This document shows, one piece after another, positions 1 to 64,000 of a DNA stretch of 64,000 nt. Location of the stretch: assembly GCA_036930585.1 (NCBI GenBank), contig GCA_036930585.1_3066.1, one strand, 5' to 3'. How positions within the stretch are numbered: position 1 is the first letter of the stretch; each line of letters opens with the position of its first letter. The notes below the pieces were generated by a model. That model was not told the DNA's origin, ran no database searches, and was given only the letters and a program-made list of their open reading frames with translations. The stretch is from a phage. A program made the translations under genes and the position numbers.

Positions 1-93
1 TTTATTTTGGTTTTGTGGATTTGATTCAGAACGCACGTGTTTTGGCTGAATATCTTTTACGTCAACAGTATAATTCACAGTAATTTTAGTCAT
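1..93 (-). CDS. partial ORF (N-terminus only, runs off window), hypothetical
   Basis: ATG at 93 on minus strand, open frame to position 1. Confidence 0.3.
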
Positions 94-102
94 AATACAC
101 CT

Positions 103-291
103 TTAGTCATAATAATCAGTAACAGTCCAAGCTTCATTTCTGTTGGACATTATTTTCGTATATTCTGATTTAAATGCATTCTTAAGCATAGATTCAGTAA
201 CTATATGCTCTTCATTAGAAAAATTATTTCTCAGAATATATCGTTTTATTTCAGGAATAGTTAATAGATGCTGTCCAGTTGAATATTCCAT
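103..291 (-). CDS. small hypothetical protein (T4 45.2 position)
   Basis: 62-aa ORF directly downstream of gene 46; synteny only. Confidence 0.5.
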   Translation of the reverse strand: MEYSTGQHLLTIPEIKRYILRNNFSNEEHIVTESMLKNAFKSEYTKIMSNRNEAWTVTDYYD

Positions 292-346
292 GTTTTTCCT
301 CCATAGAGATTATACTCTAATAAATTAAAGCATAATCTCTTATAAA

Positions 347-2029
347 TTAAACCATTACAGTAAATCGACCAACTTTCTTCATTTGAAGGTGCTGACCATA
401 TGCTTGTGGGTCATGGTCTCTATGCGAAATAACAAAAACATTAGTATTTTTTAAACTATCTAAAATAGTTGAAATAGCTTTTACACCTTCAACGTCGGTC
501 GCTGAATCAAAAACTTCATCAAGAATTAGTGTGTTTATTTTAACACCTGAAACTTTTTCAGCAATATCACGCCAAGTAAATAAAAGAGCAATATCAATTC
601 GTGCTTTTTCACCTTGACTGAATGAAGCATAACTAAAATCTTCACGACCACGTGATTTAATTGTCTCATTAAATTCTTCATCTAATGTAAACACATAATC
701 CGCTTCCATTATTTTAAGATAATGGTTAATCTGCTTATTAAATAATGGAATGTACTTTTTAATAATAGCACCTTTAATACCAGAATCTTTGAGCATATCA
801 GTCAAAATTCCTCGGTGATATTTTTCCATTACTAAATTAGTTTTTGTCTTAACAATTTTATCAAGTTCTTCTTGAAGCAGTGCTATTTCATCAGCATGGT
901 CAATAAACTCAGAAGATGCTTTTTCTATAGCCGCTTTAACCTTTTTAGCTTTATCTACTGCTGCGATCAGAGATTGCTTTTTATTGCGAATATCATTTGC
1001 CAACGTCTGCTGGGTTTTAATATTATCTCGGTATTCATCAACAAGAACTTTTAAATTATCACGATGTGTTGAAAGCTGTTCAAACGAATGCGTACATTCA
1101 GAAACTTTATCTTTAATTTTAGAAACAACTTTATCACCGGAACTTAATTGTGACAAGCAGGTTGGACATAATCCACCTTCGTGATACATATTAATGACTT
1201 TATTATACGAGTCAATTTTTGATTTAATTAAAACTGCTTCTTGACCGATTTTATTAAATGCATCAGTCGGGTCTTCATCTAAAACAATATTAACTAATCT
1301 TTCGTTAGCTTCTTCTATTTCCGATTTTAGCGTTCTAGCTTCTTTTGCCAAATCATCATACATATTTTGAAGACGAGTAAGGTTGTCACCCGTTAATTTT
1401 TTCTGGCGTTCAACGTTATCATTATATATTTTAATTTGTTGGATAATACTATCTTTTTTAACATCAAGCACTTGGTTTTGTGAATTTAATTCACGTATTA
1501 GTGCTTTATTAAGCTTATCCATTTCAGCTAATGTTCCTACCTCGAGCAGGTCTTCCACAAGCTTTCTTCGCGCAGGGGTCGACAAACCCATGAAAGGGGT
1601 ATACCCTGCTGTACCAAGGACAACAATCTGCTTGAAACTGGCATATGACATTCCGATAAGCTGTTCAAATTCTGCTTGGAAATCTTTACTGCTGGCAGAT
1701 TCATTAAGACGTGTACCGTTAACGGTGATTTCGAAAACGTTCGGTTTTTGTCCTCTTTTGATATAGTACTTTTTCTCATCATATTCCATCCACAGTTCAA
1801 CTAAAAGTTCTTTCTTATTTGTGCTGTTTATTAATTGACCTTTCTTTACATCACGAAATGGCTTGCCAAAAAGCCCAAACGTGATGGCTTCTAACATAGT
1901 AGACTTACCACCGCCATTTCGTCCAGTAATAAGAGTTTTTTGAACCTTATCTAATTGAATGTCAACTCCATTTTGACCAACTGACATTATATTTTTATAC
2001 CTAACTCGGTTTAGTTTAAAATTTTTCAC
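347..2029 (-). CDS. 46: recombination endonuclease subunit gp46 (SbcC/Rad50-like ATPase)
   Basis: 560 aa; Walker A GRNGGGKST; long coiled-coil middle; matches T4 gp46 by recall. Confidence 0.95.
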   Translation of the reverse strand: MKNFKLNRVRYKNIMSVGQNGVDIQLDKVQKTLITGRNGGGKSTMLEAITFGLFGKPFRDVKKGQLINSTNKKELLVELWMEYDEKKYYIKRGQKPNVFEITVNGTRLNESASSKDFQAEFEQLIGMSYASFKQIVVLGTAGYTPFMGLSTPARRKLVEDLLEVGTLAEMDKLNKALIRELNSQNQVLDVKKDSIIQQIKIYNDNVERQKKLTGDNLTRLQNMYDDLAKEARTLKSEIEEANERLVNIVLDEDPTDAFNKIGQEAVLIKSKIDSYNKVINMYHEGGLCPTCLSQLSSGDKVVSKIKDKVSECTHSFEQLSTHRDNLKVLVDEYRDNIKTQQTLANDIRNKKQSLIAAVDKAKKVKAAIEKASSEFIDHADEIALLQEELDKIVKTKTNLVMEKYHRGILTDMLKDSGIKGAIIKKYIPLFNKQINHYLKIMEADYVFTLDEEFNETIKSRGREDFSYASFSQGEKARIDIALLFTWRDIAEKVSGVKINTLILDEVFDSATDVEGVKAISTILDSLKNTNVFVISHRDHDPQAYGQHLQMKKVGRFTVMV

Positions 2030-2289
2030 AAAAGATTCCTTTTAATGTATCTTTTAGACCATTCTATCATATCATCATAATCTAAAAAGTATTCATCAAA
2101 TTCAGCCATGCAAACAACACCTTGTGCTGTTTTTGATGTAATATAAATTATTCCAACATATCTAGAATCTTCTTCGGTGTAATCAATATTTGCTATGAAT
2201 TCATCATTAATGTCAAATGTCGAAAACTTCACAGTATGCATCCTTAATACAAGATACAGCCATATCTCGTAATGATTTAGGTGTATCAT
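2026..2289 (-). CDS. hypothetical protein (46.1 position); start uncertain
   Basis: 87-aa ORF between genes 46 and 47. Confidence 0.45.
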   Translation of the reverse strand: MIHLNHYEIWLYLVLRMHTVKFSTFDINDEFIANIDYTEEDSRYVGIIYITSKTAQGVVCMAEFDEYFLDYDDMIEWSKRYIKRNLL

Positions 2290-2476
2290 TATCTAAAATG
2301 TTGAAGTTAAAAGATACGGCCCAATCAGTGCATACCGTAACCTTTTTAATACAATTATCTTCAACCTCTAGCGGTTCAAACCAATATTCAATAATTTCTT
2401 TATGCCCAATATCATCTTTTACTTCGCATTCAAAATGCTGACTCATCATAACATTTTTAAATTCATCAAAAGTCAT
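2213..2476 (-). CDS. hypothetical protein (46.2 position)
   Basis: 87-aa ORF, stop overlaps neighbour start. Confidence 0.5.
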   Translation of the reverse strand: MTFDEFKNVMMSQHFECEVKDDIGHKEIIEYWFEPLEVEDNCIKKVTVCTDWAVSFNFNILDNDTPKSLRDMAVSCIKDAYCEVFDI

Positions 2477-3492
2477 TGTGTTGCCTCTACATATAACTGA
2501 TTTGCATATTGAATAAGTGCTTCACGGTCAGAATCAGTGATGTCTGGAATTGCATTAATGTATTCTTCCATCAATGTCTGAAGCGATTGAACTTCAACTT
2601 CTTCACTGTCATCTGACTCGACAGAGTTATCAATCTTTGACACAACTCGTAATGAATGCACAACTTTTTCTAGTTCAGATTCGAACTTCGTCAGATTTTT
2701 GTCTACTTCAGTTACTATAACACGTACTGATAGATTTGTAAAATCTTTATAGTCAATTTTTCCTTTAAATGGATAATGAATTCTACGATGCCAGGTAGTA
2801 TTATTTGGAATAAATTCCATTCGTTCTGTTTCTGTATCAAACATCCAGAACCCACGAGGGTCATTCTCGTCACCTGCAGTTAGTGTCCATGGTGTCCCAA
2901 TATATCTGACGTTAGCAGCCTCAGAGATAGTATGGAAGTGACCAGACCACACTTCCTTATAAGTCTTAAGGAAATCAGGTTCAAGACCGTGAGATTTCAT
3001 TCCTTTATAAAAATAAAATCCGTTCAGTTCCCAGTGACCAACACAAAAAGAAGCAGATGAAGTTTTGATATGCTCAAGAATTTCACCAGTATTTTCTTCA
3101 CACATCCAAGGAATTAAATCAATTAAACATCCGTCAAAATCTACTGTAGTAGGCTTATCATATACTTTAACATTAGGATATTTAGCCAAAAGCTCAGTAG
3201 AGGCATTTGGATGCATTACATTTTTATAGTGGAGATCGTGATTTCCTACAATAGTATGTAATGTGATTCCAGCACCATCAAGCATTTGAACTATTTCACG
3301 GGCAAACTCCATAGTTTTATGCGTGATTGCTTTTCGCACATCAAAAATATCACCATATTGAATCCAGGTAGTAATTCCATTTTTCTTAGAATATTCTATC
3401 GCTTGCTTAATTCCGTCAAGTTGAATACCGCGAATCCATTCATCATCAGCTTTAACGCCTAAATGCCAATCACCTAAATTTAAAATTTTCAT
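2473..3492 (-). CDS. 47: recombination endonuclease subunit gp47 (Mre11/SbcD-like phosphoesterase)
   Basis: 339 aa; GDWHLG and GNHD metallophosphatase motifs; matches T4 gp47 by recall. Confidence 0.95.
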   Translation of the reverse strand: MKILNLGDWHLGVKADDEWIRGIQLDGIKQAIEYSKKNGITTWIQYGDIFDVRKAITHKTMEFAREIVQMLDGAGITLHTIVGNHDLHYKNVMHPNASTELLAKYPNVKVYDKPTTVDFDGCLIDLIPWMCEENTGEILEHIKTSSASFCVGHWELNGFYFYKGMKSHGLEPDFLKTYKEVWSGHFHTISEAANVRYIGTPWTLTAGDENDPRGFWMFDTETERMEFIPNNTTWHRRIHYPFKGKIDYKDFTNLSVRVIVTEVDKNLTKFESELEKVVHSLRVVSKIDNSVESDDSEEVEVQSLQTLMEEYINAIPDITDSDREALIQYANQLYVEATQ

Positions 3493-3629
3493 ATATCAAG
3501 AACCGTCATTGAAATGCAAAATAAAATTATTGAAATAAATCCATCTGGAGTGCTAAAGAACCCAATCCAACATGCTCTAGTGAATAGATAAAATGCAAGA
3601 AAAAGTATCACATATCCAAGAAATATCAT
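3489..3629 (-). CDS. putative small hydrophobic protein (46 aa, 2 predicted TM segments)
   Basis: hand-translated ORF below the 60-aa track cutoff; its TGA overlaps gene 47 ATG (ATGA). Confidence 0.3.
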   Translation of the reverse strand: MIFLGYVILFLAFYLFTRACWIGFFSTPDGFISIILFCISMTVLDI

Positions 3630-3652
3630 TATATCAAACTCCGTATAAAGCT

Positions 3653-3670
3653 AAAGGGCCGAAGCCCTTT
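3653..3670 (-). terminator. GC hairpin (gggc-cgaa-gccc) with A/T flanks, at the a-gt stop
   Basis: inverted repeat read from sequence. Confidence 0.5.
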
Positions 3671-4871
3671 ATTTTGTAATAATGTCAAACTGTTCTTTAA
3701 AGCAGAAGCTTGAATCTTGATGCTGATACAAAAATTCATATGCTTTTTCTCGCTCACGGTCATAAAGAGCTCGGTCAGATGACAGTTCTTTAATACGCTC
3801 GAATGTTGATTCCATGTCATTTTCATCAAACCAAATGATACCGCTATCATGCGAGGTCAAAGGAGTATTATCAACACGGAATTTTAAATTTTCGCCAGTA
3901 GATTTCCAAAATACCGGAATTGTTCCACATGCACCAAGCTCGAGATGAGTATATTCTAAAGAGCGCTGTAGATATTTTTTATCCAACTTACTCAACTGAT
4001 AACCAAAACCGGATTTACTCATACGTTCAAGCATTTCGCTATTTACATAACGGTCAAGAATTTGCGTTGGCAAATTAGGAGCAATTTTAATTTGGTCTAC
4101 TTGATGAAGACGATAATACTCGTATGGAATTCCTTTTTCTTTAATAGGAATGAACGCTGGAGAACGTTCCAGACCTTCCATAATAGTACTTAGTCCTGCA
4201 GGTTTAAGATGTTTTTCGTGAAAATCAAACATCTGATAAAAACCTTTCCATGTAGTCGTACGACCAATCCAACGGTTGATATTCATATTAATTTCAGAAA
4301 CATCTTTCCAGTAGGTTGACCGAACCTTCGCAATATCCATAGGAGGCTGAAAGTTATATACGGTCGGTGCTTCTTCAATATCATCAAACAGAGAAACAGT
4401 TTCTGGATACCATTCTTTCATCAGAACTTTATTAAAATCACCATTATCAGAATGACTAAAAATAACATCAGCTCGACGAACAGTTTCTTCTAATCCCAAA
4501 TTTCGACGCAAAGAAAGAGAAGAATGGTCATGTTGATAAACTACAACACGAACAGAAGGTTTAATGTTATCAATAATTTTTTTATAGTTATTAATAGTGT
4601 CTTCTTCAACCGAAGTAGCAGGAACTGAATTGATAATTAGAATATCACAATCATTTACCAGCTTAAGTGTTTTATCGTATTCTTTTGCCAATAAAACCGG
4701 AATTGAAAATGATTTATAATCATGCGCGCAATTACGAGTAAATGATTTATCTTTAGCATAAACCAAAGTCACTTCATGACCATTTTTAATAAACCAATCA
4801 CGTTGCTCGAGTGAGAATTTTGTTACACCACAACCTTCAAGACCTCGAGCCATAAAAATACATGCTTTCAT
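3669..4871 (-). CDS. a-gt: DNA alpha-glucosyltransferase
   Basis: 400 aa; near-identical to T4 a-gt by recall. Confidence 0.95.
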   Translation of the reverse strand: MKACIFMARGLEGCGVTKFSLEQRDWFIKNGHEVTLVYAKDKSFTRNCAHDYKSFSIPVLLAKEYDKTLKLVNDCDILIINSVPATSVEEDTINNYKKIIDNIKPSVRVVVYQHDHSSLSLRRNLGLEETVRRADVIFSHSDNGDFNKVLMKEWYPETVSLFDDIEEAPTVYNFQPPMDIAKVRSTYWKDVSEINMNINRWIGRTTTWKGFYQMFDFHEKHLKPAGLSTIMEGLERSPAFIPIKEKGIPYEYYRLHQVDQIKIAPNLPTQILDRYVNSEMLERMSKSGFGYQLSKLDKKYLQRSLEYTHLELGACGTIPVFWKSTGENLKFRVDNTPLTSHDSGIIWFDENDMESTFERIKELSSDRALYDREREKAYEFLYQHQDSSFCFKEQFDIITK

Positions 4872-4922
4872 TTAATATCCTCTTTGTTTTGGTTTATTTT
4901 ACCAAAAAATTTATAAAGCAAT

Positions 4923-4942
4923 ATAGGAGCCGAAGCTCCTAT
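4923..4942 (-). terminator. hairpin ataggagc-cgaa-gctcctat
   Basis: inverted repeat upstream of a-gt. Confidence 0.4.
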
Positions 4943-5028
4943 CCGCATAATACACCGTATAGAGGCTCATTAGAGCTTCTAAATTTTATGCGCTTATATT
5001 TTATAGTTCCTTCTGCTTTAGCTTTATC

Positions 5029-5052
5029 ATGAGACTCTTTAAAGAGTCTCAT
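5029..5052. repeat. 24-bp perfect palindrome atgagactctttaaagagtctcat
   Basis: checked base by base; intergenic. Confidence 0.8.
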
Positions 5053-5115
5053 CATTTCCTTTTTAGAGGAACGAATTTTATTATAATCTATTTCAGAAGT
5101 CTGGGTGTTCATCTT

Positions 5116-5322
5116 TCATAGTTGCCACCATTTTTTGACTTGATAGGAATCAACCCACACTTTCATATTAGGGTCTGCTCTTACAATAGGAGGATTAACT
5201 TCTTTAATTGAACTATCGTGGTATTCTTTTTCAGAAATTTTCACACAAAGATGACCATTCAAAGATTCAGTAAATCCTGCATTAATTTTAAGACGCTTGA
5301 ATTTTACGCGTGTAAGCATCAA
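5116..5322 (-). CDS. hypothetical protein
   Basis: 68-aa ORF. Confidence 0.4.
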   Translation of the reverse strand: MMLTRVKFKRLKINAGFTESLNGHLCVKISEKEYHDSSIKEVNPPIVRADPNMKVWVDSYQVKKWWQL

Positions 5323-5605
5323 TCATATCCTCAATCTGCGATCTAGTAGTCTTCCAAAGAATACTAATGAGTTCATCGTTATATGGCTGTTTTAGAATAT
5401 CCCGACTTTTCTTGATAGCATATTCGTATTGAGCAAAATTATTATTTTCAGCTGCGATCTGAGCATGCTTATAAAGACGATTCAGTTCGCGTTTGTTTTT
5501 AGACAATAACTTATTTGCTTTTCTTTCTGCTTCAAGACGGTTCTTTTCTTCAATAGAAGAAATAAGCTTTTCCACTTCATCATTAATTTCGGGTTTATCA
5601 GTCAT
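5288..5605 (-). CDS. hypothetical protein
   Basis: 105-aa ORF, charged/helical. Confidence 0.5.
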   Translation of the reverse strand: MTDKPEINDEVEKLISSIEEKNRLEAERKANKLLSKNKRELNRLYKHAQIAAENNNFAQYEYAIKKSRDILKQPYNDELISILWKTTRSQIEDMIDAYTRKIQAS

Positions 5606-5606
5606 A

Positions 5607-5825
5607 TTATTTCTCTAATATAAAATAAAAATCATCATCTGTTAAATGATATCTGTAATTTAATTCTACACCATTAGATTTAAAAGCGGTATCATACGGA
5701 TTTTCTGGATCAATATCAATGTCAAGAGCTAAAACTTCCCTGAGATACATTTTAAGTAAATAGGGAATAGCTTCAACTTCAGGTATTTCTTCCAAGAATC
5801 CGGAGAGGTTAATCGTTAGCCTCAT
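5607..5825 (-). CDS. hypothetical protein
   Basis: 72-aa ORF immediately downstream of gene 55. Confidence 0.5.
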
Positions 5826-6366
5826 ATAAAAAATCCAAACTAGGAGAATCGTCTACAACACTTTTCTTTTCAGCCCCCGGTGTTCTATAGGTTGATTCTT
5901 CGTAATGCGTCATTTTATCGTAGATGTCTTGAATAAAAGTTTCATCTACTAACGCAACCATATCGTCGTCACGACTGTCATAGACATTGTGAACGAAGTA
6001 ACTATATTTCTTTGCAACTTCCTTACGTTCTTTTTTAATACGTTGGACGAATGCATTAAAACAAGCTTGAGTTATATATGCATGTGGGTTTTTATATTTC
6101 GTTTCATCAAAATTATGAAGCCCCTTAATAGAAGCTTCTATACCATCTGCAATCATTTCTTGTTTCCAAGACTGGGTGTATCCTGAAAAGTTGAAACGTT
6201 TAGATAAGCCTTCTGCAATAAGCATAATGGCTAATCCGATAGTATCATTCTGACGAACTACTTTATTTGGGTCTTTATTATTTGCTAATTCTGTTTTCCA
6301 ATCAATAATAGCTTGTAAAAGCTCTTTATTGTTTACGTAATTATATTTAGGCTTAGTTTCTGACAT
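5809..6366 (-). CDS. 55: late-transcription sigma factor gp55
   Basis: matches T4 gp55 by recall; start placed at [10 protein letters not shown]. Confidence 0.95.
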
Positions 6367-6444
6367 TTTCACCTCTTAGCTCAATTCATAGATCTATTAT
6401 ATCATAATATTTGAAGATCTATCTTAAAGCATAGAGGATATCAG

Positions 6445-6714
6445 TTATCTAAGTAAACAGTATGCTTGGAATACTTTCTCCATCATCTTTTTAAATTCAT
6501 GAATATCTATATAATGACTAGTTAGATCAGCATGATATAAAAAGTCTAAAAACTTTTCATGTGTACTAACATATTCACTTTCATTTAATTCAGAAACATG
6601 GCTTTCCCAATATCCAACACCAGTCTTATTTGGGAAAAATGAAATTTTCATGTATTTGTCAACATAGAAAATGCCATAATTTTCAATAGTAATAGAAATA
6701 TTAATAAATTTCAT
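6445..6714 (-). CDS. hypothetical protein
   Basis: 89-aa ORF. Confidence 0.5.
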   Translation of the reverse strand: MKFINISITIENYGIFYVDKYMKISFFPNKTGVGYWESHVSELNESEYVSTHEKFLDFLYHADLTSHYIDIHEFKKMMEKVFQAYCLLR

Positions 6715-6926
6715 ACATTCATCAACTTAGCCGCTTCAAGAGCTGCATCTAGTGAATCAAATTGATCAACATATTCAATCAATTCGCCGTAATTAGCATA
6801 TAACCACCATTGGCTAAATTCATACTCAAGGATGAATCCGTTTCCTTCAATTTGAGTTAAACCAATGCCATTTGTATTTACTTCATACCAAGCAAGACGT
6901 AAATCGTTAATAAGAGCTTCGTTCAT
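6711..6926 (-). CDS. hypothetical protein
   Basis: 71-aa ORF. Confidence 0.5.
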   Translation of the reverse strand: MNEALINDLRLAWYEVNTNGIGLTQIEGNGFILEYEFSQWWLYANYGELIEYVDQFDSLDAALEAAKLMNV

Positions 6927-6928
6927 AA

Positions 6929-7255
6929 TTATACCTTAGTAATTTTCAGGTCTGCAAATTTTTTCTTGCGTTGATTTTTCATGCGACGAATAGTTTTATC
7001 GGAAATTTCATGCTTTTGATAAGCTTTAGATTCTACACCAAAAGCTTTAACATCAAATTCTGACAAGATATATTGAACCAACAATTCACGGACAGTATTG
7101 CGTCCAATCTTCTGATCATTCTGTTTCATCGTCTGATGAAGCTCTTTTTCCCATTTATCCAAAATTTGAGGAGTTACAATATCGCCTTTTTCTAGCAAAG
7201 AAACTACTTTATCATATGCGTAAGAATTAATGACGTTTTTAATTTGAATAGTCAT
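6929..7255 (-). CDS. hypothetical protein
   Basis: 108-aa ORF. Confidence 0.5.
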   Translation of the reverse strand: MTIQIKNVINSYAYDKVVSLLEKGDIVTPQILDKWEKELHQTMKQNDQKIGRNTVRELLVQYILSEFDVKAFGVESKAYQKHEISDKTIRRMKNQRKKKFADLKITKV

Positions 7256-7280
7256 ACATTATCCTCAATTACGTTAAAAT

Positions 7281-7309
7281 TTTATTATCCAAAAAGGGCC
7301 GAAGCCCTT
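7281..7309 (-). terminator. intrinsic terminator (aagggc-cgaa-gccctt followed by T-run on minus strand)
   Basis: hairpin plus TTTTT directly after stop of ORF 7308..7508. Confidence 0.65.
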
Positions 7310-7508
7310 AGCTAAACTTTTTGGCACCCTTCCAGCCTTCGTACATCATTGCGACTGACAATGACAAAGCTCCTTCACATGCTGCATACTTATTATTCCA
7401 GAACCAATTTAGAAAAACTTCATCCTCAATACCATTGTGTTTCATGTTCTGGAAAAATTTGGCGCGTTCTTCAGCAATTCGCTGCGATAATTTAGATTCA
7501 GGATTCAT
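7308..7508 (-). CDS. hypothetical protein
   Basis: 66-aa ORF. Confidence 0.5.
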   Translation of the reverse strand: MNPESKLSQRIAEERAKFFQNMKHNGIEDEVFLNWFWNNKYAACEGALSLSVAMMYEGWKGAKKFS

Positions 7509-7724
7509 TTAAATTTCCCAATTGCCATTTTCATCAATAAATTTAATCCAGTCATTTACTGACCACTTAGTTGTATCGCCTTTTGGAGTAACATTTAAAG
7601 TATATAACCCCTGCTTAAAAAGCATTCGTTTGATATTCATATTTTCCTCAGCTATAACGATAACACTCGTTTGATTTACGTTTAGCAACTCGTTGAGAAG
7701 TATTATAATCAAAATCATCGTCAA
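7509..7724 (-). CDS. hypothetical protein
   Basis: 71-aa ORF. Confidence 0.4.
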   Translation of the reverse strand: MTMILIIILLNELLNVNQTSVIVIAEENMNIKRMLFKQGLYTLNVTPKGDTTKWSVNDWIKFIDENGNWEI

Positions 7725-7941
7725 TGTAAACTGATTTTTTCAACTTTCTTACTTCACCGCGTAATTGACGATTTAACTCATCTTTAACTTCTGAATCAAT
7801 ACCTTTCATTCTACGCCATTTATCTGAGCGAAAAATGTTTTCAACCATATCTTTATGACTTACAGCATCAGGAGCTTTACGCTTTCCGAAATAGTCATAA
7901 TCACGAACTTTCAAGTCTTTACGACGATACGTTTTACCCAT
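7648..7941 (-). CDS. hypothetical basic protein; start uncertain
   Basis: ORF 7648..7980, internal Met chosen to avoid overlap. Confidence 0.35.
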   Translation of the reverse strand: MGKTYRRKDLKVRDYDYFGKRKAPDAVSHKDMVENIFRSDKWRRMKGIDSEVKDELNRQLRGEVRKLKKSVYIDDDFDYNTSQRVAKRKSNECYRYS

Positions 7942-8116
7942 GGAGTTTAATTTCCTTAGCAACTGAACTAAATGCAGCACGATCGCAAATCATGTGTTTA
8001 TGTAACTTAAGTATAAGATAATAAACATCATAACCATTTACGTAAGTAACACGAACAGCATTACCATTAATGAGATAATACTGCCCCTTTTTAATTTCTT
8101 TATCAACCATAACCAT
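7934..8116 (-). CDS. hypothetical protein
   Basis: 60-aa ORF just downstream of promoter at 8147-8176. Confidence 0.45.
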   Translation of the reverse strand: MVMVDKEIKKGQYYLINGNAVRVTYVNGYDVYYLILKLHKHMICDRAAFSSVAKEIKLHG

Positions 8117-8146
8117 ATCAATTCCTCAAAGGCAATTCATATGTTA

Positions 8147-8176
8147 ATAATACCACAGTTTGAGCTCGTTGTAAAC
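8147..8176 (-). promoter_or_regulatory. early-type promoter: GTTTAC, 18 bp, TATTAT with TGg extension
   Basis: motif read on minus strand. Confidence 0.6.
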
Positions 8177-8274
8177 AACTTTGTGAAAATTATTTTAGGG
8201 AATGATAAGAAGGGAACGATAGCTTAGAATGGTAATATACAGAATGTGAGAAAGAAGGACCCAGAGGGCCCGTC

Positions 8275-8598
8275 TTAGTCTTCTATGATATCTCTATCAT
8301 ATCCAAGTGAAATGAGAGTTTCTTTGAAGTGTTTAATGTTCTTTTGTCTAGAATCATTAATGAAAATGACTGGATAACGAATGTTAAGAGATGTGAATCC
8401 AGCGCGTTTAGCAAGAGATACAATCAGCGGACGATCATACTCAATCTTACCGTTATTTGTAAGAACTTTATAGAAAGTAAAAGGAGCATTGAGCTCCTTT
8501 AGAAGTTTTGTAACTGATTGACATCCAGGACAACGACCTACTTCTTCGGGGATGCCATAGATTTCAATCTTATTCTTTAAGTTCGAGTTTTGTTCCAC
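8275..8598 (-). CDS. nrdH: glutaredoxin-like protein NrdH; start uncertain (GTG at 8598 proposed)
   Basis: CPGC redox motif in glutaredoxin-like context; N-terminal part of track ORF 8275..8727 looks non-coding. Confidence 0.7.
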   Translation of the reverse strand: MEQNSNLKNKIEIYGIPEEVGRCPGCQSVTKLLKELNAPFTFYKVLTNNGKIEYDRPLIVSLAKRAGFTSLNIRYPVIFINDSRQKNIKHFKETLISLGYDRDIIED

Positions 8599-8881
8599 GA
8601 GAAATAATTCCTTGATAAGCCCAGTATGGCGGGTTAACAGAATCCTCACCAGAGTTTTCTTCAGGAAAATAAACCTGGATAACAAATCCAGATGCATCAA
8701 AGGTAAAATAAACCGTAGGCAGTTCACCTAACAATTCGGCACGAGCATTAATTTCTTCGAGATCTCGTTCACGTCCAGCCCAAAAACTAGGATTTAGACT
8801 ACATTCGTAAAAATAATAGTCATTACCGAACATATCAAAACCCTTCCAACTCTCTACTACATACCGCTCAAAACTAATCAT
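8570..8881 (-). CDS. hypothetical protein
   Basis: 103-aa ORF. Confidence 0.5.
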   Translation of the reverse strand: MISFERYVVESWKGFDMFGNDYYFYECSLNPSFWAGRERDLEEINARAELLGELPTVYFTFDASGFVIQVYFPEENSGEDSVNPPYWAYQGIISRGTKLELKE

Positions 8882-8883
8882 AA

Positions 8884-9099
8884 TTAAGCCTTTTTATCAA
8901 GAACAGAATTCAGCTTGTTAGTAATTTTATCCAGACGCTCATTGAACTCGCTAGAAGATAAACCCTTTTCTGGAGAAATCAAACTAATCACGAAAAATAT
9001 AGCAATAAAAGGAATAAGGAAAATAGCTCCAACTGCCATAAACAGAAAGAATGTTACAGTTGTAAGAAAATCAGCTAAACCTTTACGAAATTTATACAT
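8884..9099 (-). CDS. small membrane protein (1-2 TM)
   Basis: hydrophobic stretch FLTTVTFFLFMAVGAIFLIPFIAIFFVISLI. Confidence 0.5.
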   Translation of the reverse strand: MYKFRKGLADFLTTVTFFLFMAVGAIFLIPFIAIFFVISLISPEKGLSSSEFNERLDKITNKLNSVLDKKA

Positions 9100-9214
9100 A
9101 TTTTACCCTTAATCGATTAACCGAGCATTGATAAGTACTAAACTATACTGCGAATAAAATTCTGGACCAAAATGAAAAATCATATCATTTATAGTATCCA
9201 TAATGTAATTCAAT

Positions 9215-9652
9215 TTAATCATGTGTCCACACCCCATCGGTATTTGACCAAAGCCGCTGATTATCTGATCCTCGCCACAGCTTTTTGGTCGGAAGATTTT
9301 TCTCATACTTCCCATCAATAATAACATCAACATATTTAAGCATTTCTAGCTGTTTAATATCTTCAAACTTATATCCTGTCCACAACCAAATGTCTTTCTC
9401 AGGAAATCTTGCTTTAACCCAAGAAACTAAATTTGAAATCTCTTCTCGGTTCTGTGGATAAAGCGGGTCACCACCGGTTAAGGTAAGGCCTTGGATATAT
9501 GATTTGCTTAAATGGGACGCAAGTTCTTTAACGGTATTCATAGTGAATAACTGTCCGTTACGAGCATTCCAAGTACTACGATTATAACAACCTTCGCATT
9601 TATGCAAACAACCTGTAACGAAAAGAACGGTCCTGCATCCAGGGCCATTCAC
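9215..9652 (-). CDS. nrdG: anaerobic RNR activating enzyme NrdG (radical SAM), no ATG or SD, in-frame TAG just upstream
   Basis: VNGPGC...CLHKCEGCYN motif; track start is GTG at 9652. Confidence 0.75.
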   Translation of the reverse strand: MNGPGCRTVLFVTGCLHKCEGCYNRSTWNARNGQLFTMNTVKELASHLSKSYIQGLTLTGGDPLYPQNREEISNLVSWVKARFPEKDIWLWTGYKFEDIKQLEMLKYVDVIIDGKYEKNLPTKKLWRGSDNQRLWSNTDGVWTHD

Positions 9653-9716
9653 AAAGCAGCACGGGATTGTCTACTAGAGAGGTTCCCCGTTTAGACCGGT
9701 TTTACATGAGCCTGAA

Positions 9717-10263
9717 TTAAATTAACTCATACGCCTGGAATGCATCGTATACATCTTTTTCTGTTTTAGATTGGGCATAATTCAATGCATCAGCGATTTG
9801 CCATTTTTCTGCGTCCTCAATATGTTTTGCGTAGGTACGTTTAACATAAGGAGAAAGTACTTTATCTACATTCGCAAAAGTCGTTCCGCCGTATTGGTGA
9901 GAAGCAACCTGTGCAGTAATTTGTGCCATAATTGCAGTAGCAACACCGATTGATTTAGGAGTTTCAATCTGTGCATTACCAAGCTTAAATCCGTTTTCAA
10001 GCATTCCTTTTAAATCTACTAAACAACAATTAGTAAATGGCAATGATATACTGTAATCTAAATCATGGAAATGAATAATTCCGCTTTCATGCGCTTTCAT
10101 AATAAAAGACGGGACCATATTTTTGGCAATGTGTTTAGACACAATACCAGGCCATAAGGTCCCGTTGAGTTGGAAAAACACGAGAATCTTTATTAGCATT
10201 CTCGTTTAAAAGGTCTTTATTAGTTTTATGAATCAATCCTTCAATTTCTTTTTCAATTGTCAT
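9717..10263 (-). pseudogene. nrdD: nrdD remnant: N-terminal ~165 codons of class III RNR, with a frameshift near 10146-10153 and premature stop at 9717
   Basis: ATG at 10263 opens MTIEKEIEGLIHKTNKDLLNE...; NrdD-like sequence continues in another frame (GIVSKHIAKNMVPSFIMKAHESGIIHFHDLDY...). Confidence 0.75.
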
Positions 10264-10733
10264 TTTAAACTCTTTCTAAGCTGCTTCTTGAATGAAGCTA
10301 TTAATTGTGTTTTGGTGTCAGATTCATTATATTCAAATCCTCTTTGAAGCATCTCGGCCATCATTTCCTCTTTTCCGAAACGAGAAAATTCCTTTGATTT
10401 ATCTCCAACAAAGTTAGGGTGAATATTATTTTGGGTGTAATCGGATTTTAAATAAGTAAGTAAATTTTCTAACCATTCAAGATAATCAACACCTTGTCCC
10501 TTTAAGCCAGAACGATTAAATTTATGCTTCATTTGACCTTCTGCGGCATTGCATAGATTACAAAGCAATCCACGTACCTTTCCTGCTTTTGGTCCATTTA
10601 ATTCATGGTCATGATCAAGATGATTAGCTTGAACATCAGGATTTAGTTCTCGTTGGCAAATTAAGCATTTACCGTTTTGTGCATCATAAAATTTCTGTTT
10701 TTCTTCTTTATATAATTTGCCAGTCAATAACAT
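10260..10733 (-). CDS. 49: endonuclease VII (Holliday junction resolvase)
   Basis: 157 aa; matches T4 gp49 by recall, Cys-rich zinc site. Confidence 0.95.
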   Translation of the reverse strand: MLLTGKLYKEEKQKFYDAQNGKCLICQRELNPDVQANHLDHDHELNGPKAGKVRGLLCNLCNAAEGQMKHKFNRSGLKGQGVDYLEWLENLLTYLKSDYTQNNIHPNFVGDKSKEFSRFGKEEMMAEMLQRGFEYNESDTKTQLIASFKKQLRKSLK

Positions 10734-10774
10734 AATAAACCCTTACCTTAAATAGATAAGGGTATTTATTATTT

Positions 10775-11278
10775 TCAAGTATTGTAAAACATTTGATTCA
10801 ATCGCTTATATTGCCGAATCTTTTGGTCAGAAAAAGAAATTTGGGTTTCAAGCCATTCAATGTACTCTGCGGCAGCTTGCATCAGGTTACCTTCATAGCC
10901 ATCGTTATTTTCTTGCGCAGCTAATTTAGCTAATGCGTATGAAATACGTTCACCTTGAAAAGCGGCTTTAGGCTTCTGAACATCTTGGCTAGTTCTCTCT
11001 ACAACTTCTTCAATTTCGCCATTTTCTACTGATTCAGTATTCCACAAACACCAGTATGTAATTGGCTTATCATAGATGTTAATAATCTTTCCGTCAGAAA
11101 GTTCAATTTCAATAATTCCAGTGTCAGGCTCTATATCATCTTCACATTCTTTTACAAGTTCACGAACTTTAAAGACAGTACCTGCACTAAGTTCCGGCCA
11201 GTAATTACACAGCCCTGTATCAGCACGATTAATTCTAAACCACTTATCTACTGTAATCATGTCCCATCTCCATATCAA
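10775..11278 (-). CDS. hypothetical protein (pin/49.1 region)
   Basis: 167-aa ORF preceded by promoter. Confidence 0.55.
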   Translation of the reverse strand: MIWRWDMITVDKWFRINRADTGLCNYWPELSAGTVFKVRELVKECEDDIEPDTGIIEIELSDGKIINIYDKPITYWCLWNTESVENGEIEEVVERTSQDVQKPKAAFQGERISYALAKLAAQENNDGYEGNLMQAAAEYIEWLETQISFSDQKIRQYKRLNQMFYNT

Positions 11279-11300
11279 TTAAGTCATTTATCGTTGGTTC

Positions 11301-11330
11301 ATTATATACTGTTTCTTCATCAGTGTAAAC
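11301..11330 (-). promoter_or_regulatory. early-type promoter: GTTTAC, ~17 bp, TATATAAT
   Basis: motif read on minus strand upstream of ORF 10775..11278. Confidence 0.55.
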
Positions 11331-11382
11331 CGGTTCTTCCGGCTCTGGCTCTACAGTTTCCCATCTAGCCGCCCACCAAGGT

Positions 11383-11553
11383 TTAACCCCGAAGCTTATT
11401 AAGTTCTTCATCATCAATCCAGGATTCTAGTCCTGATGGCAGGTCACATTCAATTTCCCAAAGAAGTTCTTCAATTTTTTGAAGACGATCTAGTTCTTCA
11501 GCAGGAATAGTAACCATTGACGGAGCTCTTGCTACATTAATATCGTAAATCAT
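11383..11553 (-). CDS. hypothetical protein; start uncertain
   Basis: ORF 11383..11592, internal Met chosen. Confidence 0.4.
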   Translation of the reverse strand: MIYDINVARAPSMVTIPAEELDRLQKIEELLWEIECDLPSGLESWIDDEELNKLRG

Positions 11554-11555
11554 AT

Positions 11556-11771
11556 TTACCCCAGTTTGACCATACAATCGCCGTATTTCCACTTAGAAAT
11601 AGACTTTTCACCATTAGAATAATAAACTTCAAGTTTAGCACGATTATTTTTAATTTGAATAACCTTTGCTGTCATCAAAGTTCCATACCCATAATAAACT
11701 GCAACTTCATCACCTACATATACCGCACTTCCGCGGTAATCGTGAATATAGTCAGTTCCTTCGAGCATCAT
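11556..11771 (-). CDS. hypothetical protein
   Basis: 71-aa ORF. Confidence 0.5.
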   Translation of the reverse strand: MMLEGTDYIHDYRGSAVYVGDEVAVYYGYGTLMTAKVIQIKNNRAKLEVYYSNGEKSISKWKYGDCMVKLG

Positions 11772-12031
11772 TTAAAGTATTCCCGCAATTGGTCAAATCC
11801 ACCAATATGACTTCCATCTGGAGCGAATACCTGCGGCATTGTCAATCCAATTTGAGTATCACGACCTAGTTTAGTCAGAAGCTCAGCGATTTTCTCATCA
11901 TCAAAAACACCTTTTTCCGGCATAATGTTGATAAATTCAAACGGCTGTTTCTTCACGGTCAAAAGACGTTTTGCATTATCGCAATACACACATTTATGGA
12001 TGTTGCTATCATAACCATATACTTTAAACAT
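11768..12031 (-). CDS. nrdC: phage thioredoxin/glutaredoxin NrdC
   Basis: 87 aa; CVYC active site; matches T4 NrdC by recall. Confidence 0.95.
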   Translation of the reverse strand: MFKVYGYDSNIHKCVYCDNAKRLLTVKKQPFEFINIMPEKGVFDDEKIAELLTKLGRDTQIGLTMPQVFAPDGSHIGGFDQLREYFK

Positions 12032-12032
12032 A

Positions 12033-12275
12033 TTATTCCTTAATTCCTAGTACTTGTTTAAAAGTCTCGTCGTAATCAAGACTTTGGCCCGTTTGTTCTT
12101 TATGTTTGTATATAATATCACTTACTTCTGATAGCATATTTTTATATGAACGAGTTAAAGCAGATTTAAGCACGCTGTATCTATCAGGAAATTTACCATG
12201 TTCATTATAATAAGCTATTGCTAATTCACGGACTGCCTTTTCAGCAGCCTCCATATATTCTTTACGCTTGGTCAT
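12033..12275 (-). CDS. hypothetical protein (nrdC.1 position)
   Basis: 80-aa ORF. Confidence 0.5.
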
Positions 12276-12277
12276 TT

Positions 12278-12667
12278 TTAATCCAAAATATTATTAGGCA
12301 TTGGTTGAACACTCACAAGTTCTTTAAAGAACTCAGTAGAGTCAGGCAATTTAACCATTTCCGGAGCATGCTTACTGAATTTATGTTTACATTGACGGCA
12401 TTTATATTCAAGCTCTGGTTTACGCCAGTTAATCAATTGAACTTGTTCAGTTCCACATTCAGGGCAATTAGGAACGTTTTTAGAAGCTCTTTCACGTCGT
12501 TCAACCATAGCCATAATAGCATCCCATGCTGGAGGTTTAAAATCTAAATCGTCGCAGCCGTGAATCTTTCCACGCATTTCCATATCATCTTCCTCACCAG
12601 CCATAATAATTTTAATTAAACTGGAATTACTTGAAGCTGCAATGTCTTCTAATAGACGCTTTTTCAT
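12278..12667 (-). CDS. zinc-ribbon protein
   Basis: CPECG...CRQCKHKF four-Cys motif. Confidence 0.55.
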
Positions 12668-13590
12668 TTCAATACCTCAATAGCATTACGTAAACCATTT
12701 GCTTTGGCGGTTAAAGCCTTAAGAACTTTAGTATGCTCTTCAATTTGTTTTTCAACTTCAGTCAAACGGACATTGAGATATTCACGTTCTTCTTTCATAG
12801 TATCATTTCCATGATTGGGTTTTGGTATAGGTTTAAATTCACTAGGGTCCTTTAATTTAATAACAAATTTAGTTTCAAACAGTGAAAGACCATAATTCGT
12901 ATTATCATCAAAGGATTTGACTACATCCATATCAGATAATAACACGCGCAAATTATAAGCCAAAGAACTAATAGTTTCATTGTGTTTATTAGCTTCGCGT
13001 GGTTTCATATACGGAAGATTTTTATATATCTCATGCGGAGCGCAAACGATAATTGACAATTCAAATTGTCCATTCTGGGACGATGGAATGAATTTAGCCG
13101 TAACCCAGTCTTTTACATTCACATTAATAGTACGGTTATCACCATGACAAAACAGTCTACGAGAATGCTTAAAAAGCATATTCACGTTATTATTGAATTC
13201 GTGTGAAAATTCACTAGCAAATTTTTCTTTACTATCTTTAGAAAACCATTCTTCTAAATAAGTTCTTTTCACGTCGTTAATAATATTAAATGTAACAACA
13301 CTAGCATTTGATACATTAGTCTTAATGTAGCTTGGATACATAAATTTTTTAACATTATTAACAGCTATCACAGAAGATAGTAATCGGGAACGTTTGAACC
13401 ACTCGAGCAAAGAACCAAGAGAATGTGAATACGCATTTTGTGTATCTTTACAAATATGGTTTTCCCATCCAATATAGTCTAAAAAATCACGAAGAATATT
13501 ATTGATTACTGCTCTGTGTCCGATCTGATAATTACGGTGTTTAGTAATAAGACTGTCAAAATAATCAATATAATGTTTACGAGTTTTCAT
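12664..13590 (-). CDS. hypothetical protein, C-terminal coiled coil (family member 1 of 4)
   Basis: 308 aa. Confidence 0.6.
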   Translation of the reverse strand: MKTRKHYIDYFDSLITKHRNYQIGHRAVINNILRDFLDYIGWENHICKDTQNAYSHSLGSLLEWFKRSRLLSSVIAVNNVKKFMYPSYIKTNVSNASVVTFNIINDVKRTYLEEWFSKDSKEKFASEFSHEFNNNVNMLFKHSRRLFCHGDNRTINVNVKDWVTAKFIPSSQNGQFELSIIVCAPHEIYKNLPYMKPREANKHNETISSLAYNLRVLLSDMDVVKSFDDNTNYGLSLFETKFVIKLKDPSEFKPIPKPNHGNDTMKEEREYLNVRLTEVEKQIEEHTKVLKALTAKANGLRNAIEVLK

Positions 13591-13642
13591 ATTCTTCTCA
13601 CTTGGTTAATGGTTTATACTCCGAGCCATCCTTGGCTTTAAA

Positions 13643-14674
13643 TTACTTAATTAACTGTAAAGCTTGTTCAAGACGATTAAGACGATTAACGGATTCTTCC
13701 CAAATCTTTTTAGCCTGCTCATATTCTTTCTGCGCTTTATTAGAAATTTCTAGAACTTCTTTATAAGCTTTTTCTAGTGCAATAACTTCTGGACGAATTT
13801 CTACTGGTTCAGGCGAATCGTCAAGACATTCCATTAGTTCCTCAAGGGTAGTTTCTTCTTTAGGAGTATTCACAATTTCATCACATTTTTGTTGGTAAAT
13901 TTCTTTATCAGTCGGTGAGTACGCACACTTTACTTCACGGAGACTAACTACAATTTTATATCCTTCCCAACCGCATATATTCTTAAAAGGATAAGTATGA
14001 ATATTTTCTACTGTTTCCATACAAAGTAATGCGGTCTCTAATTGACGAGTTATAGTGCTAGCAATTGAGAAAAATTTATTAATGTTCTTTTGATTAGCTT
14101 CTGGTGTAAAAAATCTGTAATTAATAAAAATAGCTACTTTGTTTTTATCAAGTTCATATTCTTCTGCTATAATCATATCATCAGCTAAGGGATGAATTTG
14201 ACGATAATCGCCATAACATAATTTAGAAGCTGATTTTAGAATTTGCTTCGTAAAACTCCTAAATTCACTAACCCAACGACGAGTAAAAATATTCTCAGGG
14301 TCTTCTTTAGTATTAAGATGATAAGTATTAACATCACCGAACCAATTATATCCTACTACATCTTTAGTTCGTTTAATTTCTTTCCCAAATTTACTAAGAA
14401 TATCTCTGTTGACTAAGTATGAAAGAAGACGAGACTCTTTAAAGGTTTTCTTGATAAGATCTTTATCTACACGACTAGAAATTTTACGAATTTCATGAAT
14501 AAATTTGCTGGAAGAAACAATACTTGCATCAGTATTGTTGAGCCACTGATTGATAATAGAAAGAACACTATTCTGACTAGACATAGGTTTAACTTTATCA
14601 TCAATAACGCTATTGAATGATTTGATATATTCGTTACGAGTCATATTAATCTCCTCAGTAGAAAGTAAGAACAT
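13643..14674 (-). CDS. hypothetical protein, C-terminal coiled coil (family member 2 of 4)
   Basis: 343 aa. Confidence 0.6.
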   Translation of the reverse strand: MFLLSTEEINMTRNEYIKSFNSVIDDKVKPMSSQNSVLSIINQWLNNTDASIVSSSKFIHEIRKISSRVDKDLIKKTFKESRLLSYLVNRDILSKFGKEIKRTKDVVGYNWFGDVNTYHLNTKEDPENIFTRRWVSEFRSFTKQILKSASKLCYGDYRQIHPLADDMIIAEEYELDKNKVAIFINYRFFTPEANQKNINKFFSIASTITRQLETALLCMETVENIHTYPFKNICGWEGYKIVVSLREVKCAYSPTDKEIYQQKCDEIVNTPKEETTLEELMECLDDSPEPVEIRPEVIALEKAYKEVLEISNKAQKEYEQAKKIWEESVNRLNRLEQALQLIK

Positions 14675-14702
14675 TATACCACATCCTTGTGGTAAAGTAA
14701 AC
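14673..14702 (-). promoter_or_regulatory. early-type promoter: GTTTAC, 18 bp, TATAAT
   Basis: motif upstream of ORF 13643..14674. Confidence 0.55.
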
Positions 14703-15730
14703 TAGTTCAGTGCATTTAATGCATTGTTCAGTTTAGAACGTTGCTTCGTGAGATTTTTGACTTTTTCTTGTGCTTTTTCTAGCATCTTTTCAGCTTCTAG
14801 CATTTCATTGGTCGCTTTAACGAGTTCATCATCTACTGCCTTAAGAGACTTTTCAATCGCATCAGCGTGCCATTTTTCTACAGGTTTAAAATTTGAATTT
14901 TCAGTAGGAAGAAAACTCACTTTATTAAGTTTACATGCATCTATGTTACTTGAACTGTACATCCAACATTTAGGATCGTTTGATAAGTAATTGGATAAAT
15001 TTAAATTTAAGGTATCTTGCACTTCCTGCTTTTTCTCTTGCGGGACTTCATCCTTTCTCAAAAAATCGTATTTAAATGAAACGATCATATCAAGTTCATA
15101 CGTTGTTGTATGTTCCCAATTTCGCTCAAAATGAGGTAAAATCTTAGACTGAACAGCGGCAACAACATCCATATACTTAAATGCTTCTGTCAACTGTGAT
15201 TTAAGGCATTCACAAATTGAAAGAGAATTTTTTGTATTAGGTTTAAAGCTAATTCGTGCAGTTCTATTATTTTCTTTTAACGGTCTTACTTCCATCTGAA
15301 GAGTATAACCATCAAATTTCAGGTTCTTTAAGTTAATGTCAGAACCTTTTAATCGACTAGCCGTCGACAAAATTTGCTTTAATTGTCTACGGAACAGAGC
15401 AATAAATCTCCATTCAATGCGATAATGATTTGGATTGAAAAATCCAGATGATAAATCGACCTTACTCTGACCAACACCTTGAACAAATAGAGGATTTTTA
15501 TAATCAATAGTTTTACAGAAATCGGTGAGCTGTTCACGAGCAGTCATTTGAGTAATATACCCAGCTTCATTAAAATTACGCACCCATTCACTGCTGTTCA
15601 GATGTTTAAAGGCGTGAATGGAACAATTAACTTTACCAAGGTCTAAATTATTTTCGCACAAAAATGTCATAGCATCACGAGTATAGCTGGCATTACGAAC
15701 CATATCTTCAATTTGAGAACGAGTTTTCAT
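14702..15730 (-). CDS. hypothetical protein, C-terminal coiled coil (family member 3 of 4)
   Basis: 342 aa. Confidence 0.6.
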   Translation of the reverse strand: MKTRSQIEDMVRNASYTRDAMTFLCENNLDLGKVNCSIHAFKHLNSSEWVRNFNEAGYITQMTAREQLTDFCKTIDYKNPLFVQGVGQSKVDLSSGFFNPNHYRIEWRFIALFRRQLKQILSTASRLKGSDINLKNLKFDGYTLQMEVRPLKENNRTARISFKPNTKNSLSICECLKSQLTEAFKYMDVVAAVQSKILPHFERNWEHTTTYELDMIVSFKYDFLRKDEVPQEKKQEVQDTLNLNLSNYLSNDPKCWMYSSSNIDACKLNKVSFLPTENSNFKPVEKWHADAIEKSLKAVDDELVKATNEMLEAEKMLEKAQEKVKNLTKQRSKLNNALNALN

Positions 15731-15738
15731 GGTGTTCC

Positions 15739-16641
15739 TTAAGATTTAAGTAAATCGATAATTTTAATTAACTTTTCACGCTCAGATTTAGCTTTACTAC
15801 TCAGTCCAGATAGTCTGAAAATTTCATCATCATATTGTTGAATAGAAATATTCAGTTCTTCAATCTGTTTATTAAAATAATCAATTTGTTCAGAATGTTT
15901 TTCGTTACTACGAACTGGTACAGGTTTCGTAGGCAATGTAGTTGAACTGGATTCATCCGGGCGATAAATTAAAATACAATTTGAACCAATCGGGCATTTA
16001 GCACCAGACACATATTCTAGTGTTCCAGCTTCTTTTAAAACTTCAAAAGCTAAACAGAGATGATGACCCATATTGACATAATCTGTAGAGTGAGCTCTGA
16101 TATAATAATCATCTCCACGAGTACTAAATTTAAAGCATTTAAGGTCTTCTGTATTATTAGTTTTAAAAATCATTTGTTTATCTAGACCTTTAGCTAATCG
16201 AGCGCCTAATGCTAATAATCGTCGTTGATTTTCCCACAAATCTGCGATCATTTGGTCAAATGATAATTTCGGCATTAGTCGACCATAAAGGTCATATCCT
16301 TTATTATAATTGCGAAGGATTTCACACGCATTAATACGAGACAACGCTCCAATTTTATTAAGTGCTTTCATAATGCGATTAGATAAAAGCATTCCAGACC
16401 CGTTTGTTCGTTGTAAATGTTTATCTAATCCAAACCCAATATCAACTTTAAACTTATCTAAAATTTCAGCATGAACATCTCTGTCAATAACATTCAAATC
16501 CAAAGTTGGGTTAAATCTATGAAAAAATTTATCTGGTTCTCCACGGCGAAGTACAGTCCATTCATTTGATTTTTTATTAACTAAAGATTTAATTACTGCA
16601 TTGACATTATTAATTACTACTGACATATTTTTCTCACTCAA
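15739..16641 (-). CDS. hypothetical protein, C-terminal coiled coil (family member 4 of 4)
   Basis: 300 aa. Confidence 0.6.
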   Translation of the reverse strand: MSEKNMSVVINNVNAVIKSLVNKKSNEWTVLRRGEPDKFFHRFNPTLDLNVIDRDVHAEILDKFKVDIGFGLDKHLQRTNGSGMLLSNRIMKALNKIGALSRINACEILRNYNKGYDLYGRLMPKLSFDQMIADLWENQRRLLALGARLAKGLDKQMIFKTNNTEDLKCFKFSTRGDDYYIRAHSTDYVNMGHHLCLAFEVLKEAGTLEYVSGAKCPIGSNCILIYRPDESSSTTLPTKPVPVRSNEKHSEQIDYFNKQIEELNISIQQYDDEIFRLSGLSSKAKSEREKLIKIIDLLKS

Positions 16642-17042
16642 TTTTCAATTTTACTAAATACACAGAATATGATGGAAAAGACTATATAAGCACCGCATAC
16701 AGATTGAACTAATACCATTCCAAAGAACCAAACAATATTATCAAACAATGTCTGTTTTACGTCGAAAGGACGTAAACTTACAGTAATATTATCGCCTTTT
16801 TCTATTGATGAATACATCTCTGGGGAAATATATTCACTAAATCTATAACCGTCTTTGAGTTCATATACGGCAATAAACGATAAACTAGACCCCTTTCCTT
16901 GAGTTCCTGTAAGGGTATTAACTACAGTAACATCATAATCTTTATAATGCATATAATCATTAATTGCATAATAACCATATGCAACTACTACACATAAACA
17001 ACATATCAATAAATTCAATCTTTTAATTATCAACTGTTTCAT
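16638..17042 (-). CDS. membrane protein (N- and C-terminal TM segments)
   Basis: 134 aa, hydrophobic ends. Confidence 0.55.
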   Translation of the reverse strand: MKQLIIKRLNLLICCLCVVVAYGYYAINDYMHYKDYDVTVVNTLTGTQGKGSSLSFIAVYELKDGYRFSEYISPEMYSSIEKGDNITVSLRPFDVKQTLFDNIVWFFGMVLVQSVCGAYIVFSIIFCVFSKIEN

Positions 17043-17097
17043 AATAATCTCAATTAAAAGGGCTTAGAACCATTATACCATCCTTGGTATAAAGCGG

Positions 17098-17625
17098 TTA
17101 TGCGAGTACCGTCTTTAACCGTTCTTCAAACTTCCGAAGAGTATTTTGGCGTTCAGCTCTTTGCTTTTTGTAAGTTTCAATACGCTCTGAAATGAGAGTG
17201 TATCGTTCATTTACTGATTCTTTCATAAAATCAGGAATTTCACGAGAAGCTTTAATCTCATCAAATTTATCAATAACAGCTTGCTCTTCAGCAATTAAGT
17301 TATCATACATCAAAATATCTTTCTTGATGAACTCAATATCTTCTTGAGTTACACGAGATAATTTAGATGCTTTATCCTTTTTGTACTGTTCGTTAGTATC
17401 ACGAGACCAGTGTAATGTACGATTTTTATTCGTATTCTTGTAAATTTCTACAATACCAATCTCATCGATAATAACGATCCAATTCCAATGAGATTTGTAA
17501 ATTTGTCCTCCGTCAACCGTGATTTCACCTCCGATTGAGATGTCATTAAAGAACTTGCTTTGTGCTTCAGATTTAAATTTACCATCGTTGTAATTTACCA
17601 GGTTGAAAATATCTTTAGCGTTCAT
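17098..17625 (-). CDS. hypothetical protein
   Basis: 175 aa, preceded by promoter. Confidence 0.55.
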   Translation of the reverse strand: MNAKDIFNLVNYNDGKFKSEAQSKFFNDISIGGEITVDGGQIYKSHWNWIVIIDEIGIVEIYKNTNKNRTLHWSRDTNEQYKKDKASKLSRVTQEDIEFIKKDILMYDNLIAEEQAVIDKFDEIKASREIPDFMKESVNERYTLISERIETYKKQRAERQNTLRKFEERLKTVLA

Positions 17626-17653
17626 TTTGTGTTCCTCCGTAGTTGATAGTTGT

Positions 17654-17683
17654 ATAGTACCACAGAGGAACAGTCTTGTAAAC
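17654..17683 (-). promoter_or_regulatory. early-type promoter: GTTTAC, 18 bp, TACTAT
   Basis: motif read on minus strand. Confidence 0.6.
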
Positions 17684-17685
17684 CA

Positions 17686-18000
17686 CTAAAAGAAACTTCT
17701 TTCACAATTTTTTCCACTGAACCATGCGCTTACCGCTTTCTTAGTCTCAGGAGCAGTGTTATCCATAAACCATTCAAAGGCAGCCTTTTTATGATTCTGG
17801 AGGGCTTCTCGGGCTTTAATCTGCTCACGGTCTATTAACACTAACATATGAGCCTTTCTTGTCACCATGGGCTTCTTATGATTTTTTGAATACTCCCAGT
17901 CATTTGTCCAACGCATCGTTGTTGCGAACTGATGAACCGCGTCTTTAATTTTAGTTTCGTAAATTTCACGAGCCTTTGAGTATAACATCATTACCTCCAT
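17686..18000 (-). CDS. hypothetical protein
   Basis: 104-aa ORF. Confidence 0.5.
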   Translation of the reverse strand: MEVMMLYSKAREIYETKIKDAVHQFATTMRWTNDWEYSKNHKKPMVTRKAHMLVLIDREQIKAREALQNHKKAAFEWFMDNTAPETKKAVSAWFSGKNCERSFF

Positions 18001-18090
18001 TCACCAGTTTAATTCTAGTCATCTTTTTAATGGCAGTCCATATAATCTATTTCTGAACTGCCTTTTTGTCATAGAAGTCCTCTTATGAAT

Positions 18091-19077
18091 TTATTTCAGA
18101 AGAGTAACCTCAGCGATTTCTTGCCAACCGTTTTTGTCGGTCATAATAAAGTCAGCAAGATAAAGTGCAGTACGCAGTGAAACATTGCGTAAACGATTAA
18201 CATTGACTTTCATCCATGATAATGCTTTATAAGTTTCTTCATCAGAAAGACCGCGCTTTTGCATCATGTCAGTTGAAAGAATAACATCTTCAACCCTGAC
18301 CATAATTTCTTCATTAGTGTGAACACCCAAATCCAAATAAACCGAGCGGGACACTAATGCTTGTAAATGTGGAGCAAGTTTAGTACCACGGTCTAATTCG
18401 CGGTCAATGTCAACGTTTGTGATAAAAACAATCGTTCCTTTAAATTCAAACTCACGCTCAATGCCTTTTTCTTCTAAGTAAGAAGATGCGGTGCTCCAGC
18501 AGACTTTACGGGTCTCTCCAGTGTCCAGAGCAGCTTTCAGAAGATTAAGAATGTCCATATCAGAGAAAACATCCACATCATCAATCAAAAGGACAGAATT
18601 CTCTTCACGATTATTCCAAAGTTGTTCATAAAGACCGATACCGGAGATTTTACCGTTAATGCTTTTATATTCAATGTATCCATTATCATTTGCTTTATTC
18701 AAAGCTTTATCTAAAGAATACGTTTTACCAATACCCGCCGCACCAGAGATAATTAATGAACGAATGTTTCCGTTAATAATACCATTCGTCATCATTCCCA
18801 TAACATTAAATCTTTTATTAATGCGGGTTTTCATATCTTCATATGATTCTTTAACTTCTTCAACTTTTACACCATCATATGAAATGTCTGATTTGTAAAC
18901 CCAAACACCGCGACGCTTACCGTCAATTTCAACAAAAACTTTACCATCTCCTTGTGCATCTACCGGAGCATTATCTGGGAACCATTCACCTAAGAACTCA
19001 AAAGTTCCAGAGATTTCTTTACCGAAGTAGATACCCTTATTGATAGTTACAGTTTTCATTTTATTCTCCAATCTCAC
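18091..19077 (-). CDS. P-loop NTPase
   Basis: Walker A GAAGIGKT, Walker B VLLIDDVD. Confidence 0.65.
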   Translation of the reverse strand: MRLENKMKTVTINKGIYFGKEISGTFEFLGEWFPDNAPVDAQGDGKVFVEIDGKRRGVWVYKSDISYDGVKVEEVKESYEDMKTRINKRFNVMGMMTNGIINGNIRSLIISGAAGIGKTYSLDKALNKANDNGYIEYKSINGKISGIGLYEQLWNNREENSVLLIDDVDVFSDMDILNLLKAALDTGETRKVCWSTASSYLEEKGIEREFEFKGTIVFITNVDIDRELDRGTKLAPHLQALVSRSVYLDLGVHTNEEIMVRVEDVILSTDMMQKRGLSDEETYKALSWMKVNVNRLRNVSLRTALYLADFIMTDKNGWQEIAEVTLLK

Positions 19078-19095
19078 ATTTGTTTTGATAGGGTA

Positions 19096-19125
19096 ATAGT
19101 ATCACACTACTACCCTTCTGTAAAC
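19096..19125 (-). promoter_or_regulatory. early-type promoter: GTTTAC, 18 bp, TACTAT
   Basis: motif upstream of ORF 18091..19077. Confidence 0.6.
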
Positions 19126-19128
19126 AAT

Positions 19129-19392
19129 TTATTTTAACGTTCGCCAAATTTTTACTGCTTCACGGCGAGATACTTCTACAGCTCCAAGTTCTACAGCTTT
19201 TTGGCGTCGGCGAGCGTGTAAGTCATAATGTTTAATGCGTTTATCTTGAAACCAAGAACGTTTCATTCCTATTGCTTCTGCCATTTCATGAAGCTCTTCA
19301 ATATCTCCATCAGTGAACATATGACAATTTTTAGTTGGATGACCGCGAAGTTTCCATCCATGATTCATTAAAACATCTACGTAAACTGTCAT
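19129..19392 (-). CDS. hypothetical protein
   Basis: 87-aa ORF. Confidence 0.5.
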   Translation of the reverse strand: MTVYVDVLMNHGWKLRGHPTKNCHMFTDGDIEELHEMAEAIGMKRSWFQDKRIKHYDLHARRRQKAVELGAVEVSRREAVKIWRTLK

Positions 19393-19538
19393 TGATTCTT
19401 CTCCAAATAAGTTTCGATAATTTTCTGAGCGAGATAAACTGCATTATCTTCAGTTGCATCTTCTAAGAAACTTTCAAAACACTCTGAAATTTCTTCTGTG
19501 TCAATCAACTTTTTTACTTCAATTGGTGTAATTTTCAT
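19389..19538 (-). CDS. small hypothetical protein (49 aa); track N-terminus rejected
   Basis: internal ATG lies downstream of promoter 19576-19605. Confidence 0.4.
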   Translation of the reverse strand: MKITPIEVKKLIDTEEISECFESFLEDATEDNAVYLAQKIIETYLEKNQ

Positions 19539-19575
19539 TTTGTTTTTCCGTTTAAGTGTTTGTTTTGATAGTTGT

Positions 19576-19605
19576 ATAGTACCATAAAGCTTTATGCTTG
19601 TAAAC
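19576..19605 (-). promoter_or_regulatory. early-type promoter: GTTTAC, 18 bp, TACTAT
   Basis: motif read on minus strand. Confidence 0.6.
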
Positions 19606-19624
19606 AATTTTGTGAAAAATTTTT

Positions 19625-19654
19625 GAAATAAAAAAGGGAGCCCGAAGGCTCCCT
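19625..19654 (-). terminator. intrinsic terminator (agggagcc-ttcg-ggctccct then TTTTTT on minus strand)
   Basis: directly after stop of ORF 19656..20666. Confidence 0.65.
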
Positions 19655-19655
19655 A

Positions 19656-20666
19656 TCATTTATAATAACTTCGGTGGTTTTCAAGATAAACCCTCTCAAG
19701 GAAGTCATCCCAGAAACCCATGTCTACTTTTTGCTGCATACCGTTCTTAGAAGCTTCAGTAGATGCTGCTTCTACTTGATCGACCACATCTTCCAAAAAC
19801 TCTTGAACCGTTTTAAATGGATGTTTACCCAACTTCACGTCGAGAATAAATGGAGCATCTTTGAGTGGATAAACCAAGTCACCAGTTTTGTAAATTTCCA
19901 ATAGTTGGAGTCCACCACGGCAAGCATGGCTCAGAGCTTTCCAGTCAATACCTTCATTGGCTTCGGCCTTACGAGCACGTTCACCATATTCAGCATCTAA
20001 TTTGTTCAGTGACTGCTTAAGCTCAATAAGAGAAAGCGTTGTCTGATATTTACGACCCAACACTGTGTAAAACGTCTGTGGGCCTGTTTTCTCATGATTA
20101 TGGAACACCCATTCACAGAATTCGTTTTCTGGAAGACGATGCTTAATATCTTCAACTTTAGTACGACGCTGCTTAATGGAACCGTCTTCTTGGTAATCAA
20201 CCCATTGCTCAGGGATTTGATTAACTACTTTCAATACATCACGTAATGCAGCCAAACGAGAACCCTTGACACCGTATTTAGAAGCTTGCTTGCGGACATA
20301 TCCTAAATAGGATTTCATGTTAGTCGTATAAAAACGAGAACGGTTGTCTTGAATAAACTTCCACACATCAGGCAAATCAGATTTAACCACTAGTTCAGGT
20401 GGAGTGTGAAGCATATCCAATGCTACAGTTTCACCATCTGCTGCTAATTTAAAGAAATATTTAAGACTGTATAGTTCATGGTCAATATCATCTTTAGTGT
20501 TTTTAGATGATGTGTTGTTAGTGTTTTTACTCATGTGCTCTTTAACGTTTCCGATAAGAATATCACGAGCAGGAGGAACAAAGATTTCTTTAAAATCTAC
20601 ATCAGATTCTGGGGTAGAAGTTCCATAAAGATGACTACCAAAATAAGACTTAACTACAGTTTTCAT
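19656..20666 (-). CDS. nucleotidyltransferase-fold protein (pol-beta superfamily)
   Basis: 336 aa; N-terminal GSHLYGTSTPESDVDF (GS...D.D motif). Confidence 0.6.
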   Translation of the reverse strand: MKTVVKSYFGSHLYGTSTPESDVDFKEIFVPPARDILIGNVKEHMSKNTNNTSSKNTKDDIDHELYSLKYFFKLAADGETVALDMLHTPPELVVKSDLPDVWKFIQDNRSRFYTTNMKSYLGYVRKQASKYGVKGSRLAALRDVLKVVNQIPEQWVDYQEDGSIKQRRTKVEDIKHRLPENEFCEWVFHNHEKTGPQTFYTVLGRKYQTTLSLIELKQSLNKLDAEYGERARKAEANEGIDWKALSHACRGGLQLLEIYKTGDLVYPLKDAPFILDVKLGKHPFKTVQEFLEDVVDQVEAASTEASKNGMQQKVDMGFWDDFLERVYLENHRSYYK

Positions 20667-21127
20667 TATTCAGCCTTATATTCAATAACAGGACATACTT
20701 TAGCTTTACGAGCTTTTAAAAATTCAACGATAACCGATTTCTTTGGTTGAATAGGAGGTAAACCTTTATACGCCCTATCAATATTTTCTACATGTAAAGC
20801 ATAATCCTTTTTCCATTTATAATCTTTATATTTTTCATGCAGTTGTGCAGGAATAACAAATGAACCAATAATAAGTAAAATAAGCAAAATGGCAAGTATA
20901 AATGCTGATGGAATAAGAGTCCATAAACTACCAAAAATAAGCCATTTCTGTATGATTTCTGCACAGATAATAGTTAGACCTGCGAGTATAGTACATCCGA
21001 AAAAAGAAACGAAAAATGTAGGGATAACAATAGACCAAAAGTATGCACACAATGTCTTAGGTCGTTTCCATTCGTCGTTAAACAGTTTGAATAATTTATA
21101 GTGCCAAGAGTTTTCATTAATAATCAT
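20666..21127 (-). CDS. membrane protein (multi-TM)
   Basis: 153 aa, several hydrophobic segments. Confidence 0.55.
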   Translation of the reverse strand: MIINENSWHYKLFKLFNDEWKRPKTLCAYFWSIVIPTFFVSFFGCTILAGLTIICAEIIQKWLIFGSLWTLIPSAFILAILLILLIIGSFVIPAQLHEKYKDYKWKKDYALHVENIDRAYKGLPPIQPKKSVIVEFLKARKAKVCPVIEYKAE

Positions 21128-21129
21128 AA

Positions 21130-21651
21130 TTATCCTTTCATTGAAGGTGTAACAGTTGTTAAATACTTAATCATAGCCTCAGCTTCTGATTTTGATAATG
21201 AAATTTCTTCATTGTTTTGACGAATAGAAATAAAATCCGGATGACGGTCACCACCAGCTTTTAAAACACACATATAAGTATCAGTTTCATCTTCAATATC
21301 TGAAATGATTGAAGCAGTTCCACATGAATGTGGTTTTTGATAAATCAATACAGCTTTTCTTCCACCGTTTGACTGTTCATAAACTTTTAACACATCAAAC
21401 AAATCGCTTCTTTTATCAATAGCTAAGATGTTGTTTTCATCTTCAATATTAAATCCTTCGGATACTTCATAAAGTGTCACCCATAAATCACCAATATCAA
21501 TAACAGCGTTCACTTTTCCATGACTTTCAAGAGCATTACAAATTTTCTTAATTTCATCATAACTCATTTTAATAATATCATCTCCTTGAATAAGGAAGAT
21601 GTCATTTTTAAATTCAACACGAATTAAACCGCTTCCACTTGAAATAAACAT
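21130..21651 (-). CDS. hypothetical protein (tandem paralog A)
   Basis: 173 aa; C-terminus SKSEAEAMIKYLTTVTPSM. Confidence 0.55.
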   Translation of the reverse strand: MFISSGSGLIRVEFKNDIFLIQGDDIIKMSYDEIKKICNALESHGKVNAVIDIGDLWVTLYEVSEGFNIEDENNILAIDKRSDLFDVLKVYEQSNGGRKAVLIYQKPHSCGTASIISDIEDETDTYMCVLKAGGDRHPDFISIRQNNEEISLSKSEAEAMIKYLTTVTPSMKG

Positions 21652-21657
21652 ATTTCC

Positions 21658-22212
21658 TCACTTTGAAATCATAGTTGGAATGACAGAATCAAGATAAGTC
21701 TTTAACGCAATAGCTTCGTCTTTGGTAAATGTGACAATATGTGCTTGAAAATCGTCAATTTGACGAATAGTTAAGACATCTCCCTCTTCATAACATTTTG
21801 ATACATTTAAAAGAGTTTCATCATTCTGATTGCAAGCGTTAGTAATAATAGCATTGCAATTTTTGAGCCATTTTAAACTATGTTTTCTTTCATTAGAATA
21901 ATAAAAATATTTAATCTTAGCTATAAAACTATCCCAATGGATAACTGATAAACACATTGACTCACTTTTAATATTAAATCCTGGGCATGAAGAATAAAAA
22001 TGAATTTTGTGCTCATCATTGATGCTTACTATTTTATCAGTATAAGGATATTCAATTTGGGTTAAATGAATGATTTCACTAGGCGTAAAATATAGCATAT
22101 CGTCTTCTTGCGTCAAACGATACATGTTATTTACTTTTTCTATAGCCAATTCACCAAAAAGCGGACTAACTTCTAATACTAATCGTTTCATATTAATCCT
22201 TTTTATTGGCAC
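21658..22212 (-). CDS. hypothetical protein (tandem paralog B)
   Basis: 184 aa; C-terminus TKDEAIALKTYLDSVIPTM. Confidence 0.55.
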   Translation of the reverse strand: MPIKRINMKRLVLEVSPLFGELAIEKVNNMYRLTQEDDMLYFTPSEIIHLTQIEYPYTDKIVSINDEHKIHFYSSCPGFNIKSESMCLSVIHWDSFIAKIKYFYYSNERKHSLKWLKNCNAIITNACNQNDETLLNVSKCYEEGDVLTIRQIDDFQAHIVTFTKDEAIALKTYLDSVIPTMISK

Positions 22213-22471
22213 GAATTTGTTCTAAAATTTTAGAATATTCCTTTGTATCAGATTTACGTACAATTGATACACTATAAGGCATACTATCGGTGTCTTTTAT
22301 AAAGCGTTCCAAATGACACTCTAACAAAATTTCTGGATTATAAATCGTGTACATCAAATTACCTGTTGCTCCACGATATTGGCAGATTTCTACTGATTGA
22401 ACACCATTCCATAATTTTGTTAAAACTAAATCACCTACTTCTAATTTAGGAAAGCCCATGTTATTCACCAA
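22193..22471 (-). CDS. hypothetical protein
   Basis: 92-aa ORF. Confidence 0.5.
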   Translation of the reverse strand: MVNNMGFPKLEVGDLVLTKLWNGVQSVEICQYRGATGNLMYTIYNPEILLECHLERFIKDTDSMPYSVSIVRKSDTKEYSKILEQIRANKKD

Positions 22472-22646
22472 TTAAAGTTTCAATATAAGAATCAAGATTT
22501 ACTTTAGCTTCTTCCATAAGAGTTTTGTATTTAATCTTGTTAGCATGTCCGGAGAAAGCTGATTCATCAATAACTGTTGATGTATGAACAGCTCTACTAT
22601 ACGTCTCAATTAATTCTCTTAATTTAAAAGCCTGCTCACTTGTCAT
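22461..22646 (-). CDS. hypothetical protein
   Basis: 61-aa ORF preceded by promoter. Confidence 0.45.
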   Translation of the reverse strand: MTSEQAFKLRELIETYSRAVHTSTVIDESAFSGHANKIKYKTLMEEAKVNLDSYIETLIGE

Positions 22647-22670
22647 TACATACTCCTTTGAATCATATCA

Positions 22671-22700
22671 ATAATATTGTTCACCAGATTATAAGTAAAC
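22671..22700 (-). promoter_or_regulatory. early-type promoter: GTTTAC, 18 bp, TATTAT
   Basis: motif read on minus strand. Confidence 0.5.
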
Positions 22701-22810
22701 ATTGGATAATTATATTGAATCATCACATACACAACAAACAAAACTTTCATTCTCTTCTCCTTGGCAGTTGACAAGATTACTATATCATAACCTTGCCAAC
22801 TTGTAAACCA

Positions 22811-22984
22811 TTAAATGACGTTTTCAATAAAATTCTGAAGCTTTGTGTGAGCATCAACCATGATTTTCATTTCTTCCTTTGCGAAAGCTGTACCTCTTTC
22901 CCTAGCAGAATACTCATAGTCAGAAACTGCATTAGCATATTCTTCAATTAGCTTCATTAAAAACATCTGCTTTTCAGTTTTCAT
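22811..22984 (-). CDS. small hypothetical protein (57 aa)
   Basis: hand-translated ORF below track cutoff; overlaps stop of upstream ORF. Confidence 0.35.
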   Translation of the reverse strand: MKTEKQMFLMKLIEEYANAVSDYEYSARERGTAFAKEEMKIMVDAHTKLQNFIENVI

Positions 22985-23168
22985 TATTCCACCTAATCAT
23001 TTCAAGATATTGAACTAACTTAGCTTTGGATTTATCCAAATCCTTTTTAGCTGCTTCTATACCATCGTATGAGTATCCTTCACAATGCTCAACTGCTAAT
23101 TGATATGAATCTATTTCAACATCACGTGCTAATTTAATAATTTTTTCAAACTGTTCACGTGTTAGCAT
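22974..23168 (-). CDS. hypothetical protein
   Basis: 64-aa ORF. Confidence 0.45.
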   Translation of the reverse strand: MLTREQFEKIIKLARDVEIDSYQLAVEHCEGYSYDGIEAAKKDLDKSKAKLVQYLEMIRWNNEN

Positions 23169-23170
23169 AC

Positions 23171-23410
23171 TTAAACTCTCGTATTATGATCGATAATTTC
23201 ATCAAGAAACATATCTAAAGCTTCTACAGCATTATCAACTTTAGCTTCAAATTTTTCAATACCTTTATTTGCAATGCCTGCCGAAAACCAAGCAAAGTCA
23301 CTAAGTTCCTCATCTGCTTTGCGAATTAAAGCTACCAATTCTTTAATTTTATCTGCTTGTTCAATTCTAGTCATTATTCCACCACATATGAAAGAGAGAA
23401 TATTGCACAC
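23171..23410 (-). CDS. hypothetical protein
   Basis: 79-aa ORF. Confidence 0.45.
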
Positions 23411-23562
23411 GCCATATGAGTTGCAGCTTCATCACACATATCATAACGTTTCTTAAGAAGTTCTACAAGTTCTTCACTAGTGACTTCATCCATGTCGACG
23501 AAAAAATCACCATTAATGATGACATAGATATTTCCTTCTTGATTAAGTGCTTCAATTTTCAT
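23374..23562 (-). CDS. small hypothetical protein; start at internal Met with AGGAG SD
   Basis: track N-terminus lies upstream of promoter 23591-23620. Confidence 0.45.
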
Positions 23563-23590
23563 GATGTTCTCCTCTTTATCCGATGGTTGT

Positions 23591-23620
23591 ATAGTACCAC
23601 AGCTCAAACGGAAAGTAAAC
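23591..23620 (-). promoter_or_regulatory. early-type promoter: GTTTAC, 18 bp, TACTAT
   Basis: motif read on minus strand. Confidence 0.6.
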
Positions 23621-23629
23621 CGGTAAAAT

Positions 23630-23652
23630 GAAAAAAGTCTCCCGAAGGAGAC
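23630..23652 (-). terminator. intrinsic terminator (agtctcc-ttcg-ggagact then TTTTTT on minus strand)
   Basis: after stop of ORF 23658..24044. Confidence 0.65.
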
Positions 23653-23657
23653 TAATG

Positions 23658-24044
23658 TTATTCGAGGGAAAGAAGATATTTGCTCTGGTAAAACATCCCA
23701 GTAATATCATCTATCGTGCTTTGAATGGCTGGAGGCATTTCTTTATAAATGCTGTTAGATTGGTCTAGTATGTGATCAATCATTCTAATTGTGTCGGTAG
23801 GAAGTTTACTGGCATCTGGAATAGAAGGCGTGTATTTTCTACCAGAATACCCCAAATATTGCTCACCAAATTTATCAATCAAATCTGGCAACTCGGAGAA
23901 AATAAAATCGTATGCTTTGTGTCTAGCATAACTTTTAGTTTCAAAATGCGCAGAATGAAAATAAGCTTGTGCAGCCATTAATAAACCTAAGTATTCATCT
24001 GCCTTTGAAGGTTTTCCACTTTGTGAAAAGTCGCTGAATTTCAT
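23658..24044 (-). CDS. hypothetical protein (rI.-1 position)
   Basis: 128 aa, immediately downstream of rI. Confidence 0.55.
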
Positions 24045-24334
24045 TCAGTCTCCAATTTAATGTTCATAATTCTAGCGTATGATTGTGCCATCTCCGCGCC
24101 TCGCTCTATACATTCAAAATCGGAAGAGCACGGGTCATTTTTATAAGTCGTTCGCATAAAACTATAGAACTGTTCAGATGATTCTATGCTTTTGTTTTCA
24201 AAAAGCATATAAACGTGTCTAATACCAGATTCCATAAATTTATCAAAATGAGGATCGACATTCGCTTCAATTGGTGGAGATAAAGCAAACGCTAATCCTA
24301 GCATGACAAATAGTGCCGTTGCTTTTAAGGCCAT
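24041..24334 (-). CDS. rI: lysis inhibition regulator RI
   Basis: 97 aa; matches T4 RI by recall; N-terminal signal-anchor. Confidence 0.9.
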   Translation of the reverse strand: MALKATALFVMLGLAFALSPPIEANVDPHFDKFMESGIRHVYMLFENKSIESSEQFYSFMRTTYKNDPCSSDFECIERGAEMAQSYARIMNIKLETE

Positions 24335-24346
24335 AAAGGCCTCCTA

Positions 24347-24559
24347 TCATTTTTGTCCTGTATTTACTTTATGCCGATGCACGGCCTTAACTTTATCAAG
24401 GTATTTTTCAAAATTTCGCAATCTAGTATAGTCTGCCGGAGATTGGTTGAGTGATACTTCTCGACGCAAAGCTGAAATGATATTTCCAACTTCCCTACGA
24501 ATTTCATCTAATTGAAGAACAGTAAGATTGCGAAGTTGCTTTTCAGTTAATTGTAGCAT
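24347..24559 (-). CDS. hypothetical protein (rI.1 position)
   Basis: 70-aa ORF. Confidence 0.5.
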
Positions 24560-24602
24560 ATATACCCCTTTAGTTAGATAAAACCTATTTATAACTTTTG
24601 CA

Positions 24603-25184
24603 CTAACCGAGCTTTTTAGTTAATTCATTCCAATGTTTTCTACACAAAGAAACATAAATTTCATCACCAATACAGATTTGATTACCTTCTTTAACTGGTG
24701 TTCCATCTTCCATTAATCGAGCTGTCATAATAGCTTTTTTACCACAATGACAAACTGCCTTTAGTTCAATAAGTTTATCTGCAATCGCCAAAAGTTCTTT
24801 AGAACCTTCAAATAATTTTCCAGCGAAATCAGTCCTTAGCCCATAAGCCATAACAGGAACATTATATGTATCAACAATTCGACTTAATTGATGCACCTGT
24901 TCAGTTTTTAAAAACTGAACTTCATCTACAAATACACAATGAATATCTTTTTGTGCTTCAGCCCATTTATAGAACTCAAAAATATCCATATCATCCGTAA
25001 TAATATTCGCTTCCTGCTTAATTCCAATGCGAGAAACGACTTCACAGACAGAATCGCGAGTATCAATAGCAGGCTTAAGAACTAATACACTCATCCCACG
25101 TTCTTTATAATTATGCGCAGCAGTCAAAAGAGAAGCAGATTTTCCAGCATTCATTGCTGCATAAGTAAAAATTAAACTCGCCAT
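24603..25184 (-). CDS. tk: thymidine kinase
   Basis: 193 aa; P-loop AMNAGKS; matches T4 Tk by recall. Confidence 0.95.
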
Positions 25185-25193
25185 ATCACCTTC

Positions 25194-25379
25194 TTAAAGC
25201 ATATTCACATAAGCTATTAATTCGTTTTCTTTCTTATCAAACCGATCAGCAAATTCTTCTTGCTGTTCGGGAGATAGCGGGCCGTATTCATCATAAAAGG
25301 TGTTTGCTTCTGTATGCTCATCTAGAAGTTCATGGATAAGCTCAAACAATTTATCTTTTTGTTCTTTACTCAGACTCAT
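25194..25379 (-). CDS. hypothetical acidic protein
   Basis: 61-aa ORF. Confidence 0.5.
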   Translation of the reverse strand: MSLSKEQKDKLFELIHELLDEHTEANTFYDEYGPLSPEQQEEFADRFDKKENELIAYVNML

Positions 25380-25549
25380 ATATTAATTTCCAGGAGTTTT
25401 AAAATAATTCGCTTTTGCTTAAATATTTCCATAGTTAAATGACCAGTATCTTTTTGACCGATTCCAATGGCAAAACCTTTATTGACAGCGAGTTCAATTA
25501 AATTATCAAGCTCACGTAACACTTCATACTGTAACTCAAAACTATTCAT
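25376..25549 (-). CDS. small hypothetical protein (57 aa)
   Basis: hand-translated; stop overlaps downstream ATG (ATGA). Confidence 0.35.
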   Translation of the reverse strand: MNSFELQYEVLRELDNLIELAVNKGFAIGIGQKDTGHLTMEIFKQKRIILKLLEINI

Positions 25550-25752
25550 TTCGGTTTACCTTCTTTAACGAAATCTGGATAAGGATAAAATCCCGAATAA
25601 AATCCTTCACCTTTATGATTGATGCATCCTTTATTAGAACAATAGCACCAATAATCGAAATCACAAGCCATTTCATCGTTGCATAAAGCAAAAACAACTG
25701 GCCATTTACACTTTTCACAATGGGCATTTTTAAGAATACTAGTTTGGCTCAT
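25546..25752 (-). CDS. Cys-rich small protein (putative Zn-binding)
   Basis: 8 Cys in 68 aa, including a CEKC pair. Confidence 0.45.
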   Translation of the reverse strand: MSQTSILKNAHCEKCKWPVVFALCNDEMACDFDYWCYCSNKGCINHKGEGFYSGFYPYPDFVKEGKPK

Positions 25753-25976
25753 AACCATGTAACCTTTAAGCAGTATTCTTCTACATGCTGTTTACGACCT
25801 TTCTTATCAATAAAGGTATATTCAACGAATGTTCCAATGTAGTCTTTATCTACATCATGCGGACTATTAATTGGACATTTAGTACGGCAAATGCGTTCCC
25901 ATTGACGAATAATTACTGCCTTATTCTTTGGGTCATATGGATGTGGATAATGTATATTCATAATAACGGTTCCCAA
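25749..25976 (-). CDS. hypothetical protein
   Basis: 75-aa ORF. Confidence 0.5.
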   Translation of the reverse strand: MGTVIMNIHYPHPYDPKNKAVIIRQWERICRTKCPINSPHDVDKDYIGTFVEYTFIDKKGRKQHVEEYCLKVTWL

Positions 25977-26425
25977 TCAACAATCACAATTTCTAATTTA
26001 GAGGAATATGTATCTAAAATCCCCTCAATAATATCCCAGTTCCCTTTACCTATGCCTGCACCAATCCTAGGCATATAGATTGTAGGTTTAATCAGTTTAT
26101 TTTCACCAAACTCATTTAATTCTAACATACAATTCATTAAAGCGGAATACTCAAAATTTGGCCCTGGTTGAAATTGAGTATAAAGGTTGAAGCAATACGC
26201 TTTATGAGTCCTAAAGTATTTTTCATAGACTGAGTAAGAACCGAGTTTAGTTACATCACCCCATTCAGTCTGTAATTTATCAGCTTCCAAAATTTTAGGG
26301 AAAGCTTTGGTTAATTGACCCGCTACGCCTGAACCCATAGTATGAAAACAATTGCATCCATGCGCAATATTTTTACCTTCAGCGAAAAGGGCGACAATAT
26401 CGCCCTTGATATATTTTACAATCAT
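25958..26425 (-). CDS. macro-domain-like protein (putative ADP-ribose binding/hydrolase)
   Basis: 155 aa; motif HGCNCFHTMGSGVAG resembles macro-domain N..GGGV signature. Confidence 0.55.
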   Translation of the reverse strand: MIVKYIKGDIVALFAEGKNIAHGCNCFHTMGSGVAGQLTKAFPKILEADKLQTEWGDVTKLGSYSVYEKYFRTHKAYCFNLYTQFQPGPNFEYSALMNCMLELNEFGENKLIKPTIYMPRIGAGIGKGNWDIIEGILDTYSSKLEIVIVDWEPLL

Positions 26426-26763
26426 CTAGTACTCAATCCTCGATTATAAGAATCTACCAAACGGTCAACCATTGAATGACAAGCGGCTTTATCTTTCTCC
26501 TCCGCAACTGAACATTCTAAGGTATTCCACTTTTTAGCATATCGTTTTAATAATGTATCGTTTTTGTATCTGCTTGATTTATCTCTTTCTCCGTCTTTAT
26601 ATGCATATATTAATTTCTGCGCAAATTCAGCTTGGCATTCTTTATTTTTCCCACAATAATCCGCGGCAGTACGGTTTACATACTCTCTAATTTCAGTATA
26701 TGATGTATCTGCTAACGCAGAAAATGAAATTAATCCTATACATAAAACCAAAATTTTAGTCAT
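26422..26763 (-). CDS. secreted hypothetical protein (vs position by synteny)
   Basis: 113 aa; signal peptide MTKILVLCIGLISFSALA. Confidence 0.5.
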   Translation of the reverse strand: MTKILVLCIGLISFSALADTSYTEIREYVNRTAADYCGKNKECQAEFAQKLIYAYKDGERDKSSRYKNDTLLKRYAKKWNTLECSVAEEKDKAACHSMVDRLVDSYNRGLSTR

Positions 26764-27301
26764 TTACTATTTCCAAAAGTTTATTATTTTTAAGGTAATT
26801 AGCCTTTTCTAGGACTTCAGAAGCATATTTAGAACCAGCTTTAACATTCCATCCCGAATTATAAGAGGATATTGCTTTTCTTATATCGCCCTTATGTATA
26901 TTTAACCAATAAGAAAGTTCAATGCACGCCCAGGAAGCTGAATTGGATCGTTTATTCAACATTCTTTTTATTTCAGCATCGGTCATATTATAACCAAGTT
27001 CCTTAACTCTTGCTCGCATAGTAGGCAAATAATTTTGGAACATTCCATAAGCGTGATGCTTTGGTTTAGATTTTAAATTAACTCCGCCAGAGCTTTCTTG
27101 CCATAAAATAGCAGCCATTATATGACCTAATCCGCTCTTGCGGATATTTTTGTGTGTTTTATATTTTCCATCCTTAGAAAATTGTTCCCCGAATTGATAC
27201 GCGTAACGCATGTTATCGAGTTGGACATTACTGAAAGTATGCTCGGAGCTATGTGCCATCATTGAAATGGCCAATAGACCAGCGAGTAGTGCTTTTCTCA
27301 T
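26756..27301 (-). CDS. secreted lytic transglycosylase-like protein (SLT domain)
   Basis: 181 aa; signal peptide; LWQESSGG catalytic-Glu motif. Confidence 0.6.
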   Translation of the reverse strand: MRKALLAGLLAISMMAHSSEHTFSNVQLDNMRYAYQFGEQFSKDGKYKTHKNIRKSGLGHIMAAILWQESSGGVNLKSKPKHHAYGMFQNYLPTMRARVKELGYNMTDAEIKRMLNKRSNSASWACIELSYWLNIHKGDIRKAISSYNSGWNVKAGSKYASEVLEKANYLKNNKLLEIVND

Positions 27302-27308
27302 GCTTACC

Positions 27309-27770
27309 TCATTGAGTTTTAATTACTGCTTTAGAAGCCTTTCCTGGTAAACGACGACTGTTGATAATTGCCATCCTACATTGAAGTGACGGGTCTTTGA
27401 ACTTCGCGTTAGGTTTACAAACTGTAAATCCAAGCCAAAGATTTCCATCTGTGATTTCTAAACGTCCAGGACGGTATTCAACCCCATCAATAAAATCCTC
27501 ATCAATGTCAGGACGCGGAGGCATACTCAGGAATTCATTAACTTCTAAAACATGGTCTTTTATTTTGTGGAATAATTCAAAAACATATGTCTCATCAATC
27601 TCCCGTTGAATTGCACGATCAAGAAGATGCTGAGAATATTTTAGATGAAACGATGAGACCCCTGCTGCTTTTGATGCCTCACGAATATCATTGTTAATTT
27701 GACGAAACTCCGACTCAAAGTGACGACGAAGCTTATTTCGACGGATAAAAACTTCTGTGTTGATAGTCAT
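27309..27770 (-). CDS. regB: site-specific RNA endonuclease RegB
   Basis: 153 aa; matches T4 RegB by recall. Confidence 0.9.
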   Translation of the reverse strand: MTINTEVFIRRNKLRRHFESEFRQINNDIREASKAAGVSSFHLKYSQHLLDRAIQREIDETYVFELFHKIKDHVLEVNEFLSMPPRPDIDEDFIDGVEYRPGRLEITDGNLWLGFTVCKPNAKFKDPSLQCRMAIINSRRLPGKASKAVIKTQ

Positions 27771-27797
27771 GTTATTCTCCTCTTAACTGATAGAAAA

Positions 27798-27827
27798 ATT
27801 ATACCACAGTCAAGAGGAAAAGTAAAC
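27798..27827 (-). promoter_or_regulatory. early-type promoter: GTTTAC, 18 bp, TATAAT with TGg extension
   Basis: upstream of regB. Confidence 0.6.
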
Positions 27828-27829
27828 AG

Positions 27830-28108
27830 TTATTCTTTAAATCTAATCAATTTATTCATAGACTTTGAAACTTCGGCACGAACCTCATGTAGATTTTTGA
27901 GCTGTTCAAGACGCTGCGTATAGTAAGCAATTTCATCTTCTTCGAGACAGTCCTGTGAATCTTCTTTAAGATACCGTGCATAGTCCTGGAAAGCGTTACG
28001 GACTACTTCCTGGAAGTCATCAAGACTTTGAATTTTCTTAGGAGCAGCAGACACACGACGAGGGGCAGTATAATACTCATAACCAAACCCTGCGCTTAAT
28101 TGAGCCAT
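27830..28108 (-). CDS. hypothetical protein; start uncertain
   Basis: ORF 27830..28150, internal Met chosen. Confidence 0.4.
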
Positions 28109-28410
28109 TAGTATTTTTCCTCTGGTTGGAACACAGCACGACAAGCCCACATACTGGCTTCTTTGAGTTTCGTTTTAGCAATAGCTAACTGATCGAGGCT
28201 TTCAGCATAATTCTTCGCGAGTTCAAAGTCTTCGCAATTATCTAGTGCTTCCCAGAATTCATCATATAAAGCATCAAAGATAAGTCCTAAACGAACTTCA
28301 GCGTCTTTAATAGCATTTACTTTACCGATTTTTTCGTCGGTATGTGGCTTATAACCTTTAATATCTTCAATCATATTTGACTTCCTCACCAGTACATAAA
28401 TCGTATTCAA
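28108..28410 (-). CDS. hypothetical protein
   Basis: 100-aa ORF. Confidence 0.45.
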
Positions 28411-28588
28411 CTAAACGAATAGGTTCATGAATGCCATATCCTTGAACAGAAATTTCTGTCGTAGGATAAATTCCACTAATATCACCCATATTCCACGCTT
28501 CATTAAATTGCTGTTCGCCTGAATTACTAAACCATTCTGCGAAAGCATTTAACACATCTTTAGAACCTTCAATAATTATCTTTGCCAT
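28367..28588 (-). CDS. hypothetical protein
   Basis: 73-aa ORF. Confidence 0.45.
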   Translation of the reverse strand: MAKIIIEGSKDVLNAFAEWFSNSGEQQFNEAWNMGDISGIYPTTEISVQGYGIHEPIRLVEYDLCTGEEVKYD

Positions 28589-28949
28589 TACAAGCTCTCA
28601 GTAAAGGTACGAGCGATAACGTCGCGCTGCTGTTCCGGAGTCAGAGAGTTAAAGCGAACTGCATAACCGGATACACGGATGGTCAGCTGCGGATATTTTT
28701 CCGGATGCTTAACTGCATCTTCCAGAGTTTCACGACGCAGAACGTTAACGTTCAGGTGTTGACCACCTTCAATTTTAACTGTAGGCTGTGGTTCAATTTC
28801 AATTTCACGGGCATGCAAACCGTAGAAAATTTCTGGGTCTACAAAAGAGTCCTCTTTAAAGGTTTAGAAACAATAATTCGTGCTTGAATACCATCTTCAA
28901 AATAAATAGTACCTTTATGTGTGCCTTCAAGAATTTGATATGCTTTCAT
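28588..28949 (-). pseudogene. glycyl-radical cofactor gene (GrcA/YfiD-like, T4 Y06I-like) interrupted by a -1 frameshift in a T-run near 28855
   Basis: C-terminal ~60 aa [29 protein letters not shown] glycyl-radical motif; N-terminal 36-codon ORF from ATG 28949 is in a different frame. Confidence 0.7.
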
Positions 28950-28955
28950 ATAACC

Positions 28956-29285
28956 TCAATTAGAAAATAAATTTATCCAAGATTGTTCTTTAATTAAAAA
29001 TGGCTCAGAATCATATGCCATTAAACTCTGTGTGATTAGTCCTTTAAAAGGCCCATCAATAAATTCCATGGTAAAATATGGAATTTTATTCATTAGCCGT
29101 GCATTAGGAGCAGTACATAAAACTCTGCATCCTTTGAATACACCTTTTTGTAATTTGTATTGCTTGGGATAAAATTCGCTCAAAATGTTATTATTTGCTA
29201 AAATTTCAAAATGATTCACCAATTTATTTTTAATAGTTTTTGGCGAAAAATAAAGATATTCGAAAAGCTGTGTGTCTGTCATCAT
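28956..29285 (-). CDS. hypothetical protein
   Basis: 109-aa ORF. Confidence 0.5.
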   Translation of the reverse strand: MMTDTQLFEYLYFSPKTIKNKLVNHFEILANNNILSEFYPKQYKLQKGVFKGCRVLCTAPNARLMNKIPYFTMEFIDGPFKGLITQSLMAYDSEPFLIKEQSWINLFSN

Positions 29286-29824
29286 TGCATTCCAATCACA
29301 AAAAATTGAGGACGAACTGTTTCACCTGTTTCAGCATTATAGCTTCGACAACAGTGCTGCACAGTTTCAATATGAATATCGTAAATTTTATCCATATCAG
29401 GAGATTTAACAGGCTCATCAATTATATACAAAATTCGTGAAAGCGATAAACCTCTGAACTTGCTACCTCTATTACCAATAAAACTGCGCACAGAATCAGT
29501 AAATAAACGAAAACGTATATCATCATTAGAATAACGCGAAAATTCCTTTTTAATGTTATTTGCAGAAATTTTAGCGTAAGCTGAAGTATTAGATAGAACA
29601 ATAACTGTTCCGCCATCATACAGCCAATTAGCAGCAAAGTTAGTCACAGCAAGTGATTTACCGGATTGACGTCCACCATCTATACGAAGTGTGCAGTACT
29701 GTTTAAGTACGTCTTCAAATGGTGGGACATAACCGTTCTTACAAATTTCTTCTACTCTAGCATCAGAATGGTGTGTAAAAGCATTCATCAGGGATAGATA
29801 AGGTCCAGTTAAAAATGTTCTCAT
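29282..29824 (-). CDS. small P-loop NTPase-like protein
   Basis: Walker A GGRQSGKS and Walker B-like LYIIDEP. Confidence 0.55.
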   Translation of the reverse strand: MRTFLTGPYLSLMNAFTHHSDARVEEICKNGYVPPFEDVLKQYCTLRIDGGRQSGKSLAVTNFAANWLYDGGTVIVLSNTSAYAKISANNIKKEFSRYSNDDIRFRLFTDSVRSFIGNRGSKFRGLSLSRILYIIDEPVKSPDMDKIYDIHIETVQHCCRSYNAETGETVRPQFFVIGMQ

Positions 29825-30002
29825 TTAGTTTCTCTTTTAGGTTGGGCCATTCCGTGGCACATGAATTGTCCATTTCTGTATTTACCCATTACCGCACTTG
29901 GGCACGACCTTATTACAGGTTGGCGGGAATCCCTCATAGAATCATGAGGTCCAGGTTGTTCCCATTTTATTTGAATGTAAATAGGCCTAAGTATAGGCCT
30001 TA

Positions 30003-30581
30003 TTAATTACCGCGGGCCGCATTAGCGACGGCGTAAGCGTACTGAACATTAGCGTCTTTAAACGTACCTTTAGAGGTATCTATTTCTGCCTTAAAGCCAC
30101 CTTTAGCCATAACATCGGCAAATTCTTTACGGAAAGCCATTGCATCAAGACCTTTCCATGATGATTTATGCTTGGCAAATTCAAGACCAGCGTAGTTGAC
30201 AGCTTTAGCTAATTTATTATCAATAACCCATTTACCGGCTTTAGGCACAAACTTCGGGCCTTTTTGTTTAGAGAACAGTTTTAAATTCCAGCGACGAAGA
30301 TCACTGTCGGCTTTAACAAAAGCTGCATCTAAGTTACTAGCAACAACATCTTCAATATGAGCAAATTTGAGTCCGTCAACTTCAATATTTAGATCGTTAC
30401 GCCAGCGAAGTCCTTCCCAAGCAAAGGCTTTAAAATCAGAAGCCTTTGTAGCTAAGTACCGTTCAATAGGAGCAGTTTTAGGGTCAAAGCCGTTTCCGCC
30501 ACGATAAGTCCACTCGTCCTTATTAATGCCTTGAGCTTTTCCTGCAAAGGCCTCGGCGATAAATTCTTTATACGTTTTCAT
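30003..30581 (-). CDS. ipIII: internal protein III-like (capsid-targeted)
   Basis: 192 aa; N-terminal MKTYKEFIAEA capsid targeting sequence; adjacent to e. Confidence 0.8.
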   Translation of the reverse strand: MKTYKEFIAEAFAGKAQGINKDEWTYRGGNGFDPKTAPIERYLATKASDFKAFAWEGLRWRNDLNIEVDGLKFAHIEDVVASNLDAAFVKADSDLRRWNLKLFSKQKGPKFVPKAGKWVIDNKLAKAVNYAGLEFAKHKSSWKGLDAMAFRKEFADVMAKGGFKAEIDTSKGTFKDANVQYAYAVANAARGN

Positions 30582-30670
30582 TTTTGTTTCCTTTAAATAT
30601 TTTAATTGGTAATTGTCTATTCAAGTAATTGTGAATATACTATCACAATTCTAGGAGAAAGTAAATAACT

Positions 30671-31639
<969 letters not shown>

Positions 31640-31658
<19 letters not shown>

Positions 31659-32002
31659 TCACTCACAAACTCTTTCATTGATTCATTTTCAATATAAGAC
31701 ACGTAGTTGTTATATTCTTTTAATTGTATTTTGTAATCCTTTTTTCTTTGCCAATTTATTTTAAAATTATCATAATGAAAATATAACATAATACCAAAGA
31801 ATGAAAATAATGAAATAATTTTAGTATAGTGAAGTTCACTCCAAACTTCTATTATATCTACTGTGCCGTCGATGTTTAAAATAAGACAGTCAATTAACAA
31901 TCCAAAAAGACTACCCGCAAGAGCTGCAGCCAACGCTACAGCAAAAATTAAAAATGACTCAGGAAGCGAATATTTGACTTTATTTAGTTTTGGCTTTTGC
32001 AT
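31640..32002 (-). CDS. membrane protein (multi-TM)
   Basis: 120 aa with hydrophobic segments. Confidence 0.5.
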
Positions 32003-32397
32003 CGTGATTCCTTAACAAATTTCATAATTTCATCAAATTCATATGCAGCAATTTTAAGCTGGTGTTCCTTTTTAATCTTTTTGCACTGTGCTTTCCAATC
32101 ACGTACGCGTTTACGATAATGTCTTCCTTGATACCAGTATCCTACCCAATTTACGGGTACTAATAAAAATGGAACTACAAATGGAAGAATTAATACGAAC
32201 AAAAATATTACGCCAGATTCAATATCAGTCATAAAGTCTATAACCATTCCAACAATCAATAGAATTACAAATGATATAGCTGTCACAGGACCTATTAATA
32301 TATCAGTAGGAATTAGCTGGCGCTTTAATTCATACTTCACAGGTTTACTTGGAAGGTATAGTGATGGCTTTGACATATTCTCTACATTCCTTAACAA
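31984..32397 (-). CDS. membrane protein (multi-TM)
   Basis: 137 aa with hydrophobic segments. Confidence 0.5.
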   Translation of the reverse strand: MLRNVENMSKPSLYLPSKPVKYELKRQLIPTDILIGPVTAISFVILLIVGMVIDFMTDIESGVIFLFVLILPFVVPFLLVPVNWVGYWYQGRHYRKRVRDWKAQCKKIKKEHQLKIAAYEFDEIMKFVKESRCKSQN

Positions 32398-32950
32398 ATT
32401 TTTCTAATAATAAATCGCTTTCAAAATTAGGATTTTCCACGAATTTATCAAAAAGATCATCAACAATAGTTAAGATATTCTTTTTGCTAAGAATACGTTT
32501 ATTTTCATATTTTGTTTCAGAGTCAACTATAAGAGTAAAGAAATATTTCTTTCCCTGAAATTTTACCGTAGTATCAATATAAAATAAATTTGACTTTTGT
32601 AAATTACGTTTAAACCATGCGTCACTTAAACTATAAACGCCAAGATAATCATAATCGTCATTTAAATAACAAACTGTCCATTCAGGAGAAATGAAATCAG
32701 TAAATTCAACATCAAAATCACATGTCAATGAATGAATTGATTCAATACTTTTAATGAGTATTCCAGGACGTATTAAAGACTTTTTACCTTTATAAAATCC
32801 AGAAAGACTTTCATCAGTTTCATATGAAGACCCCCAATAGTAATTACGTCCTTCTGCCATACGTTTAAGAGCATTTAGTAATTGATCTGGAACATCAACC
32901 TGTCTTTGGAACTCTTCAAACATTGAATTGAAATCACTTTGCATTTTCAT
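32345..32950 (-). CDS. hypothetical protein
   Basis: 201-aa ORF. Confidence 0.55.
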   Translation of the reverse strand: MKMQSDFNSMFEEFQRQVDVPDQLLNALKRMAEGRNYYWGSSYETDESLSGFYKGKKSLIRPGILIKSIESIHSLTCDFDVEFTDFISPEWTVCYLNDDYDYLGVYSLSDAWFKRNLQKSNLFYIDTTVKFQGKKYFFTLIVDSETKYENKRILSKKNILTIVDDLFDKFVENPNFESDLLLEKFVKECREYVKAITIPSK

Positions 32951-32970
32951 TCCTATTTACTCCAAGTAAT

Positions 32971-32986
32971 AGGGGCCGAAGCCCCT
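32971..32986 (-). terminator. hairpin aggggc-cgaa-gcccct after ORF 32992..33585
   Basis: inverted repeat; weak T-tract. Confidence 0.45.
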
Positions 32987-32991
32987 TATCA

Positions 32992-33585
32992 TTATTTCAG
33001 AGAATTAATATATTCCTGGACATCGGCAGAGGTAGTTTCAACCCCGGAAATATTACCATTAAAGGTTTCAACTCGGGCGAGAGTATCTTCAATATCAACT
33101 TTAGTTAGCGCTGCAATTTCAACTACATCATCAGCAGTACTAATTCCAAGGGCATTTGCTGCACGAGTTTCACGGATATATTCCAATTTAACTGCAAGTT
33201 CTTGGCGAGCATCATCCAATTCAACTACTTTCTTGGCGATTTCAATTCGCATTTCAGCATAACCATCAGCTTTAGTAGTCAACTGTTCAGCTGTTCGACG
33301 ATATAGCAAGCCGAGTTTAGCATGCATTGTTACATCTTGACCTTCAGAAAGAAGCTTGCGAATTTCACGCTCTTTTGATTCGGCCTGCTTATTCTTTTCG
33401 ACAATAAGTTCACGAATACGCTTTTCTTCATTAATAGATTTAACAGAAGCAGTTTTTAGATCTTTAATCTTATCAAGTAGTTTTGCTGCCGCAGCAGTAT
33501 ACTGTTCTTCAACAGATAGATTTTTAGCCATAGCAGAACCAAGTTTAGTGCGAATAAACTCAACAATTTTCTTCAGTGTGTTCAT
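32992..33585 (-). CDS. coiled-coil protein (possibly PspA/IM30-like)
   Basis: 197 aa, heptad-rich, charged. Confidence 0.4.
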
Positions 33586-33629
33586 AACATTTCCTTTAGT
33601 TAATTAAGGGTTTTATAATCCGTGGGAGT

Positions 33630-33659
33630 ATTATACTCTACTCCCAAGAGTTTGTAAAC
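33630..33659 (-). promoter_or_regulatory. early-type promoter: GTTTAC, 18 bp, TATAAT
   Basis: upstream of ORF 32992..33585. Confidence 0.55.
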
Positions 33660-33992
33660 TTATTCTTCGTCCAATTCATCAATAAATTTATCGATACTAC
33701 TATTAATAGACTCATCGATGATTAACAAAGCATCATCATCCATAATATTAATATTTTCTAAAGCATCAATATAAGCTTGATTGACTATAGACCATGCCCT
33801 TTGAAAATATGGGGCTTCATCATCAGGACTGAACCAACGTACACCTTCAAAGATACGGTTAGCATAATCCAATACCCACTGTACAGGCATGTTTTGAGAA
33901 CGTTCGTTAAACTCTTTAAATTCCTTAGATTCAAAAAGCTCTTCGGGATAATAATTTCGATTACAAAAAGCTTTACTAAAGTTACGTTTCAT
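33660..33992 (-). CDS. hypothetical acidic protein
   Basis: 110-aa ORF. Confidence 0.5.
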   Translation of the reverse strand: MKRNFSKAFCNRNYYPEELFESKEFKEFNERSQNMPVQWVLDYANRIFEGVRWFSPDDEAPYFQRAWSIVNQAYIDALENINIMDDDALLIIDESINSSIDKFIDELDEE

Positions 33993-34016
33993 AATGTTCT
34001 CCTCAAGTTACAGGCT

Positions 34017-34046
34017 CATAATATCTCAATCATGAGCCTGTGTAAA
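34017..34046 (-). promoter_or_regulatory. early-type promoter: GTTTAC, 18 bp, TATTAT, flanked by inverted repeat aggctcat/atgagcct
   Basis: motif read on minus strand. Confidence 0.5.
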
Positions 34047-34047
34047 C

Positions 34048-34323
34048 TTATTTCATATTATTGAAATATTCTTCTGCGATTTCATCGTTATCGTGGTAAA
34101 CTTTAGAAGACAGTTTAACATAACTTTCAGCTGTGAACATGTTAATCACAACCTTTACAGTATACCACTGACCATCTTCATTACCCATTACTGCGTAAGT
34201 TTCAAACATCGGATGATCAGGACCGATAACTTTAATATCATTCACTGTACGACCGAAATCTTCTGAAACACATTTCATAAAGAAGTTGAACAGTTCGCCG
34301 TAATTATCCATTTCATTCTCCAA
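34048..34323 (-). CDS. hypothetical protein
   Basis: 91-aa ORF. Confidence 0.5.
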   Translation of the reverse strand: MENEMDNYGELFNFFMKCVSEDFGRTVNDIKVIGPDHPMFETYAVMGNEDGQWYTVKVVINMFTAESYVKLSSKVYHDNDEIAEEYFNNMK

Positions 34324-34354
34324 GTTGTTTTCTGTATCAGTAGTTGATAGTTGT

Positions 34355-34384
34355 ATAGTACCATGGAAGAACAGGGATGTAAAC
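34355..34384 (-). promoter_or_regulatory. early-type promoter: GTTTAC, 18 bp, TACTAT
   Basis: motif read on minus strand. Confidence 0.6.
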
Positions 34385-34494
34385 AGTTTTGTGAAAAAAT
34401 TTTTAAAAAGTTTTAGGGAATTCTAGGGCAGGGAGGGGAAATCAAAGGATAGGATAATATATTATAAAGGGTATAAACTAAATGATGCCTAGAG

Positions 34495-34542
34495 AGGCCC
34501 GGAAAGGCCTAGATACCAAAAAGCCCTATCATTTAGATAGGG
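34495..34542 (-). terminator. two hairpins (aggcc-cggaaa-ggcct; ccctatc-attta-gataggg then TTTTT on minus strand)
   Basis: after stop of ORF 34551..35114. Confidence 0.55.
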
Positions 34543-34550
34543 ATTTAAAA

Positions 34551-35114
34551 TTATTTACCTAGTTTACTTATTATAGCTTCTGCAGCAGCTTTTAGCTTAG
34601 ATGCAGTGTTAATACGATTTTTAATTTCAGTATACGCATCGCCAAGAACATCAAGGCTATCAGAATAAACACTTACACTATTGCGTTCGCTATTTGAAAT
34701 AGAACCTTTAGTTTTGCGGTCAAAATCGGTGTACACGTCTTGAAGATCGCGGGCTGCCTTCTTTGCATCATCCAATGCATCAAGAGCTTTATTCAAAGCA
34801 TTAACGTATTTTTTAGTGTCGAACATATTCTTAGAAATTTTAACAGGTGCGCGTTCAGGAGTAGCTAACACAGATTTAGGAACCTGAGCGCCAGATGCCA
34901 ATTTCTTAGAAATTTTGAAAAATGCTTTATTGAATTTATTTTCTTGACTCATTGTAAAAGAACTATTATCGATGTTGTACATTTCAATAGCTTTAGCTTT
35001 CCACTTAAGAAAATCGCCGCGGTCTTTTGGGTCCAATTGGAAGAATACTTTAGTAAGATCTGCTTCAGATGGTAATTTTGCTGCTTCGGTTAAAAATTCG
35101 GCATAGGTTTTCAT
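34551..35114 (-). CDS. internal-protein-like protein with capsid targeting sequence
   Basis: 187 aa; N-terminal MKTYAEFLTEAA. Confidence 0.6.
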   Translation of the reverse strand: MKTYAEFLTEAAKLPSEADLTKVFFQLDPKDRGDFLKWKAKAIEMYNIDNSSFTMSQENKFNKAFFKISKKLASGAQVPKSVLATPERAPVKISKNMFDTKKYVNALNKALDALDDAKKAARDLQDVYTDFDRKTKGSISNSERNSVSVYSDSLDVLGDAYTEIKNRINTASKLKAAAEAIISKLGK

Positions 35115-35208
35115 TTAAAATCCTTGAAATAATTTATCGGTTGGTTATTAATTATTTATTACTTTGTTACTATCCGTAACAGCGTTATCCGAGTGATTCA
35201 AACTAAAA

Positions 35209-35232
35209 AGCCCCAACCTTTCGGTCGGGGCT
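35209..35232 (-). terminator. intrinsic terminator, copy 1 of a 34-bp repeat (actaaaaagccccaacctttcggtcggggctaag)
   Basis: hairpin plus T-run on minus strand, after ORF 35240..35713. Confidence 0.65.
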
Positions 35233-35239
35233 AAGAATG

Positions 35240-35713
35240 TCATTTGATTTGTTTAGCAGACCAAATGCGGTCTTTAATAATTTTTTGGATGTCTTCAACA
35301 TACTCAAGAGAGTGAACATGTGGATTATCTTTGAAACTATAAGCACGGGCTAACTTTTGGCCTTCGGTTTTGATTACTAAAAGCTCTTTAAGGATAGCTT
35401 CATATTTGGAGATAATTCCTTTAACAATATTTTTCTCTTGTGTGACTTTAGGATCTTCTTTAGGAGCAGGTTTACCTGAAGCCTTTGCAAAAGCAGCGCC
35501 AGTAGCAACTAAACTTTTCCAGGCCATACTAACTGCATTCCCTGTAAATCCTTCGGCTTTCATATCACGAGCAAATTGGAATCGTGATTCATCGGAAGCA
35601 TCTTTATAGGAATATTTACCCGCGGCAATGGCTGCTTTTGCGACAGCTTGAATTTCGGTGCTAGATGCTTCATTTAACACCGCTTCATTTAAAAATTGAG
35701 CATATGATTTCAT
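35240..35713 (-). CDS. internal-protein-like protein with capsid targeting sequence
   Basis: 157 aa; N-terminal MKSYAQFLNEA. Confidence 0.6.
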   Translation of the reverse strand: MKSYAQFLNEAVLNEASSTEIQAVAKAAIAAGKYSYKDASDESRFQFARDMKAEGFTGNAVSMAWKSLVATGAAFAKASGKPAPKEDPKVTQEKNIVKGIISKYEAILKELLVIKTEGQKLARAYSFKDNPHVHSLEYVEDIQKIIKDRIWSAKQIK

Positions 35714-35753
35714 CTTATTTCCTGTTTTAATTCGTGGTTTTAATATACTTATT

Positions 35754-35777
35754 TATACTAAAAAGCCCCAACCTTTC
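35754..35777 (-). terminator. intrinsic terminator, copy 2 of the 34-bp repeat
   Basis: identical to copy at 35203-35235. Confidence 0.65.
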
Positions 35778-35799
35778 GGTCGGGGCTAAGCCTTGCGGC

Positions 35800-36098
35800 A
35801 ACCTTGTCGGGGTTCCACCTGCTAAGGCAAGTGTTTGTACGAAACGCCGGGATTCGAACCCGGTTATTAAGCAGTTGACGCTACTCAATATTTTTAAAAG
35901 GCCATATCTCGACCATATCCGAACGTTCCGTCAAAAACGCTACTCGGCTTACGGCAAAGATATTTCCTCGAATCGATAATTCGGTGCGCCGTTTCAGCTG
36001 TGATGTAAGGGGACATTAACAGATCGTAAAGATTTGTTAATGCCAGTCCTTACCCAGGGAACATCAGTCCGACGACTTACCGGTAGCGACCCGGTTTC
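35800..36098 (-). ncRNA. candidate stable RNA / tRNA-like remnant
   Basis: ~300 bp with no credible ORF; perfect T-arm-like motif CCGGGTTCGAATCCCGG (35846-35862) but no matching acceptor stem; lies between the tRNA cluster and a terminator. Confidence 0.3.
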
Positions 36099-36449
36099 TT
36101 AATATTCTTTTAAAGCATCAATCTGTTCACGGCGTTTACGCCATAAATTAATTACTTCATAAGCGGATTCAGCATTTCGAATTGGTCGGCATTTATATAA
36201 AGACTTGCGATTTTGATATTGTGTAGATAACGGAATTTTATCTAAAAGGTCTTTACGTTCAAAGTATTCGTAACCATCTAAGCCAAATGAACGATTTTTG
36301 AGAAATTGCCAATGACCAAATTCGTTTTGAATATAAATATAATCCGCGTGTTGATAAAGTAAATTAATTTCACGAAATGAGATATGTTTTTCATATTCAT
36401 TGAAGTAAAATGTTAAATCATGAACTACTAAATAAACATTACCTTTCAT
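36099..36449 (-). CDS. hypothetical protein
   Basis: 116-aa ORF with GAGG SD, 18 nt downstream of tRNA-Arg. Confidence 0.55.
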   Translation of the reverse strand: MKGNVYLVVHDLTFYFNEYEKHISFREINLLYQHADYIYIQNEFGHWQFLKNRSFGLDGYEYFERKDLLDKIPLSTQYQNRKSLYKCRPIRNAESAYEVINLWRKRREQIDALKEY

Positions 36450-36467
36450 ATTTTCCTCACTTATAAT

Positions 36468-36543
36468 TGGTCGAGGCAGTAGGGATCGAACCTACGACCC
36501 AGGACTTAGAAGGTCCTTGCTCTTCCTTCTGAGCTATGCCTCG
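36468..36543 (-). tRNA. tRNA-Arg (anticodon TCT)
   Basis: hand-folded cloverleaf, T-loop GGTTCGATCC, encoded CCA. Confidence 0.85.
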
Positions 36544-36547
36544 TAAT

Positions 36548-36623
36548 TGGGGTGACCGATGGGAGTCGAACCCATGACTACGAGAATCACAATCTCGAGT
36601 TCTACCAACTAAACTACGGCCAC
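36548..36623 (-). tRNA. tRNA-His (anticodon GTG)
   Basis: hand-folded; acceptor 7 bp; no encoded G-1. Confidence 0.7.
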
Positions 36624-36737
36624 ATTAATACCTACTCCAACAATCAAGATGTCTTCACACGAAATTAAGAGAAGAGTGATCAGTTCAACCCCGATAATCG
36701 CGTCAAGTAGATATTAATGTGACAATTGTCACAAATT

Positions 36738-36812
36738 TGGCGGACGTGATAGGATTCGAACCTATAACCAATCGCTTAACAGGCGATCGCTCTGCCATTG
36801 AGCTACACATCC
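36738..36812 (-). tRNA. tRNA-Asn (anticodon GTT)
   Basis: hand-folded; T-loop GGTTCGAATCC. Confidence 0.8.
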
Positions 36813-36816
36813 AAAT

Positions 36817-36903
36817 TGGTGGGGAGTGATGGAGTCGAACCACCCGAGTCGCAATGACAATGGATTTACAGTCCACACCGCTACCTCTACGGGATAACTC
36901 CCC
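36817..36903 (-). tRNA. tRNA-Tyr (anticodon GTA), long variable arm
   Basis: hand-folded; 87 nt. Confidence 0.75.
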
Positions 36904-36916
36904 TTAATTCTTAATT

Positions 36917-36991
36917 TGGTGGCCCTGGGTGGAATTGAACCACCATCTGGCGATTATGAGTCGCTTGCTTGAACCTTCCAGCTACAGGGCC
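36917..36991 (-). tRNA. tRNA with CAT anticodon (Ile2/AUA-reading or elongator Met)
   Basis: hand-folded; G1-C72 paired so not initiator. Confidence 0.75.
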
Positions 36992-36992
36992 T

Positions 36993-37068
36993 TGGTGCTG
37001 ATTGACGGAATCGAACCGCCGACCTTCTCATTACAAGTGAGTTGCTCTACCTACTGAGCTAAATCAGC
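36993..37068 (-). tRNA. tRNA-Thr (anticodon TGT)
   Basis: hand-folded. Confidence 0.85.
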
Positions 37069-37073
37069 AAAAC

Positions 37074-37163
37074 TGGCGGAGGCGATAGGATTTGAACCTA
37101 TGAGTCGCCGGAGCGACTGCCGGTTTTCAAGACCGGTGCATTAAACCACTCTGCCACACCTCC
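37074..37163 (-). tRNA. tRNA-Ser (anticodon TGA), long variable arm
   Basis: hand-folded; 90 nt. Confidence 0.8.
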
Positions 37164-37165
37164 AG

Positions 37166-37239
37166 TCTCCATACAAGGATTTGAACCTTGGACCTCCTGA
37201 TCCCAAATCAGGCGCTCTACCAAACTGAGCTACACGGAG
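37166..37239 (-). tRNA. tRNA-Pro (anticodon TGG), CCA not encoded
   Basis: hand-folded; 2-nt spacer to tRNA-Ser. Confidence 0.8.
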
Positions 37240-37249
37240 TAAATTAAAT

Positions 37250-37323
<74 letters not shown>

Positions 37324-37328
37324 AAATT

Positions 37329-37415
37329 TGGTGCGAGAAGTGGGACTCGAACCCACAAGGAAATCATTCCGCAGCATTTTAAGTGCTGTGCCTTTACCAA
37401 TTTGGCCATTCTCGC
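37329..37415 (-). tRNA. tRNA-Leu (anticodon TAA), long variable arm
   Basis: hand-folded; 87 nt. Confidence 0.8.
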
Positions 37416-37421
37416 GTTATA

Positions 37422-38030
37422 TTATTTATTACGTGAAAAAGACTGTTCTATCAATTCTGGACACTTTCGTTCTATCCATTTTCTAGCTTTTTGTGGGCTT
37501 ATACCTATTATTTTAGCAGCTTTACTAACCCATCCAAATTTAGAATAATCGATTTTAACTAATTCTTCGTAAATTTCATCAGTTAAAATCTTTTCATTAA
37601 TATTTACCAGTAAATGATATAATTTGTTATCATTAGCAATTTTAATGAATCTTTTATAGTTTCCGCCTTTACTTAAACCTAATGAAGTAATTGCAGATGA
37701 TATAGTAGCCGAATTTAATAATGCGTTTAAAATTTCTTCATCACTAACATTATAACGCTTTTTATTATTTTTAATATTTTTACCAGCAAAAGTATCAGTT
37801 TGCGAATGACAGTTTGGACATAATAATCTTAAATTTGATTTAAGATGATTTTTGTTATTTCCATCAATATGGTCTAATTGCAGAACAATATGCTTATTTT
37901 GCCATTTTGAAATTTTACAAATTGCACACTCATATGGAAAAATATTTTCTTTTATTATTTTGTCTTTCAGCTTTCCTGTACTAAAATTTGGATGTTTTCC
38001 TTCAAAAATTTCAGCTAATTTAGTATCCAT
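37422..38030 (-). CDS. HNH homing endonuclease (Mob-like)
   Basis: HNH motif HIDGNNKNHLKSNLRLLCPNCH; start set at internal ATG (track start is TTG). Confidence 0.85.
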   Translation of the reverse strand: MDTKLAEIFEGKHPNFSTGKLKDKIIKENIFPYECAICKISKWQNKHIVLQLDHIDGNNKNHLKSNLRLLCPNCHSQTDTFAGKNIKNNKKRYNVSDEEILNALLNSATISSAITSLGLSKGGNYKRFIKIANDNKLYHLLVNINEKILTDEIYEELVKIDYSKFGWVSKAAKIIGISPQKARKWIERKCPELIEQSFSRNK

Positions 38031-38140
38031 AATATGATTCCCAATTATTAACAAAGGCTCTCAAATAAGAACCCTTGATGATAGAGGGTATTAATCAGTG
38101 CGATATGAGTTAATAATAACAAATAATTCTTAAAGCATAT

Positions 38141-38431
38141 TTACCATTTATAATAATAATACATATTTACGATGCATTCAAGACCCAAAGGATTCTTGAA
38201 AATATCATATTCAAGAGGACCTTTTTCTGTTTCAATAAAGAAATCAAAATTTACTGTATTAAATTTACGTTCTTCCTTCACTAATTTAACTTGAGAAGAT
38301 GAACGGTCAATGTAAACCTTTTCAACTTCAAAACATGTTAAAATGCCATAATCATCAATCAAAGCTTTAGCCGCGTCTTGATCATATTTATATCCATTTT
38401 CAATGGATGATACTTTCGCATAAAGAATCAT
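38141..38431 (-). CDS. hypothetical protein
   Basis: 96-aa ORF. Confidence 0.5.
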   Translation of the reverse strand: MILYAKVSSIENGYKYDQDAAKALIDDYGILTCFEVEKVYIDRSSSQVKLVKEERKFNTVNFDFFIETEKGPLEYDIFKNPLGLECIVNMYYYYKW

Positions 38432-38433
38432 TA

Positions 38434-38832
38434 TCAGCCTTCATCAACAATAGTGTGAGTATTAGCATTTACGATTTGCCACCAATCAAAGCGATTAGAA
38501 TCCATCGGTTTGTTTTCATTTTCTTTGATAATGTCACGGAGTTCATCTTCAGAGAATGCTTTAGCGATTAAATCGGTATACCCACCACGTGGATAATAAT
38601 TATCACCTGCAAACAAAAGGAAATTTACCTTCCCGGAAGGAACATACGCTTCCTTAGGATACTTGTTTCCTGCGTGGTCAACCACTTCAATATAACGGTA
38701 AGGAATATCGGTTCTTTCAACCCATTGCCATGCCGCTGCAGGGGAATCGAAAGCATCTACACCTAAACGATTATCTTCATCTTTAGACGGATTATTTTCG
38801 TAATCCGCATATACATAATATTCAACGTTCAT
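38434..38832 (-). CDS. hypothetical protein
   Basis: 132-aa ORF. Confidence 0.5.
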   Translation of the reverse strand: MNVEYYVYADYENNPSKDEDNRLGVDAFDSPAAAWQWVERTDIPYRYIEVVDHAGNKYPKEAYVPSGKVNFLLFAGDNYYPRGGYTDLIAKAFSEDELRDIIKENENKPMDSNRFDWWQIVNANTHTIVDEG

Positions 38833-39017
38833 TATTCACCTTTAGAAATTTTATCCATAACAATAGCAATTAAACCAATTAAAAATGCTACTACAAGTGA
38901 AAACACATTTTCTGCTGTAGTCAATAATCCACATATAAATCCAACAAACATTGAAAAACTAAAAGCGGAAGCAGAAATTGCAATAGCAACATTTCGAATT
39001 AATTCACAACGTTTCAT
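38832..39017 (-). CDS. small membrane protein (2 TM)
   Basis: 61 aa, hydrophobic. Confidence 0.5.
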   Translation of the reverse strand: MKRCELIRNVAIAISASAFSFSMFVGFICGLLTTAENVFSLVVAFLIGLIAIVMDKISKGE

Positions 39018-39045
39018 TTTATTCTCCTCAGTAGTAGATAGGGTA

Positions 39046-39075
39046 ATAGTATCACTACCCTATCTAAAAGTAAAC
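39046..39075 (-). promoter_or_regulatory. early-type promoter: GTTTAC, 18 bp, TACTAT
   Basis: motif read on minus strand. Confidence 0.6.
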
Positions 39076-39309
39076 TTATTTTTTACGAAAAATTGATTTA
39101 TTTTCTGCTGCCCATTTTTCAATAACTGCAGCAGGACCAGTAACAACAATTTTATCACCGTAATCTTCTGCGGCGAGTTGACCGAAATTATCTAATGCAT
39201 CACGAAGAACTCCATGAGGCATTTCACCCATTTTATCTTTCTTGCCAGTGTAAATAAACTCAACTTTTACATCAGCAGTTTCAGCAATAAATTCTTGGTA
39301 AGTTTTCAT
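39076..39309 (-). CDS. ipI: internal protein I-like (capsid-targeted small protein)
   Basis: N-terminal MKTYQEFIAE capsid targeting sequence; next to 57B as in T4. Confidence 0.6.
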   Translation of the reverse strand: MKTYQEFIAETADVKVEFIYTGKKDKMGEMPHGVLRDALDNFGQLAAEDYGDKIVVTGPAAVIEKWAAENKSIFRKK

Positions 39310-39343
39310 TTTGATTTCCATTTGGTTTTGTTTTGATAGGGTA

Positions 39344-39373
39344 ATAGTATCACAACTAAAACCCTATGTAAAC
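39344..39373 (-). promoter_or_regulatory. early-type promoter: GTTTAC, 18 bp, TACTAT
   Basis: upstream of the ipI-like gene. Confidence 0.6.
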
Positions 39374-39385
39374 AACTTTGTGAAA

Positions 39386-39643
39386 TTATTTTAAATCTTC
39401 TAATCGTTTCTTCATCTTAGAACCATTTTTAGCAATTTCTCCTGCATCGGAGCATAATGCTAAAAGTGCTTTAACTTTAGTTTGGTCTCCTTTAAAAGAT
39501 GAAGGATCGACCGCAGCAGCAAGTTCTTTAATACGAGAGAAAAGACGCTCAGCTTCAGCTAAAGCCATTCCAAGCTTTACTTCCATACCGTGGGAAGATT
39601 CAGTGATAGTAGTTTTTGTAGCAAACTCTTTGAAAGTTTTCAT
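39386..39643 (-). CDS. internal-protein-like small protein (degenerate targeting sequence MKTFKEFA)
   Basis: 85-aa ORF with own promoter. Confidence 0.5.
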   Translation of the reverse strand: MKTFKEFATKTTITESSHGMEVKLGMALAEAERLFSRIKELAAAVDPSSFKGDQTKVKALLALCSDAGEIAKNGSKMKKRLEDLK

Positions 39644-39674
39644 TTTTATTTTCCTAATTAATTTTGATGAGGTA

Positions 39675-39704
39675 ATAGTATCACTACCTCATCAGTATGT
39701 AAAC
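39675..39704 (-). promoter_or_regulatory. early-type promoter: GTTTAC, 18 bp, TACTAT
   Basis: motif read on minus strand. Confidence 0.6.
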
Positions 39705-39716
39705 AACTTTGTGAAA

Positions 39717-40401
<685 letters not shown>

Positions 40402-40402
<1 letters not shown>

Positions 40403-41127
40403 TATAGTACCTTTAGTGTATTTTTAATTTTAGAAAAAAGTTCTTCAAGAGAACCATCGTTTGTAATTACTAAATCGCCATCACGAATTGGCAATCCAGC
40501 TTCTGTAATATGTGTATCATTGGATTTTTGACCAGGACGAACTACATGAATTACTGTAGCACCCATCGCCCTAGCCGCATCCATTTCATGATCTTGACGG
40601 GTATCAGGAACGATATAATAATCATAACCTGAGTTAAATTTATCAAGATAATCTAAAGCAAATAATTTTACCCAGTACATGCGGTCGAAGTTATTAACAA
40701 TCAAATCCGTACCTAGGGCTTGCATCAGACGACGGACTGACCATTGATCTTCAATATTATTTATAACGTCAATAATCTTGTTAAATGCTACGGAATTAAC
40801 TGATTCTTGTCCTTCGTCATCAAAAACAAACACACCTTTAATTGGGCTTTTACCATTAAGATAGCAAAATGCTTGTTCCATAATCGTGATTACTTCTAAT
40901 TTAGTTAGATTTAAATTAGTCTCACGATCATAGTCAATTCCTTCAAACTCTTTACGAGTTAAGCAAGGATAGTCGGTATTTGCTGCAAATACTCCCCATG
41001 CATAAGCCAATGCATCCTTAATAGGACCAGCAAGTTGGTATTTAACTGCAGAATAATTGCTCATGATAAAATCAGCAGTAGTATCTTTTCCACTACGCTT
41101 TACACCGCTTAAAAAGATTAGTTTCAT
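40402..41127 (-). CDS. 1: deoxynucleoside monophosphate kinase gp1
   Basis: 241 aa; P-loop GVKRSGKDT; matches T4 gp1 by recall. Confidence 0.92.
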
Positions 41128-41176
41128 ATGTTTCTCCTCAAATTTAGTTAAGATTATAACACATGAAACTGAAGCA

Positions 41177-41707
41177 TTAAACTTCCGCTATAATTTTTCC
41201 ATCTTTTTCTACTTGAAAATACGTATAAGGAATCGTTGCTGTACATACTAAAGCCGGGTCTGAATCTTCTGTGTAGCTAAATTCTACTTCAGATAGGTCA
41301 GAAACCCAAGGCTTATAAAAATTTATTGACATCACGATTTCAGTTTTGCTATTATCTAAAATGTAAAGCGTAATGTATTCAGGACCTGTTTTTTGGGCAG
41401 TATTTTCACCTGTAAGATAGTTGCTAGTTCCTAGCATCCATTCATACATTCCTATCCATGACTTAAGTTCTTCATCAACTATAAATCTCACGATGAGTGG
41501 ATCGTACTCAAATGTAGCACCTGGACGTTGTGCTCGGCCCAGTCCAAACGGCCCAGTCACGGTATCAGTAACAGGTATTCTAATTCCTGGAATAGGAACT
41601 GACTGAGCATTTAAAGTAAAAGCAGATGTAGTATTACTATGTGGTATTGATACTACAAAGTTAGTTGTATTTGCTTGGTTAAAAATTTGTTGCAGTGCTT
41701 GCGACAT
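41177..41707 (-). CDS. 3: tail completion / sheath stabiliser gp3
   Basis: start placed at MSQALQQIFNQ (176 aa); synteny 1-3-2-4. Confidence 0.8.
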   Translation of the reverse strand: MSQALQQIFNQANTTNFVVSIPHSNTTSAFTLNAQSVPIPGIRIPVTDTVTGPFGLGRAQRPGATFEYDPLIVRFIVDEELKSWIGMYEWMLGTSNYLTGENTAQKTGPEYITLYILDNSKTEIVMSINFYKPWVSDLSEVEFSYTEDSDPALVCTATIPYTYFQVEKDGKIIAEV

Positions 41708-41813
41708 ATATTCCTCATAATGCTTTATAACTGTTGGTGGTATAATGGGTCTAAGTCCCTTCCATTCAATTCCATTTAGAACAAACAACAGAAAAGAATG
41801 GAAGATAATAGAA

Positions 41814-42638
41814 TTAGATATTTGACCAGACTTTGTTTGCAGAGAAACGTTTTCCTTTGGAGTAGAAGCTTTGGAGTGGCATCAACACAACGTTCGCCCA
41901 GTCTTTCGGGGCGATTTCAACAAGGCTACCCATAATATTACCAGGTATATATGCCTTAATCATTTGGTCTGCACCCCTAAATCCTTTCACTTGACTCCAA
42001 TCAATTTTTAATTTCGTTTTATTAGTAATAGTAGGTGTATTTGCATATTGCTTTAAAAGCTCTTCTAGAAACTGTTGACGAGCTTTAGGTGGAATATAGT
42101 GCAAGTTCAATCCGTACATTAAATTATGCTTACCTAAACCAAGGTAAATTATCAAAGGAAATTTATCCCAGTAAGGAAGAGTTTCCTTGTGTTTAGCATC
42201 ATAAGCAAAAGCATATATTCGTCCCGGCTGCGGGCGAACAACTTTATGTCCTTTTACTTGCTTAATAGTTTCAGCAAACCACTTTCTGGTTTTATTATTA
42301 ATTGCTGCGCCTTCATTACGAATTTTATCGCGCAATGTTTGTCTGAATGAATTTATCATAAGCAGTTGTCTTTCTTGCTTATTGAGTTTATTCATTGGTT
42401 TTGATTCAAGCTTTTGAATCTTTTCAGCCGTTTTAATTCCTGAAGCATATTTTGACATTGCTGAAGTAAACGTAGAGTATTTGATTCCTCTTTCTTCAGC
42501 AAATTGCTTTCCTGTCATTCCTTTTGCTTTGGCCTTTTTATATTCAAGACCTATCTGAATCCATTTCTTTTCGTTTAATGATTGCTTAACCTTTGGAACT
42601 TGGGGAGTGCTTTCATTAATTATTTGAAAAATAGCCAT
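41814..42638 (-). CDS. 2: DNA end protector gp2
   Basis: 274 aa; synteny and recall. Confidence 0.85.
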
Positions 42639-43090
42639 TATGCCCCCTTAAAGCCAAGAGCTCGTAATCCATCTTCTGTCAGAATTCTAAATTTTATTCC
42701 ACGCTTTTCAGCTAAAGCTTGCGCTGCTTTCCATTTGTCGGTATTAACGGAATATGTATAAATTTCATTCATAAATCTTTTCTTCGCTGCGGTTGTTAGA
42801 TGTGCTGGTTTAACTGGTGGTTGTGTTTCTTTTTTAGGCTTTATTTCAATAAAAAATTCTTGCCCAGAAGAATCTTTCATCCAAATATCCATGAAGTATC
42901 TACGTTTTTTCCCTTCGGCATTACAAAAATAAGGAATTACTGCTGTTTCACTACCCCATGCAATAATTTCTGGATTTTTATCTAACCATTCAAAAAAGAA
43001 TTTTTCCCAATTTGATCTATACGTAATTTTTTTAGGGTCACCTCTATACTTTGATATATTTTTAGGAACCCATTTTCCAGAATATGCCAT
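42638..43090 (-). CDS. 4: head completion protein gp4
   Basis: 150 aa; synteny and recall. Confidence 0.85.
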
Positions 43091-43101
43091 TGGATTCTCC
43101 T

Positions 43102-43109
43102 TATAAATA
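43102..43109 (+). promoter_or_regulatory. late promoter TATAAATA (for gene 53)
   Basis: exact late consensus ~30 nt upstream of gp53 ATG. Confidence 0.65.
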
Positions 43110-43116
43110 GATAATA

Positions 43117-43124
43117 TATTTATA
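43117..43124 (-). promoter_or_regulatory. late promoter TATAAATA on minus strand (for gene 4)
   Basis: reverse complement of tatttata; divergent with the plus-strand copy. Confidence 0.6.
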
Positions 43125-43137
43125 AACAGGAGGGCCC

Positions 43138-43728
43138 ATGCTCTTTACATTTTTTGATCCGATTGAATATGCGGCCAAAACGGTGAATAAAAACGCGCCG
43201 ACTATTCCTATGACAGATATTTTTAGAAACTATAAAGACTATTTTAAACGCGCTCTTGCGGGATACCGCTTACGTACTTATTATATCAAAGGTTCACCAC
43301 GCCCGGAAGAATTAGCAAATACTATATATGGAAATCCACAGTTGTATTGGGTTTTATTGATGTGTAATGATAATTATGACCCGTATTATGGATGGATTAC
43401 TTCACAAGAAGCAGCTTATCAAGCATCTATACAAAAATACAAAAATGTAGGTGGAGACCAAATAGTATATCATGTGAATGAGAACGGTGAAAAATTTTAT
43501 AATTTAATATCATACGATGATAATCCATATGTTTGGTATGATAAAGGTGATAAAGCTAGAAAATATCCTCAATATGAAGGAGCACTTGCTGCTGTTAATA
43601 CGTATGAAGATGCTGTTCTTGAAAATGAAAAACTTCGTCAAATAAAAATAATAGCAAAATCAGACATTAATTCATTTATGAACGACCTTATACGTATAAT
43701 GGAGAAATCTTATGGAAATGATAAGTAA
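43138..43728 (+). CDS. 53: baseplate wedge protein gp53
   Basis: 196 aa; synteny and recall. Confidence 0.9.
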   Translation: MLFTFFDPIEYAAKTVNKNAPTIPMTDIFRNYKDYFKRALAGYRLRTYYIKGSPRPEELANTIYGNPQLYWVLLMCNDNYDPYYGWITSQEAAYQASIQKYKNVGGDQIVYHVNENGEKFYNLISYDDNPYVWYDKGDKARKYPQYEGALAAVNTYEDAVLENEKLRQIKIIAKSDINSFMNDLIRIMEKSYGNDK

Positions 43729-45442
43729 TAACCTTAATTGGTTTGTTGGTGTTGTTGAAGATAGAATGGACCCATTAAAATTAGGTCGTGTTCGTGTTCG
43801 TGTGGTTGGTCTGCATCCACCTCAAAGAGCACAAGGCGATGTAATGGGTATTCCAACTGAAAAATTACCATGGATGTCAGTTATTCAACCTATAACTTCT
43901 GCAGCAATGTCTGGAATTGGAGGTTCTGTTACTGGACCGGTAGAAGGAACTAGAGTTTATGGTCATTTTTTAGACAAATGGAAAACTAACGGAATTGTCC
44001 TTGGCACGTATGGTGGAATAGTTCGCGAAAAACCTAATAGACTTGAAGGATTTTCTGATCCGACTGGACAGTATCCTAGACGTCTAGGAAATGATACTAA
44101 CGTATTAAACCAAGGCGGAGAAGTAGGATATGATTCGTCTTCTAATATTATCCAAGATAGCAATCTAGACACTGCGATAAATCCTGATGATAGACCACTA
44201 TCAGAGATTCCAACTGATGATAATCCAAATATGTCAATGGCTGAAATGCTTCGCCGTGATGAAGGATTAAGACTAAAAGTTTATTGGGATACCGAAGGAT
44301 ATCCGACAATTGGTATTGGTCATCTTATCATGAAGCAGCCAGTTCGTGATATGGCTCAAATTAATAAAGTTTTATCAAAACAAGTTGGTCGTGAAATTAC
44401 TGGAAACCCAGGTTCTATTACAATGGAAGAGGCGACAGCTTTATTTGAGCGTGATTTGGCTGATATGCAACGTGACATTAAATCACATTCTAAAGTTGGC
44501 CCAGTCTGGCAAGCTGTCAACCGTTCTCGTCAAATGGCATTAGAAAATATGGCATTTCAGATGGGTGTTGGTGGTGTAGCTAAATTTAACACAATGTTAA
44601 CTGCTATGTTAGCCGGAGATTGGGAAAAGGCATATAAAGCTGGTCGTGATTCATTGTGGTATCAACAAACAAAAGGCCGTGCATCCCGTGTTACCATGAT
44701 TATTCTTACGGGGAATTTGGAATCATACGGTGTTGAAGTAAAAACCCCAGCTAGGTCTCTATCAGCAATGACTGCTACTGTAGCTAAATCTTCTGACCCG
44801 GCTGATCCTCCTATTCCAAATGACTCTAGAATTTTATTCAAAGAACCAGTTTCTTCATATAAAGGCGAATATCCTTATGTGCACACAATGGAAACTGAAA
44901 GTGGACATATTCAGGAATTTGATGATACTCCTGGGCAAGAACGATACAGATTAGTTCATCCAACTGGAACTTATGAAGAAGTATCACCGTCAGGAAGAAG
45001 AACAAGAAAAACTGTCGATAATTTGTATGATATAACCAACGCTGATGGTAATTTTTTGGTAGCCGGTGATAAAAAGACTAACGTCGGTGGATCAGAAATT
45101 TATTACAACATGGATAATCGTCTTCACCAAATAGATGGAAGCAATACAATATTTGTACGTGGCGATGAAACTAAGACAGTTGAAGGCAATGGAACTATCC
45201 TAGTTAAAGGTAATGTTACTATTGTAGTTGAAGGTAATGCTGACATTACAGTTAAAGGAGATGCTACCACTTTAGTTGAAGGAAATCAAACTAACACAGT
45301 AAATGGAAATCTTTCTTGGAAAGTTGCTGGGACAGTTGATTGGGACGTTGGTGGTGATTGGACAGAAAAAATGGCATCTATGAGTTCTATTTCATCTGGT
45401 CAATACACAATTGATGGTAGCCGTGTGGATATTGGGTTATAA
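43712..45442 (+). CDS. 5: baseplate hub / tail lysozyme gp5
   Basis: 576 aa; internal T4-lysozyme-like domain (MLRRDEGLRLKVYWDTEGYPTIGIGHL); C-terminal VxGxxxxxV beta-helix repeats. Confidence 0.95.
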   Translation: MEMISNNLNWFVGVVEDRMDPLKLGRVRVRVVGLHPPQRAQGDVMGIPTEKLPWMSVIQPITSAAMSGIGGSVTGPVEGTRVYGHFLDKWKTNGIVLGTYGGIVREKPNRLEGFSDPTGQYPRRLGNDTNVLNQGGEVGYDSSSNIIQDSNLDTAINPDDRPLSEIPTDDNPNMSMAEMLRRDEGLRLKVYWDTEGYPTIGIGHLIMKQPVRDMAQINKVLSKQVGREITGNPGSITMEEATALFERDLADMQRDIKSHSKVGPVWQAVNRSRQMALENMAFQMGVGGVAKFNTMLTAMLAGDWEKAYKAGRDSLWYQQTKGRASRVTMIILTGNLESYGVEVKTPARSLSAMTATVAKSSDPADPPIPNDSRILFKEPVSSYKGEYPYVHTMETESGHIQEFDDTPGQERYRLVHPTGTYEEVSPSGRRTRKTVDNLYDITNADGNFLVAGDKKTNVGGSEIYYNMDNRLHQIDGSNTIFVRGDETKTVEGNGTILVKGNVTIVVEGNADITVKGDATTLVEGNQTNTVNGNLSWKVAGTVDWDVGGDWTEKMASMSSISSGQYTIDGSRVDIGL

Positions 45443-45460
45443 ATAATTCAGAGGTAAATT

Positions 45461-46324
45461 ATGAAGAAATCCAAAACCATACAATTCCGTTACATTTATA
45501 AATCAACAGTAACCAACCCAAAGGGGTTGGTTCGAATATATATAGGAAAGCATGAATCCAGATATTTTAATCTAGAGGATGATAATTACGTAGGAAGCGG
45601 GGATTATATACAAAAGATTAAAAACAAACCAGGCTATGCTATAGATTTCGAAATTATCGAATTCGTTTCAACACTCGATGTTTTAAATGAAAGAGAAAAA
45701 TTTTGGATATCTGAATATAGAAAAACGGGCCAGTGTGTTAATATAAAAGACGGTGGAGATGGATTTTCTTCAAACGATTTAAAACGAATGTGGTCTAATC
45801 CTGAGTATCGAGAAACTCAACTTAAAGCTTTGGCAAAAGGAAAATCTACAAAAGAATTTTCAGAAAAAATTTCAAAAATTAATAAACTTAGATGTTCGGA
45901 ATCGGAATATCGAAAGAAAATGAGTAATGCGATGAAAACTGCTTTTGAAAATGATCCCACATTAAAAATTCGTATTTCTAATACTGTCAAATCTTTATGG
46001 AAATCCGATGAATATAGAAACAAATTAATTAATCATCCAGGAAAAATAGAAGGAACGAAAAAATCCTGGAATAATCCTTTAATAAGAAAATCAAGATTAG
46101 ATACTAGAAATAAAAAACTAAGATCAGTTGAACCTTGGATTAGTATTGAAAAAGTCAAAAAACTTTGGGAGGATTTGGGAAAACCTCATCCGCAGAAATA
46201 TAAATGGTTTAGAGAAAAAGCAATTGAACATAATCTACCGGATGTAAGTTATAACGCAATTTTAAAAGCATTGAAAAAATGTGATTATAAATTTACACCA
46301 TTGGAGAATTCAATAATTGGCTAA
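45461..46324 (+). CDS. GIY-YIG homing endonuclease (Seg-like) with C-terminal NUMOD-type repeats
   Basis: RYIYK...RIYIGKH...NEREKFWISEY (compare I-TevI ERENFWIKEL); repeated NPEYRETQL / SESEYRKKM / KSDEYRNKL. Confidence 0.85.
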   Translation: MKKSKTIQFRYIYKSTVTNPKGLVRIYIGKHESRYFNLEDDNYVGSGDYIQKIKNKPGYAIDFEIIEFVSTLDVLNEREKFWISEYRKTGQCVNIKDGGDGFSSNDLKRMWSNPEYRETQLKALAKGKSTKEFSEKISKINKLRCSESEYRKKMSNAMKTAFENDPTLKIRISNTVKSLWKSDEYRNKLINHPGKIEGTKKSWNNPLIRKSRLDTRNKKLRSVEPWISIEKVKKLWEDLGKPHPQKYKWFREKAIEHNLPDVSYNAILKALKKCDYKFTPLENSIIG

Positions 46325-46853
46325 TATACTTCCTTTAAATACCGACTTAGGAGAATCCATGGAAGGTTCTTCTATCGACGTCACCTTTACCGCTCAATTA
46401 GAAACAGGTGAAACGTTAGTATCTATAAATATAACTAGTTACGAAGAAACTCCTGGGGTTTTAGTAGAAGAAAATCGCTTATACGGAACATATGAATCTG
46501 TGTTTGGATTTGGAAATGACGCGTTGAAATATCGTTTAGGCGATGAATTTAAAACTGCTGCTTCATGGGAAGAACTTCCTACTGATTCTGATACTCAGTT
46601 GTATTTATGGAAAGCTCCTCAAAACCTCCAGAAGACATTCACTTACGAAGTAACATTAATATATGACTACCAAGAACAAAGTGAATCTGGAGGTTCTGGC
46701 AGTAATTCTAGGTCATCTTCTGATACTACTGAACCGACAGATCCTCCTGCTCCAGTAAGAAAAACTCTCGTTAAAAATTATACTAAAACTATAGTTGGAA
46801 ATTGGAGTCGTTGGGCTAATAAATTAAGAAGCTATGTGTATGAGAGGTCATAG
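46317..46853 (+). CDS. hypothetical protein (gene 5.1 region), Ser/Gly-rich linker
   Basis: 178-aa ORF. Confidence 0.55.
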
Positions 46854-47147
46854 ATGTCAGGATTAAGTTATGATAAATGTGTTACTGCTGGTCATGAAGC
46901 ATGGCCTCCAACAGTTGTGAATGCTACACAAAGTAAAGTATTCACTGGAGGAATTGCTGTTCTCGTAGCAGGTGATCCAATTACAGAACATACAGAAATT
47001 AAAAAGCCATATGAAACACATGGCGGAGTGACACAACCTAGAACTTCTAAGGTATATGTCACTGGAAAGAAAGCTGTTCAAATGGCTGATCCAATATCAT
47101 GCGGTGATACTGTGGCTCAGGCATCATCTAAAGTATTCATTAAATAG
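46854..47147 (+). CDS. 5.4: PAAR-repeat spike tip protein gp5.4
   Basis: 97 aa; matches T4 gp5.4 by recall. Confidence 0.85.
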
Positions 47148-47155
47148 GATTCAAA

Positions 47156-49138
47156 ATGGCAAATACCCCTGTAAATTATCAATTAACAAGAACAGCAAAT
47201 GCTATTCCCGAGATATTCGTCGGGGGTACGTTTGCTGAAATAAAACAAAACCTCATTGAATGGCTTAATGGCCAAAATGAATTTTTGGATTATGATTTTG
47301 AAGGCTCAAGATTAAACGTTCTGTGTGACCTTTTAGCTTATAATACATTGTACATTCAACAGTTTGGTAATGCTGCTGTGTATGAAAGCTTTATGCGTAC
47401 TGCTAACTTACGAAGTTCAGTTGTTCAAGCTGCACAAGATAACGGATATTTACCTACTTCAAAATCCGCTGCGCAGACCGAAATTATGTTAACATGCACC
47501 GACGCATTGAATAGGAATTACATTACTATTCCTCGCGGAACTCGCTTTTTAGCATATGCAAAAGATACTTCTGTTAATCCATATAACTTCGTTTCTACCG
47601 AAGACGTTATTGCTATTCGTGATAAAAATAACCAATATTTTCCGCGTTTAAAATTGGCCCAGGGACGTATAGTAAGAACTGAAATCATTTATGATAAATT
47701 AACACCTATTATCATTTATGATAAAAATATTGATAGAAACCAGGTTAAATTATACGTTAATGGAGCAGAATGGATTAACTGGACAAGAAAGTCAATGGTT
47801 CATGCTGGTTCTACATCGACAATTTACTACATGCGTGAAACTATTGATGGAAATACTGAATTCTATTTTGGTGAAGGTGAAATTTCTGTTAATGCTTCTG
47901 AAGGAGCTTTGACCGCTAATTATATCGGAGGTCTTAAACCTACTCAGAACTCTACGATTGTTATTGAGTACATCAGTACTAATGGTGCTGACGCGAACGG
48001 AGCAGTCGGATTTTCATACGCAGATACATTAACAAATATAACTGTCATCAATATTAATGAAAATCCAAACGATGACCCAGATTTTGTTGGGGCAGATGGC
48101 GGCGGTGATCCAGAAGATATTGAGCGTATCCGCGAATTGGGTACTATTAAACGCGAAACCCAGCAACGCTGCGTAACTGCGACTGACTATGATACATTCG
48201 TTTCAGAGAGATTTGGTTCTATTATTCAAGCAGTTCAGACTTTCACTGATTCTACTAAACCTGGTTATGCATTTATTGCTGCTAAACCTAAATCAGGCCT
48301 GTATTTAACTACTGTACAGCGTGAAGATATTAAAAATTATCTCAAAGACTATAATTTAGCTCCTATTACGCCATCAATTATTTCTCCTAATTATCTTTTT
48401 ATTAAGACTAATTTAAAAGTCACATATGCTTTAAATAAGCTGCAAGAATCCGAACAGTGGCTCGAAGGTCAAATAATTGATAAAATTGATCGTTATTATA
48501 CCGAAGACGTAGAAATTTTTAATTCATCTTTCGCTAAATCTAAGATGTTGACATATGTAGATGATGCAGATCATTCTATCATTGGCTCATCAGCGACAAT
48601 TCAAATTGTTCGTGAAGTACAAAACTTCTATAAAACGCCTGAAGCAGGTATTAAATACAATAATCAAATAAAAGATCGTTCTATGGAATCTAATACGTTT
48701 TCATTTAATTCTGGACGAAAGGTTGTAAATCCTGATACTGGTTTAGAAGAAGATGTATTATATGACGTTCGCATAGTATCAACAGACCGAGATTCTAAAG
48801 GAATTGGTAAAGTTATTATTGGTCCATTTGCTTCTGGCGATGTTACAGAAAATGAAAACATTCAGCCATATACAGGCAACGATTTTAACAAATTAGCAAA
48901 TTCTGATGGACGCGACAAATACTATGTTATCGGTGAAATAAATTATCCAGCTGATGTGATTTATTGGAATATCGCTAAAATTAATTTAACATCTGAAAAA
49001 TTTGAAGTTCAGACCATCGAATTATATTCTGACCCAACCGATGATGTTATCTTTACTCGCGACGGTTCACTGATTGTATTTGAAAATGACTTACGTCCAC
49101 AATACTTAACTATCGATTTGGAGCCTATATCACAATGA
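47156..49138 (+). CDS. 6: baseplate wedge protein gp6
   Basis: 660 aa; synteny and recall. Confidence 0.92.
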   Translation: MANTPVNYQLTRTANAIPEIFVGGTFAEIKQNLIEWLNGQNEFLDYDFEGSRLNVLCDLLAYNTLYIQQFGNAAVYESFMRTANLRSSVVQAAQDNGYLPTSKSAAQTEIMLTCTDALNRNYITIPRGTRFLAYAKDTSVNPYNFVSTEDVIAIRDKNNQYFPRLKLAQGRIVRTEIIYDKLTPIIIYDKNIDRNQVKLYVNGAEWINWTRKSMVHAGSTSTIYYMRETIDGNTEFYFGEGEISVNASEGALTANYIGGLKPTQNSTIVIEYISTNGADANGAVGFSYADTLTNITVININENPNDDPDFVGADGGGDPEDIERIRELGTIKRETQQRCVTATDYDTFVSERFGSIIQAVQTFTDSTKPGYAFIAAKPKSGLYLTTVQREDIKNYLKDYNLAPITPSIISPNYLFIKTNLKVTYALNKLQESEQWLEGQIIDKIDRYYTEDVEIFNSSFAKSKMLTYVDDADHSIIGSSATIQIVREVQNFYKTPEAGIKYNNQIKDRSMESNTFSFNSGRKVVNPDTGLEEDVLYDVRIVSTDRDSKGIGKVIIGPFASGDVTENENIQPYTGNDFNKLANSDGRDKYYVIGEINYPADVIYWNIAKINLTSEKFEVQTIELYSDPTDDVIFTRDGSLIVFENDLRPQYLTIDLEPISQ

Positions 49139-52100
49139 CAGTAAAAGCACCTTCAGTCACTAGTCTCAGAATTTCCAAGTTATCCGCAAATCAGGTGCAA
49201 GTACGCTGGGATGACGTTGGTGCTAATTTCTACTATTTTGTAGAAATCGCTGAGACAAAAACGAACTCGGGGGAAAATCTCCCGAGTAATCAATACAGAT
49301 GGATTAACTTAGGATATACTGCAAATAACAGCTTCTTTTTTGATGATGCTGACCCATTGACATCATACATTATCAGAGTAGCTACAGCTGCGCAAGATTT
49401 TGAGCAGTCTGATTGGATTTATACCGAAGAGTTTGAAACTTTTGCTACAAATGCTTATACATTTCAAAACATGATTGAAATGCAATTAGCCAATAAATTC
49501 ATTCAGGAAAAATTTACTCTTAATAATTCTGATTATGTTAATTTTAACAATGACACTATAATGGCTGCATTGATGAATGAATCATTTCAATTCAGCCCAT
49601 CGTATGTTGATGTTTCATCAATAAGTAATTTTATTATTGGTGAAAATGAGTATCATGAAATACAAGGTTCTATTCAGCAAGTATGTAAGGATATTAACCG
49701 AGTTTATTTGATGGAATCAGAAGGGATTCTATATCTTTTTGAGCGCTATCAGCCTGTAGTTAAAGTATCCAATGATAAAGGACAAACCTGGAAAGCTGTA
49801 AAGCTCTTCAATGACCGTGTAGGATATCCTTTATCTAAGACAGTATATTACCAATCTGCAAACACAACATACGTTCTAGGATACGACAAGATTTTCTATG
49901 GCCGTAAATCGACTGACGTTAGATGGTCAGCAGATGATGTCAGATTCAGTTCGCAGGATATAACATTTGCTAAACTTGGCGACCAGTTACATTTAGGATT
50001 TGATGTAGAAATCTTTGGTACTTATGCGACTTTACCAGCGAATGTATATCGTATAGCTGAAGCCATTACTTGTACGGATGATTATATCTATGTTGTTGCC
50101 AGAGATAAAGTTAGATATATAAAAACGAGCAATGCACCTATAGATTCTGATCCATTATCTCCAACATATTCGGAAAGGCTATTTGAATCTGATACAATGA
50201 CTATAACTGGAAATCCTAAAGCAGTATGCTATAAAATGGATTCTATTGGTGATAAAGTTTTTGCTCTTATTATCGGTGAAGTTGAAACATTAAATGCTAA
50301 TCCTAGAACGTCAAAAATAATTGATTCTATTGATAAAGGAATATATGTTTTAAATCATGACACAAAAACGTGGAAAAGAGTTTTTGGCAACACTGAAGAA
50401 GAAAGAAGACGTATTCAACCTGGGTATGCGAATATGTCAACTGATGGTAAATTAGTTTCTCTATCTTCGAGTAATTTTAAATTTTTAAATGATAACGTTG
50501 TTAATGACCCTGAAACTGTAGCAAAATATCAGTTAATCGGTGCCGTTAAATATGAATTTCCTCGTGAATGGTTAGCTGATAAGCAGTATCATATGATGGC
50601 ATTTATAGCAGATGAAAAGTCTGATTGGGAAACTTTTACGCCTCAGCCAATGAAATACTATGCAGAACCATTCTTTAACTGGTCTAAAAAGTCTAATACA
50701 CGGTGCTGGATAAACAACTCTAATAGGGCTGTGGTAGTTTATGCAGATTTAAAATATACTAAAGTTATTGAAAATTTTCCAGAAACATCGCCAGATAGAT
50801 TAGTTCATGAATACTGGGATGACGGCGATTGCACTATAGTAATGCCAAACGTTAAATTCACGGGATTTAAAAAATATGCGTCTGGGATGCTTTTTTATAA
50901 ATCTTCTGGTGAAATAATTTCTTATTATGATTTTAACTATCGTGTGAGAGATACAGTAGAAATTATTTGGAAGCCGACTGGAGTATTTTTAAAAGCATTT
51001 TTACAAAACCAAGAGCATGAGACTCCTTGGGCACCAGAAGAAGAGCATGGATTAGCTGACCCTGATTTAAGACCATTAATTGGCACAATGATGCCTGATT
51101 CTTATTTGTTGCAGGATTCGAATTTTGAGGCATTTTGTGAAGCATATATTCAATATCTTTCTGACGGATACGGAACTCAGTATAATAATTTACGAAATTT
51201 AATTCGTAATCAGTATCCACGAGAAGAGCATGCGTGGGAATATTTGTGGTCAGAGATATATAAAAGAAACATTTATTTAAATGCTGACAAACGTGATGCT
51301 GTTGCAAGATTTTTTGAATCACGTAGTTATGATTTTTATTCTACTAAAGGAATTGAAGCATCATACAAATTTCTTTTTAAAGTTCTTTATAATGAAGAAG
51401 TTGAAATTGAAATTGAATCTGGAGCTGGTACTGAATATGATATAATCGTTCAATCTGATTCTTTGACTGAGGATTTAGTAGGACAAACGATTTATACAGC
51501 TACAGGAAGATGTAATGTTACTTATATAGAAAGAAGTTATTCTAATGGTAAATTGCAATGGACCGTGACTATACATAATCTTTTGGGGCGTTTAATAGCA
51601 GGGCAAGAAGTTAAAGCAGAAAGACTTCCTAGTTTTGAAGGCGAAATTATTCGTGGGGTTAAAGGAAAGGATTTGCTTCAAAATAATATAGACTATATTA
51701 ATAGAAGTCGATCATATTATGTAATGAAAATTAAATCCAATTTACCTTCTTCTCGTTGGAAATCTGACGTTATTCGTTTTGTTCATCCAGTAGGATTTGG
51801 ATTTATAGCAATCACGCTTTTAACTATGTTTATTAATGTCGGTTTAACTCTTAAACACACAGAGACAATAATTAATAAATATAAAAACTACAAATGGGAT
51901 TCTGGATTGCCTACTGAATATGCTGATAGAGTAGCTAAATTAACTCCAACTGGCGAAATTGAACATGATTCAGTAACAGGAGAAGCAATTTATGAACCTG
52001 GCCCAATGGCTGGTGTAAAATATCCTCTTCCTGATGACTATAATGCTGAAAATAATAATTCAATATTTCAAGGTCAATTGCCTTCTGAACGACGCAAGTT

Positions 52101-52233
52101 AATGAGTCCTCTATTTGACGCATCTGGAACAACATTTGCACAATTTAGGGATTTAGTTAATAAACGTCTAAAAGATAATATAGGAAATCCAAGAGACCCT
52201 GAAAATCCAACACAGGTTAAAATAGATGAATGA
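49135..52233 (+). CDS. 7: baseplate wedge protein gp7
   Basis: 1032 aa; synteny and recall. Confidence 0.92.
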   Translation: MTVKAPSVTSLRISKLSANQVQVRWDDVGANFYYFVEIAETKTNSGENLPSNQYRWINLGYTANNSFFFDDADPLTSYIIRVATAAQDFEQSDWIYTEEFETFATNAYTFQNMIEMQLANKFIQEKFTLNNSDYVNFNNDTIMAALMNESFQFSPSYVDVSSISNFIIGENEYHEIQGSIQQVCKDINRVYLMESEGILYLFERYQPVVKVSNDKGQTWKAVKLFNDRVGYPLSKTVYYQSANTTYVLGYDKIFYGRKSTDVRWSADDVRFSSQDITFAKLGDQLHLGFDVEIFGTYATLPANVYRIAEAITCTDDYIYVVARDKVRYIKTSNAPIDSDPLSPTYSERLFESDTMTITGNPKAVCYKMDSIGDKVFALIIGEVETLNANPRTSKIIDSIDKGIYVLNHDTKTWKRVFGNTEEERRRIQPGYANMSTDGKLVSLSSSNFKFLNDNVVNDPETVAKYQLIGAVKYEFPREWLADKQYHMMAFIADEKSDWETFTPQPMKYYAEPFFNWSKKSNTRCWINNSNRAVVVYADLKYTKVIENFPETSPDRLVHEYWDDGDCTIVMPNVKFTGFKKYASGMLFYKSSGEIISYYDFNYRVRDTVEIIWKPTGVFLKAFLQNQEHETPWAPEEEHGLADPDLRPLIGTMMPDSYLLQDSNFEAFCEAYIQYLSDGYGTQYNNLRNLIRNQYPREEHAWEYLWSEIYKRNIYLNADKRDAVARFFESRSYDFYSTKGIEASYKFLFKVLYNEEVEIEIESGAGTEYDIIVQSDSLTEDLVGQTIYTATGRCNVTYIERSYSNGKLQWTVTIHNLLGRLIAGQEVKAERLPSFEGEIIRGVKGKDLLQNNIDYINRSRSYYVMKIKSNLPSSRWKSDVIRFVHPVGFGFIAITLLTMFINVGLTLKHTETIINKYKNYKWDSGLPTEYADRVAKLTPTGEIEHDSVTGEAIYEPGPMAGVKYPLPDDYNAENNNSIFQGQLPSERRKLMSPLFDASGTTFAQFRDLVNKRLKDNIGNPRDPENPTQVKIDE

Positions 52234-53230
52234 TTCAAGTGTTATCTATCGTGCGATAGTTACTTCAAAATTTAGAACAGAAAAAATGTTGAATTTTTAT
52301 AATTCAATTGGGAGTGGTCCGGATAAAAACACTATCTTTATCACATTTGGAAGGTCAGAACCGTGGTCATCAAATGAAAATGAGGTGGGCTTTGCCCCAC
52401 CTTATCCAACCGATTCTGTATTAGGCGTAACTGACATGTGGACGCATATGATGGGAACAGTAAAAGTTCTTCCATCAATGCTTGACGCTGTTATTCCTCG
52501 CAGAGATTGGGGAGATACTAGATATCCGGATCCATACACATTTAGAATTAACGATATTGTAGTGTGTAACTCAGCTCCTTACAACGCTACTGAATCAGGC
52601 GCAGGCTGGTTAGTATATCGTTGTTTAGATGTTCCTGATACCGGAATGTGTTCAATAGCATCTTTAACTAATAAGGATGAATGCCTCAAATTAGGCGGAA
52701 AATGGACTCCTTCTGTTAGGTCAATGACTCCTCCTAAAGGTCGAGGAGATGCGGAAGGAACAATCGAACCTGGAGACGGATATGTTTGGGAATATCTTTT
52801 TGAGATTCCGCCCGATGTATCTATAAATAGATGCACAAATGAATATATCGTAGTTCCTTGGCCTGAGGAATTAAAAGAAGATCCAACTAGATGGGGGTAT
52901 GAAGATAATCTCACTTGGCAACAAGATGATTTTGGATTAATTTACCGGGTTAAGGCAAATACTATCCGTTTTAAAGCATATTTAGATTCAGTTTACTTTC
53001 CTGATGCTGCATTGCCAGGAAATAAAGGATTTAGACAAATATCAATAATCACAAATCCTCTTGAAGCTAAAGCTCATCCAAATGACCCAAATGTTAAAGC
53101 TGAAAAGGATTATTATGATCCAGAAGATTTAATGAGGCATTCGGGCGAAATGATTTATATGGAAAATAGGCCACCTATTATCATGGCAATGGATCAGACA
53201 GAAGAAATCAATATTCTGTTTACATTTTAA
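52226..53230 (+). CDS. 8: baseplate wedge protein gp8
   Basis: 334 aa; synteny and recall. Confidence 0.92.
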   Translation: MNDSSVIYRAIVTSKFRTEKMLNFYNSIGSGPDKNTIFITFGRSEPWSSNENEVGFAPPYPTDSVLGVTDMWTHMMGTVKVLPSMLDAVIPRRDWGDTRYPDPYTFRINDIVVCNSAPYNATESGAGWLVYRCLDVPDTGMCSIASLTNKDECLKLGGKWTPSVRSMTPPKGRGDAEGTIEPGDGYVWEYLFEIPPDVSINRCTNEYIVVPWPEELKEDPTRWGYEDNLTWQQDDFGLIYRVKANTIRFKAYLDSVYFPDAALPGNKGFRQISIITNPLEAKAHPNDPNVKAEKDYYDPEDLMRHSGEMIYMENRPPIIMAMDQTEEINILFTF

Positions 53231-53235
53231 ATTAA

Positions 53236-53260
53236 GGGAGCCCATGGGCTCCCTTTTTTC
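53236..53260 (+). terminator. intrinsic terminator (gggagccc-atgggctccc then TTTTTT)
   Basis: directly after gene 8 stop. Confidence 0.7.
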
Positions 53261-53262
53261 TT

Positions 53263-53270
53263 TATAAATA
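53263..53270 (+). promoter_or_regulatory. late promoter TATAAATA (for gene 9)
   Basis: exact consensus ~25 nt upstream of gp9 ATG. Confidence 0.65.
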
Positions 53271-53294
53271 CTATAAACTCATAAGGAAACCGCT

Positions 53295-54161
53295 ATGTTC
53301 ATTCAAGAACCAAAGAAATTGATTGATACCGGCGAAATTGGTAACGCTTCTACTGGTGATATCTTATTCGACGGTGGTAATAAAATTAATAGTGATTTTA
53401 ACGCAATTTATAATGCGTTTGGCGATCAGCGTAAAATGGCAGTAGCAAATGGCACTGGAGCAGATGGTCAAATTATCCATGCTACTGGATATTATCAAAA
53501 GCACTCTATCGCGGAGTACGCAACTCCAGTGAAAGTTGGCACTAGACATGATATTGATACCTCTACTGTAGGTGTTAAAGTTATTATTGAAAGAGGAGAA
53601 CTTGGCGATTGTGTTGAATTCATTAACTCTAATGGATCAATATCAGTTACTAATCCTTTAACGATTCAGGCTATTGATTCAATTAAAGGCGTTTCAGGTA
53701 ATTTAGTAGTAACTAGTCCATATAGTAAAGTTACTTTACGTTGTATTTCATCTGATAATTCTACGTCGGTTTGGAATTATTCTATTGAAAGTATGTTTGG
53801 TCAAAAGGAATCACCTGCTGAAGGTACATGGAATATTTCTACATCTGGGTCAGTTGACATTCCATTGTTTCATCGTACTGAATATAACATGGCTAAATTG
53901 TTAGTTACATGCCAATCAGTAGATGGAAGAAAAATTAAAACGGCAGAAATAAATATTCTTGTAGATACTGTTAATTCAGCGGTCATTTCTTCTGAATATG
54001 CTGTCATGCGGGTTGGAAATGAAACAGAAGAAGACGAAATCGCTAATATTGCATTTAGTATTAAAGAAAATTACGTAACGGCGACTATAAGTTCTTCAAC
54101 TGTCGGTATGAGAGCAGCAGTTAAAGTTATCGCTACGCAGAAAATCGGGGTGGCTCAATAA
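53295..54161 (+). CDS. 9: baseplate wedge / long-tail-fibre socket protein gp9
   Basis: 288 aa; synteny and recall. Confidence 0.92.
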   Translation: MFIQEPKKLIDTGEIGNASTGDILFDGGNKINSDFNAIYNAFGDQRKMAVANGTGADGQIIHATGYYQKHSIAEYATPVKVGTRHDIDTSTVGVKVIIERGELGDCVEFINSNGSISVTNPLTIQAIDSIKGVSGNLVVTSPYSKVTLRCISSDNSTSVWNYSIESMFGQKESPAEGTWNISTSGSVDIPLFHRTEYNMAKLLVTCQSVDGRKIKTAEINILVDTVNSAVISSEYAVMRVGNETEEDEIANIAFSIKENYVTATISSSTVGMRAAVKVIATQKIGVAQ

Positions 54162-55966
54162 TGAAACAAAATATTAATATCGGTAATGTTGTAGATGATG
54201 GTACCGGTGACTACCTGCGTAAAGGTGGTATAAAAATAAATAAAAACTTTGATGAGCTTTATTATGAACTCGGTGATGGTAATGTTCCATATTCAGCCGG
54301 TGCTTGGAAAACTTATAATGCTTCATCTGGGCAAACATTAAAAGCTAAGTGGGGAAAATCATACGCTATTAATACTTCGTCTGGAAGAGTAACTTTACAA
54401 CTTCCTAAAGGAACTGTTAATGATTATAATAAAGTAATTAGAGCTAGGGATGTATTTGCAACATGGAACATTAATCCAGTTACTTTAGTAGCTGCTTCTG
54501 GGGATACAATTAAAGGGTCGTCATCGTCAGTTGAAATTAATATTCAATTTAGTGATTTAGAGCTCGTTTATTGTGCTCCAGGACGTTGGGAATATGTCAA
54601 AAACAAACAAATTGACAAAATTATTAGTTCAGATATTAGTAATGTAGCACGTAAAGAATTTTTAGTCGAAGTTCAAGGACAAACAGACTTTTTAGATGTT
54701 TTCCGCGGAACTAGCTATAATGTTAATAACATCCGAGTAAAACACCGTGGTAATGAATTATATTACGGCGATGTATTTAGTGAAAACAGTGACTTTGGCT
54801 CTCCTGGGGAAAATGAAGGAGAATTGATTCCTCTTGATGGATTTAATATTAGGTTAAGACAGCCTTGTAATATTGGTGACACTGTTCAAATTGAAACATT
54901 TATGGATGGTATATCACAATGGAGAAGTTCATATACAAGACGCCAAATAAAAGTATTAGATTCAAAATTAACGTCAAAAACTTCTTTAGAAGGAAGTATT
55001 TACGTTACTGATTTATCAACAATGAAATCAATTCCATTCTCTGCGTTTGGATTAATTCCTGGAGAACCTATTAATCCTAATTCTCTTGAAGTTCGTTTTA
55101 ATGGAATTTTACAACAACAAGCTGGAACAGCAGGATATCCTCTGTTTTTGTGTGAAGGTGCTAACTCAGATACGCAAGCAGGATGTATATCTCTTGGTGG
55201 TGAATGGAAAGAATCTAACACAGATTATTCTATAGAATATGAAGATGGAAAACCTGTCAGTCTTTTATTTGATAGAAAATTTGAATCAGGTGATATAATC
55301 GTTATAACATGGTTTAATAATGATTTAGGAACTCTTTTAGAAAAAGATGACATTATTGAATTAACTGATGACCGTTATGTTAGTAAAGGATCATCTACTG
55401 AAGTTACTGGGGATGTAGCCTTAACAGATTTTGATAAAATCGGTTGGCCAAATGTTGAAAAAGTTGATTCTTATACTAGAACGTATAATTCAATATCATC
55501 TATTTTCGATAGCATTTATCCTGTAGGTTCAATTTATGAAAATGCTATAAACCCAAATAATCCGGTGACTTATATGGGGTTTGGTTCGTGGAAATTATTT
55601 GGTAAAGGACAAGTTTTAGTAGGATGGAATGATGATGTTACAGATCCAAACTTTGCATTAAACAATAATGATTTAGATTCTAGCGGAAATCCTTCACACA
55701 CTGCCGGTGGAACAGTTGGAACAACGTCAGTAACGCTTGAAAATGCAAATCTTCCTGCGACTAAAACTGACGAAAGAGTTTTAATTGAAGATGAAAATGG
55801 ATCAGTTATTATTGGAGGTTGTCAATATGACCCAGACGAAACTGGTCCTATATATACAAAATATCGTGAAGACTACGCAACAACAAACTCTTCACATACT
55901 CCTCCTACTAATATTAGTAATATTCAACCGTCTATTACTGTATACCGTTGGATAAGGATTGCATAA
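54161..55966 (+). CDS. 10: baseplate wedge / tail pin protein gp10
   Basis: 601 aa; synteny and recall. Confidence 0.92.
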
Positions 55967-56625
55967 TGAGTTTACTTAATAATAAAGCGGGAGTTATTTC
56001 CCGCTTAGCAGATTTTCTTGGTTTTAGAACTAAGAAAAATGATATTTCGATTATGAATAATCAGCCAGTAGGCGCTGTAACAATTTCACAAATATCAAAA
56101 GGTTTTTATGATTCAAATGTAGAATCTGCTATCAATGACGTTAGAAATATGGCAGAGCAACCGGTTGGAGCTGTATTAGTTAATATAAGCGGCGTATCTC
56201 CTACTGGCGTGCAACAAACCGACTATTGGTCATTTGAAGGAACTGTTACTGATACTTCAGTCAAATCAGGTGACCCAGTTATTGTTAACATGTTTGGTAT
56301 TCCAGTTAAAGCTACTAATGGAATGACTTCAATTGAATTTACTAGTGCCGTTAGAATAGCTCTACAGGAAATGGTTGTAAAATTTATTGCAATTGATTCA
56401 TTTGAAGACCATCCTACCATAGGAAATAAAATACAAGTTAAGTATTTAGATAACCAAGAACATATCTTAGAACAATACTCTGATAAAGGAATTACTTTCA
56501 AACAGGAAATAATTTCTCCTTCTAAACCTGGGTATGGAACTTGGCAATTATTAGGTGCGCAAACTGTTACGCTAGATAGTCACACACAACCTACAGTATT
56601 TTATTATTTTGAGAGAGTAGCATGA
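55966..56625 (+). CDS. 11: baseplate wedge / short-tail-fibre attachment protein gp11
   Basis: start at [20 protein letters not shown] (TAATG overlap with gp10 stop); track ORF extension rejected. Confidence 0.9.
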
Positions 56626-58178
56626 GTAACAATACATATCAGCACGTATCAAATGAATCAAAATATGTTAAATTCGATCCTACTGGATCGAATTTTCCTG
56701 GCACTGTTACGACAGTACAGTCTGCATTATCAAAAATAAGTAATATCGGCGTAAATGGTATTCCTGATGCAACTATGGAAGTTAAAGGAATAGCAATGAT
56801 TGCGTCAGAGCAAGAGGTTTTAGATGGAACTAATAATTCTAAAATCGTTACACCAGCTACATTAGCAACAAGATTATTGTATCCAAATGCTACTGAAACT
56901 AAATATGGTTTAACGCGTTATTCAACAAATGAAGAAACATTAAAAGGCTCAGATAATAATTCATCAATAACACCACAAAAACTGAAATACCACACTGACG
57001 ATGTGTTCAAAAATAGATATTCGTCTGAGTCATCAAACGGGGTTATTAAAATATCATCTACACCTGCAGCTTTGGCTGGAGTTGATGATACTACTGCGAT
57101 GACTCCGCTAAAAACCCAAAAACTTGCAATAAAATTAATTTCGCAAATAGCTCCTTCAGAAGACACTGCAACAGAATCGGTGAGAGGAGTAGTTCAATTA
57201 TCTACTGTTGCACAAATTCGTCAAGGAACTCTCCGCGAAGGATATGCAATTTCCCCGTATACCTTTATGAATTCTGTTGCAACACATGAATATAAGGGTG
57301 TTATACGCCTAGGAACGCAGACTGAAATTAATAATAATTTGGGTGGTGTTGCAGTAACAGGTGAAACACTAAATGGTCGAGGAGCTACCGGTTCTATGCG
57401 TGGAGTAGTTAAATTAACGACGCAAGCCGGTATTGCCCCTGAAGGTGATAGCTCTGGAGCATTAGCATGGAACGCAGATGTAATTAATACTCGTGGTGGA
57501 CAAACTATTAATGGTTCTTTAAATTTAGACCATCTTACAGCAAACGGAATTTGGTCACGCGGTGGAATGTGGAAAAATGGCGATCAACCTGTTGCCACTG
57601 AAAGATATGCGTCAGAAAGGGTTCCAGTTGGAACTATTATGATGTTTGCGGGTGATTCAGCACCTCCAGGTTGGAGTATGTGTCATGGTGGAACCGTGTC
57701 AGGTGACCAATTTCCTGATTATAGAAACGTAGTTGGAACAAGATTTGGTGGGGATTGGAATAACCCTGGCATTCCTGATATGCGAGGTCTTTTCGTCAGA
57801 GGAGCTGGCACAGGAAGTCATATTTTAAATCAACGAGGACAAGATGGTTACGGGAAGGATAGACTTGGTGTAGGATGTGACGGAATGCATGTCGGTGGTG
57901 TTCAGGCACAACAAATATCATACCATAAACATGCTGGTGCCTGGGGGGAAAATGGAAATAACAGAGGTTATGCACCGTTTGGCGCATCTAATGGCAATGG
58001 ATATTTGGGCAATGGTAGAAGCGCCGACTGGGACAACCATTTGTTCTTTACTAATGACGGATCTGAAATGGGTGGTCCTCGTGACTCGTTCGGCACGTTA
58101 AATCGTGAAGGATTAATTGGTTATGAAACTAGACCATGGAATATATCATTAAACTATATTATTAAAGTTCATTACTAA
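56622..58178 (+). CDS. 12: short tail fibre protein gp12
   Basis: 518 aa; matches T4 gp12 by recall. Confidence 0.92.
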
Positions 58179-58187
58179 GGATTACAA

Positions 58188-59645
58188 ATGATTGAATTAA
58201 AAGATTTACCTTTTGTTGATAGCGTTCCTGACGAAGGTCAGGAACGTATTTCATGGATTAAAAATGGTGAAGAAATACTAGGAGCTAGCACTAAGTATGG
58301 AAACGATGGATCAATGAATAGACCAATTGTTTCCGTGTTTAAAAACGTCGAGGTTCTTGATGAAAATGTGGGAATTCTTAAAACTGCCATTGAAACATCG
58401 CAGAAAGATATTAAAACAATTCAAGGAGTTTTAGATGTATCAGGAGATATAGAAGCACTATCGCAGATCAGTGTTAATAAAAATGACATATCGAATTTAA
58501 AGACACTTACCAGTGAACACACTGATATATTAACTGGAACTAATAATACAGTTGACAAAATTATTGCTGATATAGGTCCATTTAATGATGAAGAAAACTC
58601 TGTTTATAGAACAATTAGAAATGATTTATTGTGGATTAAACAAGAACTAGGGCAATATTCTCACCAAGACATTAACGGTCTTCCTGTTGTTGGTAATGCT
58701 AGCACAGGAATGAAACACAGAATAATAACAAATAGTACATTATTATCTTCACAAGGCATTCGTTTAAGTGAATTAGAAAATAAATTTACTGAATCTGACG
58801 TAGGATCATTGACGGTTAAAGTTGGTAAATTACGCGATGAACTTGGTAATAAACCAGTAGATTTTGGGCCAAATATTTATAATAGATTAAACACCATAGA
58901 TGATAAACAAACTTTAATAATTTCTGATATAGCAGAAATTAAATCTTCTATTGGATACCCAGAAAATGTTTCTATAATAACAGAAATTAATAATAACAAA
59001 AGTAGCATTGAAGCTATTAATAATGAATTAAATCAGAGTGAAGGTGTTAAACAGCGCTTAACGGCTATTGAAACTTCTATAGGTTCAGATGATATTCCTT
59101 CTAGTATTAAAGGAAAAATTAAAAATCACACAACTTCTATTGAGTATTTAAACGGAATTGTTGGTGAAAACACTTCGTCTGGTTTAAGAGCGAATGTTTC
59201 GTGGTTAAATCAAATTGTTGGAACTGACTCCAGCGGAGGACAACCGTCTCCTTCTGGATCTCTATTAAATAGAGTTTCAGTGCTTGAAGGAGAAGTTTCA
59301 GTTTTAAACAATAATGTTCAAAATATACAAGTTGAAATAGGAAATAATAGAACAGGAATTAAAGGTCAAGTTATTGAACTTACTTCACTTATAAATGGAA
59401 ATAATCCTGACGGATCAACTGTTGAAGAACGAGGATTAACTAATTCTATAAAAACGAATGAAACCAACATTGCGGCAGTCACACATGAAGTAAATACAGC
59501 TAAAGACAATATATCCTCTTTACAGAGCAGCGTTCAAGCTCTACAAGAAGCAGGTTATATTCCTGAAGCTCCAAAAGATGGCCAAGCTTACGTTCGTAAA
59601 GACGGCGAATGGGTACTACTTTCTACCTTTTTATCACCAGCATAA
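58188..59645 (+). CDS. wac: fibritin (whisker antigen control), C-terminal foldon
   Basis: 485 aa coiled-coil; C-terminus [27 protein letters not shown]. Confidence 0.95.
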
Positions 59646-59647
59646 CA

Positions 59648-59663
59648 CGGGGCCGCAAGGCCC
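59648..59663 (+). other. GC hairpin (ggggcc-gcaa-ggcccc) without clear U-tract; possible weak terminator or RNA stability element
   Basis: inverted repeat right after wac stop. Confidence 0.4.
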
Positions 59664-59676
59664 CAAAGGATTTTAA

Positions 59677-61378
<1,702 letters not shown>

Positions 61379-61419
61379 TAAATATTATAAACTAATTAAA
61401 GCCCAGATTAGGAGAAATC

Positions 61420-64000
<2,581 letters not shown>

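Follow-up and report, generated by a model that had tools for sequence, protein, structure and literature searches.

The anaerobic reductase module in T4 and its relatives

In phage T4 (NC_000866, 42446-46385) gene 49 is followed by nrdD, there also known as sunY, and by nrdG, and the module houses two homing endonucleases, I-TevII within the nrdD intron and mobC between nrdD and nrdG (PMC2988022, Table 1). The intron lies after GAGT, 538 nt into nrdD, and the start of nrdD overlaps the end of gene 49 in the sequence ATGA. The T4-like Escherichia phage ELT1 (MZ892903.1) has an intact module of the same kind, in which NrdD after splicing counts 605 aa and NrdG 156 aa; its intron, 1,045 nt long, carries a 256-aa endonuclease, and a mobC-like gene is also present.

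Parts of this module are absent from one viable laboratory mutant, the T4 clone T4_7t1 (OL964745.1), in which a deletion of 2,046 bp removes exon 2 of nrdD, mobC and the 5' part of nrdG, and keeps exon 1. The breakpoints of that deletion lie at the end of the I-TevII ORF and at about codon 39 of nrdG, and share 1-2 nt of microhomology.

Here we describe a locus in a further T4-like phage that we hold, with high confidence, to be the remnant of a class III (anaerobic) ribonucleotide reductase module that was inactivated by a deletion and a frameshift. The DNA analysed is a stretch of 64 kb, referred to below as the window, out of a genome of about 168 kb.

Setting of the locus

The phage belongs to Tequatrovirus; in the phage collection the records closest to positions 1-25000 of the window reach an identity of ~97%, and none is identical to it. 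The genes that frame the module are as follows.

pin, 49, nrdD, nrdG, 55.8, nrdH; gene block in T4 order, all on the minus strand
10260..10733, minus strand; gene 49 (endonuclease VII), an intact ORF of 157 aa that aligns with T4 gene 49

The product of gene 49 matched both Pfam Endonuclease_7 and Endonuc-dimeris, the search having been made with the identical gene of a Logan contig. This contig, SRR28171614_192 (20.8 kb), is 100% identical to positions 5215-14702 of the window, with the deletion junction and the extra base described below included; it is a separate assembly, probably of the same read set as the window, and is independent as an assembly and not as a sample.

Synteny with T4, SP1, HY03, Pinarejo, ELT1 and WilhelmHis supports the identity of the retained gene pieces. 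Positions 1-25200 are collinear with WilhelmHis, the exceptions being the deletion site and one small ORF of 177 bp. Promoter-like sites between 9000 and 11000 occurred at chance level (7 found, 7.5 expected). The sole plausible terminator in a scan of the same interval is a hairpin between pin and gene 49.

Like T4, the window has the order 49, nrdD, nrdG and the ATGA overlap: the ATG of nrdD at 10263-10261 shares these four bases with the TGA stop of gene 49, and both the sequence and the ORFs confirm the ATG at 10263 from which an earlier, sequence-only reading of this DNA had started. The intron site is also that of T4, and exon 1 and nrdG are ~95% identical to their T4 counterparts at the DNA level. 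The window differs from T4 in that it is without exon 2, without both endonuclease genes and without the start of nrdG, in that its exon 1 is frameshifted, and in that the 67 nt of intron that it retains are of the variant found in SP1, HY03 and ELT1 and not of the T4 variant.

A complete but frameshifted nrdD exon 1

The retained part of nrdD comprises the following features.

9725..10263, minus strand; nrdD exon 1, complete, 539 nt against 538 in the native gene; residues 1-179 and the first base of codon 180
10150..10151, minus strand; one-base insertion, a C in GGCCTGG (10153-10147), giving CC where relatives have a single base
10041..10061, minus strand; mosaic tract in exon 1, encoding DLDYSISLP instead of DIDYSPALP; not part of the lesion

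The 3' end of exon 1 is at 9725 (…GCGTATGAGT), after GAGT, which is the 5' splice site used in T4, SP1, HY03, 236Ecol005PP and ELT1. The sequence-only reading had taken 9717, where the open frame stops, as the point at which nrdD is truncated; exon 1 is instead complete to 9725, and the TAA with which its frame ends, at 9719-9717, is part of the intron, as it is in intact relatives.

One extra base had been suspected around 10146-10153, and this was borne out: the C at 10150/10151 is absent from 8/8 aligned relatives, which read GGCTGG or GGCCGG and are one base shorter at this point. The codons GCT GGT (GCC GGT in one relative) have become GCC TGG T in the window, so that the frame shifts after codon 38 of nrdD and meets a stop at 10135-10137. 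The first frame accordingly reads MTIEKEIEGLIHKTNKDLLNENANKDSRVFPTQRDLMA, then WYCV, and then the stop (a 42-aa ORF, 10135-10263), and the second reads GIVSKHIAKNMVPSF... and is open until 9717. The end of this second frame had been placed correctly, but its length had been put at about 165 codons, whereas its NrdD part amounts to ~141 codons (residues 39-179), to which two intron-encoded codons are added; the earlier figure is closer to that of the 160-aa ORF, which includes upstream out-of-frame codons.

When an intact 605-aa NrdD was used as a tblastn query, residues 1-38 were found in one frame and residues 30-179 in the other, at 93-100% identity, and no match to residues beyond 179 was found anywhere in the 64-kb window. 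The family profiles give the same picture. Pfam NRDD matched the window with E=3e-35 over profile positions 18-141 of 562 only, and TIGR02487 (NrdD) scored 129 bits, below its cut-off of 326, as against 566 bits for an intact relative. Gly_radical (PF01228), which occupies residues 481-586 of the intact relative, is absent from the window. Descent from NrdD is evident in the retained residues 1-179, which are homologous to T4-like NrdD, but the full-length domain, the C-terminal glycyl-radical domain with the cysteine-rich zinc site and an uninterrupted frame are all lacking.

Programmed frameshifting or read-through at the extra C was also considered, and was rejected, as no exon 2 is present to be rescued.

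It could be asked whether T4-like NrdD proteins naturally end near this position with a separate ORF downstream, an outcome that the sequence-only reading had named as one that would overturn it. There is indeed a natural end here, in that a 181-aa 'exon 1' ORF with the same in-intron TAA is annotated in many intact intron-bearing relatives. The downstream exon 2 ORF, however, is absent from the window, and for this reason the earlier finding of a broken gene stands.

A truncated group I intron

The ~65 bp that the sequence-only reading had counted between the stop of the nrdD frame and the nrdG frame are intron sequence; any intron in nrdD had been taken in that reading to have gone with the deletion.

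9658..9724, minus strand; remnant of the nrdD group I intron, T4-type, its first 67 nt

The intron was thus truncated and not removed. Its 67 nt are 98.6-99.3% identical to the 5' ends of the introns of 236Ecol005PP, HY03, SP1 and ELT1. The intact SP1 intron is a member of RF00028 (70.6 bits), and its alignment to this family was used to place the helices. On this basis the remnant extends from P1 through P5 and the 3' strand of P4 as far as 2 nt into P6. What it lacks is the remainder of P6, the guanosine-binding P7, P8 and P9, the 3' strand of P3, and the endonuclease ORF. No Rfam match at E<=1 was found in 8500-11000, remnant included, as is expected for a quarter of a core. Nothing similar to an I-TevII-like GIY-YIG endonuclease was found in the window, where relatives carry an ORF of 256 aa.

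The fragment therefore has the T4 insertion site and the 5'-end homology of a group I intron, but neither a complete catalytic core nor a 3' splice site. It cannot fold into a ribozyme, and splicing is impossible because the deletion took the ribozyme core.

An nrdG remnant without a start

Downstream of the intron fragment lies nrdG, which is represented by these features.

9215..9657, minus strand; nrdG remnant, reaching the stop from codon 10 onward (from codon 8 with the repeat assigned to nrdG); 7-9 codons, the ATG among them, are missing at the 5' end
9673-9671, minus strand; TAG that closes the nrdG frame upstream, in frame, in intron sequence, seven codons upstream of the GTG

The frame runs from 9652 to 9215, and its first possible start, the GTG at 9652, is the native Val12. 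All that had been said of this frame from the letters alone, namely the TAG seven codons before the GTG, the lack of an ATG and the lack of a Shine-Dalgarno sequence, was found again in the sequence, and no purine-rich Shine-Dalgarno is present in the 25 nt upstream of the GTG (CTAGTAGACAATCCCGTGCTGCTTT). In relatives the ATG of nrdG overlaps the end of nrdD or of mobC.

What is left of the protein was compared with seven intact NrdG sequences. The radical-SAM cluster motif CLHKCEGC is kept at 9610-9587, TIGR02491 matched with E=8e-60 (201 bits, cut-off 126) over profile positions 11-153 of 154, and Fer4_12 matched over 1-136 of 137. The remnant thus has the CxxxCxxC motif and the equivalog score of an NrdG, but no start of its own, no N-terminus and neither translation signals nor coupling. 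Although its iron-sulfur/SAM domain is complete, the remnant has no ribosome-binding site, no start codon, no ORF before it to which translation could be coupled, and no substrate protein.

The deletion junction

The point at which intron and nrdG meet is defined by the following.

9658..9665, minus strand; deletion junction, one remaining copy of CCCGTGCT, a direct repeat of 8 bp
minus strand; sequence across the junction in the window, ...GACAATCCCGTGCTGCTTTGTGAATGG...

ELT1 is the best available proxy for the undeleted ancestor. It shares with the window the intron variant and the allele at the 5' end of nrdG (MNYDRIYPCCFVNG), in which CCCGTGCT is contained, and on both sides of the junction the two phages are ~96% identical. 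ELT1 has two copies of the repeat, 2,920 bp apart: one occupies nt 60-67 of the intron (1704-1711 of the reverse-complemented locus) and the other nt 21-28 of nrdG (4624-4631). In BLAST alignments against ELT1 the window follows the intron as far as the repeat and nrdG from the repeat onward; the two alignments have just these 8 nt in common and leave no gap, filler or orphan base. The copy on the intron side runs from the 3' strand of P4 into P6, and the copy in nrdG makes up codons 7-10 (Y-P-C-C). With two copies in the undeleted relative, one at the junction of the window and no filler, the junction reads as a clean deletion between short direct repeats.

Against T4, SP1, 236Ecol005PP and Pinarejo the junction could be read as an imperfect microhomology, CCNTGC, that leaves 2-3 bases (GC) unassigned; this reading was dropped because in ELT1 TGCTGC is native to nrdG and the two copies of the 8-mer match perfectly.

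Measured on ELT1, the lost DNA consists of intron nt 68-1045 with the gene for the 256-aa GIY-YIG endonuclease, nrdD exon 2 (1,280 nt, residues 180-605), a 633-nt gene for a mobC-like HNH endonuclease and the first 7-9 codons of nrdG. The amount missing from the window differs with the relative used as reference, being ~2.3 kb against SP1, 2.9 kb against T4 and 3.1 kb against HY03, and what lies between nrdD and nrdG varies among relatives, with mobC, segH or nothing at this place. The size of 2,920 bp and the presence of a mobC-like gene would hold for the true ancestor to the extent that it resembled ELT1.

An exact search for the junction in IMG/VR gave 0 matches, and no record in the phage collection covers >=80% of a 241-nt query across it.

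Our proposal for the history of the locus is as follows. The ancestor, to judge from the relatives, would have had the order gene 49, nrdD exon 1, a group I intron of ~1,045 nt, nrdD exon 2, a mobC-like HNH gene and nrdG, with an I-TevII-like GIY-YIG endonuclease gene carried in the intron, and ELT1 is arranged exactly so. Recombination or replication slippage between the copies of CCCGTGCT then removed 2,920 bp, as measured on ELT1, and left one copy. This one event eliminated the ribozyme core, the intron endonuclease gene, the mobC-like gene, the start of nrdG, and exon 2 with its glycyl-radical domain and C-terminal zinc site. The second lesion is the extra C in exon 1, which shifts the frame after codon 38. 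The sequence-only reading had proposed a deletion of the 3' two-thirds of nrdD, of homing-endonuclease DNA and of the nrdG start, next to a +1 frameshift, and in these respects the comparison with ELT1 and the tblastn search support it.

Deletions of this form have ample precedent. Spontaneous deletions between short direct repeats are classical in T4, those of rII being an example. The event in the window is like them in that one copy of a short repeat is left at the junction and in that the region is non-essential; it differs from them in that the left repeat sits within a self-splicing intron, so that a ribozyme, two genes for mobile endonucleases and two metabolic genes are disabled in one step. 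The mutant T4_7t1 also lost exon 2, mobC and the beginning of nrdG, but its breakpoints are others, its intron core and I-TevII are retained, and its exon 1 is without a frameshift.

Alternative explanations

A different route to the same junction would be a double-strand break made by a homing endonuclease (I-TevII-like, MobC-like or SegH-like), for instance in a mixed infection, with resection of the ends and annealing at the 8-bp microhomology in place of slippage. We consider this unlikely, although up to two endonuclease genes lie within the deleted interval of relatives, and the T4 locus is a known hot spot for such enzymes (PMC2988022, Table 1). The two flanks also differ in their closest relatives, the nrdD side being nearest to the SP1 type and the nrdG side to the Pinarejo/HP3 type, a pattern suggestive of earlier recombination at this locus. 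On the other hand, neither breakpoint is known to be a cleavage site, mobC is listed with an unknown target (PMC2988022, Table 1), intron-bearing alleles are immune to their own endonuclease, and T4 usually repairs such breaks by homologous recombination. By its sequence the junction is compatible alike with replication slippage, with recombination between the repeats and with repair of an endonuclease-made break.

The deletion genotype might also have been present alongside intact phage in the stock or sample, with the consensus following whichever path was in the majority or was easier to assemble. Such a mixed population is compatible with repeat-mediated deletion as the origin of the junction, and we regard it as quite unlikely. 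Deletions in nrdD-nrdG arise readily in propagated T4, as OL964745 illustrates, and the Logan assembly of SRR28171614 is fragmented, with a contig of 20.8 kb, as is seen when variants are present. Both assemblies, however, run through the junction unbroken, and look-ups of the exact proteins found no contig with a matching intact allele, which is weak evidence against a mixture.

The deletion could be the sole real lesion if the extra C at 10150/10151 were an error of sequencing or consensus. The C is a single-base indel at a codon that is polymorphic among relatives (GCT or GCC), where a mixed template could confuse a caller. It is nevertheless present in both assemblies and stands in a run of just two C, with no long homopolymer, and after the deletion there would be no selection on the gene to hold its frame, all of which makes such an error improbable.

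Assembly collapse was the alternative offered by the sequence-only reading, in which the locus would have been collapsed or mis-joined from a real genome with a full-length nrdD-nrdG. It draws some credit from the fact that the exact stub proteins were found in one sample only across public collections (Logan SRR28171614). Collapse would require a repeat at least as long as the assembler k-mer or the read overlap, though, and the two ends share 8 bp only. The flanking 25 kb are collinear with relatives, and the junction falls exactly on a perfect 8-bp direct repeat, which is the classic signature of a biological deletion. We consider an artefact very unlikely because the Logan assembly, identical base for base over 9.5 kb, reproduces both the junction and the frameshift.

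Trans-splicing of group I introns can be achieved in vitro, and 64 kb of the genome is visible here, but a split gene with exon 2 and the intron 3' half elsewhere in the genome can be dismissed with near certainty, as the break falls within the core (after the 3' strand of P4, 2 nt into P6) and not in a peripheral loop, the remnant runs directly into nrdG across a repeat that is itself nrdG sequence, the frame of exon 1 is shifted, and neither exon 2 nor the 3' half of the intron has left a trace in the 64-kb window.

Age of the lesions

The coding sequence that remains is well preserved. Relative to Pinarejo the nrdG remnant has 12 synonymous codon differences and 1 nonsynonymous one, and the variant residue is also found in HY03. 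With the extra C and the mosaic patch removed, exon 1 has 0-2 nonsynonymous as against 12-33 synonymous codon differences from each of 8 relatives, and outside the patch it has 0 nonsynonymous differences from L003, L006, L008 and L010. If the extra C is removed and the patch is kept, 3-5 amino-acid-changing codons separate it from each of the 8 relatives.

The mosaic tract itself is an allele of a divergent T4-like phage contig, OCHD01000040.1, to which 23 nt match exactly. Over the full 91 nt that hold the tract, identity to records of the phage collection does not exceed 85.7%, and an exact search for the patch gave 0 matches in IMG/VR and one divergent contig in the metagenome collection.

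The absence of further decay in the retained coding sequence suggests that both lesions are recent; their origin may lie in nature or in aerobic passage in the laboratory. The locus as a whole is a set of recent pseudogenes.

Consequences for the phage and its relatives

From what remains of the gene we infer that the phage can make no NrdD. With no NrdD and an nrdG remnant that has no start, it presumably relies on the aerobic reductase, on the NrdDG of the host and on nucleotides from degraded host DNA, as established T4 biology would have it.

Exon 2 is present in 502 Escherichia-phage records, and the exon 1 region in 506, so that such a loss is uncommon; the module is dispensable but usually kept. 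A literature search brought up nothing specific on nrdD/nrdG deletions in T4-like phages, and no mention of OL964745/T4_7t1 or of SRR28171614. A further case may be contained in the 160-aa Logan protein P0029 (5 contigs), in which a GCGTATG repeat marks the point where the end of exon 1 passes, out of frame, into the middle of exon 2, and which would imply a third nrdD deletion allele.

The deletion may be a natural genotype and not one of laboratory origin, although we hold this to be less likely than not; a wild T4-like lineage would then have shed its reductase, a self-splicing intron and two homing-endonuclease genes in one repeat-mediated event. The event itself is a new instance of a well-known type, the ordinary loss of a dispensable module, and raises no new mechanistic question; it is nonetheless a clean illustration that a repeat of 8 bp is enough to cost a phage, in one step, an intron, the genes of two mobile endonucleases and a pathway of two genes.

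For annotation, the ORFs of 42 aa, 133-160 aa and 145 aa are to be regarded as remnants of nrdD exon 1 and nrdG and not as functional genes, and the 67 nt between the ORFs as a dead intron fragment. Were the natural genotype confirmed, that fragment would be a rare, datable 'fossil' of the loss of a group I intron by imprecise deletion, and three independent deletions that kill nrdD (in the window, in OL964745 and in P0029) would indicate conditional selection on the module and its recurrent loss. The lost anaerobic reductase may lower the yield of the phage in oxygen-free settings such as the gut, which is of relevance to its use in therapy.

Relatives of the locus and its mosaicism

On a metagenome contig of 2,966 bp (ENA ERZ27280592 k141_136876), the protein product of gene 49 matches that of the window without a single difference. 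Exon 1 of nrdD, the intron and the 256-aa endonuclease are all intact there, with a DNA identity to the window of 97.2%. This contig is a close relative from the wild that does not have the deletion.

The nearest relatives are not the same on both sides of the deletion junction. On the nrdG side (window 9000-9655) they are Pinarejo, Elenatom and HP3, at 98% identity. On the nrdD side (window 9658-10800) they are SP1 and BCH953P4, at 97%; the nrdG regions of these two phages share only about 86% identity with that of the window. This pattern suggests that recombination had made the locus a mosaic even before the deletion occurred.

Features of the locus
10041-10061, minus strand: patch of about 21 nt in nrdD exon 1, changing DIDYSPALP to DLDYSISLP
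10147-10153: extra C in nrdD exon 1, in a codon that is polymorphic among relatives
10734-10774: gap of 41 nt between pin and gene 49, with a terminator-like hairpin inside

Among about 700 T4-like records matching the region, none exceeded 85.7% identity over the whole 91-nt stretch in which the patch lies. Its sequence agrees base for base with the allele of metagenome contig OCHD01000040.1, a divergent T4-like sequence with an intact, intronless nrdD that is 82-87% identical to the window outside the patch. The patch contains synonymous codon swaps spanning several bases (TCC to AGT, CTT to TTG). It is therefore a short tract of gene conversion or mosaicism rather than decay.

The codon that holds the extra C reads GCT in close relatives, GCC in the divergent contig L011 and GCCT in the window, as if the third bases of the GCT and GCC alleles had both been retained. 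This could be coincidence, or it could have been left behind when the two alleles recombined or when mismatches between them were processed. In the gap between pin and gene 49, WilhelmHis, SP1, Pinarejo and ESh30 have an additional 177-bp ORF (DUF7279), which the window lacks, as does T4.

Other deletions in nrdD and nrdG

The laboratory mutant T4 clone T4_7t1 (OL964745.1) has an independent deletion of 2,046 bp at locus position ~3573. It begins where the I-TevII ORF ends and extends to about codon 39 of nrdG, with microhomology of only 1-2 nt; we found no description of it in the literature. A 160-aa NrdD fragment from Logan assemblies (P0029), present on five contigs (the longest 9,243 bp), ends in a tail, YGKIRLAMKFLMDVIISVL, that is the middle of exon 2 read out of frame. 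This implies that part of nrdD has been lost independently a third time, by a deletion between one GCGTATG repeat where exon 1 ends and another at about codon 295.

Follow-up and report, generated by a model that had tools for sequence, protein, structure and literature searches.

Two open reading frames in a 64,000-nucleotide phage sequence (referred to here as the window), one encoding a P-loop ATPase and the other a protein with a nucleotidyltransferase (NTase) motif, raise the question of what each protein does and whether the two work together. The window belongs to a T4-like Tequatrovirus and shows 98-99% DNA identity to Tequatrovirus genomes. The phage itself carries 10 clustered tRNA genes. 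Both frames, 18091..19077 and 19656..20666, are real; the initial annotation had these coordinates right and left unstated that they lie on the minus strand, as do all features described below. Annotation comparison found the labels NrdC.10 and NrdC.11 in relatives and in T4, and the pair are orthologues of the T4 early genes nrdC.10 and nrdC.11. Every motif quoted earlier was recovered, namely GAAGIGKT and VLLIDDVD in the ATPase frame and GSHLYGTSTPESDVDF in the second frame. Judged by their conservation, the Walker and NTase motifs are not chance occurrences, because the Walker motifs and the key residues of the NTase motif are invariant across the homologue sets (34 for nrdC.10 and 59 for nrdC.11). 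The statement that neither protein has an assigned function is outdated: AAA and COG3541 nucleotidyltransferase assignments for the two proteins appeared in 2006 (PMC1524935), and T4 NrdC.11 is named as an RlaP of cluster 5 in a 2025 preprint (PMC12776372). The finding is real and already largely explained. We regard it as fairly probable that these are unrelated early accessory genes, NrdC.11 being an RlaP-type RNA 3'-end NTase and NrdC.10 a phage AAA+ ATPase.

Family assignment of NrdC.11

The nrdC.11 orthologue (19656..20666) encodes a protein of 336 aa with 98.8% identity to T4 NrdC.11, predicted to be an RlaP-family (PF10127) RNA nucleotidyltransferase of the pol-beta superfamily. It matches PF10127 with 43.9 bits (GA 23, E 3e-11) and PHROG 388, nucleotidyltransferase, with an E-value of 6e-136. 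All of its 59 relatives (34-54% identity) match PF10127 and no other family. The earlier placement of the second protein in the pol-beta nucleotidyltransferase superfamily is thereby supported. NrdC.11 was also compared by hhalign with canonical short (~255-aa) phage RlaPs, which themselves match PF10127 end to end. Residues 2-332 were aligned with a probability of 99.96-100% (E 6.5e-39). The elements of the pol-beta signature are present: hG[GS], [DE]x[DE] and, with D84, a candidate for the third carboxylate. By profile comparison, NrdC.11 is a member of the RlaP family over its full length, with the exception of an insert of ~95 residues.

The NTase motif GSHLYGTSTPESDVDF (G10 S11 ... D22 x D24) spans aa 10-25 (20592..20639) and was aligned by hhalign with TGSxAYGT..SDxDFKG of full-length PF10127 proteins. 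None of the 59 relatives departs from G10, S11, D22 or D24, and D84 is at least 90% conserved. D84 lies in the strand ALDMLH (20406..20423); in the alignment its counterpart is E98 of NNIEILF, which is invariant in the short RlaPs. The conservation of D84 and the pattern of the pol-beta superfamily make it a candidate third catalytic carboxylate. The same relatives share a family-specific motif, KNTKDD(I/V)DxE (20475..20504), in which N56 and D62 are invariant and D60 nearly so, and a motif of the C-terminal domain, GIDWKALSHACR (19917..19952), in which K243, H247 and R250 are invariant. The latter aligned with GYDTKFxxHxxRL of the short RlaPs.

The ~95-residue insert (~aa 141-236, 19959..20246, boundaries approximate) is specific to the NrdC.11-type RlaP subfamily and appears as a gap in the hhalign alignment of these proteins with the short RlaPs. 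Of the 249 positions of the PF10127 model, positions 24-142 are matched in NrdC.11, compared with 19-248 in the short forms. Being absent from the characterised enzymes, the insert could alter substrate or activity. Because the AF2 model of NrdC.11 is of low confidence (mean pLDDT 57.9; below 50 over residues 1-98, the NTase domain; Foldseek matches meaningless) and sequence and profile searches of the PDB retrieved no solved relative, the predicted NTase fold is drawn solely from profile evidence.

Two characterised RlaPs from Pseudomonas (PfRlaP and PaRlaP) add one or two NMPs to RNA 3'-OH ends and prefer Mn2+ (PMC12776372). In vitro, RlaPs labelled rRNA-sized, tRNA-sized and fragment RNAs with little NTP specificity, and RlaP partially rescued aminoacylation of a tRNA short of one nucleotide; the RlaP repair model is a proposal based on this in vitro aminoacylation (PMC12776372). 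The Pseudomonas RlaP, whose gene lies between rtcB and rtcA (PMC12776372), has in common with NrdC.11 the Pfam family and the G-S...DxD...D/E residues; end-to-end profile alignment to phage RlaPs also predicts for NrdC.11 the same domain order, NTase first and a helical domain at the C terminus. However, it belongs to cluster 1a and NrdC.11 to cluster 5, and the additional insert is found in NrdC.11. The nrdC.11 gene adjoins no RNA ligase in T4-type genomes, and the T4 ligase Rnl1 is a 5'-phosphate ligase, whereas RtcB is a 3'-phosphate ligase. Moreover, NrdC.11 is known here from its sequence, and its activity and fold are predicted. By homology to the Pseudomonas enzymes, NrdC.11 most likely adds NMPs to the 3'-OH of broken RNA, and we infer that its substrate in vivo is damaged tRNA.

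NrdC.11 and signalling or toxin-antitoxin nucleotidyltransferases

The initial annotation had suggested nucleotide signalling. Indeed, the GS...DxD superfamily motif would also be expected of a CD-NTase/cGAS/OAS-like enzyme making a second messenger or decoy, or of an MNT/MntA-like AMPylator of a protein partner, and weak matches were obtained to NTP_transf_2 (E 0.088) and MntA (E 0.066). These matches are confined to the motif: each covers ~18 residues of NrdC.11, with 13.6 bits against a GA of 21 for NTP_transf_2 (PF01909) and 13.1 bits against a cut-off of 60 for MntA (NF047752). The exclusive match of all 59 relatives to PF10127 speaks against both roles, as does the observation that characterised RlaPs labelled RNA and neither proteins nor DNA (PMC12776372). 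No CD-NTase, OAS or SMODS match to NrdC.11 was found in Pfam at E-values up to 0.1, and PADLOC reported none. The signalling suggestion is thus not supported, and we consider that NrdC.11 is extremely unlikely to be an enzyme of either kind.

A scan of the window by ORF, Pfam and PHROG found no HEPN or effector-like gene near nrdC.11. Membership of the CD-NTase/cGAS/OAS group was rejected, as neither a profile match nor an adjacent effector is present. An MNT/MntA NTase of a type VII toxin-antitoxin system, expected to have ~100-140 aa and an accompanying HEPN toxin, was likewise rejected for this protein of 336 aa without a HEPN neighbour.

Genomic context of NrdC.11 and a possible role in RNA repair

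Repair of tRNA by T4 after attack by the PrrC nuclease is a textbook case of an arms race between phage and host at the RNA level. By cutting out the wobble nucleotide, RloC "could encumber" tRNA repair by the phage (PMC2610378), and RlaP was predicted to restore nucleotides such as those excised by RloC (PMC7824862). The counter-defence function proposed in the initial annotation finds support here, as the hypothesis most favoured for the RlaP family is that it repairs RNA which ribotoxins of the host have cut (PMC7824862, PMC12776372). Since this hypothesis is already in the literature, the present analysis adds detail rather than discovery: the NrdC.11 subfamily consists of full-length RlaPs carrying the insert, its members in other phages adjoin Rnl1 ligases, HD-kinases and CCA-adding enzymes, and nrdC.10, the AAA+ gene near nrdC.11, is not its partner.

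In the proposed mechanism, 'smart' anticodon nucleases such as RloC would cleave tRNA and remove nucleotides. The phage kinase-phosphatase (Pnkp) would heal the broken ends first, NrdC.11 would extend the broken RNA at its 3'-OH by one or two NMPs without a template and so restore the lost nucleotides, and the phage 5'-phosphate RNA ligase (Rnl1) would seal the ends last. If NrdC.11 does restore nucleotides cut out by RloC-type anticodon nucleases, T4 has a further layer in this arms race. The hypothesis is directly testable with existing T4 genetics.

The neighbourhood of NrdC.11-like genes was analyzed in distant loci. A Rnl1-type RNA ligase (PF09511, E 9e-27) is encoded ~15 nt upstream in 9 of 44 loci, a protein with HD and P-loop kinase domains nearby in 8 of 44, and a CCA-adding enzyme directly downstream in 6 of 44. 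Among 94 neighbours at 34 non-redundant loci, the commonest Pfam families were AAA_33 kinase, HD, PolyA_pol and RNA_lig_T4_1. RNA-repair neighbours are found in a minority of the distant loci, roughly 3-6 of the 34 non-redundant ones. In both the window and T4, nrdC.11 has nrdC.x and mobD genes as its neighbours, and neither an RNA ligase gene nor a Pnkp gene adjoins it.

With the T4 Pnkp-Rnl1 pathway, which reverses anticodon cleavage by PrrC, NrdC.11 shares the phage lineage and the proposed arms race. NrdC.11-like genes of other phages adjoin Rnl1-type ligases and HD/kinase end-healing proteins, and the 3'-OH ends produced by RlaPs suit 5'-phosphate ligases (PMC12776372). Pnkp and Rnl1 act by healing and sealing and are unable to supply a missing nucleotide, whereas NrdC.11 would add one; in T4 their genes are unlinked to nrdC.11. 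Class II CCA-adding enzymes (PolyA_pol head and HD), whose genes often lie beside those of RlaPs in phages, resemble NrdC.11 in belonging to the pol-beta superfamily and in template-independent addition to RNA 3' ends. However, they form another Pfam family (NrdC.11 has no PF01743 match) and add a defined CCA to the acceptor end, whereas RlaPs add 1-2 nt with little NTP specificity.

The presence of CCA-adding enzymes immediately downstream in six loci is also compatible with an RlaP-type 3'-end extender that has a physiological target other than the broken anticodon loop. NrdC.11 could then repair or mark the acceptor (CCA) end of tRNA, or add tails to RNAs of the host or the phage and thereby change their stability. 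The broad range of RNA sizes labelled in vitro with little NTP specificity (PMC12776372), a different specificity that the subfamily insert could confer, and the 10-tRNA gene cluster of the phage are in line with such targets. Against them, when RlaP was given an annealed mimic of cleaved tRNA, it preferred the 3' end at the break in the anticodon to the acceptor end (PMC12776372), and the tightest neighbours in other loci are the Rnl1 ligase and HD-kinase, which are needed for sealing breaks. A target of this other kind is thus possible, though unlikely.

NrdC.10 is an AAA+ ATPase by motifs and model

The nrdC.10 orthologue (18091..19059) encodes an AAA+ ATPase that is restricted to phages and carries a beta domain at its N terminus. 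Its likely start is the ATG at 19059, which is preferred over the less likely GTG at 19077 because a GGAG Shine-Dalgarno sequence lies 6 nt upstream and because relatives are annotated with this start. It gives a protein of 322 aa, not 328. Walker A (GAAGIGKT with K112 and T113, aa 106-113) is encoded at 18721..18744 and Walker B (VLLIDDVD with D160 and D161, aa 156-163) at 18571..18594. The sequence FITN (18415..18426), with N215 at the end of model strand 209-214, would correspond to sensor 1 according to AAA+ topology. An SRS motif (S237, R238, S239, all invariant; 18343..18351) contains the candidate arginine finger R238, and its position appears to fit the SRC/box VII region of AAA+ proteins. 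LRNVSLRT (R291, R296; 18169..18192), placed within the modelled helical lid (249-320), is a candidate sensor 2. Across 34 homologues, the most distant at 55% identity, both Walker motifs, N215, R238 and R291/R296 show no variation.

The structural model shows an alpha-beta-alpha core and a helical lid with the complete set of AAA+ motifs. On this basis we are confident that NrdC.10 has the predicted AAA+ fold and is, by its motifs, catalytically complete. The earlier description as a P-loop ATPase is thus borne out by invariant motifs, modelled fold and structural matches. The protein is probably oligomeric, and its N-terminal beta domain presumably selects the substrate. No family-specific match, conserved neighbour or publication points to a particular substrate. 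A search for a specific solved relative found none, and no Pfam AAA family scored above its cut-off. NrdC.10 is confined to phages, with 1312 phage records compared with virtually none among 185,579 genomes of bacteria and archaea. As a well-conserved, phage-restricted ATPase, it would be a sensible if unspectacular choice for functional work.

Like the AAA+ proteins of the MoxR (NorQ, CbbQ), RuvB and sigma-54-activator groups, NrdC.10 has the alpha-beta-alpha core, the lid, Walker A and B, the sensors and the arginine finger, and its model contains a beta-alpha-beta insertion before the sensor-1 strand. However, identity to the structural matches is at most 20% (mostly 9-16%), a GAFTGA loop is absent, the N-terminal beta domain is unique, the protein is confined to phages, and the vicinity of nrdC.10 contains no VWA/CbbO-, RuvA- or sigma-54-type partner gene. 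That NrdC.10 is an accessory ATPase of replication or recombination, of the clamp-loader, RarA, DnaA/Hda or RuvB type, and not a novel remodeller, seems decidedly unlikely.

A clamp-loader subunit (gp44/RFC/gamma) was rejected: PHROG 168 and PHROG 5846 each matched with an E-value of only 1.4e-4 over ~90 residues, the motif is SRS and not SRC, and the 322-aa model has the N-terminal beta domain instead of a third collar domain. A STAND NTPase was rejected as well, with nSTAND3 at 22.3 bits against 27.2 and nSTAND5 at 18.9 against 34; the structural matches are classical AAA+ proteins.

Transcription signals and gene layout

The T4-type early-promoter pattern has 17 matches in the window, compared with 0.74 expected. 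One of them, GTTTAC-N18-TACTAT (GTTTACAGAAGG...TGATACTAT; 19096..19125), precedes nrdC.10. Another (GTTTACAAGC...TGGTACTAT; 19576..19605) serves a cassette of the two small ORFs that had been reported between the genes and were found here as well. The first cassette gene (19389..19538) encodes an acidic protein of 49 aa assigned to PHROG 6888 (function unassigned). Its stop codon overlaps the ATG of the second (ATGA), which encodes an 87-aa DUF4031 protein (19129..19392; PF13223, E 8e-22) that is standalone in 92 of 92 relatives (49-128 aa). The cassette is lacking in T4 and occupies another location in four genomes (L006, L058, L060 and L065); it is a movable cassette inserted between nrdC.10 and nrdC.11.

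An early promoter had been ascribed to each gene. This applies to nrdC.10, and to the cassette. It does not apply to nrdC.11, because its ATG overlaps the upstream stop codon, the nearest early-promoter match lies at 22671..22700 and a MotA box is missing. Neither a MotA-box pattern nor a predicted minus-strand terminator was found between this match and nrdC.11. The match at 22671..22700 is the probable start of a polycistronic unit that ends at an intrinsic terminator directly after the nrdC.11 stop codon (19635..19654; hairpin of 8 bp, 6 of them GC, and T-run), which is also annotated in phage D5505. According to promoter and terminator prediction, nrdC.10 and nrdC.11 are located in separate transcription units. 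The frame upstream of nrdC.11 in the ORF list (20666..21127), whose stop codon shares 1 nt with the nrdC.11 ATG, encodes a predicted membrane protein of 153 aa (PHROG 944, membrane protein). In 27 of 67 loci, a homologue directly precedes the NrdC.11-like gene; in T4, mobD occupies this position.

Linkage of nrdC.10 and nrdC.11

The two genes are adjacent or within ~2.3 kb of each other in 9 of 9 close NrdC.10 loci and 16 of 23 close NrdC.11 loci. Both are early, lie on one strand and are widespread in Straboviridae (1312 phage records for NrdC.10 and 1505 for NrdC.11). These observations would suit a single module, in which an ATP-driven remodeller feeds the NTase or the two form a signalling or counter-defence pair. 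However, the linkage is lost outside close T4 relatives: NrdC.10 was found near none of 44 distant NrdC.11 loci, and NrdC.11 near none of 34 distant NrdC.10 loci. Even among the close NrdC.11 loci, 7 of 23 have no NrdC.10 within 10 kb. In three of these seven (L053, L055 and L067) nrdC.10 was cleanly lost while nrdC.11, nrdC.9 and nrdC.8 were kept, and one 183-kb contig holds both genes ~40 kb apart. Furthermore, the terminator and separate promoters divide the genes, with a foreign cassette between them in this phage. Enrichment was seen neither for any AAA+ family around NrdC.11-like genes nor for any NTase or RNA-repair family around NrdC.10-like genes. A single module is accordingly highly improbable, and the functional pairing implied by the initial annotation is not supported, as linkage is restricted to close T4 relatives and each gene is found without the other. 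The genes are neighbours by shared ancestry and do not form a two-part system.

Cooperation within T4-type phages may nevertheless be compatible with the absence of conserved linkage. We consider it very doubtful that NrdC.10 founds a virus-only AAA+ family with a new substrate-selecting N-terminal domain, which may serve host takeover or counter-defence and, in T4-type phages, might cooperate with the insert-bearing NrdC.11. Just as speculative is the example that belongs to this idea, in which NrdC.10 would extract damaged tRNA from stalled ribosomes or nuclease complexes for NrdC.11. If such cooperation were true, the adjacency of the two genes in T4 relatives would be functional and not merely inherited.

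Gene identities and transcription units

The P-loop ATPase and nucleotidyltransferase (NTase) ORFs of the initial annotation were recovered in place, though on the minus strand. Candidate genes on the plus strand were rejected, as only ORFs of at most 79 aa occur there. The annotations of T4 and of relatives label the two ORFs nrdC.10 (18091..19059, minus strand, 322 aa) and nrdC.11 (19656..20666, minus strand, 336 aa). All motifs named for them were found: Walker A GAAGIGKT (18721..18744, minus) and Walker B VLLIDDVD (18571..18594, minus) in nrdC.10, and the NTase motif GSHLYGTSTPESDVDF (20592..20639, minus) in nrdC.11. The start of nrdC.10 is most likely the ATG at 19059 rather than the GTG at 19077, because GGAG lies 6 nt upstream of it and relatives are annotated with this start. 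Many Tequatrovirus (T4-like) genomes show 98-99% identity to the 3.6 kb around both genes, and at the protein level NrdC.11 and its T4 counterpart share 98.8% identity. The observation is real. It is also already known, since both domain assignments were published in 2006 (PMC1524935) and T4 NrdC.11 has recently been assigned explicitly to cluster 5 of the RlaP family (PMC12776372).

In many phage GenBank records the nrdC.N genes, including this ATPase and NTase, carry the label 'thioredoxin', and one record gives 'thioredoxin DnaA binding protein'. Neither NrdC.10 nor NrdC.11 has any similarity to thioredoxin, and the labels appear to have been propagated from the gene name nrdC.N. Among structured RNAs, Rfam finds only a tRNA cluster (36468..37415, minus) of 10 genes: Arg-tct, His, Asn, Tyr, Met/Ile-cat, Thr, Ser, Pro, Gly and Leu. 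This set, presumably larger than and partly different from the eight tRNAs of T4, may have a bearing on host defences that target tRNA.

The window contains 17 matches to the T4 early-promoter pattern (GTTTAC-N18-20-TAnnAT), 16 of them on the minus strand; 0.74 matches would be expected. An early promoter had been proposed for each gene. Such promoters were found for nrdC.10 (19096..19125, minus) and for the pair of small ORFs between the two genes (19576..19605, minus); nrdC.11 has none of its own. Its ATG overlaps by 1 nt the stop codon of an upstream ORF encoding a predicted membrane protein of 153 aa (PHROG 944; 20666..21127, minus), and the closest upstream match to the pattern is at 22671..22700 (minus). 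A middle promoter was rejected for nrdC.11, the MotA-box pattern being absent from 18000-22700. A strong hairpin with a T-run follows the nrdC.11 stop codon as a terminator (19635..19654, minus). This layout of promoters and terminator therefore gives three transcription units in the region.

Affiliation of NrdC.11 with the RlaP family

NrdC.11 residues 7-134 score 43.9 bits with PF10127 (RlaP, 'RNA repair pathway DNA polymerase beta family'), for which the cut-off is 23, and PHROG 388 'nucleotidyltransferase' also matches the protein. An exhaustive HMMER search retrieved 3399 cluster representatives at E ≤1e-3 (826 at E ≤1e-30), the best 150 of which were mostly full length. Conservation was analyzed in 59 of these, with 34-54% identity; in all 59, PF10127 is the only Pfam family. 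G10, S11, D22, D24, N56, D62, Y131, K243, H247 and R250 are invariant in this set, and D60 and D84 nearly so. Because the Pfam model spans only the N-terminal half of NrdC.11, the family profile was compared by hhalign with seven short RlaPs, phage proteins of ~255 aa that match PF10127 from one end to the other (model positions 19-248). The alignment (~100% probability, E 6.5e-39) runs from NrdC.11 residue 2 to residue 332 and is interrupted once, by a gap of ~95 residues at about aa 141-236. It places D84 opposite an invariant glutamate of the short RlaPs, and D84 is likely the third catalytic carboxylate.

We consider NrdC.11 to be an RlaP almost beyond doubt. The NTase call of the initial annotation stands at superfamily level and narrows to this family. 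Nucleotide signalling, which had also been suggested, found no support in Pfam or PADLOC, where NrdC.11 gave no CD-NTase, OAS or MNT match; matches to MntA and NTP_transf_2 scored ~13 bits and were limited to the motif of ~18 residues. The AF2 model of NrdC.11, built on an alignment of 20 sequences that are 78-99% identical, had a pLDDT of 57.9, falling below 50 over residues 1-98, the NTase domain. Foldseek comparison of this low-confidence model with the PDB gave meaningless matches (best E 0.075). No solved relative came up when the PDB was searched, by sequence and by profile, with NrdC.11 and its family alignments A1 and A3. Because of the low AF2 confidence and the outcome of these searches, the predicted NTase fold rests on family membership.

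RNA repair and the neighbourhood of NrdC.11 relatives

PF10127 owes the name RlaP to being linked with RNA ligase genes, and the family was predicted to put back nucleotides lost from RNA ends ahead of ligation (summarised in PMC7824862). According to a December 2025 preprint (PMC12776372), two Pseudomonas RlaPs label RNA, not DNA or protein. They add one or two NMPs to RNA 3'-OH ends, with a preference for Mn2+. When offered a mimic of cleaved tRNA, they act preferentially on the 3' end at the anticodon break, and they partially restore aminoacylation to a repaired tRNA from which one nucleotide had been lost. The crystal structure of an RlaP comprises an NTase domain and a helical domain (PMC12776372). 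In 2008 it was suggested that RloC, an anticodon nuclease that excises the wobble nucleotide, thwarts phage tRNA repair because one nucleotide is removed (PMC2610378).

The genomic neighbourhood of NrdC.11 relatives was sampled at 67 viral loci, 44 of them distant (≤50% identity). An Rnl1-type RNA ligase (PF09511, E 9e-27) is encoded ~15 nt upstream in 9 of the 44 distant loci. Eight of the 44 encode a protein whose HD and P-loop kinase domains are arranged much like those of an RNA end-healing enzyme. Six other distant loci have a CCA-adding enzyme (PolyA_pol, RNA-binding and HD domains) directly downstream. Among the mid-sized neighbours (94 in all) at 34 non-redundant loci, the commonest Pfam families were AAA_33 kinase, HD, PolyA_pol and RNA_lig_T4_1. 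The NrdC.11 subfamily itself therefore has an RNA-repair neighbourhood. This neighbourhood is limited to a minority of loci and does not extend to T4-type genomes, where repair genes lie elsewhere. On balance, we favour a role of NrdC.11 in the repair of RNA breaks.

At one locus (L099, 9202-11273) a truncated-looking NTase of the CCA-adding type (266 aa) lies immediately upstream of the NrdC.11-like gene. Downstream are a 126-aa ORF, ClpS-like by eye from its sequence alone, and then a full CCA-adding enzyme; RNA-end enzymes are densely clustered here. At 27 of the 67 loci, some of them distant (L071, L072, L099, L100 and L105), a homologue of the 153-aa membrane protein is encoded immediately ahead of the NrdC.11-like gene. 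This adjacency is more consistent than that of NrdC.10. At the equivalent position in T4, the homing endonuclease mobD replaces the membrane-protein ORF.

Conservation and distribution of NrdC.10

Across 34 NrdC.10 homologues, down to 55% identity, there is no variation in Walker A, Walker B, N215, the SRS arginine R238 or R291/R296, a pattern from which an active, oligomerising ATPase would be expected. NrdC.10 is very probably an active AAA+ ATPase. No Pfam AAA family exceeded its own cut-off, and PADLOC and NCBIfam were uninformative for all five proteins, NrdC.10 included. Searches of the PDB by sequence and profile gave only insignificant P-loop matches (Cdc6, HerA, mS29), and in the literature nothing was found on NrdC.10 past the 2006 note of an AAA motif match. 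A sigma-54-activator or RtcR-like role was rejected, as the GAFTGA loop is absent and the similarity is generic.

NrdC.10 occurs in 1312 phage records, from phages of Escherichia, Klebsiella, Vibrio, Acinetobacter, Aeromonas and others. In 185,579 bacterial and archaeal genomes only two loci were found, one on a phage-sized contig of 167 kb and one a weak partial match. Its neighbours are heterogeneous: no gene clustered by BLAST recurs beyond the close T4 relatives, and 98 neighbours showed no Pfam enrichment (adenylosuccinate synthetase three times, topoisomerase twice, others once). Viral contigs L035-L045 encode, at ~9200-10800 in each, proteins of 500-545 aa that share only the AAA+ core with NrdC.10 (26-34% identity), preceded in seven loci by conserved genes of ~705, 113 and 561 aa. 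These proteins are a separate, larger phage AAA+ family with a conserved operon and were left out of the linkage count below.

Linkage of nrdC.10 and nrdC.11

The initial annotation had implied that ATPase and NTase form a functional block. This is unsupported, as the linkage is confined to close T4 relatives. Only the nine NrdC.10 loci of highest identity (≥66%) encode NrdC.11 within 2.3 kb; none of the remaining 34 has an NrdC.11 relative within 10 kb. Conversely, NrdC.10 is nearby in 16 of the 23 close NrdC.11 loci and in none of the 44 distant ones. Three of the seven close loci without nrdC.10 nearby (L053, L055 and L067) keep nrdC.8 and nrdC.9, a pattern that points to nrdC.10 having been lost cleanly. 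On one contig of 183 kb the two genes lie ~40 kb apart. The gap between them is 114 bp in T4; in this phage a foreign two-gene cassette lies there, together with a terminator and a promoter. The most plausible reading of the adjacency is synteny inherited in the hypervariable nrdC-mobD region; the spontaneous loss of an nrdC.11-mobD.3 fragment, observed among viable genome-reduced T4 mutants (PMC9825161), fits this reading. NrdC.10 and NrdC.11 probably function independently.

One T4 record (OL964745.1, Escherichia phage T4, 159,752 bp) retains only the last ~39 residues of NrdC.11, at ~49712-49828. This record seems to represent a deletion derivative, which would fit nrdC.11 being dispensable in the laboratory.

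The cassette (19129..19605, minus), absent from T4, comprises its own early promoter, an acidic ORF of 49 aa (PHROG 6888; 19389..19538) and an 87-aa DUF4031 ORF (PF13223, E 8e-22; 19129..19392), coupled by an ATGA stop/start overlap. The literature found on DUF4031 amounted to one phage genome note, and its 92 relatives are all small standalone proteins, among which no informative fusions were found. Phage ECML-134 is 100% identical over the two-ORF spacer, which is covered to at least 80% in only 137 of 540 matching phage records. In four other T4-like phages (L006, L058, L060 and L065) the pair lies 2-3 kb beyond nrdC.10. The cassette looks like a moron.

Follow-up and report, generated by a model that had tools for sequence, protein, structure and literature searches.

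Tk.4/AdfM of a T4-like phage is a macrodomain with a predicted glutamine-type active site that probably removes DarT2-made ADP-ribose from DNA

Results

The tk.4 locus

The window analyzed here is a stretch of 64,000 nucleotides of phage DNA (assembly GCA_036930585.1, contig GCA_036930585.1_3066.1). A sequence-only reading had described a 155-aa ORF at 25958-26425, and this ORF, with the amino acid string quoted in that reading, is found there on the minus strand. The same-strand neighbors of this gene include four small ORFs (ORF list), and the features of the region are as follows:

24603-25184, minus strand: thymidine kinase (Pfam TK, 1.4e-60)
25194-25379, minus strand: 61-aa DUF7438 protein that resembles T4 Tk.2; replaces the T4 tk.2/tk.1 region
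25376-25549, minus strand: 57-aa ORF of no family; replaces the T4 tk.2/tk.1 region
25546-25758, minus strand: 70-aa Phage_zn_bind protein; replaces the T4 tk.2/tk.1 region
25749-25961, minus strand: tk.3 (Pfam DUF7202), downstream of tk.4
25958..25961, minus strand: ATGA overlap of the tk.4 stop and the tk.3 ATG (sequence TTATTATGAATATACAT); same in T4
25958..26425, minus strand: tk.4/adfM coding sequence, with ATG start, for a 155-aa single-domain macrodomain protein; the ORF contains NIAHGCNCFHTMGSGVAGQLTKAF
26422..26425, minus strand: ATGA overlap of the vs stop and the tk.4 start (ORF coordinates and sequence); same in T4
26422..26763, minus strand: vs, directly upstream of tk.4; no Pfam family
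26756-27301, minus strand: vs.1, with an SLT lytic-transglycosylase domain
27309-27770, minus strand: RegB (Pfam REGB_T4, 2.2e-68)
27798..27826, minus (coding) strand: best sigma-70-like promoter match by consensus, TTTACT-17-TATAAT with TG, just upstream of regB

Since start and stop codons overlap at both the vs-tk.4 and the tk.4-tk.3 junctions, translation of the vs, tk.4, and tk.3 string is probably coupled. A regB-vs.1-vs-tk.4-tk.3 transcript could conceivably start at the promoter match at 27826-27798. As our promoter and terminator scan of the region gave no more matches than expected from shuffled sequence, we draw the operon structure solely from the codon overlaps and the T4 annotation.

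A perfect 8-bp inverted repeat (AAGGGCGA-CAATA-TCGCCCTT) occupies positions 26387-26407, which is 18-38 nt into tk.4 as counted from the start of the coding sequence, and is the same in T4. On the plus (antisense) strand this repeat has a terminator-like score and a T-rich tail, and on the sense strand it would fold as a hairpin near the tk.4 start codon. Both vs and vs.1 have signal-peptide-like N termini, and the HIDEN-SEQ preprint reports that no other T4 gene was depleted as strongly as vs in minimal medium (bioRxiv 10.1101/2025.11.20.689424).

By sequence and by synteny, with vs upstream and tk.3 downstream, the ORF is the orthologue of T4 tk.4. Its counterpart in the T4 reference genome (NP_049723) lies between vs and tk.3 and is identical in 155/155 residues; the aligned DNA differs by six substitutions, all silent for the Tk.4 protein. 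A tblastn search of the phage collection also matched, at 100%, the T4 tk-regB sequence X04567 from 1986, where the gene is called "ORF 60.5". The sequence-only reading missed that this is tk.4 of T4, a gene that has carried an A1pp/macro label for about 20 years.

Although T4 and the window phage share the tk.4 protein, its position and its overlaps, the window phage is HP3-like and has another cassette after tk.3. Escherichia phage HP3 and phages like it of the Tequatrovirus type share 99.5% identity with the 3.9 kb around tk.4. The T4 match ends just downstream of tk.3, where T4 has tk.2 and tk.1 and the window has three small ORFs (25194-25758, minus strand); this mosaic breakpoint coincides with the tk.3 stop codon, and tk.4 and tk.3 themselves are near-identical to T4. 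The RefSeq taxonomy line of HP3 (NC_041919.1), a 168-kb T4-like phage, reads "Rosemountvirus", which is probably a database quirk because of the T4-type gene content and this level of identity to the window.

Fold and class of the Tk.4 protein

At 17.5 kDa, Tk.4 is a stand-alone macrodomain, mildly acidic with a predicted pI of 5.9. Pfam Macro (PF01661) matches residues 22-132 with 27.7 bits against a curated gathering cut-off of 22 (E = 2.9e-6), and PHROG 335 matches with 1.3e-65. When Tk.4 was searched against PDB sequences, only macrodomains were returned, with BT1257 at 1.3e-9, Poa1p at 2.8e-6, SCO6735 at 3.3e-4, Thermus DarG at 5.2e-4, and TARG1 at 6e-4. Single-sequence AlphaFold2 was unusable (pLDDT 38), and only the model built with a 97-sequence alignment (pLDDT 96.2, pTM 0.91) was used; it predicts that Tk.4 has the three-layer α/β/α macro fold. 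The top Foldseek matches of this model in the PDB are TARG1, Poa1p, DarG, and BT1257. The macro-domain-like protein that the sequence-only reading had described is borne out by the Pfam search which it had proposed as a check, and a macro fold, whose absence from predictions it had named as grounds for rejection, is predicted.

In both sequence and structure, Tk.4 is closer to BT1257, Poa1p, DarG, and TARG1 than to the MacroD, viral, or PARG types, and it belongs to the ALC1-like/TARG1-like (Poa1p-like) macrodomain class. Both predicted loops of the ADP-ribose cleft are present, with G33, G122, and G124 found in 246-247 of 247 relatives. The segments that would line the cleft are:

26321..26362, minus strand: predicted first ADP-ribose-binding loop, codons H22-A35, HGCNCFHTMGSGVA (hhalign and MAFFT)
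26162..26188, minus strand: end of a core β-strand and the next loop, codons N80-G88, NLYTQFQPG (hhalign and MAFFT)
26036..26071, minus strand: predicted second, diphosphate-binding glycine-rich loop, codons P119-W130, PRIGAGIGKGNW (alignment)

A glutamine at the position of the catalytic lysine

Aligned by hhalign with Mycobacterium tuberculosis (Mtb) DarG (probability 98.2%), the Tk.4 family places F79-N-L-Y-T-Q84 on I75-N-F-P-T-K80 and H22-G-C-N25-C on N19-T-V-N22-C, and MAFFT agrees on the position of Gln84 for TARG1, BT1257, SCO6735, and ALC1. The two codons concerned are:

26351-26353, minus strand: Asn25 codon, equivalent of DarG N22, SCO6735 N27, and PhiKZ AdfM N23
26174-26176, minus strand: Gln84 codon, at the position of DarG K80, TARG1 K84, and SCO6735 Gln85; checked in the DNA

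The residues aligned with Tk.4 positions 84 and 25, respectively, are:

Tk.4: Gln84; Asn25
DarG: Lys80; Asn22
TARG1: Lys84; Ser35
PhiKZ gp104: Lys78; Asn23
Poa1p: Ser; Asn26
BT1257: Gln; Asn
SCO6735: Gln85; Asn27
ALC1: Gln; Asp

Macrodomain sequences of Mtb and Thermus DarG, TARG1, Poa1p, BT1257, SCO6735, and ALC1 were taken from PDB alignments, and that of PhiKZ gp104 from the construct printed in PMC13309987. The numbering of SCO6735 was checked against V25, N27, L29, K34, Q85, G87, and K89 as given in PMC9411070.

The catalytic dyad of human TARG1/OARD1, K84/D125, thus corresponds to Gln84/Gly126 in Tk.4. Conservation was counted over 247 relatives of 120-600 aa from two database searches: Gln84, Tyr82, Gly122, and Gly124 are present in 247/247; Asn25, Gly33, and Pro119 in 246; Cys26 and Ala35 in 245; and His22 in 236. 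The active-site pattern of Tk.4 therefore appears to be of the Gln type seen in SCO6735 and not of the Lys type seen in DarG and TARG1. The same glutamine sets homologues of SCO6735 and ALC1 apart from those of TARG1 and DarG (PMC9411070).

SCO6735 of Streptomyces coelicolor and BT1257 of Bacteroides thetaiotaomicron are Gln-type, ALC1-like macrodomains that share both the Gln and the Asn with Tk.4 (PMC9411070). Tk.4 differs from both in having Thr-Gln in place of Gly-Gln and in the loop after Gln84, which is approximately seven residues shorter; the position of SCO6735 Lys34 is Ser in Tk.4 (position 32) and Ala or Ser across the Tk.4 family. In a neighbor-joining tree, the Tk.4 family forms a separate clade that is not nested with SCO6735 and BT1257, and its position with respect to Poa1p and to the Gln-type group is not firm.

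We considered and rejected the assignment of Tk.4 as a DarG, using Thermus aquaticus and Mtb DarG (PDB 5M31, 5M3E, and 5M3I) for comparison. Tk.4 scores 30.3 bits against an equivalog cut-off of 250 for NCBIfam NF048014, and it has 155 aa against the 338 positions of the DarG model. Gln84 replaces the catalytic Lys80, the C-terminal DarT-binding domain is missing, and the neighbors are vs and tk.3, with no adjacent darT gene.

Genetic evidence for a role against DarTG2

The assignment of tk.4 orthologues as A1pp/macro proteins was published in 2006 (PMC1524935). T4 without adfA and adfN (adfN encodes the NADAR protein that erases the guanine adducts made by DarT1) remains fully resistant to DarTG2, and one more factor had been predicted from this (PMC11825919). 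In November 2025, HIDEN-SEQ screening of a T4 transposon library on a DarTG2-expressing host gave tk.4 as the sole significant hit; a clean tk.4 knockout was sensitized to DarTG2, and the gene, which was required only when DarTG2 was present, was named adfM, for "anti-DarT factor Macrodomain" (bioRxiv 10.1101/2025.11.20.689424). Arguing by analogy, the same authors wrote that an enzymatic mechanism, with ADP-ribose taken off the DNA, "seems likely" (bioRxiv 10.1101/2025.11.20.689424). One suggestion of the sequence-only reading, that the protein counters a host ADP-ribosylating defense, agrees with these genetics, which were done on the identical T4 protein. Both the fold and the biological role of tk.4/adfM were thus on record before, and the gene itself is not a new discovery.

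These genetics also bear on whether Tk.4 might mainly be a small-molecule enzyme, such as an ADP-ribose-1′′-phosphate phosphatase, with the DarTG2 phenotype arising indirectly. Such an enzyme could dispose of side products of RNA repair or break down an immune signal derived from ADP-ribose; signal degradation has been argued for phage Macro domains (PMC9503650). NP_049723 is annotated "phosphatase; contains A1pp phosphatase motif", but this label is a transferred domain name and not a tested activity. Yeast Poa1p is a phosphatase that acts on Appr1p; of the positions probed in Poa1p mutant structures, Poa1p H23 is matched by Tk.4 H22, and T29 of Tk.4 is at the S30 position. However, Poa1p has Ser where Tk.4 has its invariant Gln, the neighborhood of tk.4 in T4-like genomes is not specific, and the sole reported tk.4 phenotype is specific to DarTG2, a DNA-modifying system. 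We regard a mainly small-molecule role as very unlikely.

Distribution of the Tk.4 family

By tblastn, Tk.4 is present in 2,751 of 50,697 phage records. These include T4-like phages whose hosts are many enterobacteria, Acinetobacter, Aeromonas, and Vibrio, and also rV5-like, Felix O1-like, Ackermannviridae-size, and Pseudomonas phages. An exhaustive HMMER scan gave 4,226 clusters (50% identity) at E ≤ 1e-3, of which 1,259 were found at E ≤ 1e-10.

Two homologues labeled as coming from bacterial MAGs (P0072 and P0118; "Bacilli bacterium" and "Culicoidibacterales") were examined in a search for cellular Tk.4-clade members with a neighboring DarT gene, and neither qualified. We rejected both as bacterial: they are on T4-like phage contigs with Rnl1, a Dda-like helicase, PNKP, and dCMP deaminase, and they are therefore uninformative on cellular origin. 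These homologues lie at 1927-2397 and 6001-6480 of contigs of approximately 40 kb, where a T4 spanin is also present; in the contig with the homologue at 1927-2397, the macro gene is two genes downstream of RNA ligase 1 and PNKP is a few genes further. A third candidate, P0124 (1,314 aa), was rejected as a relative because it consists of 23 copies of a 57-residue repeat and is a spurious low-complexity match; its 126 bits against Tk.4 come from 23 short matches to residues 31-61.

T4 encodes three ADP-ribosyltransferases, and the sequence-only reading had also suggested that the macro protein regulates or erases the marks that Alt, ModA, and ModB make. Such a protein would reverse or tune the attachment of ADP-ribose or RNA to host proteins. 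The residue that Alt and Mod modify is arginine, and this linkage is not reported as a substrate in the literature that we consulted on TARG1-like macrodomains. TARG1 and SCO6735 do also act on protein-linked ADP-ribose (PMC9411070), which is in favor of such a role, but tk.4 emerged only under DarTG2 challenge, and its homologues are spread over many phage groups. Our literature search revealed no link between tk.4 and Alt or Mod. We find no support for the suggestion, given the report that tk.4 is needed only with DarTG2, and we give it hardly any credence.

Discussion

We propose that tk.4/adfM encodes a stand-alone macrodomain that protects the phage from DarTG2, most likely by Gln-type hydrolysis of the thymine-ribose bond. 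DarT2 ADP-ribosylates thymidines in single-stranded DNA and thereby blocks phage DNA replication; Tk.4 would most likely take up the ADP-ribose group in its canonical macro cleft and cleave the thymine-ribose bond, restoring replicable DNA. Asn25 may hold the invariant Gln84, Gln84 may position the distal ribose, and a water molecule would carry out the chemistry. The role of Tk.4 is known from genetics on the identical protein in T4, not in the window phage, whereas its chemistry, namely the hydrolase activity, the substrate, and the catalytic role of Gln84, is what we infer. Our literature search found no biochemical assay of Tk.4.

We read Tk.4 as a Gln-type thymidine-ADP-ribose glycohydrolase because its residue pattern has a tested precedent in SCO6735. 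Without a Lys/Asp dyad, SCO6735 removes thymidine-linked ADP-ribose from DNA better than DarG or TARG1, and it can save E. coli cells from DarT; activity is lost in its Q85A mutant and almost lost in its N27S mutant (PMC9411070). For this enzyme it was proposed that Asn27 locks Gln85, that Gln85 positions the distal ribose, and that a backbone-held water does the chemistry (PMC9411070). Several features of Tk.4 count against the hydrolase reading. Tk.4 lacks the catalytic lysine of DarG and TARG1, it lacks two features of SCO6735 (a longer mobile loop with Lys89, and Lys34), it falls in its own clade in the tree, and its pI of 5.9 is acidic compared to 9.9 for SCO6735. An acidic pI, 5.05, is also found for PhiKZ AdfM, a macrodomain with activity on DNA.

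Could Tk.4 instead neutralize DarT2 mainly non-catalytically, by binding and inhibiting the toxin or by shielding ADP-ribosylated DNA? The missing catalytic Lys would fit such a role, and there are precedents: DarT is inhibited in vitro by catalytically dead forms of SCO6735 (Q85A), DarG (K80A), and TARG1 (K84A), with SCO6735 the strongest of them (PMC9411070), and AdfA and AdfB, the other anti-DarT factors of T-even phages and ICP1, appear to act by binding the toxin (PMC11825919). However, nothing in Tk.4 corresponds to the DarT-binding domain at the C terminus of DarG, and the pocket residues N25, Q84, Y82, G33, G122, and G124 are kept in 246-247 of the 247 relatives, from phages of many hosts. 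A pocket that is near-invariant is more in keeping with conserved chemistry on a small ligand than with recognition of a single, variable toxin. We therefore consider a mainly non-catalytic mechanism unlikely and favor hydrolysis of the thymine-ribose bond.

The name AdfM now stands for two macrodomain lineages. In 2026, PhiKZ gp104 of the chimalliviruses, an orphan macrodomain that counters DarTG2, was also named AdfM (PMC13309987). In vitro, gp104 takes DarT2-made ADP-ribose off an oligonucleotide, and this activity is reduced by N23A; N23 and K78 are its putative active-site residues, and the protein is imported into the phage nucleus (PMC13309987), a structure that PhiKZ has and T4 does not. 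Although gp104 and Tk.4 are both phage-encoded orphan macrodomains against DarTG2, gp104 keeps the DarG-type Lys (K78) where Tk.4 has Gln84. In the neighbor-joining tree, a clade with 100% bootstrap unites gp104 with both DarG macrodomains and leaves the Tk.4 family outside, and the HMM of the Tk.4 family scores BT1257 at 69 bits, TARG1 at 63, SCO6735 and Mtb DarG at 56 each, and gp104 at 36.8. These comparisons suggest that the two AdfM proteins represent different lineages within one macrodomain class, with gp104 being Lys-type and DarG-like and Tk.4 being Gln-type and largely phage-specific. What appears to be new here is this predicted Gln-for-Lys active site and the apparent non-orthology of Tk.4 with DarG and PhiKZ AdfM.

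We lean toward the view that T4-type AdfM is a third, independently recruited remover of thymidine-linked ADP-ribose, which would form a phage-specific clade marked by an invariant Thr-Gln and Asn25 and would lack the DNA-gripping loop of SCO6735. If so, T4 Tk.4 and PhiKZ gp104 would be convergent and not orthologous, and the Tk.4 clade (~4,200 clusters at 50% identity) could have broader or different substrates, such as uracil-ADP-ribose on RNA or protein-linked ADP-ribose, as for SCO6735 and TARG1. Tk.4 of T4 should not be modeled on the lysine chemistry of DarG, and Asn25 and Gln84 are the targets for mutagenesis. Finally, T-even phages would carry layered, linkage-specific erasers, with AdfN (NADAR) for the guanine adducts of DarT1 and AdfM (macro) for the thymine adducts of DarT2.

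Follow-up and report, generated by a model that had tools for sequence, protein, structure and literature searches.

The vs.6 gene of a T4-type phage, which encodes a homologue of the glycyl radical cofactor GrcA (YfiD), is a mosaic: its 3′ half is nearly identical to the grcA gene of E. coli, whereas its 5′ half is of an AT-rich phage type. In the phage described here the gene has also lost one base and is predicted to be inactive, and the nrdD and nrdG genes of the same phage are damaged as well. The DNA analysed, referred to as the window, is a stretch of 64,000 nt from a T4-type phage (Tequatrovirus) whose nearest published genomes are ~97% identical. The explanation that fits best, and that is considered probable as a whole, combines a mosaic vs.6, a genuine A4 to A3 inactivation and relaxed selection on an anaerobic module. 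It should be noted that the vs.6 gene and its biochemical role are already known and are textbook T4 material, and that the frameshift allele represents a minor variant. The modestly interesting parts are the joint decay with nrdD and nrdG and the pattern of host tracking.

Identity and layout of the vs.6 locus

Positions 28588-28949 of the window (minus strand) represent the Tequatrovirus/T4 gene vs.6 (Y06I, GrcA/YfiD-like). The length is 362 nt instead of the 363 nt expected, and an intact 363-nt vs.6 ORF is present in T4, fFiEco06 and UTI-E4. The locus lies between vs.7 and vs.5 and is syntenic, with 98% identity, with the genes annotated as GrcA or vs.6 in these three phages. Matches to vs.6 at 95-99% are found in 492 phage records. 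The record of phage ESh34, which is unannotated and labelled “UNVERIFIED”, carries no feature under its vs.6 match.

The features of the locus, together with those of the nrdD-nrdG region, are listed in Table 1. The coordinates, reading frames and peptides of vs.6 that were given in a preliminary description of the locus were all reproduced. That description also regarded the gene as the T4 Y06I/vs.6 homologue of GrcA, an assignment borne out by the synteny, by the RefSeq annotation of T4 and by the TIGR04365 and 6owr matches described below. Residues 1-29 encoded by the 5′ fragment agree with T4 Vs.6. In the downstream frame (28588..28863), TTG 28818 is the sole in-frame start listed.

Table 1. 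Positions of vs.6-associated and nrdD/nrdG-associated features in the window.
Feature	Position	Strand	Description
vs.6 5′ fragment	28839..28949	-	ATG at 28949; 36 codons (MKAYQ...SKPLKRTLL); premature TAG at 28841-28839
vs.6 downstream frame	28588..28863	-	Vs.6 residues 30-120 and stop; ends ...TFTESL; contains glycyl-radical motif RVSGYAV
TTTAAAG heptamer	28854..28860	-	gene positions 90-96; phase U_UUA_AAG of the 0 frame, set by the deletion
grcA-like segment	28588..28772	-	183/185 nt (98.9%) identical to E. coli grcA nt 200-384; 48.6% G+C
vs.5, intact	28367..28588	-	start overlaps vs.6 stop (TAATG)
nrdD exon-1 remnant	9727..10263	-	~179 of 605 codons; 1-nt G insertion at ~10151; NrdD family matches
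Putative 5′ end of nrdD intron	9658..9726	-	~69 nt that align to T4 sequence directly downstream of nrdD exon 1; taken as the start of a group I intron of T4 type
nrdG remnant	9215..9652	-	first ~8-10 codons and start gone; radical-SAM cysteine motif kept

The T4 protein Vs.6/Y06I (NP_049730, autonomous glycyl radical cofactor GrcA) shares with the window copy the locus between vs.7 and vs.5 and the length class. The window copy differs in being one A short in an A4 run and in being truncated after 36 codons. A further difference is at residue 73, which is His in T4 and Arg in the window copy, as in E. coli.

Membership in the GrcA family

The family tested was that of the GrcA/YfiD autonomous glycyl radical cofactors (TIGR04365, IPR011140). 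With the frame restored, the 120-aa Vs.6 of the window scores 153.3 bits against TIGR04365 GrcA, with residues 20-120 aligned; this is below the equivalog cut-off of 170 bits, although RefSeq names the T4 protein GrcA. The Pfam Gly_radical domain, encoded at 28588-28772, is detected with a score of 66.8 bits (cut-off, 22.2). A phmmer search matched the restored protein to GrcA of PDB entry 6owr, an NMR entry, with an E value of 9e-42 (query residues 22-120 to 6owr residues 28-127). The similarity is not confined to the radical domain, as the N-terminal region displays 14/40 identities (35%) with the N-terminus of E. coli GrcA (BLASTP, E 5e-6). However, the window copy as it stands is not the single ORF of a ~14 kDa GrcA, but a 36-codon ORF and a separate downstream frame.

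Two known bacterial proteins are also close points of comparison. E. coli GrcA (YfiD, 6owr) has the same C-terminal 61 residues (GrcA residues 67-127), encoded by the segment that is the same at 183 of its 185 nt, but is 127 aa long, compared with 120 aa in the phage, and has an N-terminal part with ~35% identity over 40 residues. The C-terminal glycyl-radical domain of PflB (PDB 1h16 and others) also aligns, with Vs.6 residues 58-120 corresponding to PflB residues 697-759, including the RVSGYAV loop. PflB is an 85-kDa enzyme, whereas Vs.6 is a stand-alone protein of 14 kDa. At the nucleotide level vs.6 is nearer to grcA than to pflB, and the best place of alignment is grcA in every E. coli genome searched.

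The one-base deletion

In alignments with T4, fFiEco06 and UTI-E4, the base that the window lacks is found to be an A. These three phages have a run of four A residues (A4), which is reduced to three (A3) in the window at 28863-28865 (minus strand), with the alignment gap placed at window position 28863 against both references. The T4 sequence is TCT AAA ACC TTT AAA GAG (SKTFKE), and that of the window is TCTAAACCTTTAAAGAG. The preliminary description had located the lesion in a nearby T run. One base added there (e.g., a T at 28858-28860) does restore the frame, but the actual site is the A run. Its view of the gene as a pseudogene-type allele is upheld, as the 1-nt deletion truncates vs.6 after 36 codons. 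The allele is thus predicted to be inactive, or at best very leaky.

The A3 allele is rare. Neither of the A3 backgrounds tested is matched exactly and at full length in any of 488 T4-type INPHARED genomes, and each row among the matches listed spans 73 nt, i.e., the A4 form. A 45-mer containing A3 has no exact match in IMG/VR, and there is no exact match to the A3 allele in JGI metagenomes when a GTT/GTC variant is allowed.

The lesion consists of one base in a homopolymer, and an error of sequencing or assembly, whereby the phage would in truth have A4 and an intact vs.6 of 120 codons, must be considered. The absence of A3 from all 488 published genomes is in keeping with such an error. However, the exact 36-aa truncated product is also called on a Logan contig of run ERR7569065, a contig recorded in two samples. 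This carrier is a different phage from an unrelated run: its flanks are 92-96% identical, denV is present, there are other SNPs inside vs.6, and its nearest relatives are the “slur” phages (98.8%). The 36-aa product is also found on a Logan contig of SRR28171614 that matches the window at 100% along 5602 bp, and the frameshift and the deletion in nrdD recur in this run. The contig is from the same phage, and the run is possibly the window's own source data and hence not an independent observation; reads shared with the window would be compatible with an error.

The state of the remaining genes also bears on the question. When 106 UTI-E4 coding sequences were mapped onto the window, 101 were found at full length in a single frame. 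The damaged ones are nrdD, nrdG and vs.6 only, while denV and e.2 are without a counterpart, which represents gene-content variation. No frameshift was found in the ~104 other genes, though T4-type genomes are rich in longer A/T runs, and vs.6 makes up ~0.6% of the coding sequence. The only other frameshift is in the already dead nrdD and is outside any homopolymer run. The other 1-nt indels that are shared against both references fall between genes, as far as checked with the UTI-E4 and T4 gene tables, a distribution that real mutations would be expected to show after filtering by selection. In addition, a run of four A residues is not error-prone on short-read platforms. Thus, since a second phage in another run carries the same deletion, since ~104 other genes are intact, and since the run has only four bases, the vs.6 frameshift is judged to be genuine, and the sequencing error that the preliminary description had left as an alternative is very unlikely.

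Both of the Logan contigs that carry the frameshift (L087 and L088) end at window position 28743, 30 nt into the segment identical to E. coli. Ends at this position are expected if reads of the host grcA in the same library branch the k=31 assembly graph. The 185 host-identical nt appear to break k-mer assemblies at the edge of the segment, a practical warning for the assembly of phage genomes from mixed samples.

A natural vs.6 knock-out allele is carried by no fewer than two different phages, and one of these is also without nrdD/nrdG. Such an allele offers a ready comparison for determining what a spare glycyl-radical part gives the phage in low-oxygen infection.

Possible residual expression of the frameshifted gene

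The A3 deletion places the TTTAAAG heptamer in a slippery phase, and a −1 slip at U_UUA_AAG restores the Vs.6 frame, with a predicted 120-aa product that reads SKPLKED instead of SKTFKED (TF to PL). Either a slip at this site (28860-28854), five nt past the deletion, or reinitiation at TTG 28818 could make the allele leaky, and leakiness could explain the persistence of the A3 deletion in more than one phage. The phase of the heptamer is the one needed for an exact restoration of the frame, and its sequence belongs to the X_XXA_AAG class, the most shift-prone in E. coli (PMC4066793). However, U_UUA_AAG is outside the three best heptamers of that study, and the best ones yield ~0.3% without stimulators and at most ~3.7% with an optimal 3′ context (PMC4066793). 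Folding of 111 nt against shuffled sequences revealed no significant downstream structure (z = -0.15), and no Shine-Dalgarno-like element was seen upstream of the heptamer. The arrangement is absent from the 488 relatives and hence is not a conserved programmed site. As for reinitiation, the 76-aa ORF from TTG 28818 holds the entire domain that matches GrcA and PFL, but no Shine-Dalgarno sequence was seen before this codon.

Programmed −1 frameshifting was thus discarded as the main reading, the slippery heptamer being in phase but accompanied by neither a stimulator nor conservation. A leaky allele is unlikely overall; residual Vs.6 expression is possible but would be minor, and inactivation by the A3 deletion remains the preferred reading.

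Host origin of the 3′ half of vs.6

The near-identity of the 3′ 185 nt to grcA is constant, at 98.9% (183/185) in 5426/5426 complete E. coli genomes. In G+C content the segment stands at 48.6%, compared with 33.9% for the 5′ part of the gene and 34.9% for the whole window, in agreement with the earlier estimate of ~50% against AT-rich flanks. Only 0.7% of 185-nt intervals in the window are equally G+C-rich, and the richest ones are in the tRNA cluster. Within a core of 176 nt, the window copy is 99.4% identical to E. coli grcA, 94.9% to that of E. albertii and 86.9% to a Klebsiella-like grcA. Because the core is nearer to E. coli than to either of the others, the donor of the segment is taken to be E. 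coli in the strict sense. The same core is 98.9% identical to that of T4, a lower value than the 99.4% shared with E. coli grcA.

In most other phage lineages the similarity to the host gene is much lower. The grcA-like genes on contigs of distant T4-like, T5-sized and jumbo phages are mostly 70-83% identical to E. coli grcA, the exceptions being the IMG/VR contigs L010 and L011 (~90%) and Klebsiella phage KPV15 (87%). The host origin of the 3′ half, as previously suggested, is well supported by the difference between these values and the 98.9% of the window.

The preliminary description further proposed that a host-derived radical-domain module was captured recently by this phage and fused to an unrelated phage N-terminus. 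Such a capture would be expected to leave a segment nearly identical to E. coli grcA and a sharp step in G+C content, both of which are seen. However, the host-like segment is also present, at 97-99%, in T4 and in four of the IMG/VR Tequatrovirus contigs aligned, and its left alignment boundary is the same in all of them. The 5′ half cannot be regarded as an unrelated partner, as it is itself a diverged GrcA N-terminus (35% over 40 residues). Moreover, the homologues that distant T4-like phages carry at this place are of full length and diverged to a uniform extent, which points to a replacement inside an existing phage grcA and not to a fusion. A recent, phage-specific capture is therefore highly improbable. 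Since the segment and its left boundary are common to T4 and the aligned Tequatrovirus contigs, the replacement of the phage allele by that of the host is taken to predate the T4 group and is old relative to the phage of the window.

The course of events proposed for this replacement is as follows. The 5′ ~180 nt would be the old, AT-rich phage version of grcA, and the 3′ ~176-185 nt would have been overwritten through homologous recombination with the chromosomal grcA of E. coli, in the common ancestor of the T4 group or earlier. As a result, the radical domain of Vs.6 is the same as that of the host, and this identity may ensure recognition by the host proteins PflA and PflB, a plausible rationale for the replacement. 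The vs.6 mosaic provides a neat, compact instance of a strictly lytic phage recombining with the chromosome of its host.

Several phage contigs show other arrangements. In L010 and L011 (IMG/VR, ~121 kb), Vs.6 is 94% identical to that of T4, and the host-like stretch is 231 nt long with 90-91% identity to E. coli grcA; this stretch may represent an older or a differently bounded replacement. In L041 and L042 (IMG/VR, ~85 and 152 kb), which are AT-rich phage contigs, the 3′ halves of grcA-like genes have their best match in Pasteurellaceae grcA (86.9%), and in these Pasteurellaceae-like copies the frame is interrupted by a stop codon near the 5′ end. Genes resembling grcA are also found in many phage contigs of 104-122 kb (T5-sized) and of 345-357 kb (jumbo).

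A similar mosaic in Klebsiella phage KPV15

The vs.6 homologue of Klebsiella phage KPV15 (Jiaodavirus; L032, 1501-1862) resembles the window copy in having a phage-type 5′ half, a high-G+C, host-like 3′ half and a 1-nt frameshift. Its G+C content is 56.2% in the 3′ half and 35.6% in the 5′ half. The difference is that the 3′ half matches a Klebsiella-like grcA and not that of E. coli. A 41-mer from the 3′ half has an exact match in 23 bacterial contigs from gut metagenomes; these are up to 620 kb in length, have ~57% G+C and encode a full 127-aa GrcA. They are termed Klebsiella-like on the basis of their G+C content and source.

Over the 3′ 176 nt, KPV15 is 96.0% identical to the Klebsiella-like bacterial grcA and 86.4% to E. 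coli grcA. The 3′ segments of the window and KPV15 are 86.9% identical, close to the 87.5% found between the E. coli and Klebsiella-like host genes. The 5′ parts of the two phage genes show 72.5% identity to each other, compared with ~50% between either of them and the hosts. Thus in two phage genera the 3′ half appears to follow the host and the 5′ half the phage, as judged from these alignments, and the 3′ half of KPV15 looks like an independent host-allele replacement in another phage genus.

A more general proposal is that phage grcA is kept matched to the host by repeated homologous replacement of its 3′ radical-domain half with the host allele. This is put forward tentatively, with the odds slightly against it. 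If true, host tracking would mean that selection favours an exact match to the host PflA/PflB. No description of a host-following 3′ half of phage grcA was found in the accessible literature on grcA/yfiD and T4-like phages.

Damage to nrdD and nrdG

The window does not encode a full-length NrdD with a C-terminal glycyl-radical domain or a complete NrdG, the components of a class III reductase. The nrdD gene is frameshifted and about two thirds of it is deleted, and nrdG lacks its start, in line with the compromised state reported for both in the preliminary description. The sequence at 9658..9726 has no match in the nrdD gene of UTI-E4, which is free of introns, and is taken, from its alignment to T4, as the 5′ end of a T4-type group I intron. 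Lost in the deletion are the remainder of the intron, exon 2, which encodes the radical glycine, and the start of nrdG, a gene that resumes at about codon 9; TIGR02491 aligns to the nrdG remnant only from profile position 11. The junction is at ~9655-9658 and displays a short homology, roughly ATCC.TGC as read by eye. This junction is absent from the published genomes searched (INPHARED). As nrdD, nrdG and vs.6 are all damaged, the earlier statement that no glycyl-radical gene of the window has escaped damage holds.

Function of Vs.6 and proposed decay of the anaerobic module

Pyruvate formate-lyase (PFL) is the cell's source of formate. Class III ribonucleotide reductases use formate as the reductant, and in the case of T4 NrdD a site for formate has been discussed (PMC4493059). 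In both T4 Y06I and E. coli YfiD the radical is installed by PFL activase (Wagner et al. 2001, as cited in PMC8683613). According to the same source, the radical-bearing Y06I or YfiD binds oxygen-cleaved pyruvate formate-lyase and restores its activity, as found in vitro for Y06I (PMC8683613).

By analogy, an intact 120-aa Vs.6 would be activated by the host PFL activase and would replace the oxygen-cleaved C-terminus of the host PFL. A path from Vs.6 to PFL, to formate and to NrdD is conceivable from this biochemistry, which suggests that vs.6 serves the same anaerobic dNTP-supply module as nrdD/nrdG, with formate from PFL being used by the phage class III reductase. In the phage of the window, selection on this module may have been relaxed. 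If NrdD/NrdG were lost, or if the phage were propagated only in air, keeping PFL alive would no longer pay and vs.6 would decay. It should be noted that the joint loss of vs.6, nrdD and nrdG is one observation in one phage, and searches of IMG/VR and of JGI metagenomes found no long contig that joins the A3 form of vs.6 to nrdD.

Two other genomes were considered as further cases of joint loss and were set aside. KPV15 has a frameshifted vs.6 and an nrdG annotated in two pieces, but its nrdD is intact; its record also has many other small split ORFs and looks error-rich, and its vs.6 frameshift may be a sequencing error. OL964745, the laboratory “Mutant T4 clone T4_7t1”, has lost vs.3 to vs.8 entirely and nrdD for the most part. 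Being a laboratory mutant, it is not a natural case, and shows only that nrdD and vs.3-vs.8 are dispensable in laboratory culture.

Other differences in the window

Two further regions of the window differ from related phages. In the region 29825-30670, denV and ipII are absent, and e.2 is also without a counterpart. A 192-aa ORF (30003-30581) is found there between vs.8 and the lysozyme gene e; it carries an IpIII-like tag in Logan and has no Pfam match. At 45461-46324 there is ~0.9 kb of extra sequence between gene 5 and gene 5.1 relative to T4 and UTI-E4. It contains a 287-aa ORF with no Pfam match, in which a GIY-YIG-like motif can be discerned by eye, and which is possibly a seg-type homing endonuclease.

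Follow-up and report, generated by a model that had tools for sequence, protein, structure and literature searches.

A duplicated terminator-like hairpin bounds a variable gene cassette between rnaC and e.8 of a T4-like phage

The window, which is the whole 64,000-nucleotide stretch of phage DNA that was analysed, belongs to a Tequatrovirus (T4-like) and has Shigella phage KRT47 as its best match, at 96% identity. Along its minus strand, a ten-tRNA cluster is followed by a 116-aa open reading frame (ORF), homologs of rnaD and rnaC, one copy of a 34-bp repeat (T1a), ORF-A, and a second copy of the repeat (T1b). After T1b come an 87-nt leader, ORF-B, a different hairpin (T2), a conserved spacer, and the genes e.8, e.7, and e.6. 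The rnaC and rnaD homologs are 98-100% identical to the annotated rnaC and rnaD of T4 and Aplg8. The corresponding rnaC-e.8 interval of T4 is a 284-bp gap with no gene and one copy of the T1 hairpin directly after rnaC. Many related phages carry a segB or HNH gene in the tRNA cluster, and the window's own gene of this kind lies at 37422..38054. The features of the variable interval and its borders, in minus-strand order, are listed below.

35795..36098, minus strand: homologs of rnaC (about 35838-35976) and rnaD (about 35983-36100), the unit that T1a is predicted to end
35757..35790, minus strand: T1a, the upstream repeat copy, with its hairpin at 35787..35764 and U-run at 35763..35759 (exact match, fold, terminator scan)
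35750..35757, minus strand: T4 late-promoter motif TATAAATA, a perfect match to the consensus
35240..35713, minus strand: ORF-A, 157 aa, a homolog of RB32ORF133c, between T1b and T1a
35202..35235, minus strand: T1b, the downstream repeat copy, with its hairpin at 35232..35209 and U-run at 35208..35204 (exact match, fold, terminator scan)
35115..35201, minus strand: leader region of ORF-B, with the variant late-promoter motif AATAAATA at 35160..35153
34551..35114, minus strand: ORF-B, 187 aa, the second cassette gene that bears a capsid targeting sequence (CTS), with the leader MKTYAEFLTE/A
34518..34542, minus strand: T2, predicted terminator of the ORF-B cassette, CCCTATC-TAAAT-GATAGGG followed by CUUUUU (fold, terminator scan)
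34324..34517, minus strand: Flank X, a conserved spacer that begins with GGTATCTAGG and follows the last terminator in every configuration
34048..34323, minus strand: homolog of e.8, a conserved gene that bounds the variable interval on the left (homology)

The 34-mer ACTAAAAAGCCCCAACCTTTCGGTCGGGGCTAAG occurs in two exact copies in the 64-kb window, at 35202-35235 and 35757-35790, with a start-to-start distance of 555 nt. No third copy is present in the window at up to 3 mismatches, and a repeat search extends the similarity around the two copies to 40 nt imperfectly, at 95% identity. Read on the minus strand, each copy gives the fold AGCCCCGACC-GAAA-GGTTGGGGCT and then TTTTT, which amounts to a stem of 10 bp with 7 GC pairs and one G·U, a GAAA loop, and a U5 tail. 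Folded in 56-nt contexts, they reach minimum free energies of -20.6 and -24.9 kcal/mol (z-scores -4.0 and -5.2), and a terminator scan ranks the two copies as the top two terminator-like sites within 32-39 kb. A preliminary description of this DNA had the sequence and the copy number of the repeat right, together with a hairpin and T-run on the minus strand at each copy and the bracketing of ORF 35240..35713, which is a minus-strand frame of 157 aa. Its positions need correction: the first copy had been placed at 35203-35235, which is 1 nt off, and the second at 35748-35780, which is 9-10 nt too low and ends within the copy.

T1 has the hallmarks of an intrinsic terminator, namely a stable GC-rich stem-loop, an adjoining U-run, and a location at the 3′ end of a transcription unit. 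T1a lies ~50 nt past rnaC, the same as in T4, and T1b begins 4 nt past the ORF-A stop codon. An ARNold terminator is annotated at the T1b position in the D5505 and G9062 records, and an ARNold annotation is also found in that of Aplg8. Because T4 has a single T1 copy directly after rnaC, T1 is probably the native intrinsic terminator of the tRNA-rnaD-rnaC unit, with termination itself a prediction. The earlier suggestion that the repeat may be a reused terminator is therefore also true, and it does not exclude a part in recombination.

The structure of T1 is well kept among relatives. TTTTT directly follows the stem in both copies and in every homolog, and pairing holds in 94.5% of cells across 11 hairpin variants from three genera. 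Stem variants GACC and AGCC keep their pairing through G·U, and either variant may be found in either copy position, depending on the genome. Covariation was considered as proof of the hairpin and set aside, as the 11 variants hold only one compensatory pair and their scores are inseparable from those of shuffles; the pairing appears to be preserved across variants, with covariation adding little. A search of Rfam returned tRNAs only, with no family for the hairpin, rnaC, or rnaD.

One could ask whether the two copies are independent GC-rich terminators that resemble each other by chance or convergence. Intrinsic terminators are alike in general form, and an IMG/VR hairpin scan, which returned 5 loci only, includes one unrelated contig (L005) with similar hairpins. 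Against such an origin, the copies are identical at 34/34 positions, including bases outside the stem, 0/100 dinucleotide-preserving shuffles contained a match to the 34-mer, and the same pair stands at homologous positions in dozens of genomes. The idea is already refuted by these observations, and its probability is negligible.

The signals around ORF-A suggest a self-contained unit. The late-promoter motif TATAAATA, whose consensus has been described for T4 (PMC1524935, PMC2988020), starts 2 nt past the U-run of T1a and 44 nt upstream of the ORF-A ATG, and it is kept at this position in 18/18 A-bearing Tequatrovirus loci examined and also in the Jiaodavirus Nispero. In order, the ORF-A cassette would comprise a late promoter abutting a T-run, a ribosome-binding site, the gene itself with its capsid-targeting leader, and a terminator copy. 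The same plan appears to recur in ORF-B, a second cassette that stands behind the first and has its own terminator, T2. The variant motif AATAAATA is found at -46 in 10 of 11 ORF-B leaders, and its A at -13 occurs in 9 of 50 listed T4 late promoters (PMC2988020). The T2 hairpin (34542..34524) has a stem that differs from that of T1 and is AT-richer, and the two terminators have only the 9 nt GGGCTTTTT in common. Beyond T2, Flank X includes an early-type promoter of e.8 at 34383..34355.

Neither ORF-A nor ORF-B has a significant match in Pfam, NCBIfam, PDB sequences, or Foldseek. The AF2 model of ORF-A is all-helical (pLDDT 74.5), with two helical domains joined by a Lys/Pro-rich linker, and that of ORF-B is all-helical at low confidence (pLDDT 62.3). 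Homologs of ORF-A are confined to T4-type phages, and every one of them is labelled hypothetical.

The N-termini are more informative. In the CTS of IPIII, an N-terminal stretch of 10 residues, residues 4 and 7 serve targeting, residues 8 and 10 serve processing, and gp21 cuts after L/I-X-E (PMC9026906). ORF-A begins with the CTS-like leader MKSYAQFLNE/A, and both ORF-A and ORF-B keep Y4, F7, L8, and E10, followed by the gp21 cleavage motif and an alanine (L-N-E/A in ORF-A, L-T-E/A in ORF-B). A comparison leader, MKTYQEFIAE, is provided by the window's CTS-bearing ORF at the ipI locus (39309..39076). Leaders of the CTS type are found in only four ORFs of the 64-kb window, and the two besides ORF-A and ORF-B, at 30003..30581 and 39076..39309, occupy the classical internal-protein (IP) loci. 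Both cassette genes also have a late-promoter motif upstream, perfect for ORF-A and with the A(-13) variation for ORF-B, which would permit expression at the time of prohead assembly. Their place is the rnaC-e.8 interval, whereas the classical IP loci are found at denV-e and trna.4-57B. The name internal-protein gene, given to ORF-A in the preliminary description, holds as far as the leader and the promoter go and fails as to the locus. For ORF-A and ORF-B alike, the label can reasonably be inferred from these two features, and packaging and injection are presumed along with it.

The rnaC-e.8 interval was compared across 25 related loci. Every cassette boundary in this set coincides with a hairpin and T-run, and four states occur.

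Empty: rnaC, T1, GGTATCTAGG (T4, PST, ACG-C40)
A only: rnaC, T1, (A/G)GTATAAATA, A, CATTCTT, T1', GGTATCTAGG (RB32, PP01, JY01, JLBYU31, Aplg8, JK1, RPN226)
B only: rnaC, T1, AGTTTGAATCAC, B, T2, GGTATCTAGG (G4498, Pu-Krd-SF5)
A+B: the two cassettes concatenated (the window, KRT47, ECML-134, D5505, G9062, OES_C-2, S2_01)

The B-only state equals A+B minus exactly one 555-nt unit of T1 and A, and the empty state equals A only minus the same unit. These single-copy junctions exactly match the expected product of recombination between two T1 copies, and this correspondence among natural sequences supports such an origin for them. A search of relatives for the repeat and for gene-less variants had been suggested from the window alone, with the expectation that the proposal would fall if the repeat were single in all of them and the gene always present. 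The opposite is found: T4, PST, and ACG-C40 have one copy and lack the gene, as do G4498 and Pu-Krd-SF5 relative to the A+B state, and the gene-bearing genomes have two. In a larger phage collection, rough record counts are 681 for rnaC, 470 for A, 165 for B, and 128 for the A-B junction, which imply shares of about 50% for A only, about 19% for A+B, about 5% for B only, and about 25% for neither. A third cassette was briefly a candidate in Shigella phage S2_01, where a junction query matched two pieces over 743 nt. Dissection gave an ordinary A+B arrangement, the second piece being the other T1 copy.

The stacked arrangement could also have come from tandem duplication of one gene with its terminator, in which case the repeat would be a leftover of that event. 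Both proteins fall in one PHROGs family of unknown function, phrog_2280, both have the same leader of 11 residues, and the 42 nt around their start codons are 76% identical. The kinship ends there, as BLASTP of ORF-A against ORF-B finds no similarity past the leader, and ORF-B ends in a different terminator, T2. Furthermore, A-only genomes have both T1 copies in the absence of ORF-B, so the second copy belongs to the A cassette. With only the leader in common and the repeat pair complete without ORF-B, a duplication origin was rejected as highly improbable.

Relatives outside Tequatrovirus place the A cassette in a longer perspective. In Mosigvirus (mogra, KMB38), the gene is likewise flanked by a T1-like hairpin on either side. 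In the Klebsiella Jiaodavirus Nispero, a homolog of ORF-A that starts MKFKEFLAE/A stands directly after the tRNA cluster and is preceded by AGCCCCGTC-TTCG-GACGGGGCT-TTTTT-AGTATAAATA, which is the same design with the inner stem and the loop changed. The downstream terminator of Nispero is unrelated to T1, and a direct repeat is therefore not needed for the gene to reside there. Since the design is common to Tequatrovirus, Mosigvirus, and Jiaodavirus, the unit of terminator, late promoter, and CTS gene is old in the Tevenvirinae. The presence of ORF-A at the same place in all three genera means that the empty state of T4 is most simply read as a deletion. The downstream duplicate of T1, on the sequences compared, is specific to the Tequatrovirus/Mosigvirus lineage.

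Gene A has been exchanged as well as lost. Its alleles fall into three or more lineages, with mosaics besides, and agree at 74-85% of nucleotides, between flanks with an identity of 93-99%; in JK1, for example, an A allele at 77% identity sits between flanks at 94-99%. Such diverged alleles between conserved flanks demonstrate exchange of the gene. From T2 to about 35400 the window shares every base with D5505-type genomes, and from about 35500 through rnaC it matches Aplg8 exactly. This switch of identity within gene A, at about 35400-35500, makes the window's gene a mosaic with a crossover inside it. The hairpins are by the same token ruled out as preferred crossover points, given that the window's crossover is inside gene A and not at T1.

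Neighbour-joining trees of either flank (short alignments, no bootstrap) place the three empty and the two B-only genomes in scattered positions, and the nearest neighbour of each on both trees is an occupied genome. Subject to the same short alignments and lack of bootstrap, the scatter points to homoplasy of the empty and B-only states. General recombination in the long conserved flanks must contribute strongly to the spread of the states. The flanks (e.8 with the spacer on one side, rnaC/rnaD on the other) extend over hundreds of bp at 93-99% identity, which offers recombination much more to work with than 34 bp does. The pattern seen today could thus go back to a single old event, or to a few, later spread through the flanks. 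The comparative data are compatible both with recurrent events at the repeat and with one old event spread by flank recombination. Loss or gain of the B cassette would need recombination between T1 and T2, which have in common only the 9 nt of GGGCTTTTT.

The reading that best accommodates these data, with a probability of roughly 0.8, is that of a terminator-bounded late-expression cassette, in which the duplicated terminator gives the homology for precise loss and flank recombination aids gain and allele exchange. T1 would end the tRNA-rnaD-rnaC unit, and its second copy would serve at the 3′ end of ORF-A. The cassettes would start and stop exactly at a hairpin and T-run, and for that reason they could be added or removed without disturbing transcription of their neighbours. 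Homologous recombination between the two T1 copies, which are direct repeats of 34 bp at a spacing of 555 nt, or else copy-choice, would take out exactly one repeat together with ORF-A. The gene would be added or swapped by the same process in reverse, or when co-infecting phages undergo double crossovers in the conserved flanks. T4 is known to delete and amplify between repeats of only 6-10 bp (PMC9391042). The expectation from the first reading of the sequence, that direct repeats of this kind can mediate gain, loss, or exchange of the enclosed gene, is in this way supported by the single-copy junctions and the diverged alleles among natural genomes.

How much of this is owed to the repeat itself can be questioned. 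T1b might only be a reused terminator, a relic of the gene's arrival, with presence and absence spread entirely by flank recombination in mixed infections, possibly with homing-endonuclease co-conversion from segB or HNH genes of the neighbouring tRNA cluster, and with T1 x T1 recombination playing no role. The near-identity of the flanks over hundreds of bp would favour such a history, as would the mosaic breakpoint within gene A, the segB or HNH gene in the tRNA cluster of many relatives, and the retention of the gene by Jiaodavirus without a direct repeat. Nevertheless, the base-precise junctions of the empty and B-only states, with their single T1, still require at least one event at the repeat, and T4 is known to lose segments between repeats far shorter than these (PMC9391042). 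On both flanks, the nearest neighbours of empty and of B-only genomes are occupied ones, and the occurrence of GACC and AGCC in either copy position is compatible with, and suggests, exchange between the copies. A history carried by the flanks alone is rather unlikely on balance, and recombination between T1 copies, rather than flank recombination alone, is the probable source of the variants.

The position of these genes has a bearing on the map of IP loci in T-even phages. Arbiol et al. reported that IP genes are absent elsewhere in T-even genomes than at two IP loci (PMC2839356), and a paper from 2025 still counts two (PMC12373910). No mention of CTS-bearing genes at the rnaC-e.8 locus was found in the literature searched. 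The candidate third locus is occupied in about two thirds of the records of Tequatrovirus and Mosigvirus, and Jiaodavirus has it too. A broader proposal can be made by analogy and is offered tentatively, at slightly less than even odds. The interval downstream of the tRNA/rnaC terminator would be an unrecognised third T-even IP locus, where CTS genes are stacked as cassettes of late promoter and terminator, the rnaC terminator acts as a landing and excision site, and the whole forms a late-promoter counterpart of the PeSL/PmSL elements described below. On the model of Ip1-3, the proteins that the cassettes encode would be injected to inhibit host defences, GmrSD-type restriction enzymes for example. 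The internal proteins of T-even phages are injected factors that counter host defences. In T4, Ip1, Ip2, and Ip3 each block a GmrSD-type restriction enzyme of their own (PMC12373910), and host range shifts when anti-defence genes of this sort are acquired or lost (PMC9391042). Should ORF-A and ORF-B truly be packaged, the known IP loci would number three instead of two, and there would be two further candidate anti-defence proteins, both of them widespread.

The repeat has been on record for some time. In the GenBank entry of phage RB32 (DQ904452, 2006), RB32ORF133c has the annotation 'flanked by 34 bp imperfect direct repeat', and a further remark concerns a direct repeat of 43 bp around Ip7 and Ip9. 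The likeness to the window was verified: RB32ORF133c is gene A, with a near-identical protein of 157 aa, and the repeat around it is the T1 pair, likewise located between e.8 and rnaC. The copies of RB32 differ at 2 positions (GACC versus AGCC), whereas those of the window are identical, and RB32 has A only, whereas the window has A+B. The entry calls the product hypothetical and makes no mention of the rnaC terminator or of the CTS-like leader.

The closest mechanistic precedent is found in the promoter-early and promoter-middle stem-loops (PeSL/PmSL) of T4-like phages, described by Arbiol et al. in 2010 (PMC2839356) and Comeau et al. in 2014 (PMC4122927). In this work from the Krisch laboratory, PeSL/PmSL mark indel boundaries and recombine to excise cassettes as mini-circles; the authors trace the idea, by their own account in these two papers, to the polymorphic IP loci of Repoila et al. 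1994. Like T1, PeSL/PmSL are composites of terminator and promoter motifs in the intergenic spaces of hyperplastic regions, coincide with the boundaries of insertions, deletions, and replacements between close relatives, and have been proposed as linkers for homologous recombination and cassette excision. The two differ in their parts and their abundance. A PeSL carries a sigma70-like early promoter (or a MotA middle one) and is dispersed through the genome in about 50 copies. T1 instead has the late-type promoter TATAAATA next to a hairpin that is a strong, GC-rich terminator by prediction, and even when up to 3 mismatches are tolerated the 64 kb hold no more than two copies. In a scan of the minus strand, no promoter-like site adjoins T1a or T1b. 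Mini-circles have been shown for PeSLs, whereas the T1 cassette is known here from genome comparison alone. T1 marks indel boundaries and would work like a PeSL, yet in lacking an early promoter and many dispersed copies it is not a member of that family.

The classical IP loci, as the work of Repoila et al. 1994 is presented in PMC2839356 and PMC4122927, resemble the ORF-A locus in holding small non-essential genes with a conserved capsid-targeting leader, in the variation of gene number and identity among relatives, and in having repeated regulatory motifs between the genes. They differ in their sites, denV-e and trna.4-57B, and in their repeats, which are portrayed there as AT-rich, early-promoter based, and forming weak stem-loops. 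The window's own ipI locus has AT-rich early-promoter repeats of 71 nt at 39033, 39331, and 39662. Morons (Hendrix et al. 2000, as summarized in PMC2839356) are also single accessory genes with their own promoter and terminator between resident genes, and their insertion is ascribed in that summary to illegitimate recombination, with no conserved linkers at the flanks. Unlike morons, the ORF-A cassette has flanking terminators that are homologous repeats and match the indel boundaries.

The short-repeat events of T4 (Srikant et al. 2022, PMC9391042) offer the nearest experimental parallel. The genes enclosed by direct repeats in that study are non-essential and often directed against host defence, ipIII being one of them, and the segment is removed or amplified when the repeats recombine, including losses of ipIII. 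Those events use microhomologies of 6-10 bp and were seen experimentally, whereas T1 is 34 bp and its events are read from natural variants. With the repeat already recorded in RB32 in 2006 and the mechanism published, the present locus is a good example and minor as a discovery, to which a third locus of internal-protein-like genes adds a modest new point. Its four natural states, resolved to the base, provide a ready assay for cassette loss by PCR across T1. Seen beside these systems, the locus would be a clean natural example of injected anti-defence-type genes kept as plug-in units, in which transcription signals double as cassette boundaries and as homology for recombination.

Comparison with related genomes divides gene A, the ORF at 35240..35713 on the minus strand between the two copies of the T1 terminator repeat, into parts of different affinity. 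The window has zero differences from D5505-type genomes over 34600-35400, and it differs from Aplg8 at 0-1 positions per 100 nt over 35500-35990. Gene A of the window is a recombinant, with the switch at about 35400-35500, inside the ORF itself. The protein alleles of ORF-A are variable in the N-terminal half and conserved in the C-terminal half within Tequatrovirus and Mosigvirus.

A 42-nt direct repeat with 76% identity is also present in the window, at 35083-35124 and 35682-35723. It spans the ribosome-binding site and the start of ORF-B (34551..35114, minus strand) and ORF-A that encodes the capsid targeting sequence (CTS). This repeat is a second short homology, which could let the mature parts of CTS genes swap.

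The T1 hairpin itself varies among related loci. Across seven of these (L006, L007, L008, L013, L015, L017, and L025), the 3′ arm GGTTGGGGC is invariant and the 5′ arm is polymorphic at stem positions 7-8, where GA, AG, AA, and TT are found. The GA and AG variants are fully paired, via G·U pairs to the opposite TT, and the GACC and AGCC variants occupy either copy position, depending on the genome. A tandem pair of T1-like hairpins, separated by 44 nt, lies in the last 80 nt of a 5.2 kb contig (L005, IMGVR_UViG_3300032282_001984). One has an exact T1 core and the other has 3 mismatches, and the sequence flanking them is unlike the rnaC-e.8 locus.

Two further variable genes lie near the locus:

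37422-38054, minus strand, HNH endonuclease ORF, 210 aa (phrog_14736, E 6e-124)
36099-36449, minus strand, 116-aa ORF (phrog_3355), between rnaD and tRNA-Arg

The HNH ORF, just upstream of the tRNA cluster, is missing from this position in all eight genomes compared; T4, PP01, RB32, and PST instead carry segB within the cluster. The HNH ORF probably represents the insertion of a homing endonuclease. Some relatives have the 116-aa ORF, with 88-98% identity, and T4, JLBYU31, G9062, PP01, and RB32 lack it, a further presence/absence polymorphism adjoining that of rnaC-e.8. The e.7 position (33660-33992, minus strand) is variable as well. An e.7-like gene is common to the window and KRT47, with only 79% identity; D5505, G9062, OES_C-2, and S2_01 are without one, and at this position RB32 carries an unrelated ORF with the annotation "replaces e.7".

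Two more ORFs with CTS leaders are located at the classical internal-protein (IP) loci:

30003-30581, minus strand, 192 aa, IPIII-like, leader MKTYKEFIAEA
39076-39309, minus strand, 77 aa, leader MKTYQEFIAET

This brings the strict CTS-leader ORFs of the phage to at least four, and these, together with an Ip5 homolog (39643..39386) that has a more divergent leader, are distributed over three loci.

At the classical ipI locus, an AT-rich repeat of ~71 nt occurs in three copies with 61-87% identity, each upstream of one minus-strand gene:

39033-39103, 39331-39401, and 39662-39732, repeat copies
Minus strand, genes downstream of them: a trna.4-like ORF, an IpVI-like ORF (39309..39076), and the Ip5 homolog

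The repeat combines a weak stem-loop with an early-type promoter (GTTTAC...TACTAT). This arrangement is the promoter-early stem-loop (PeSL)-like architecture described for IP loci.
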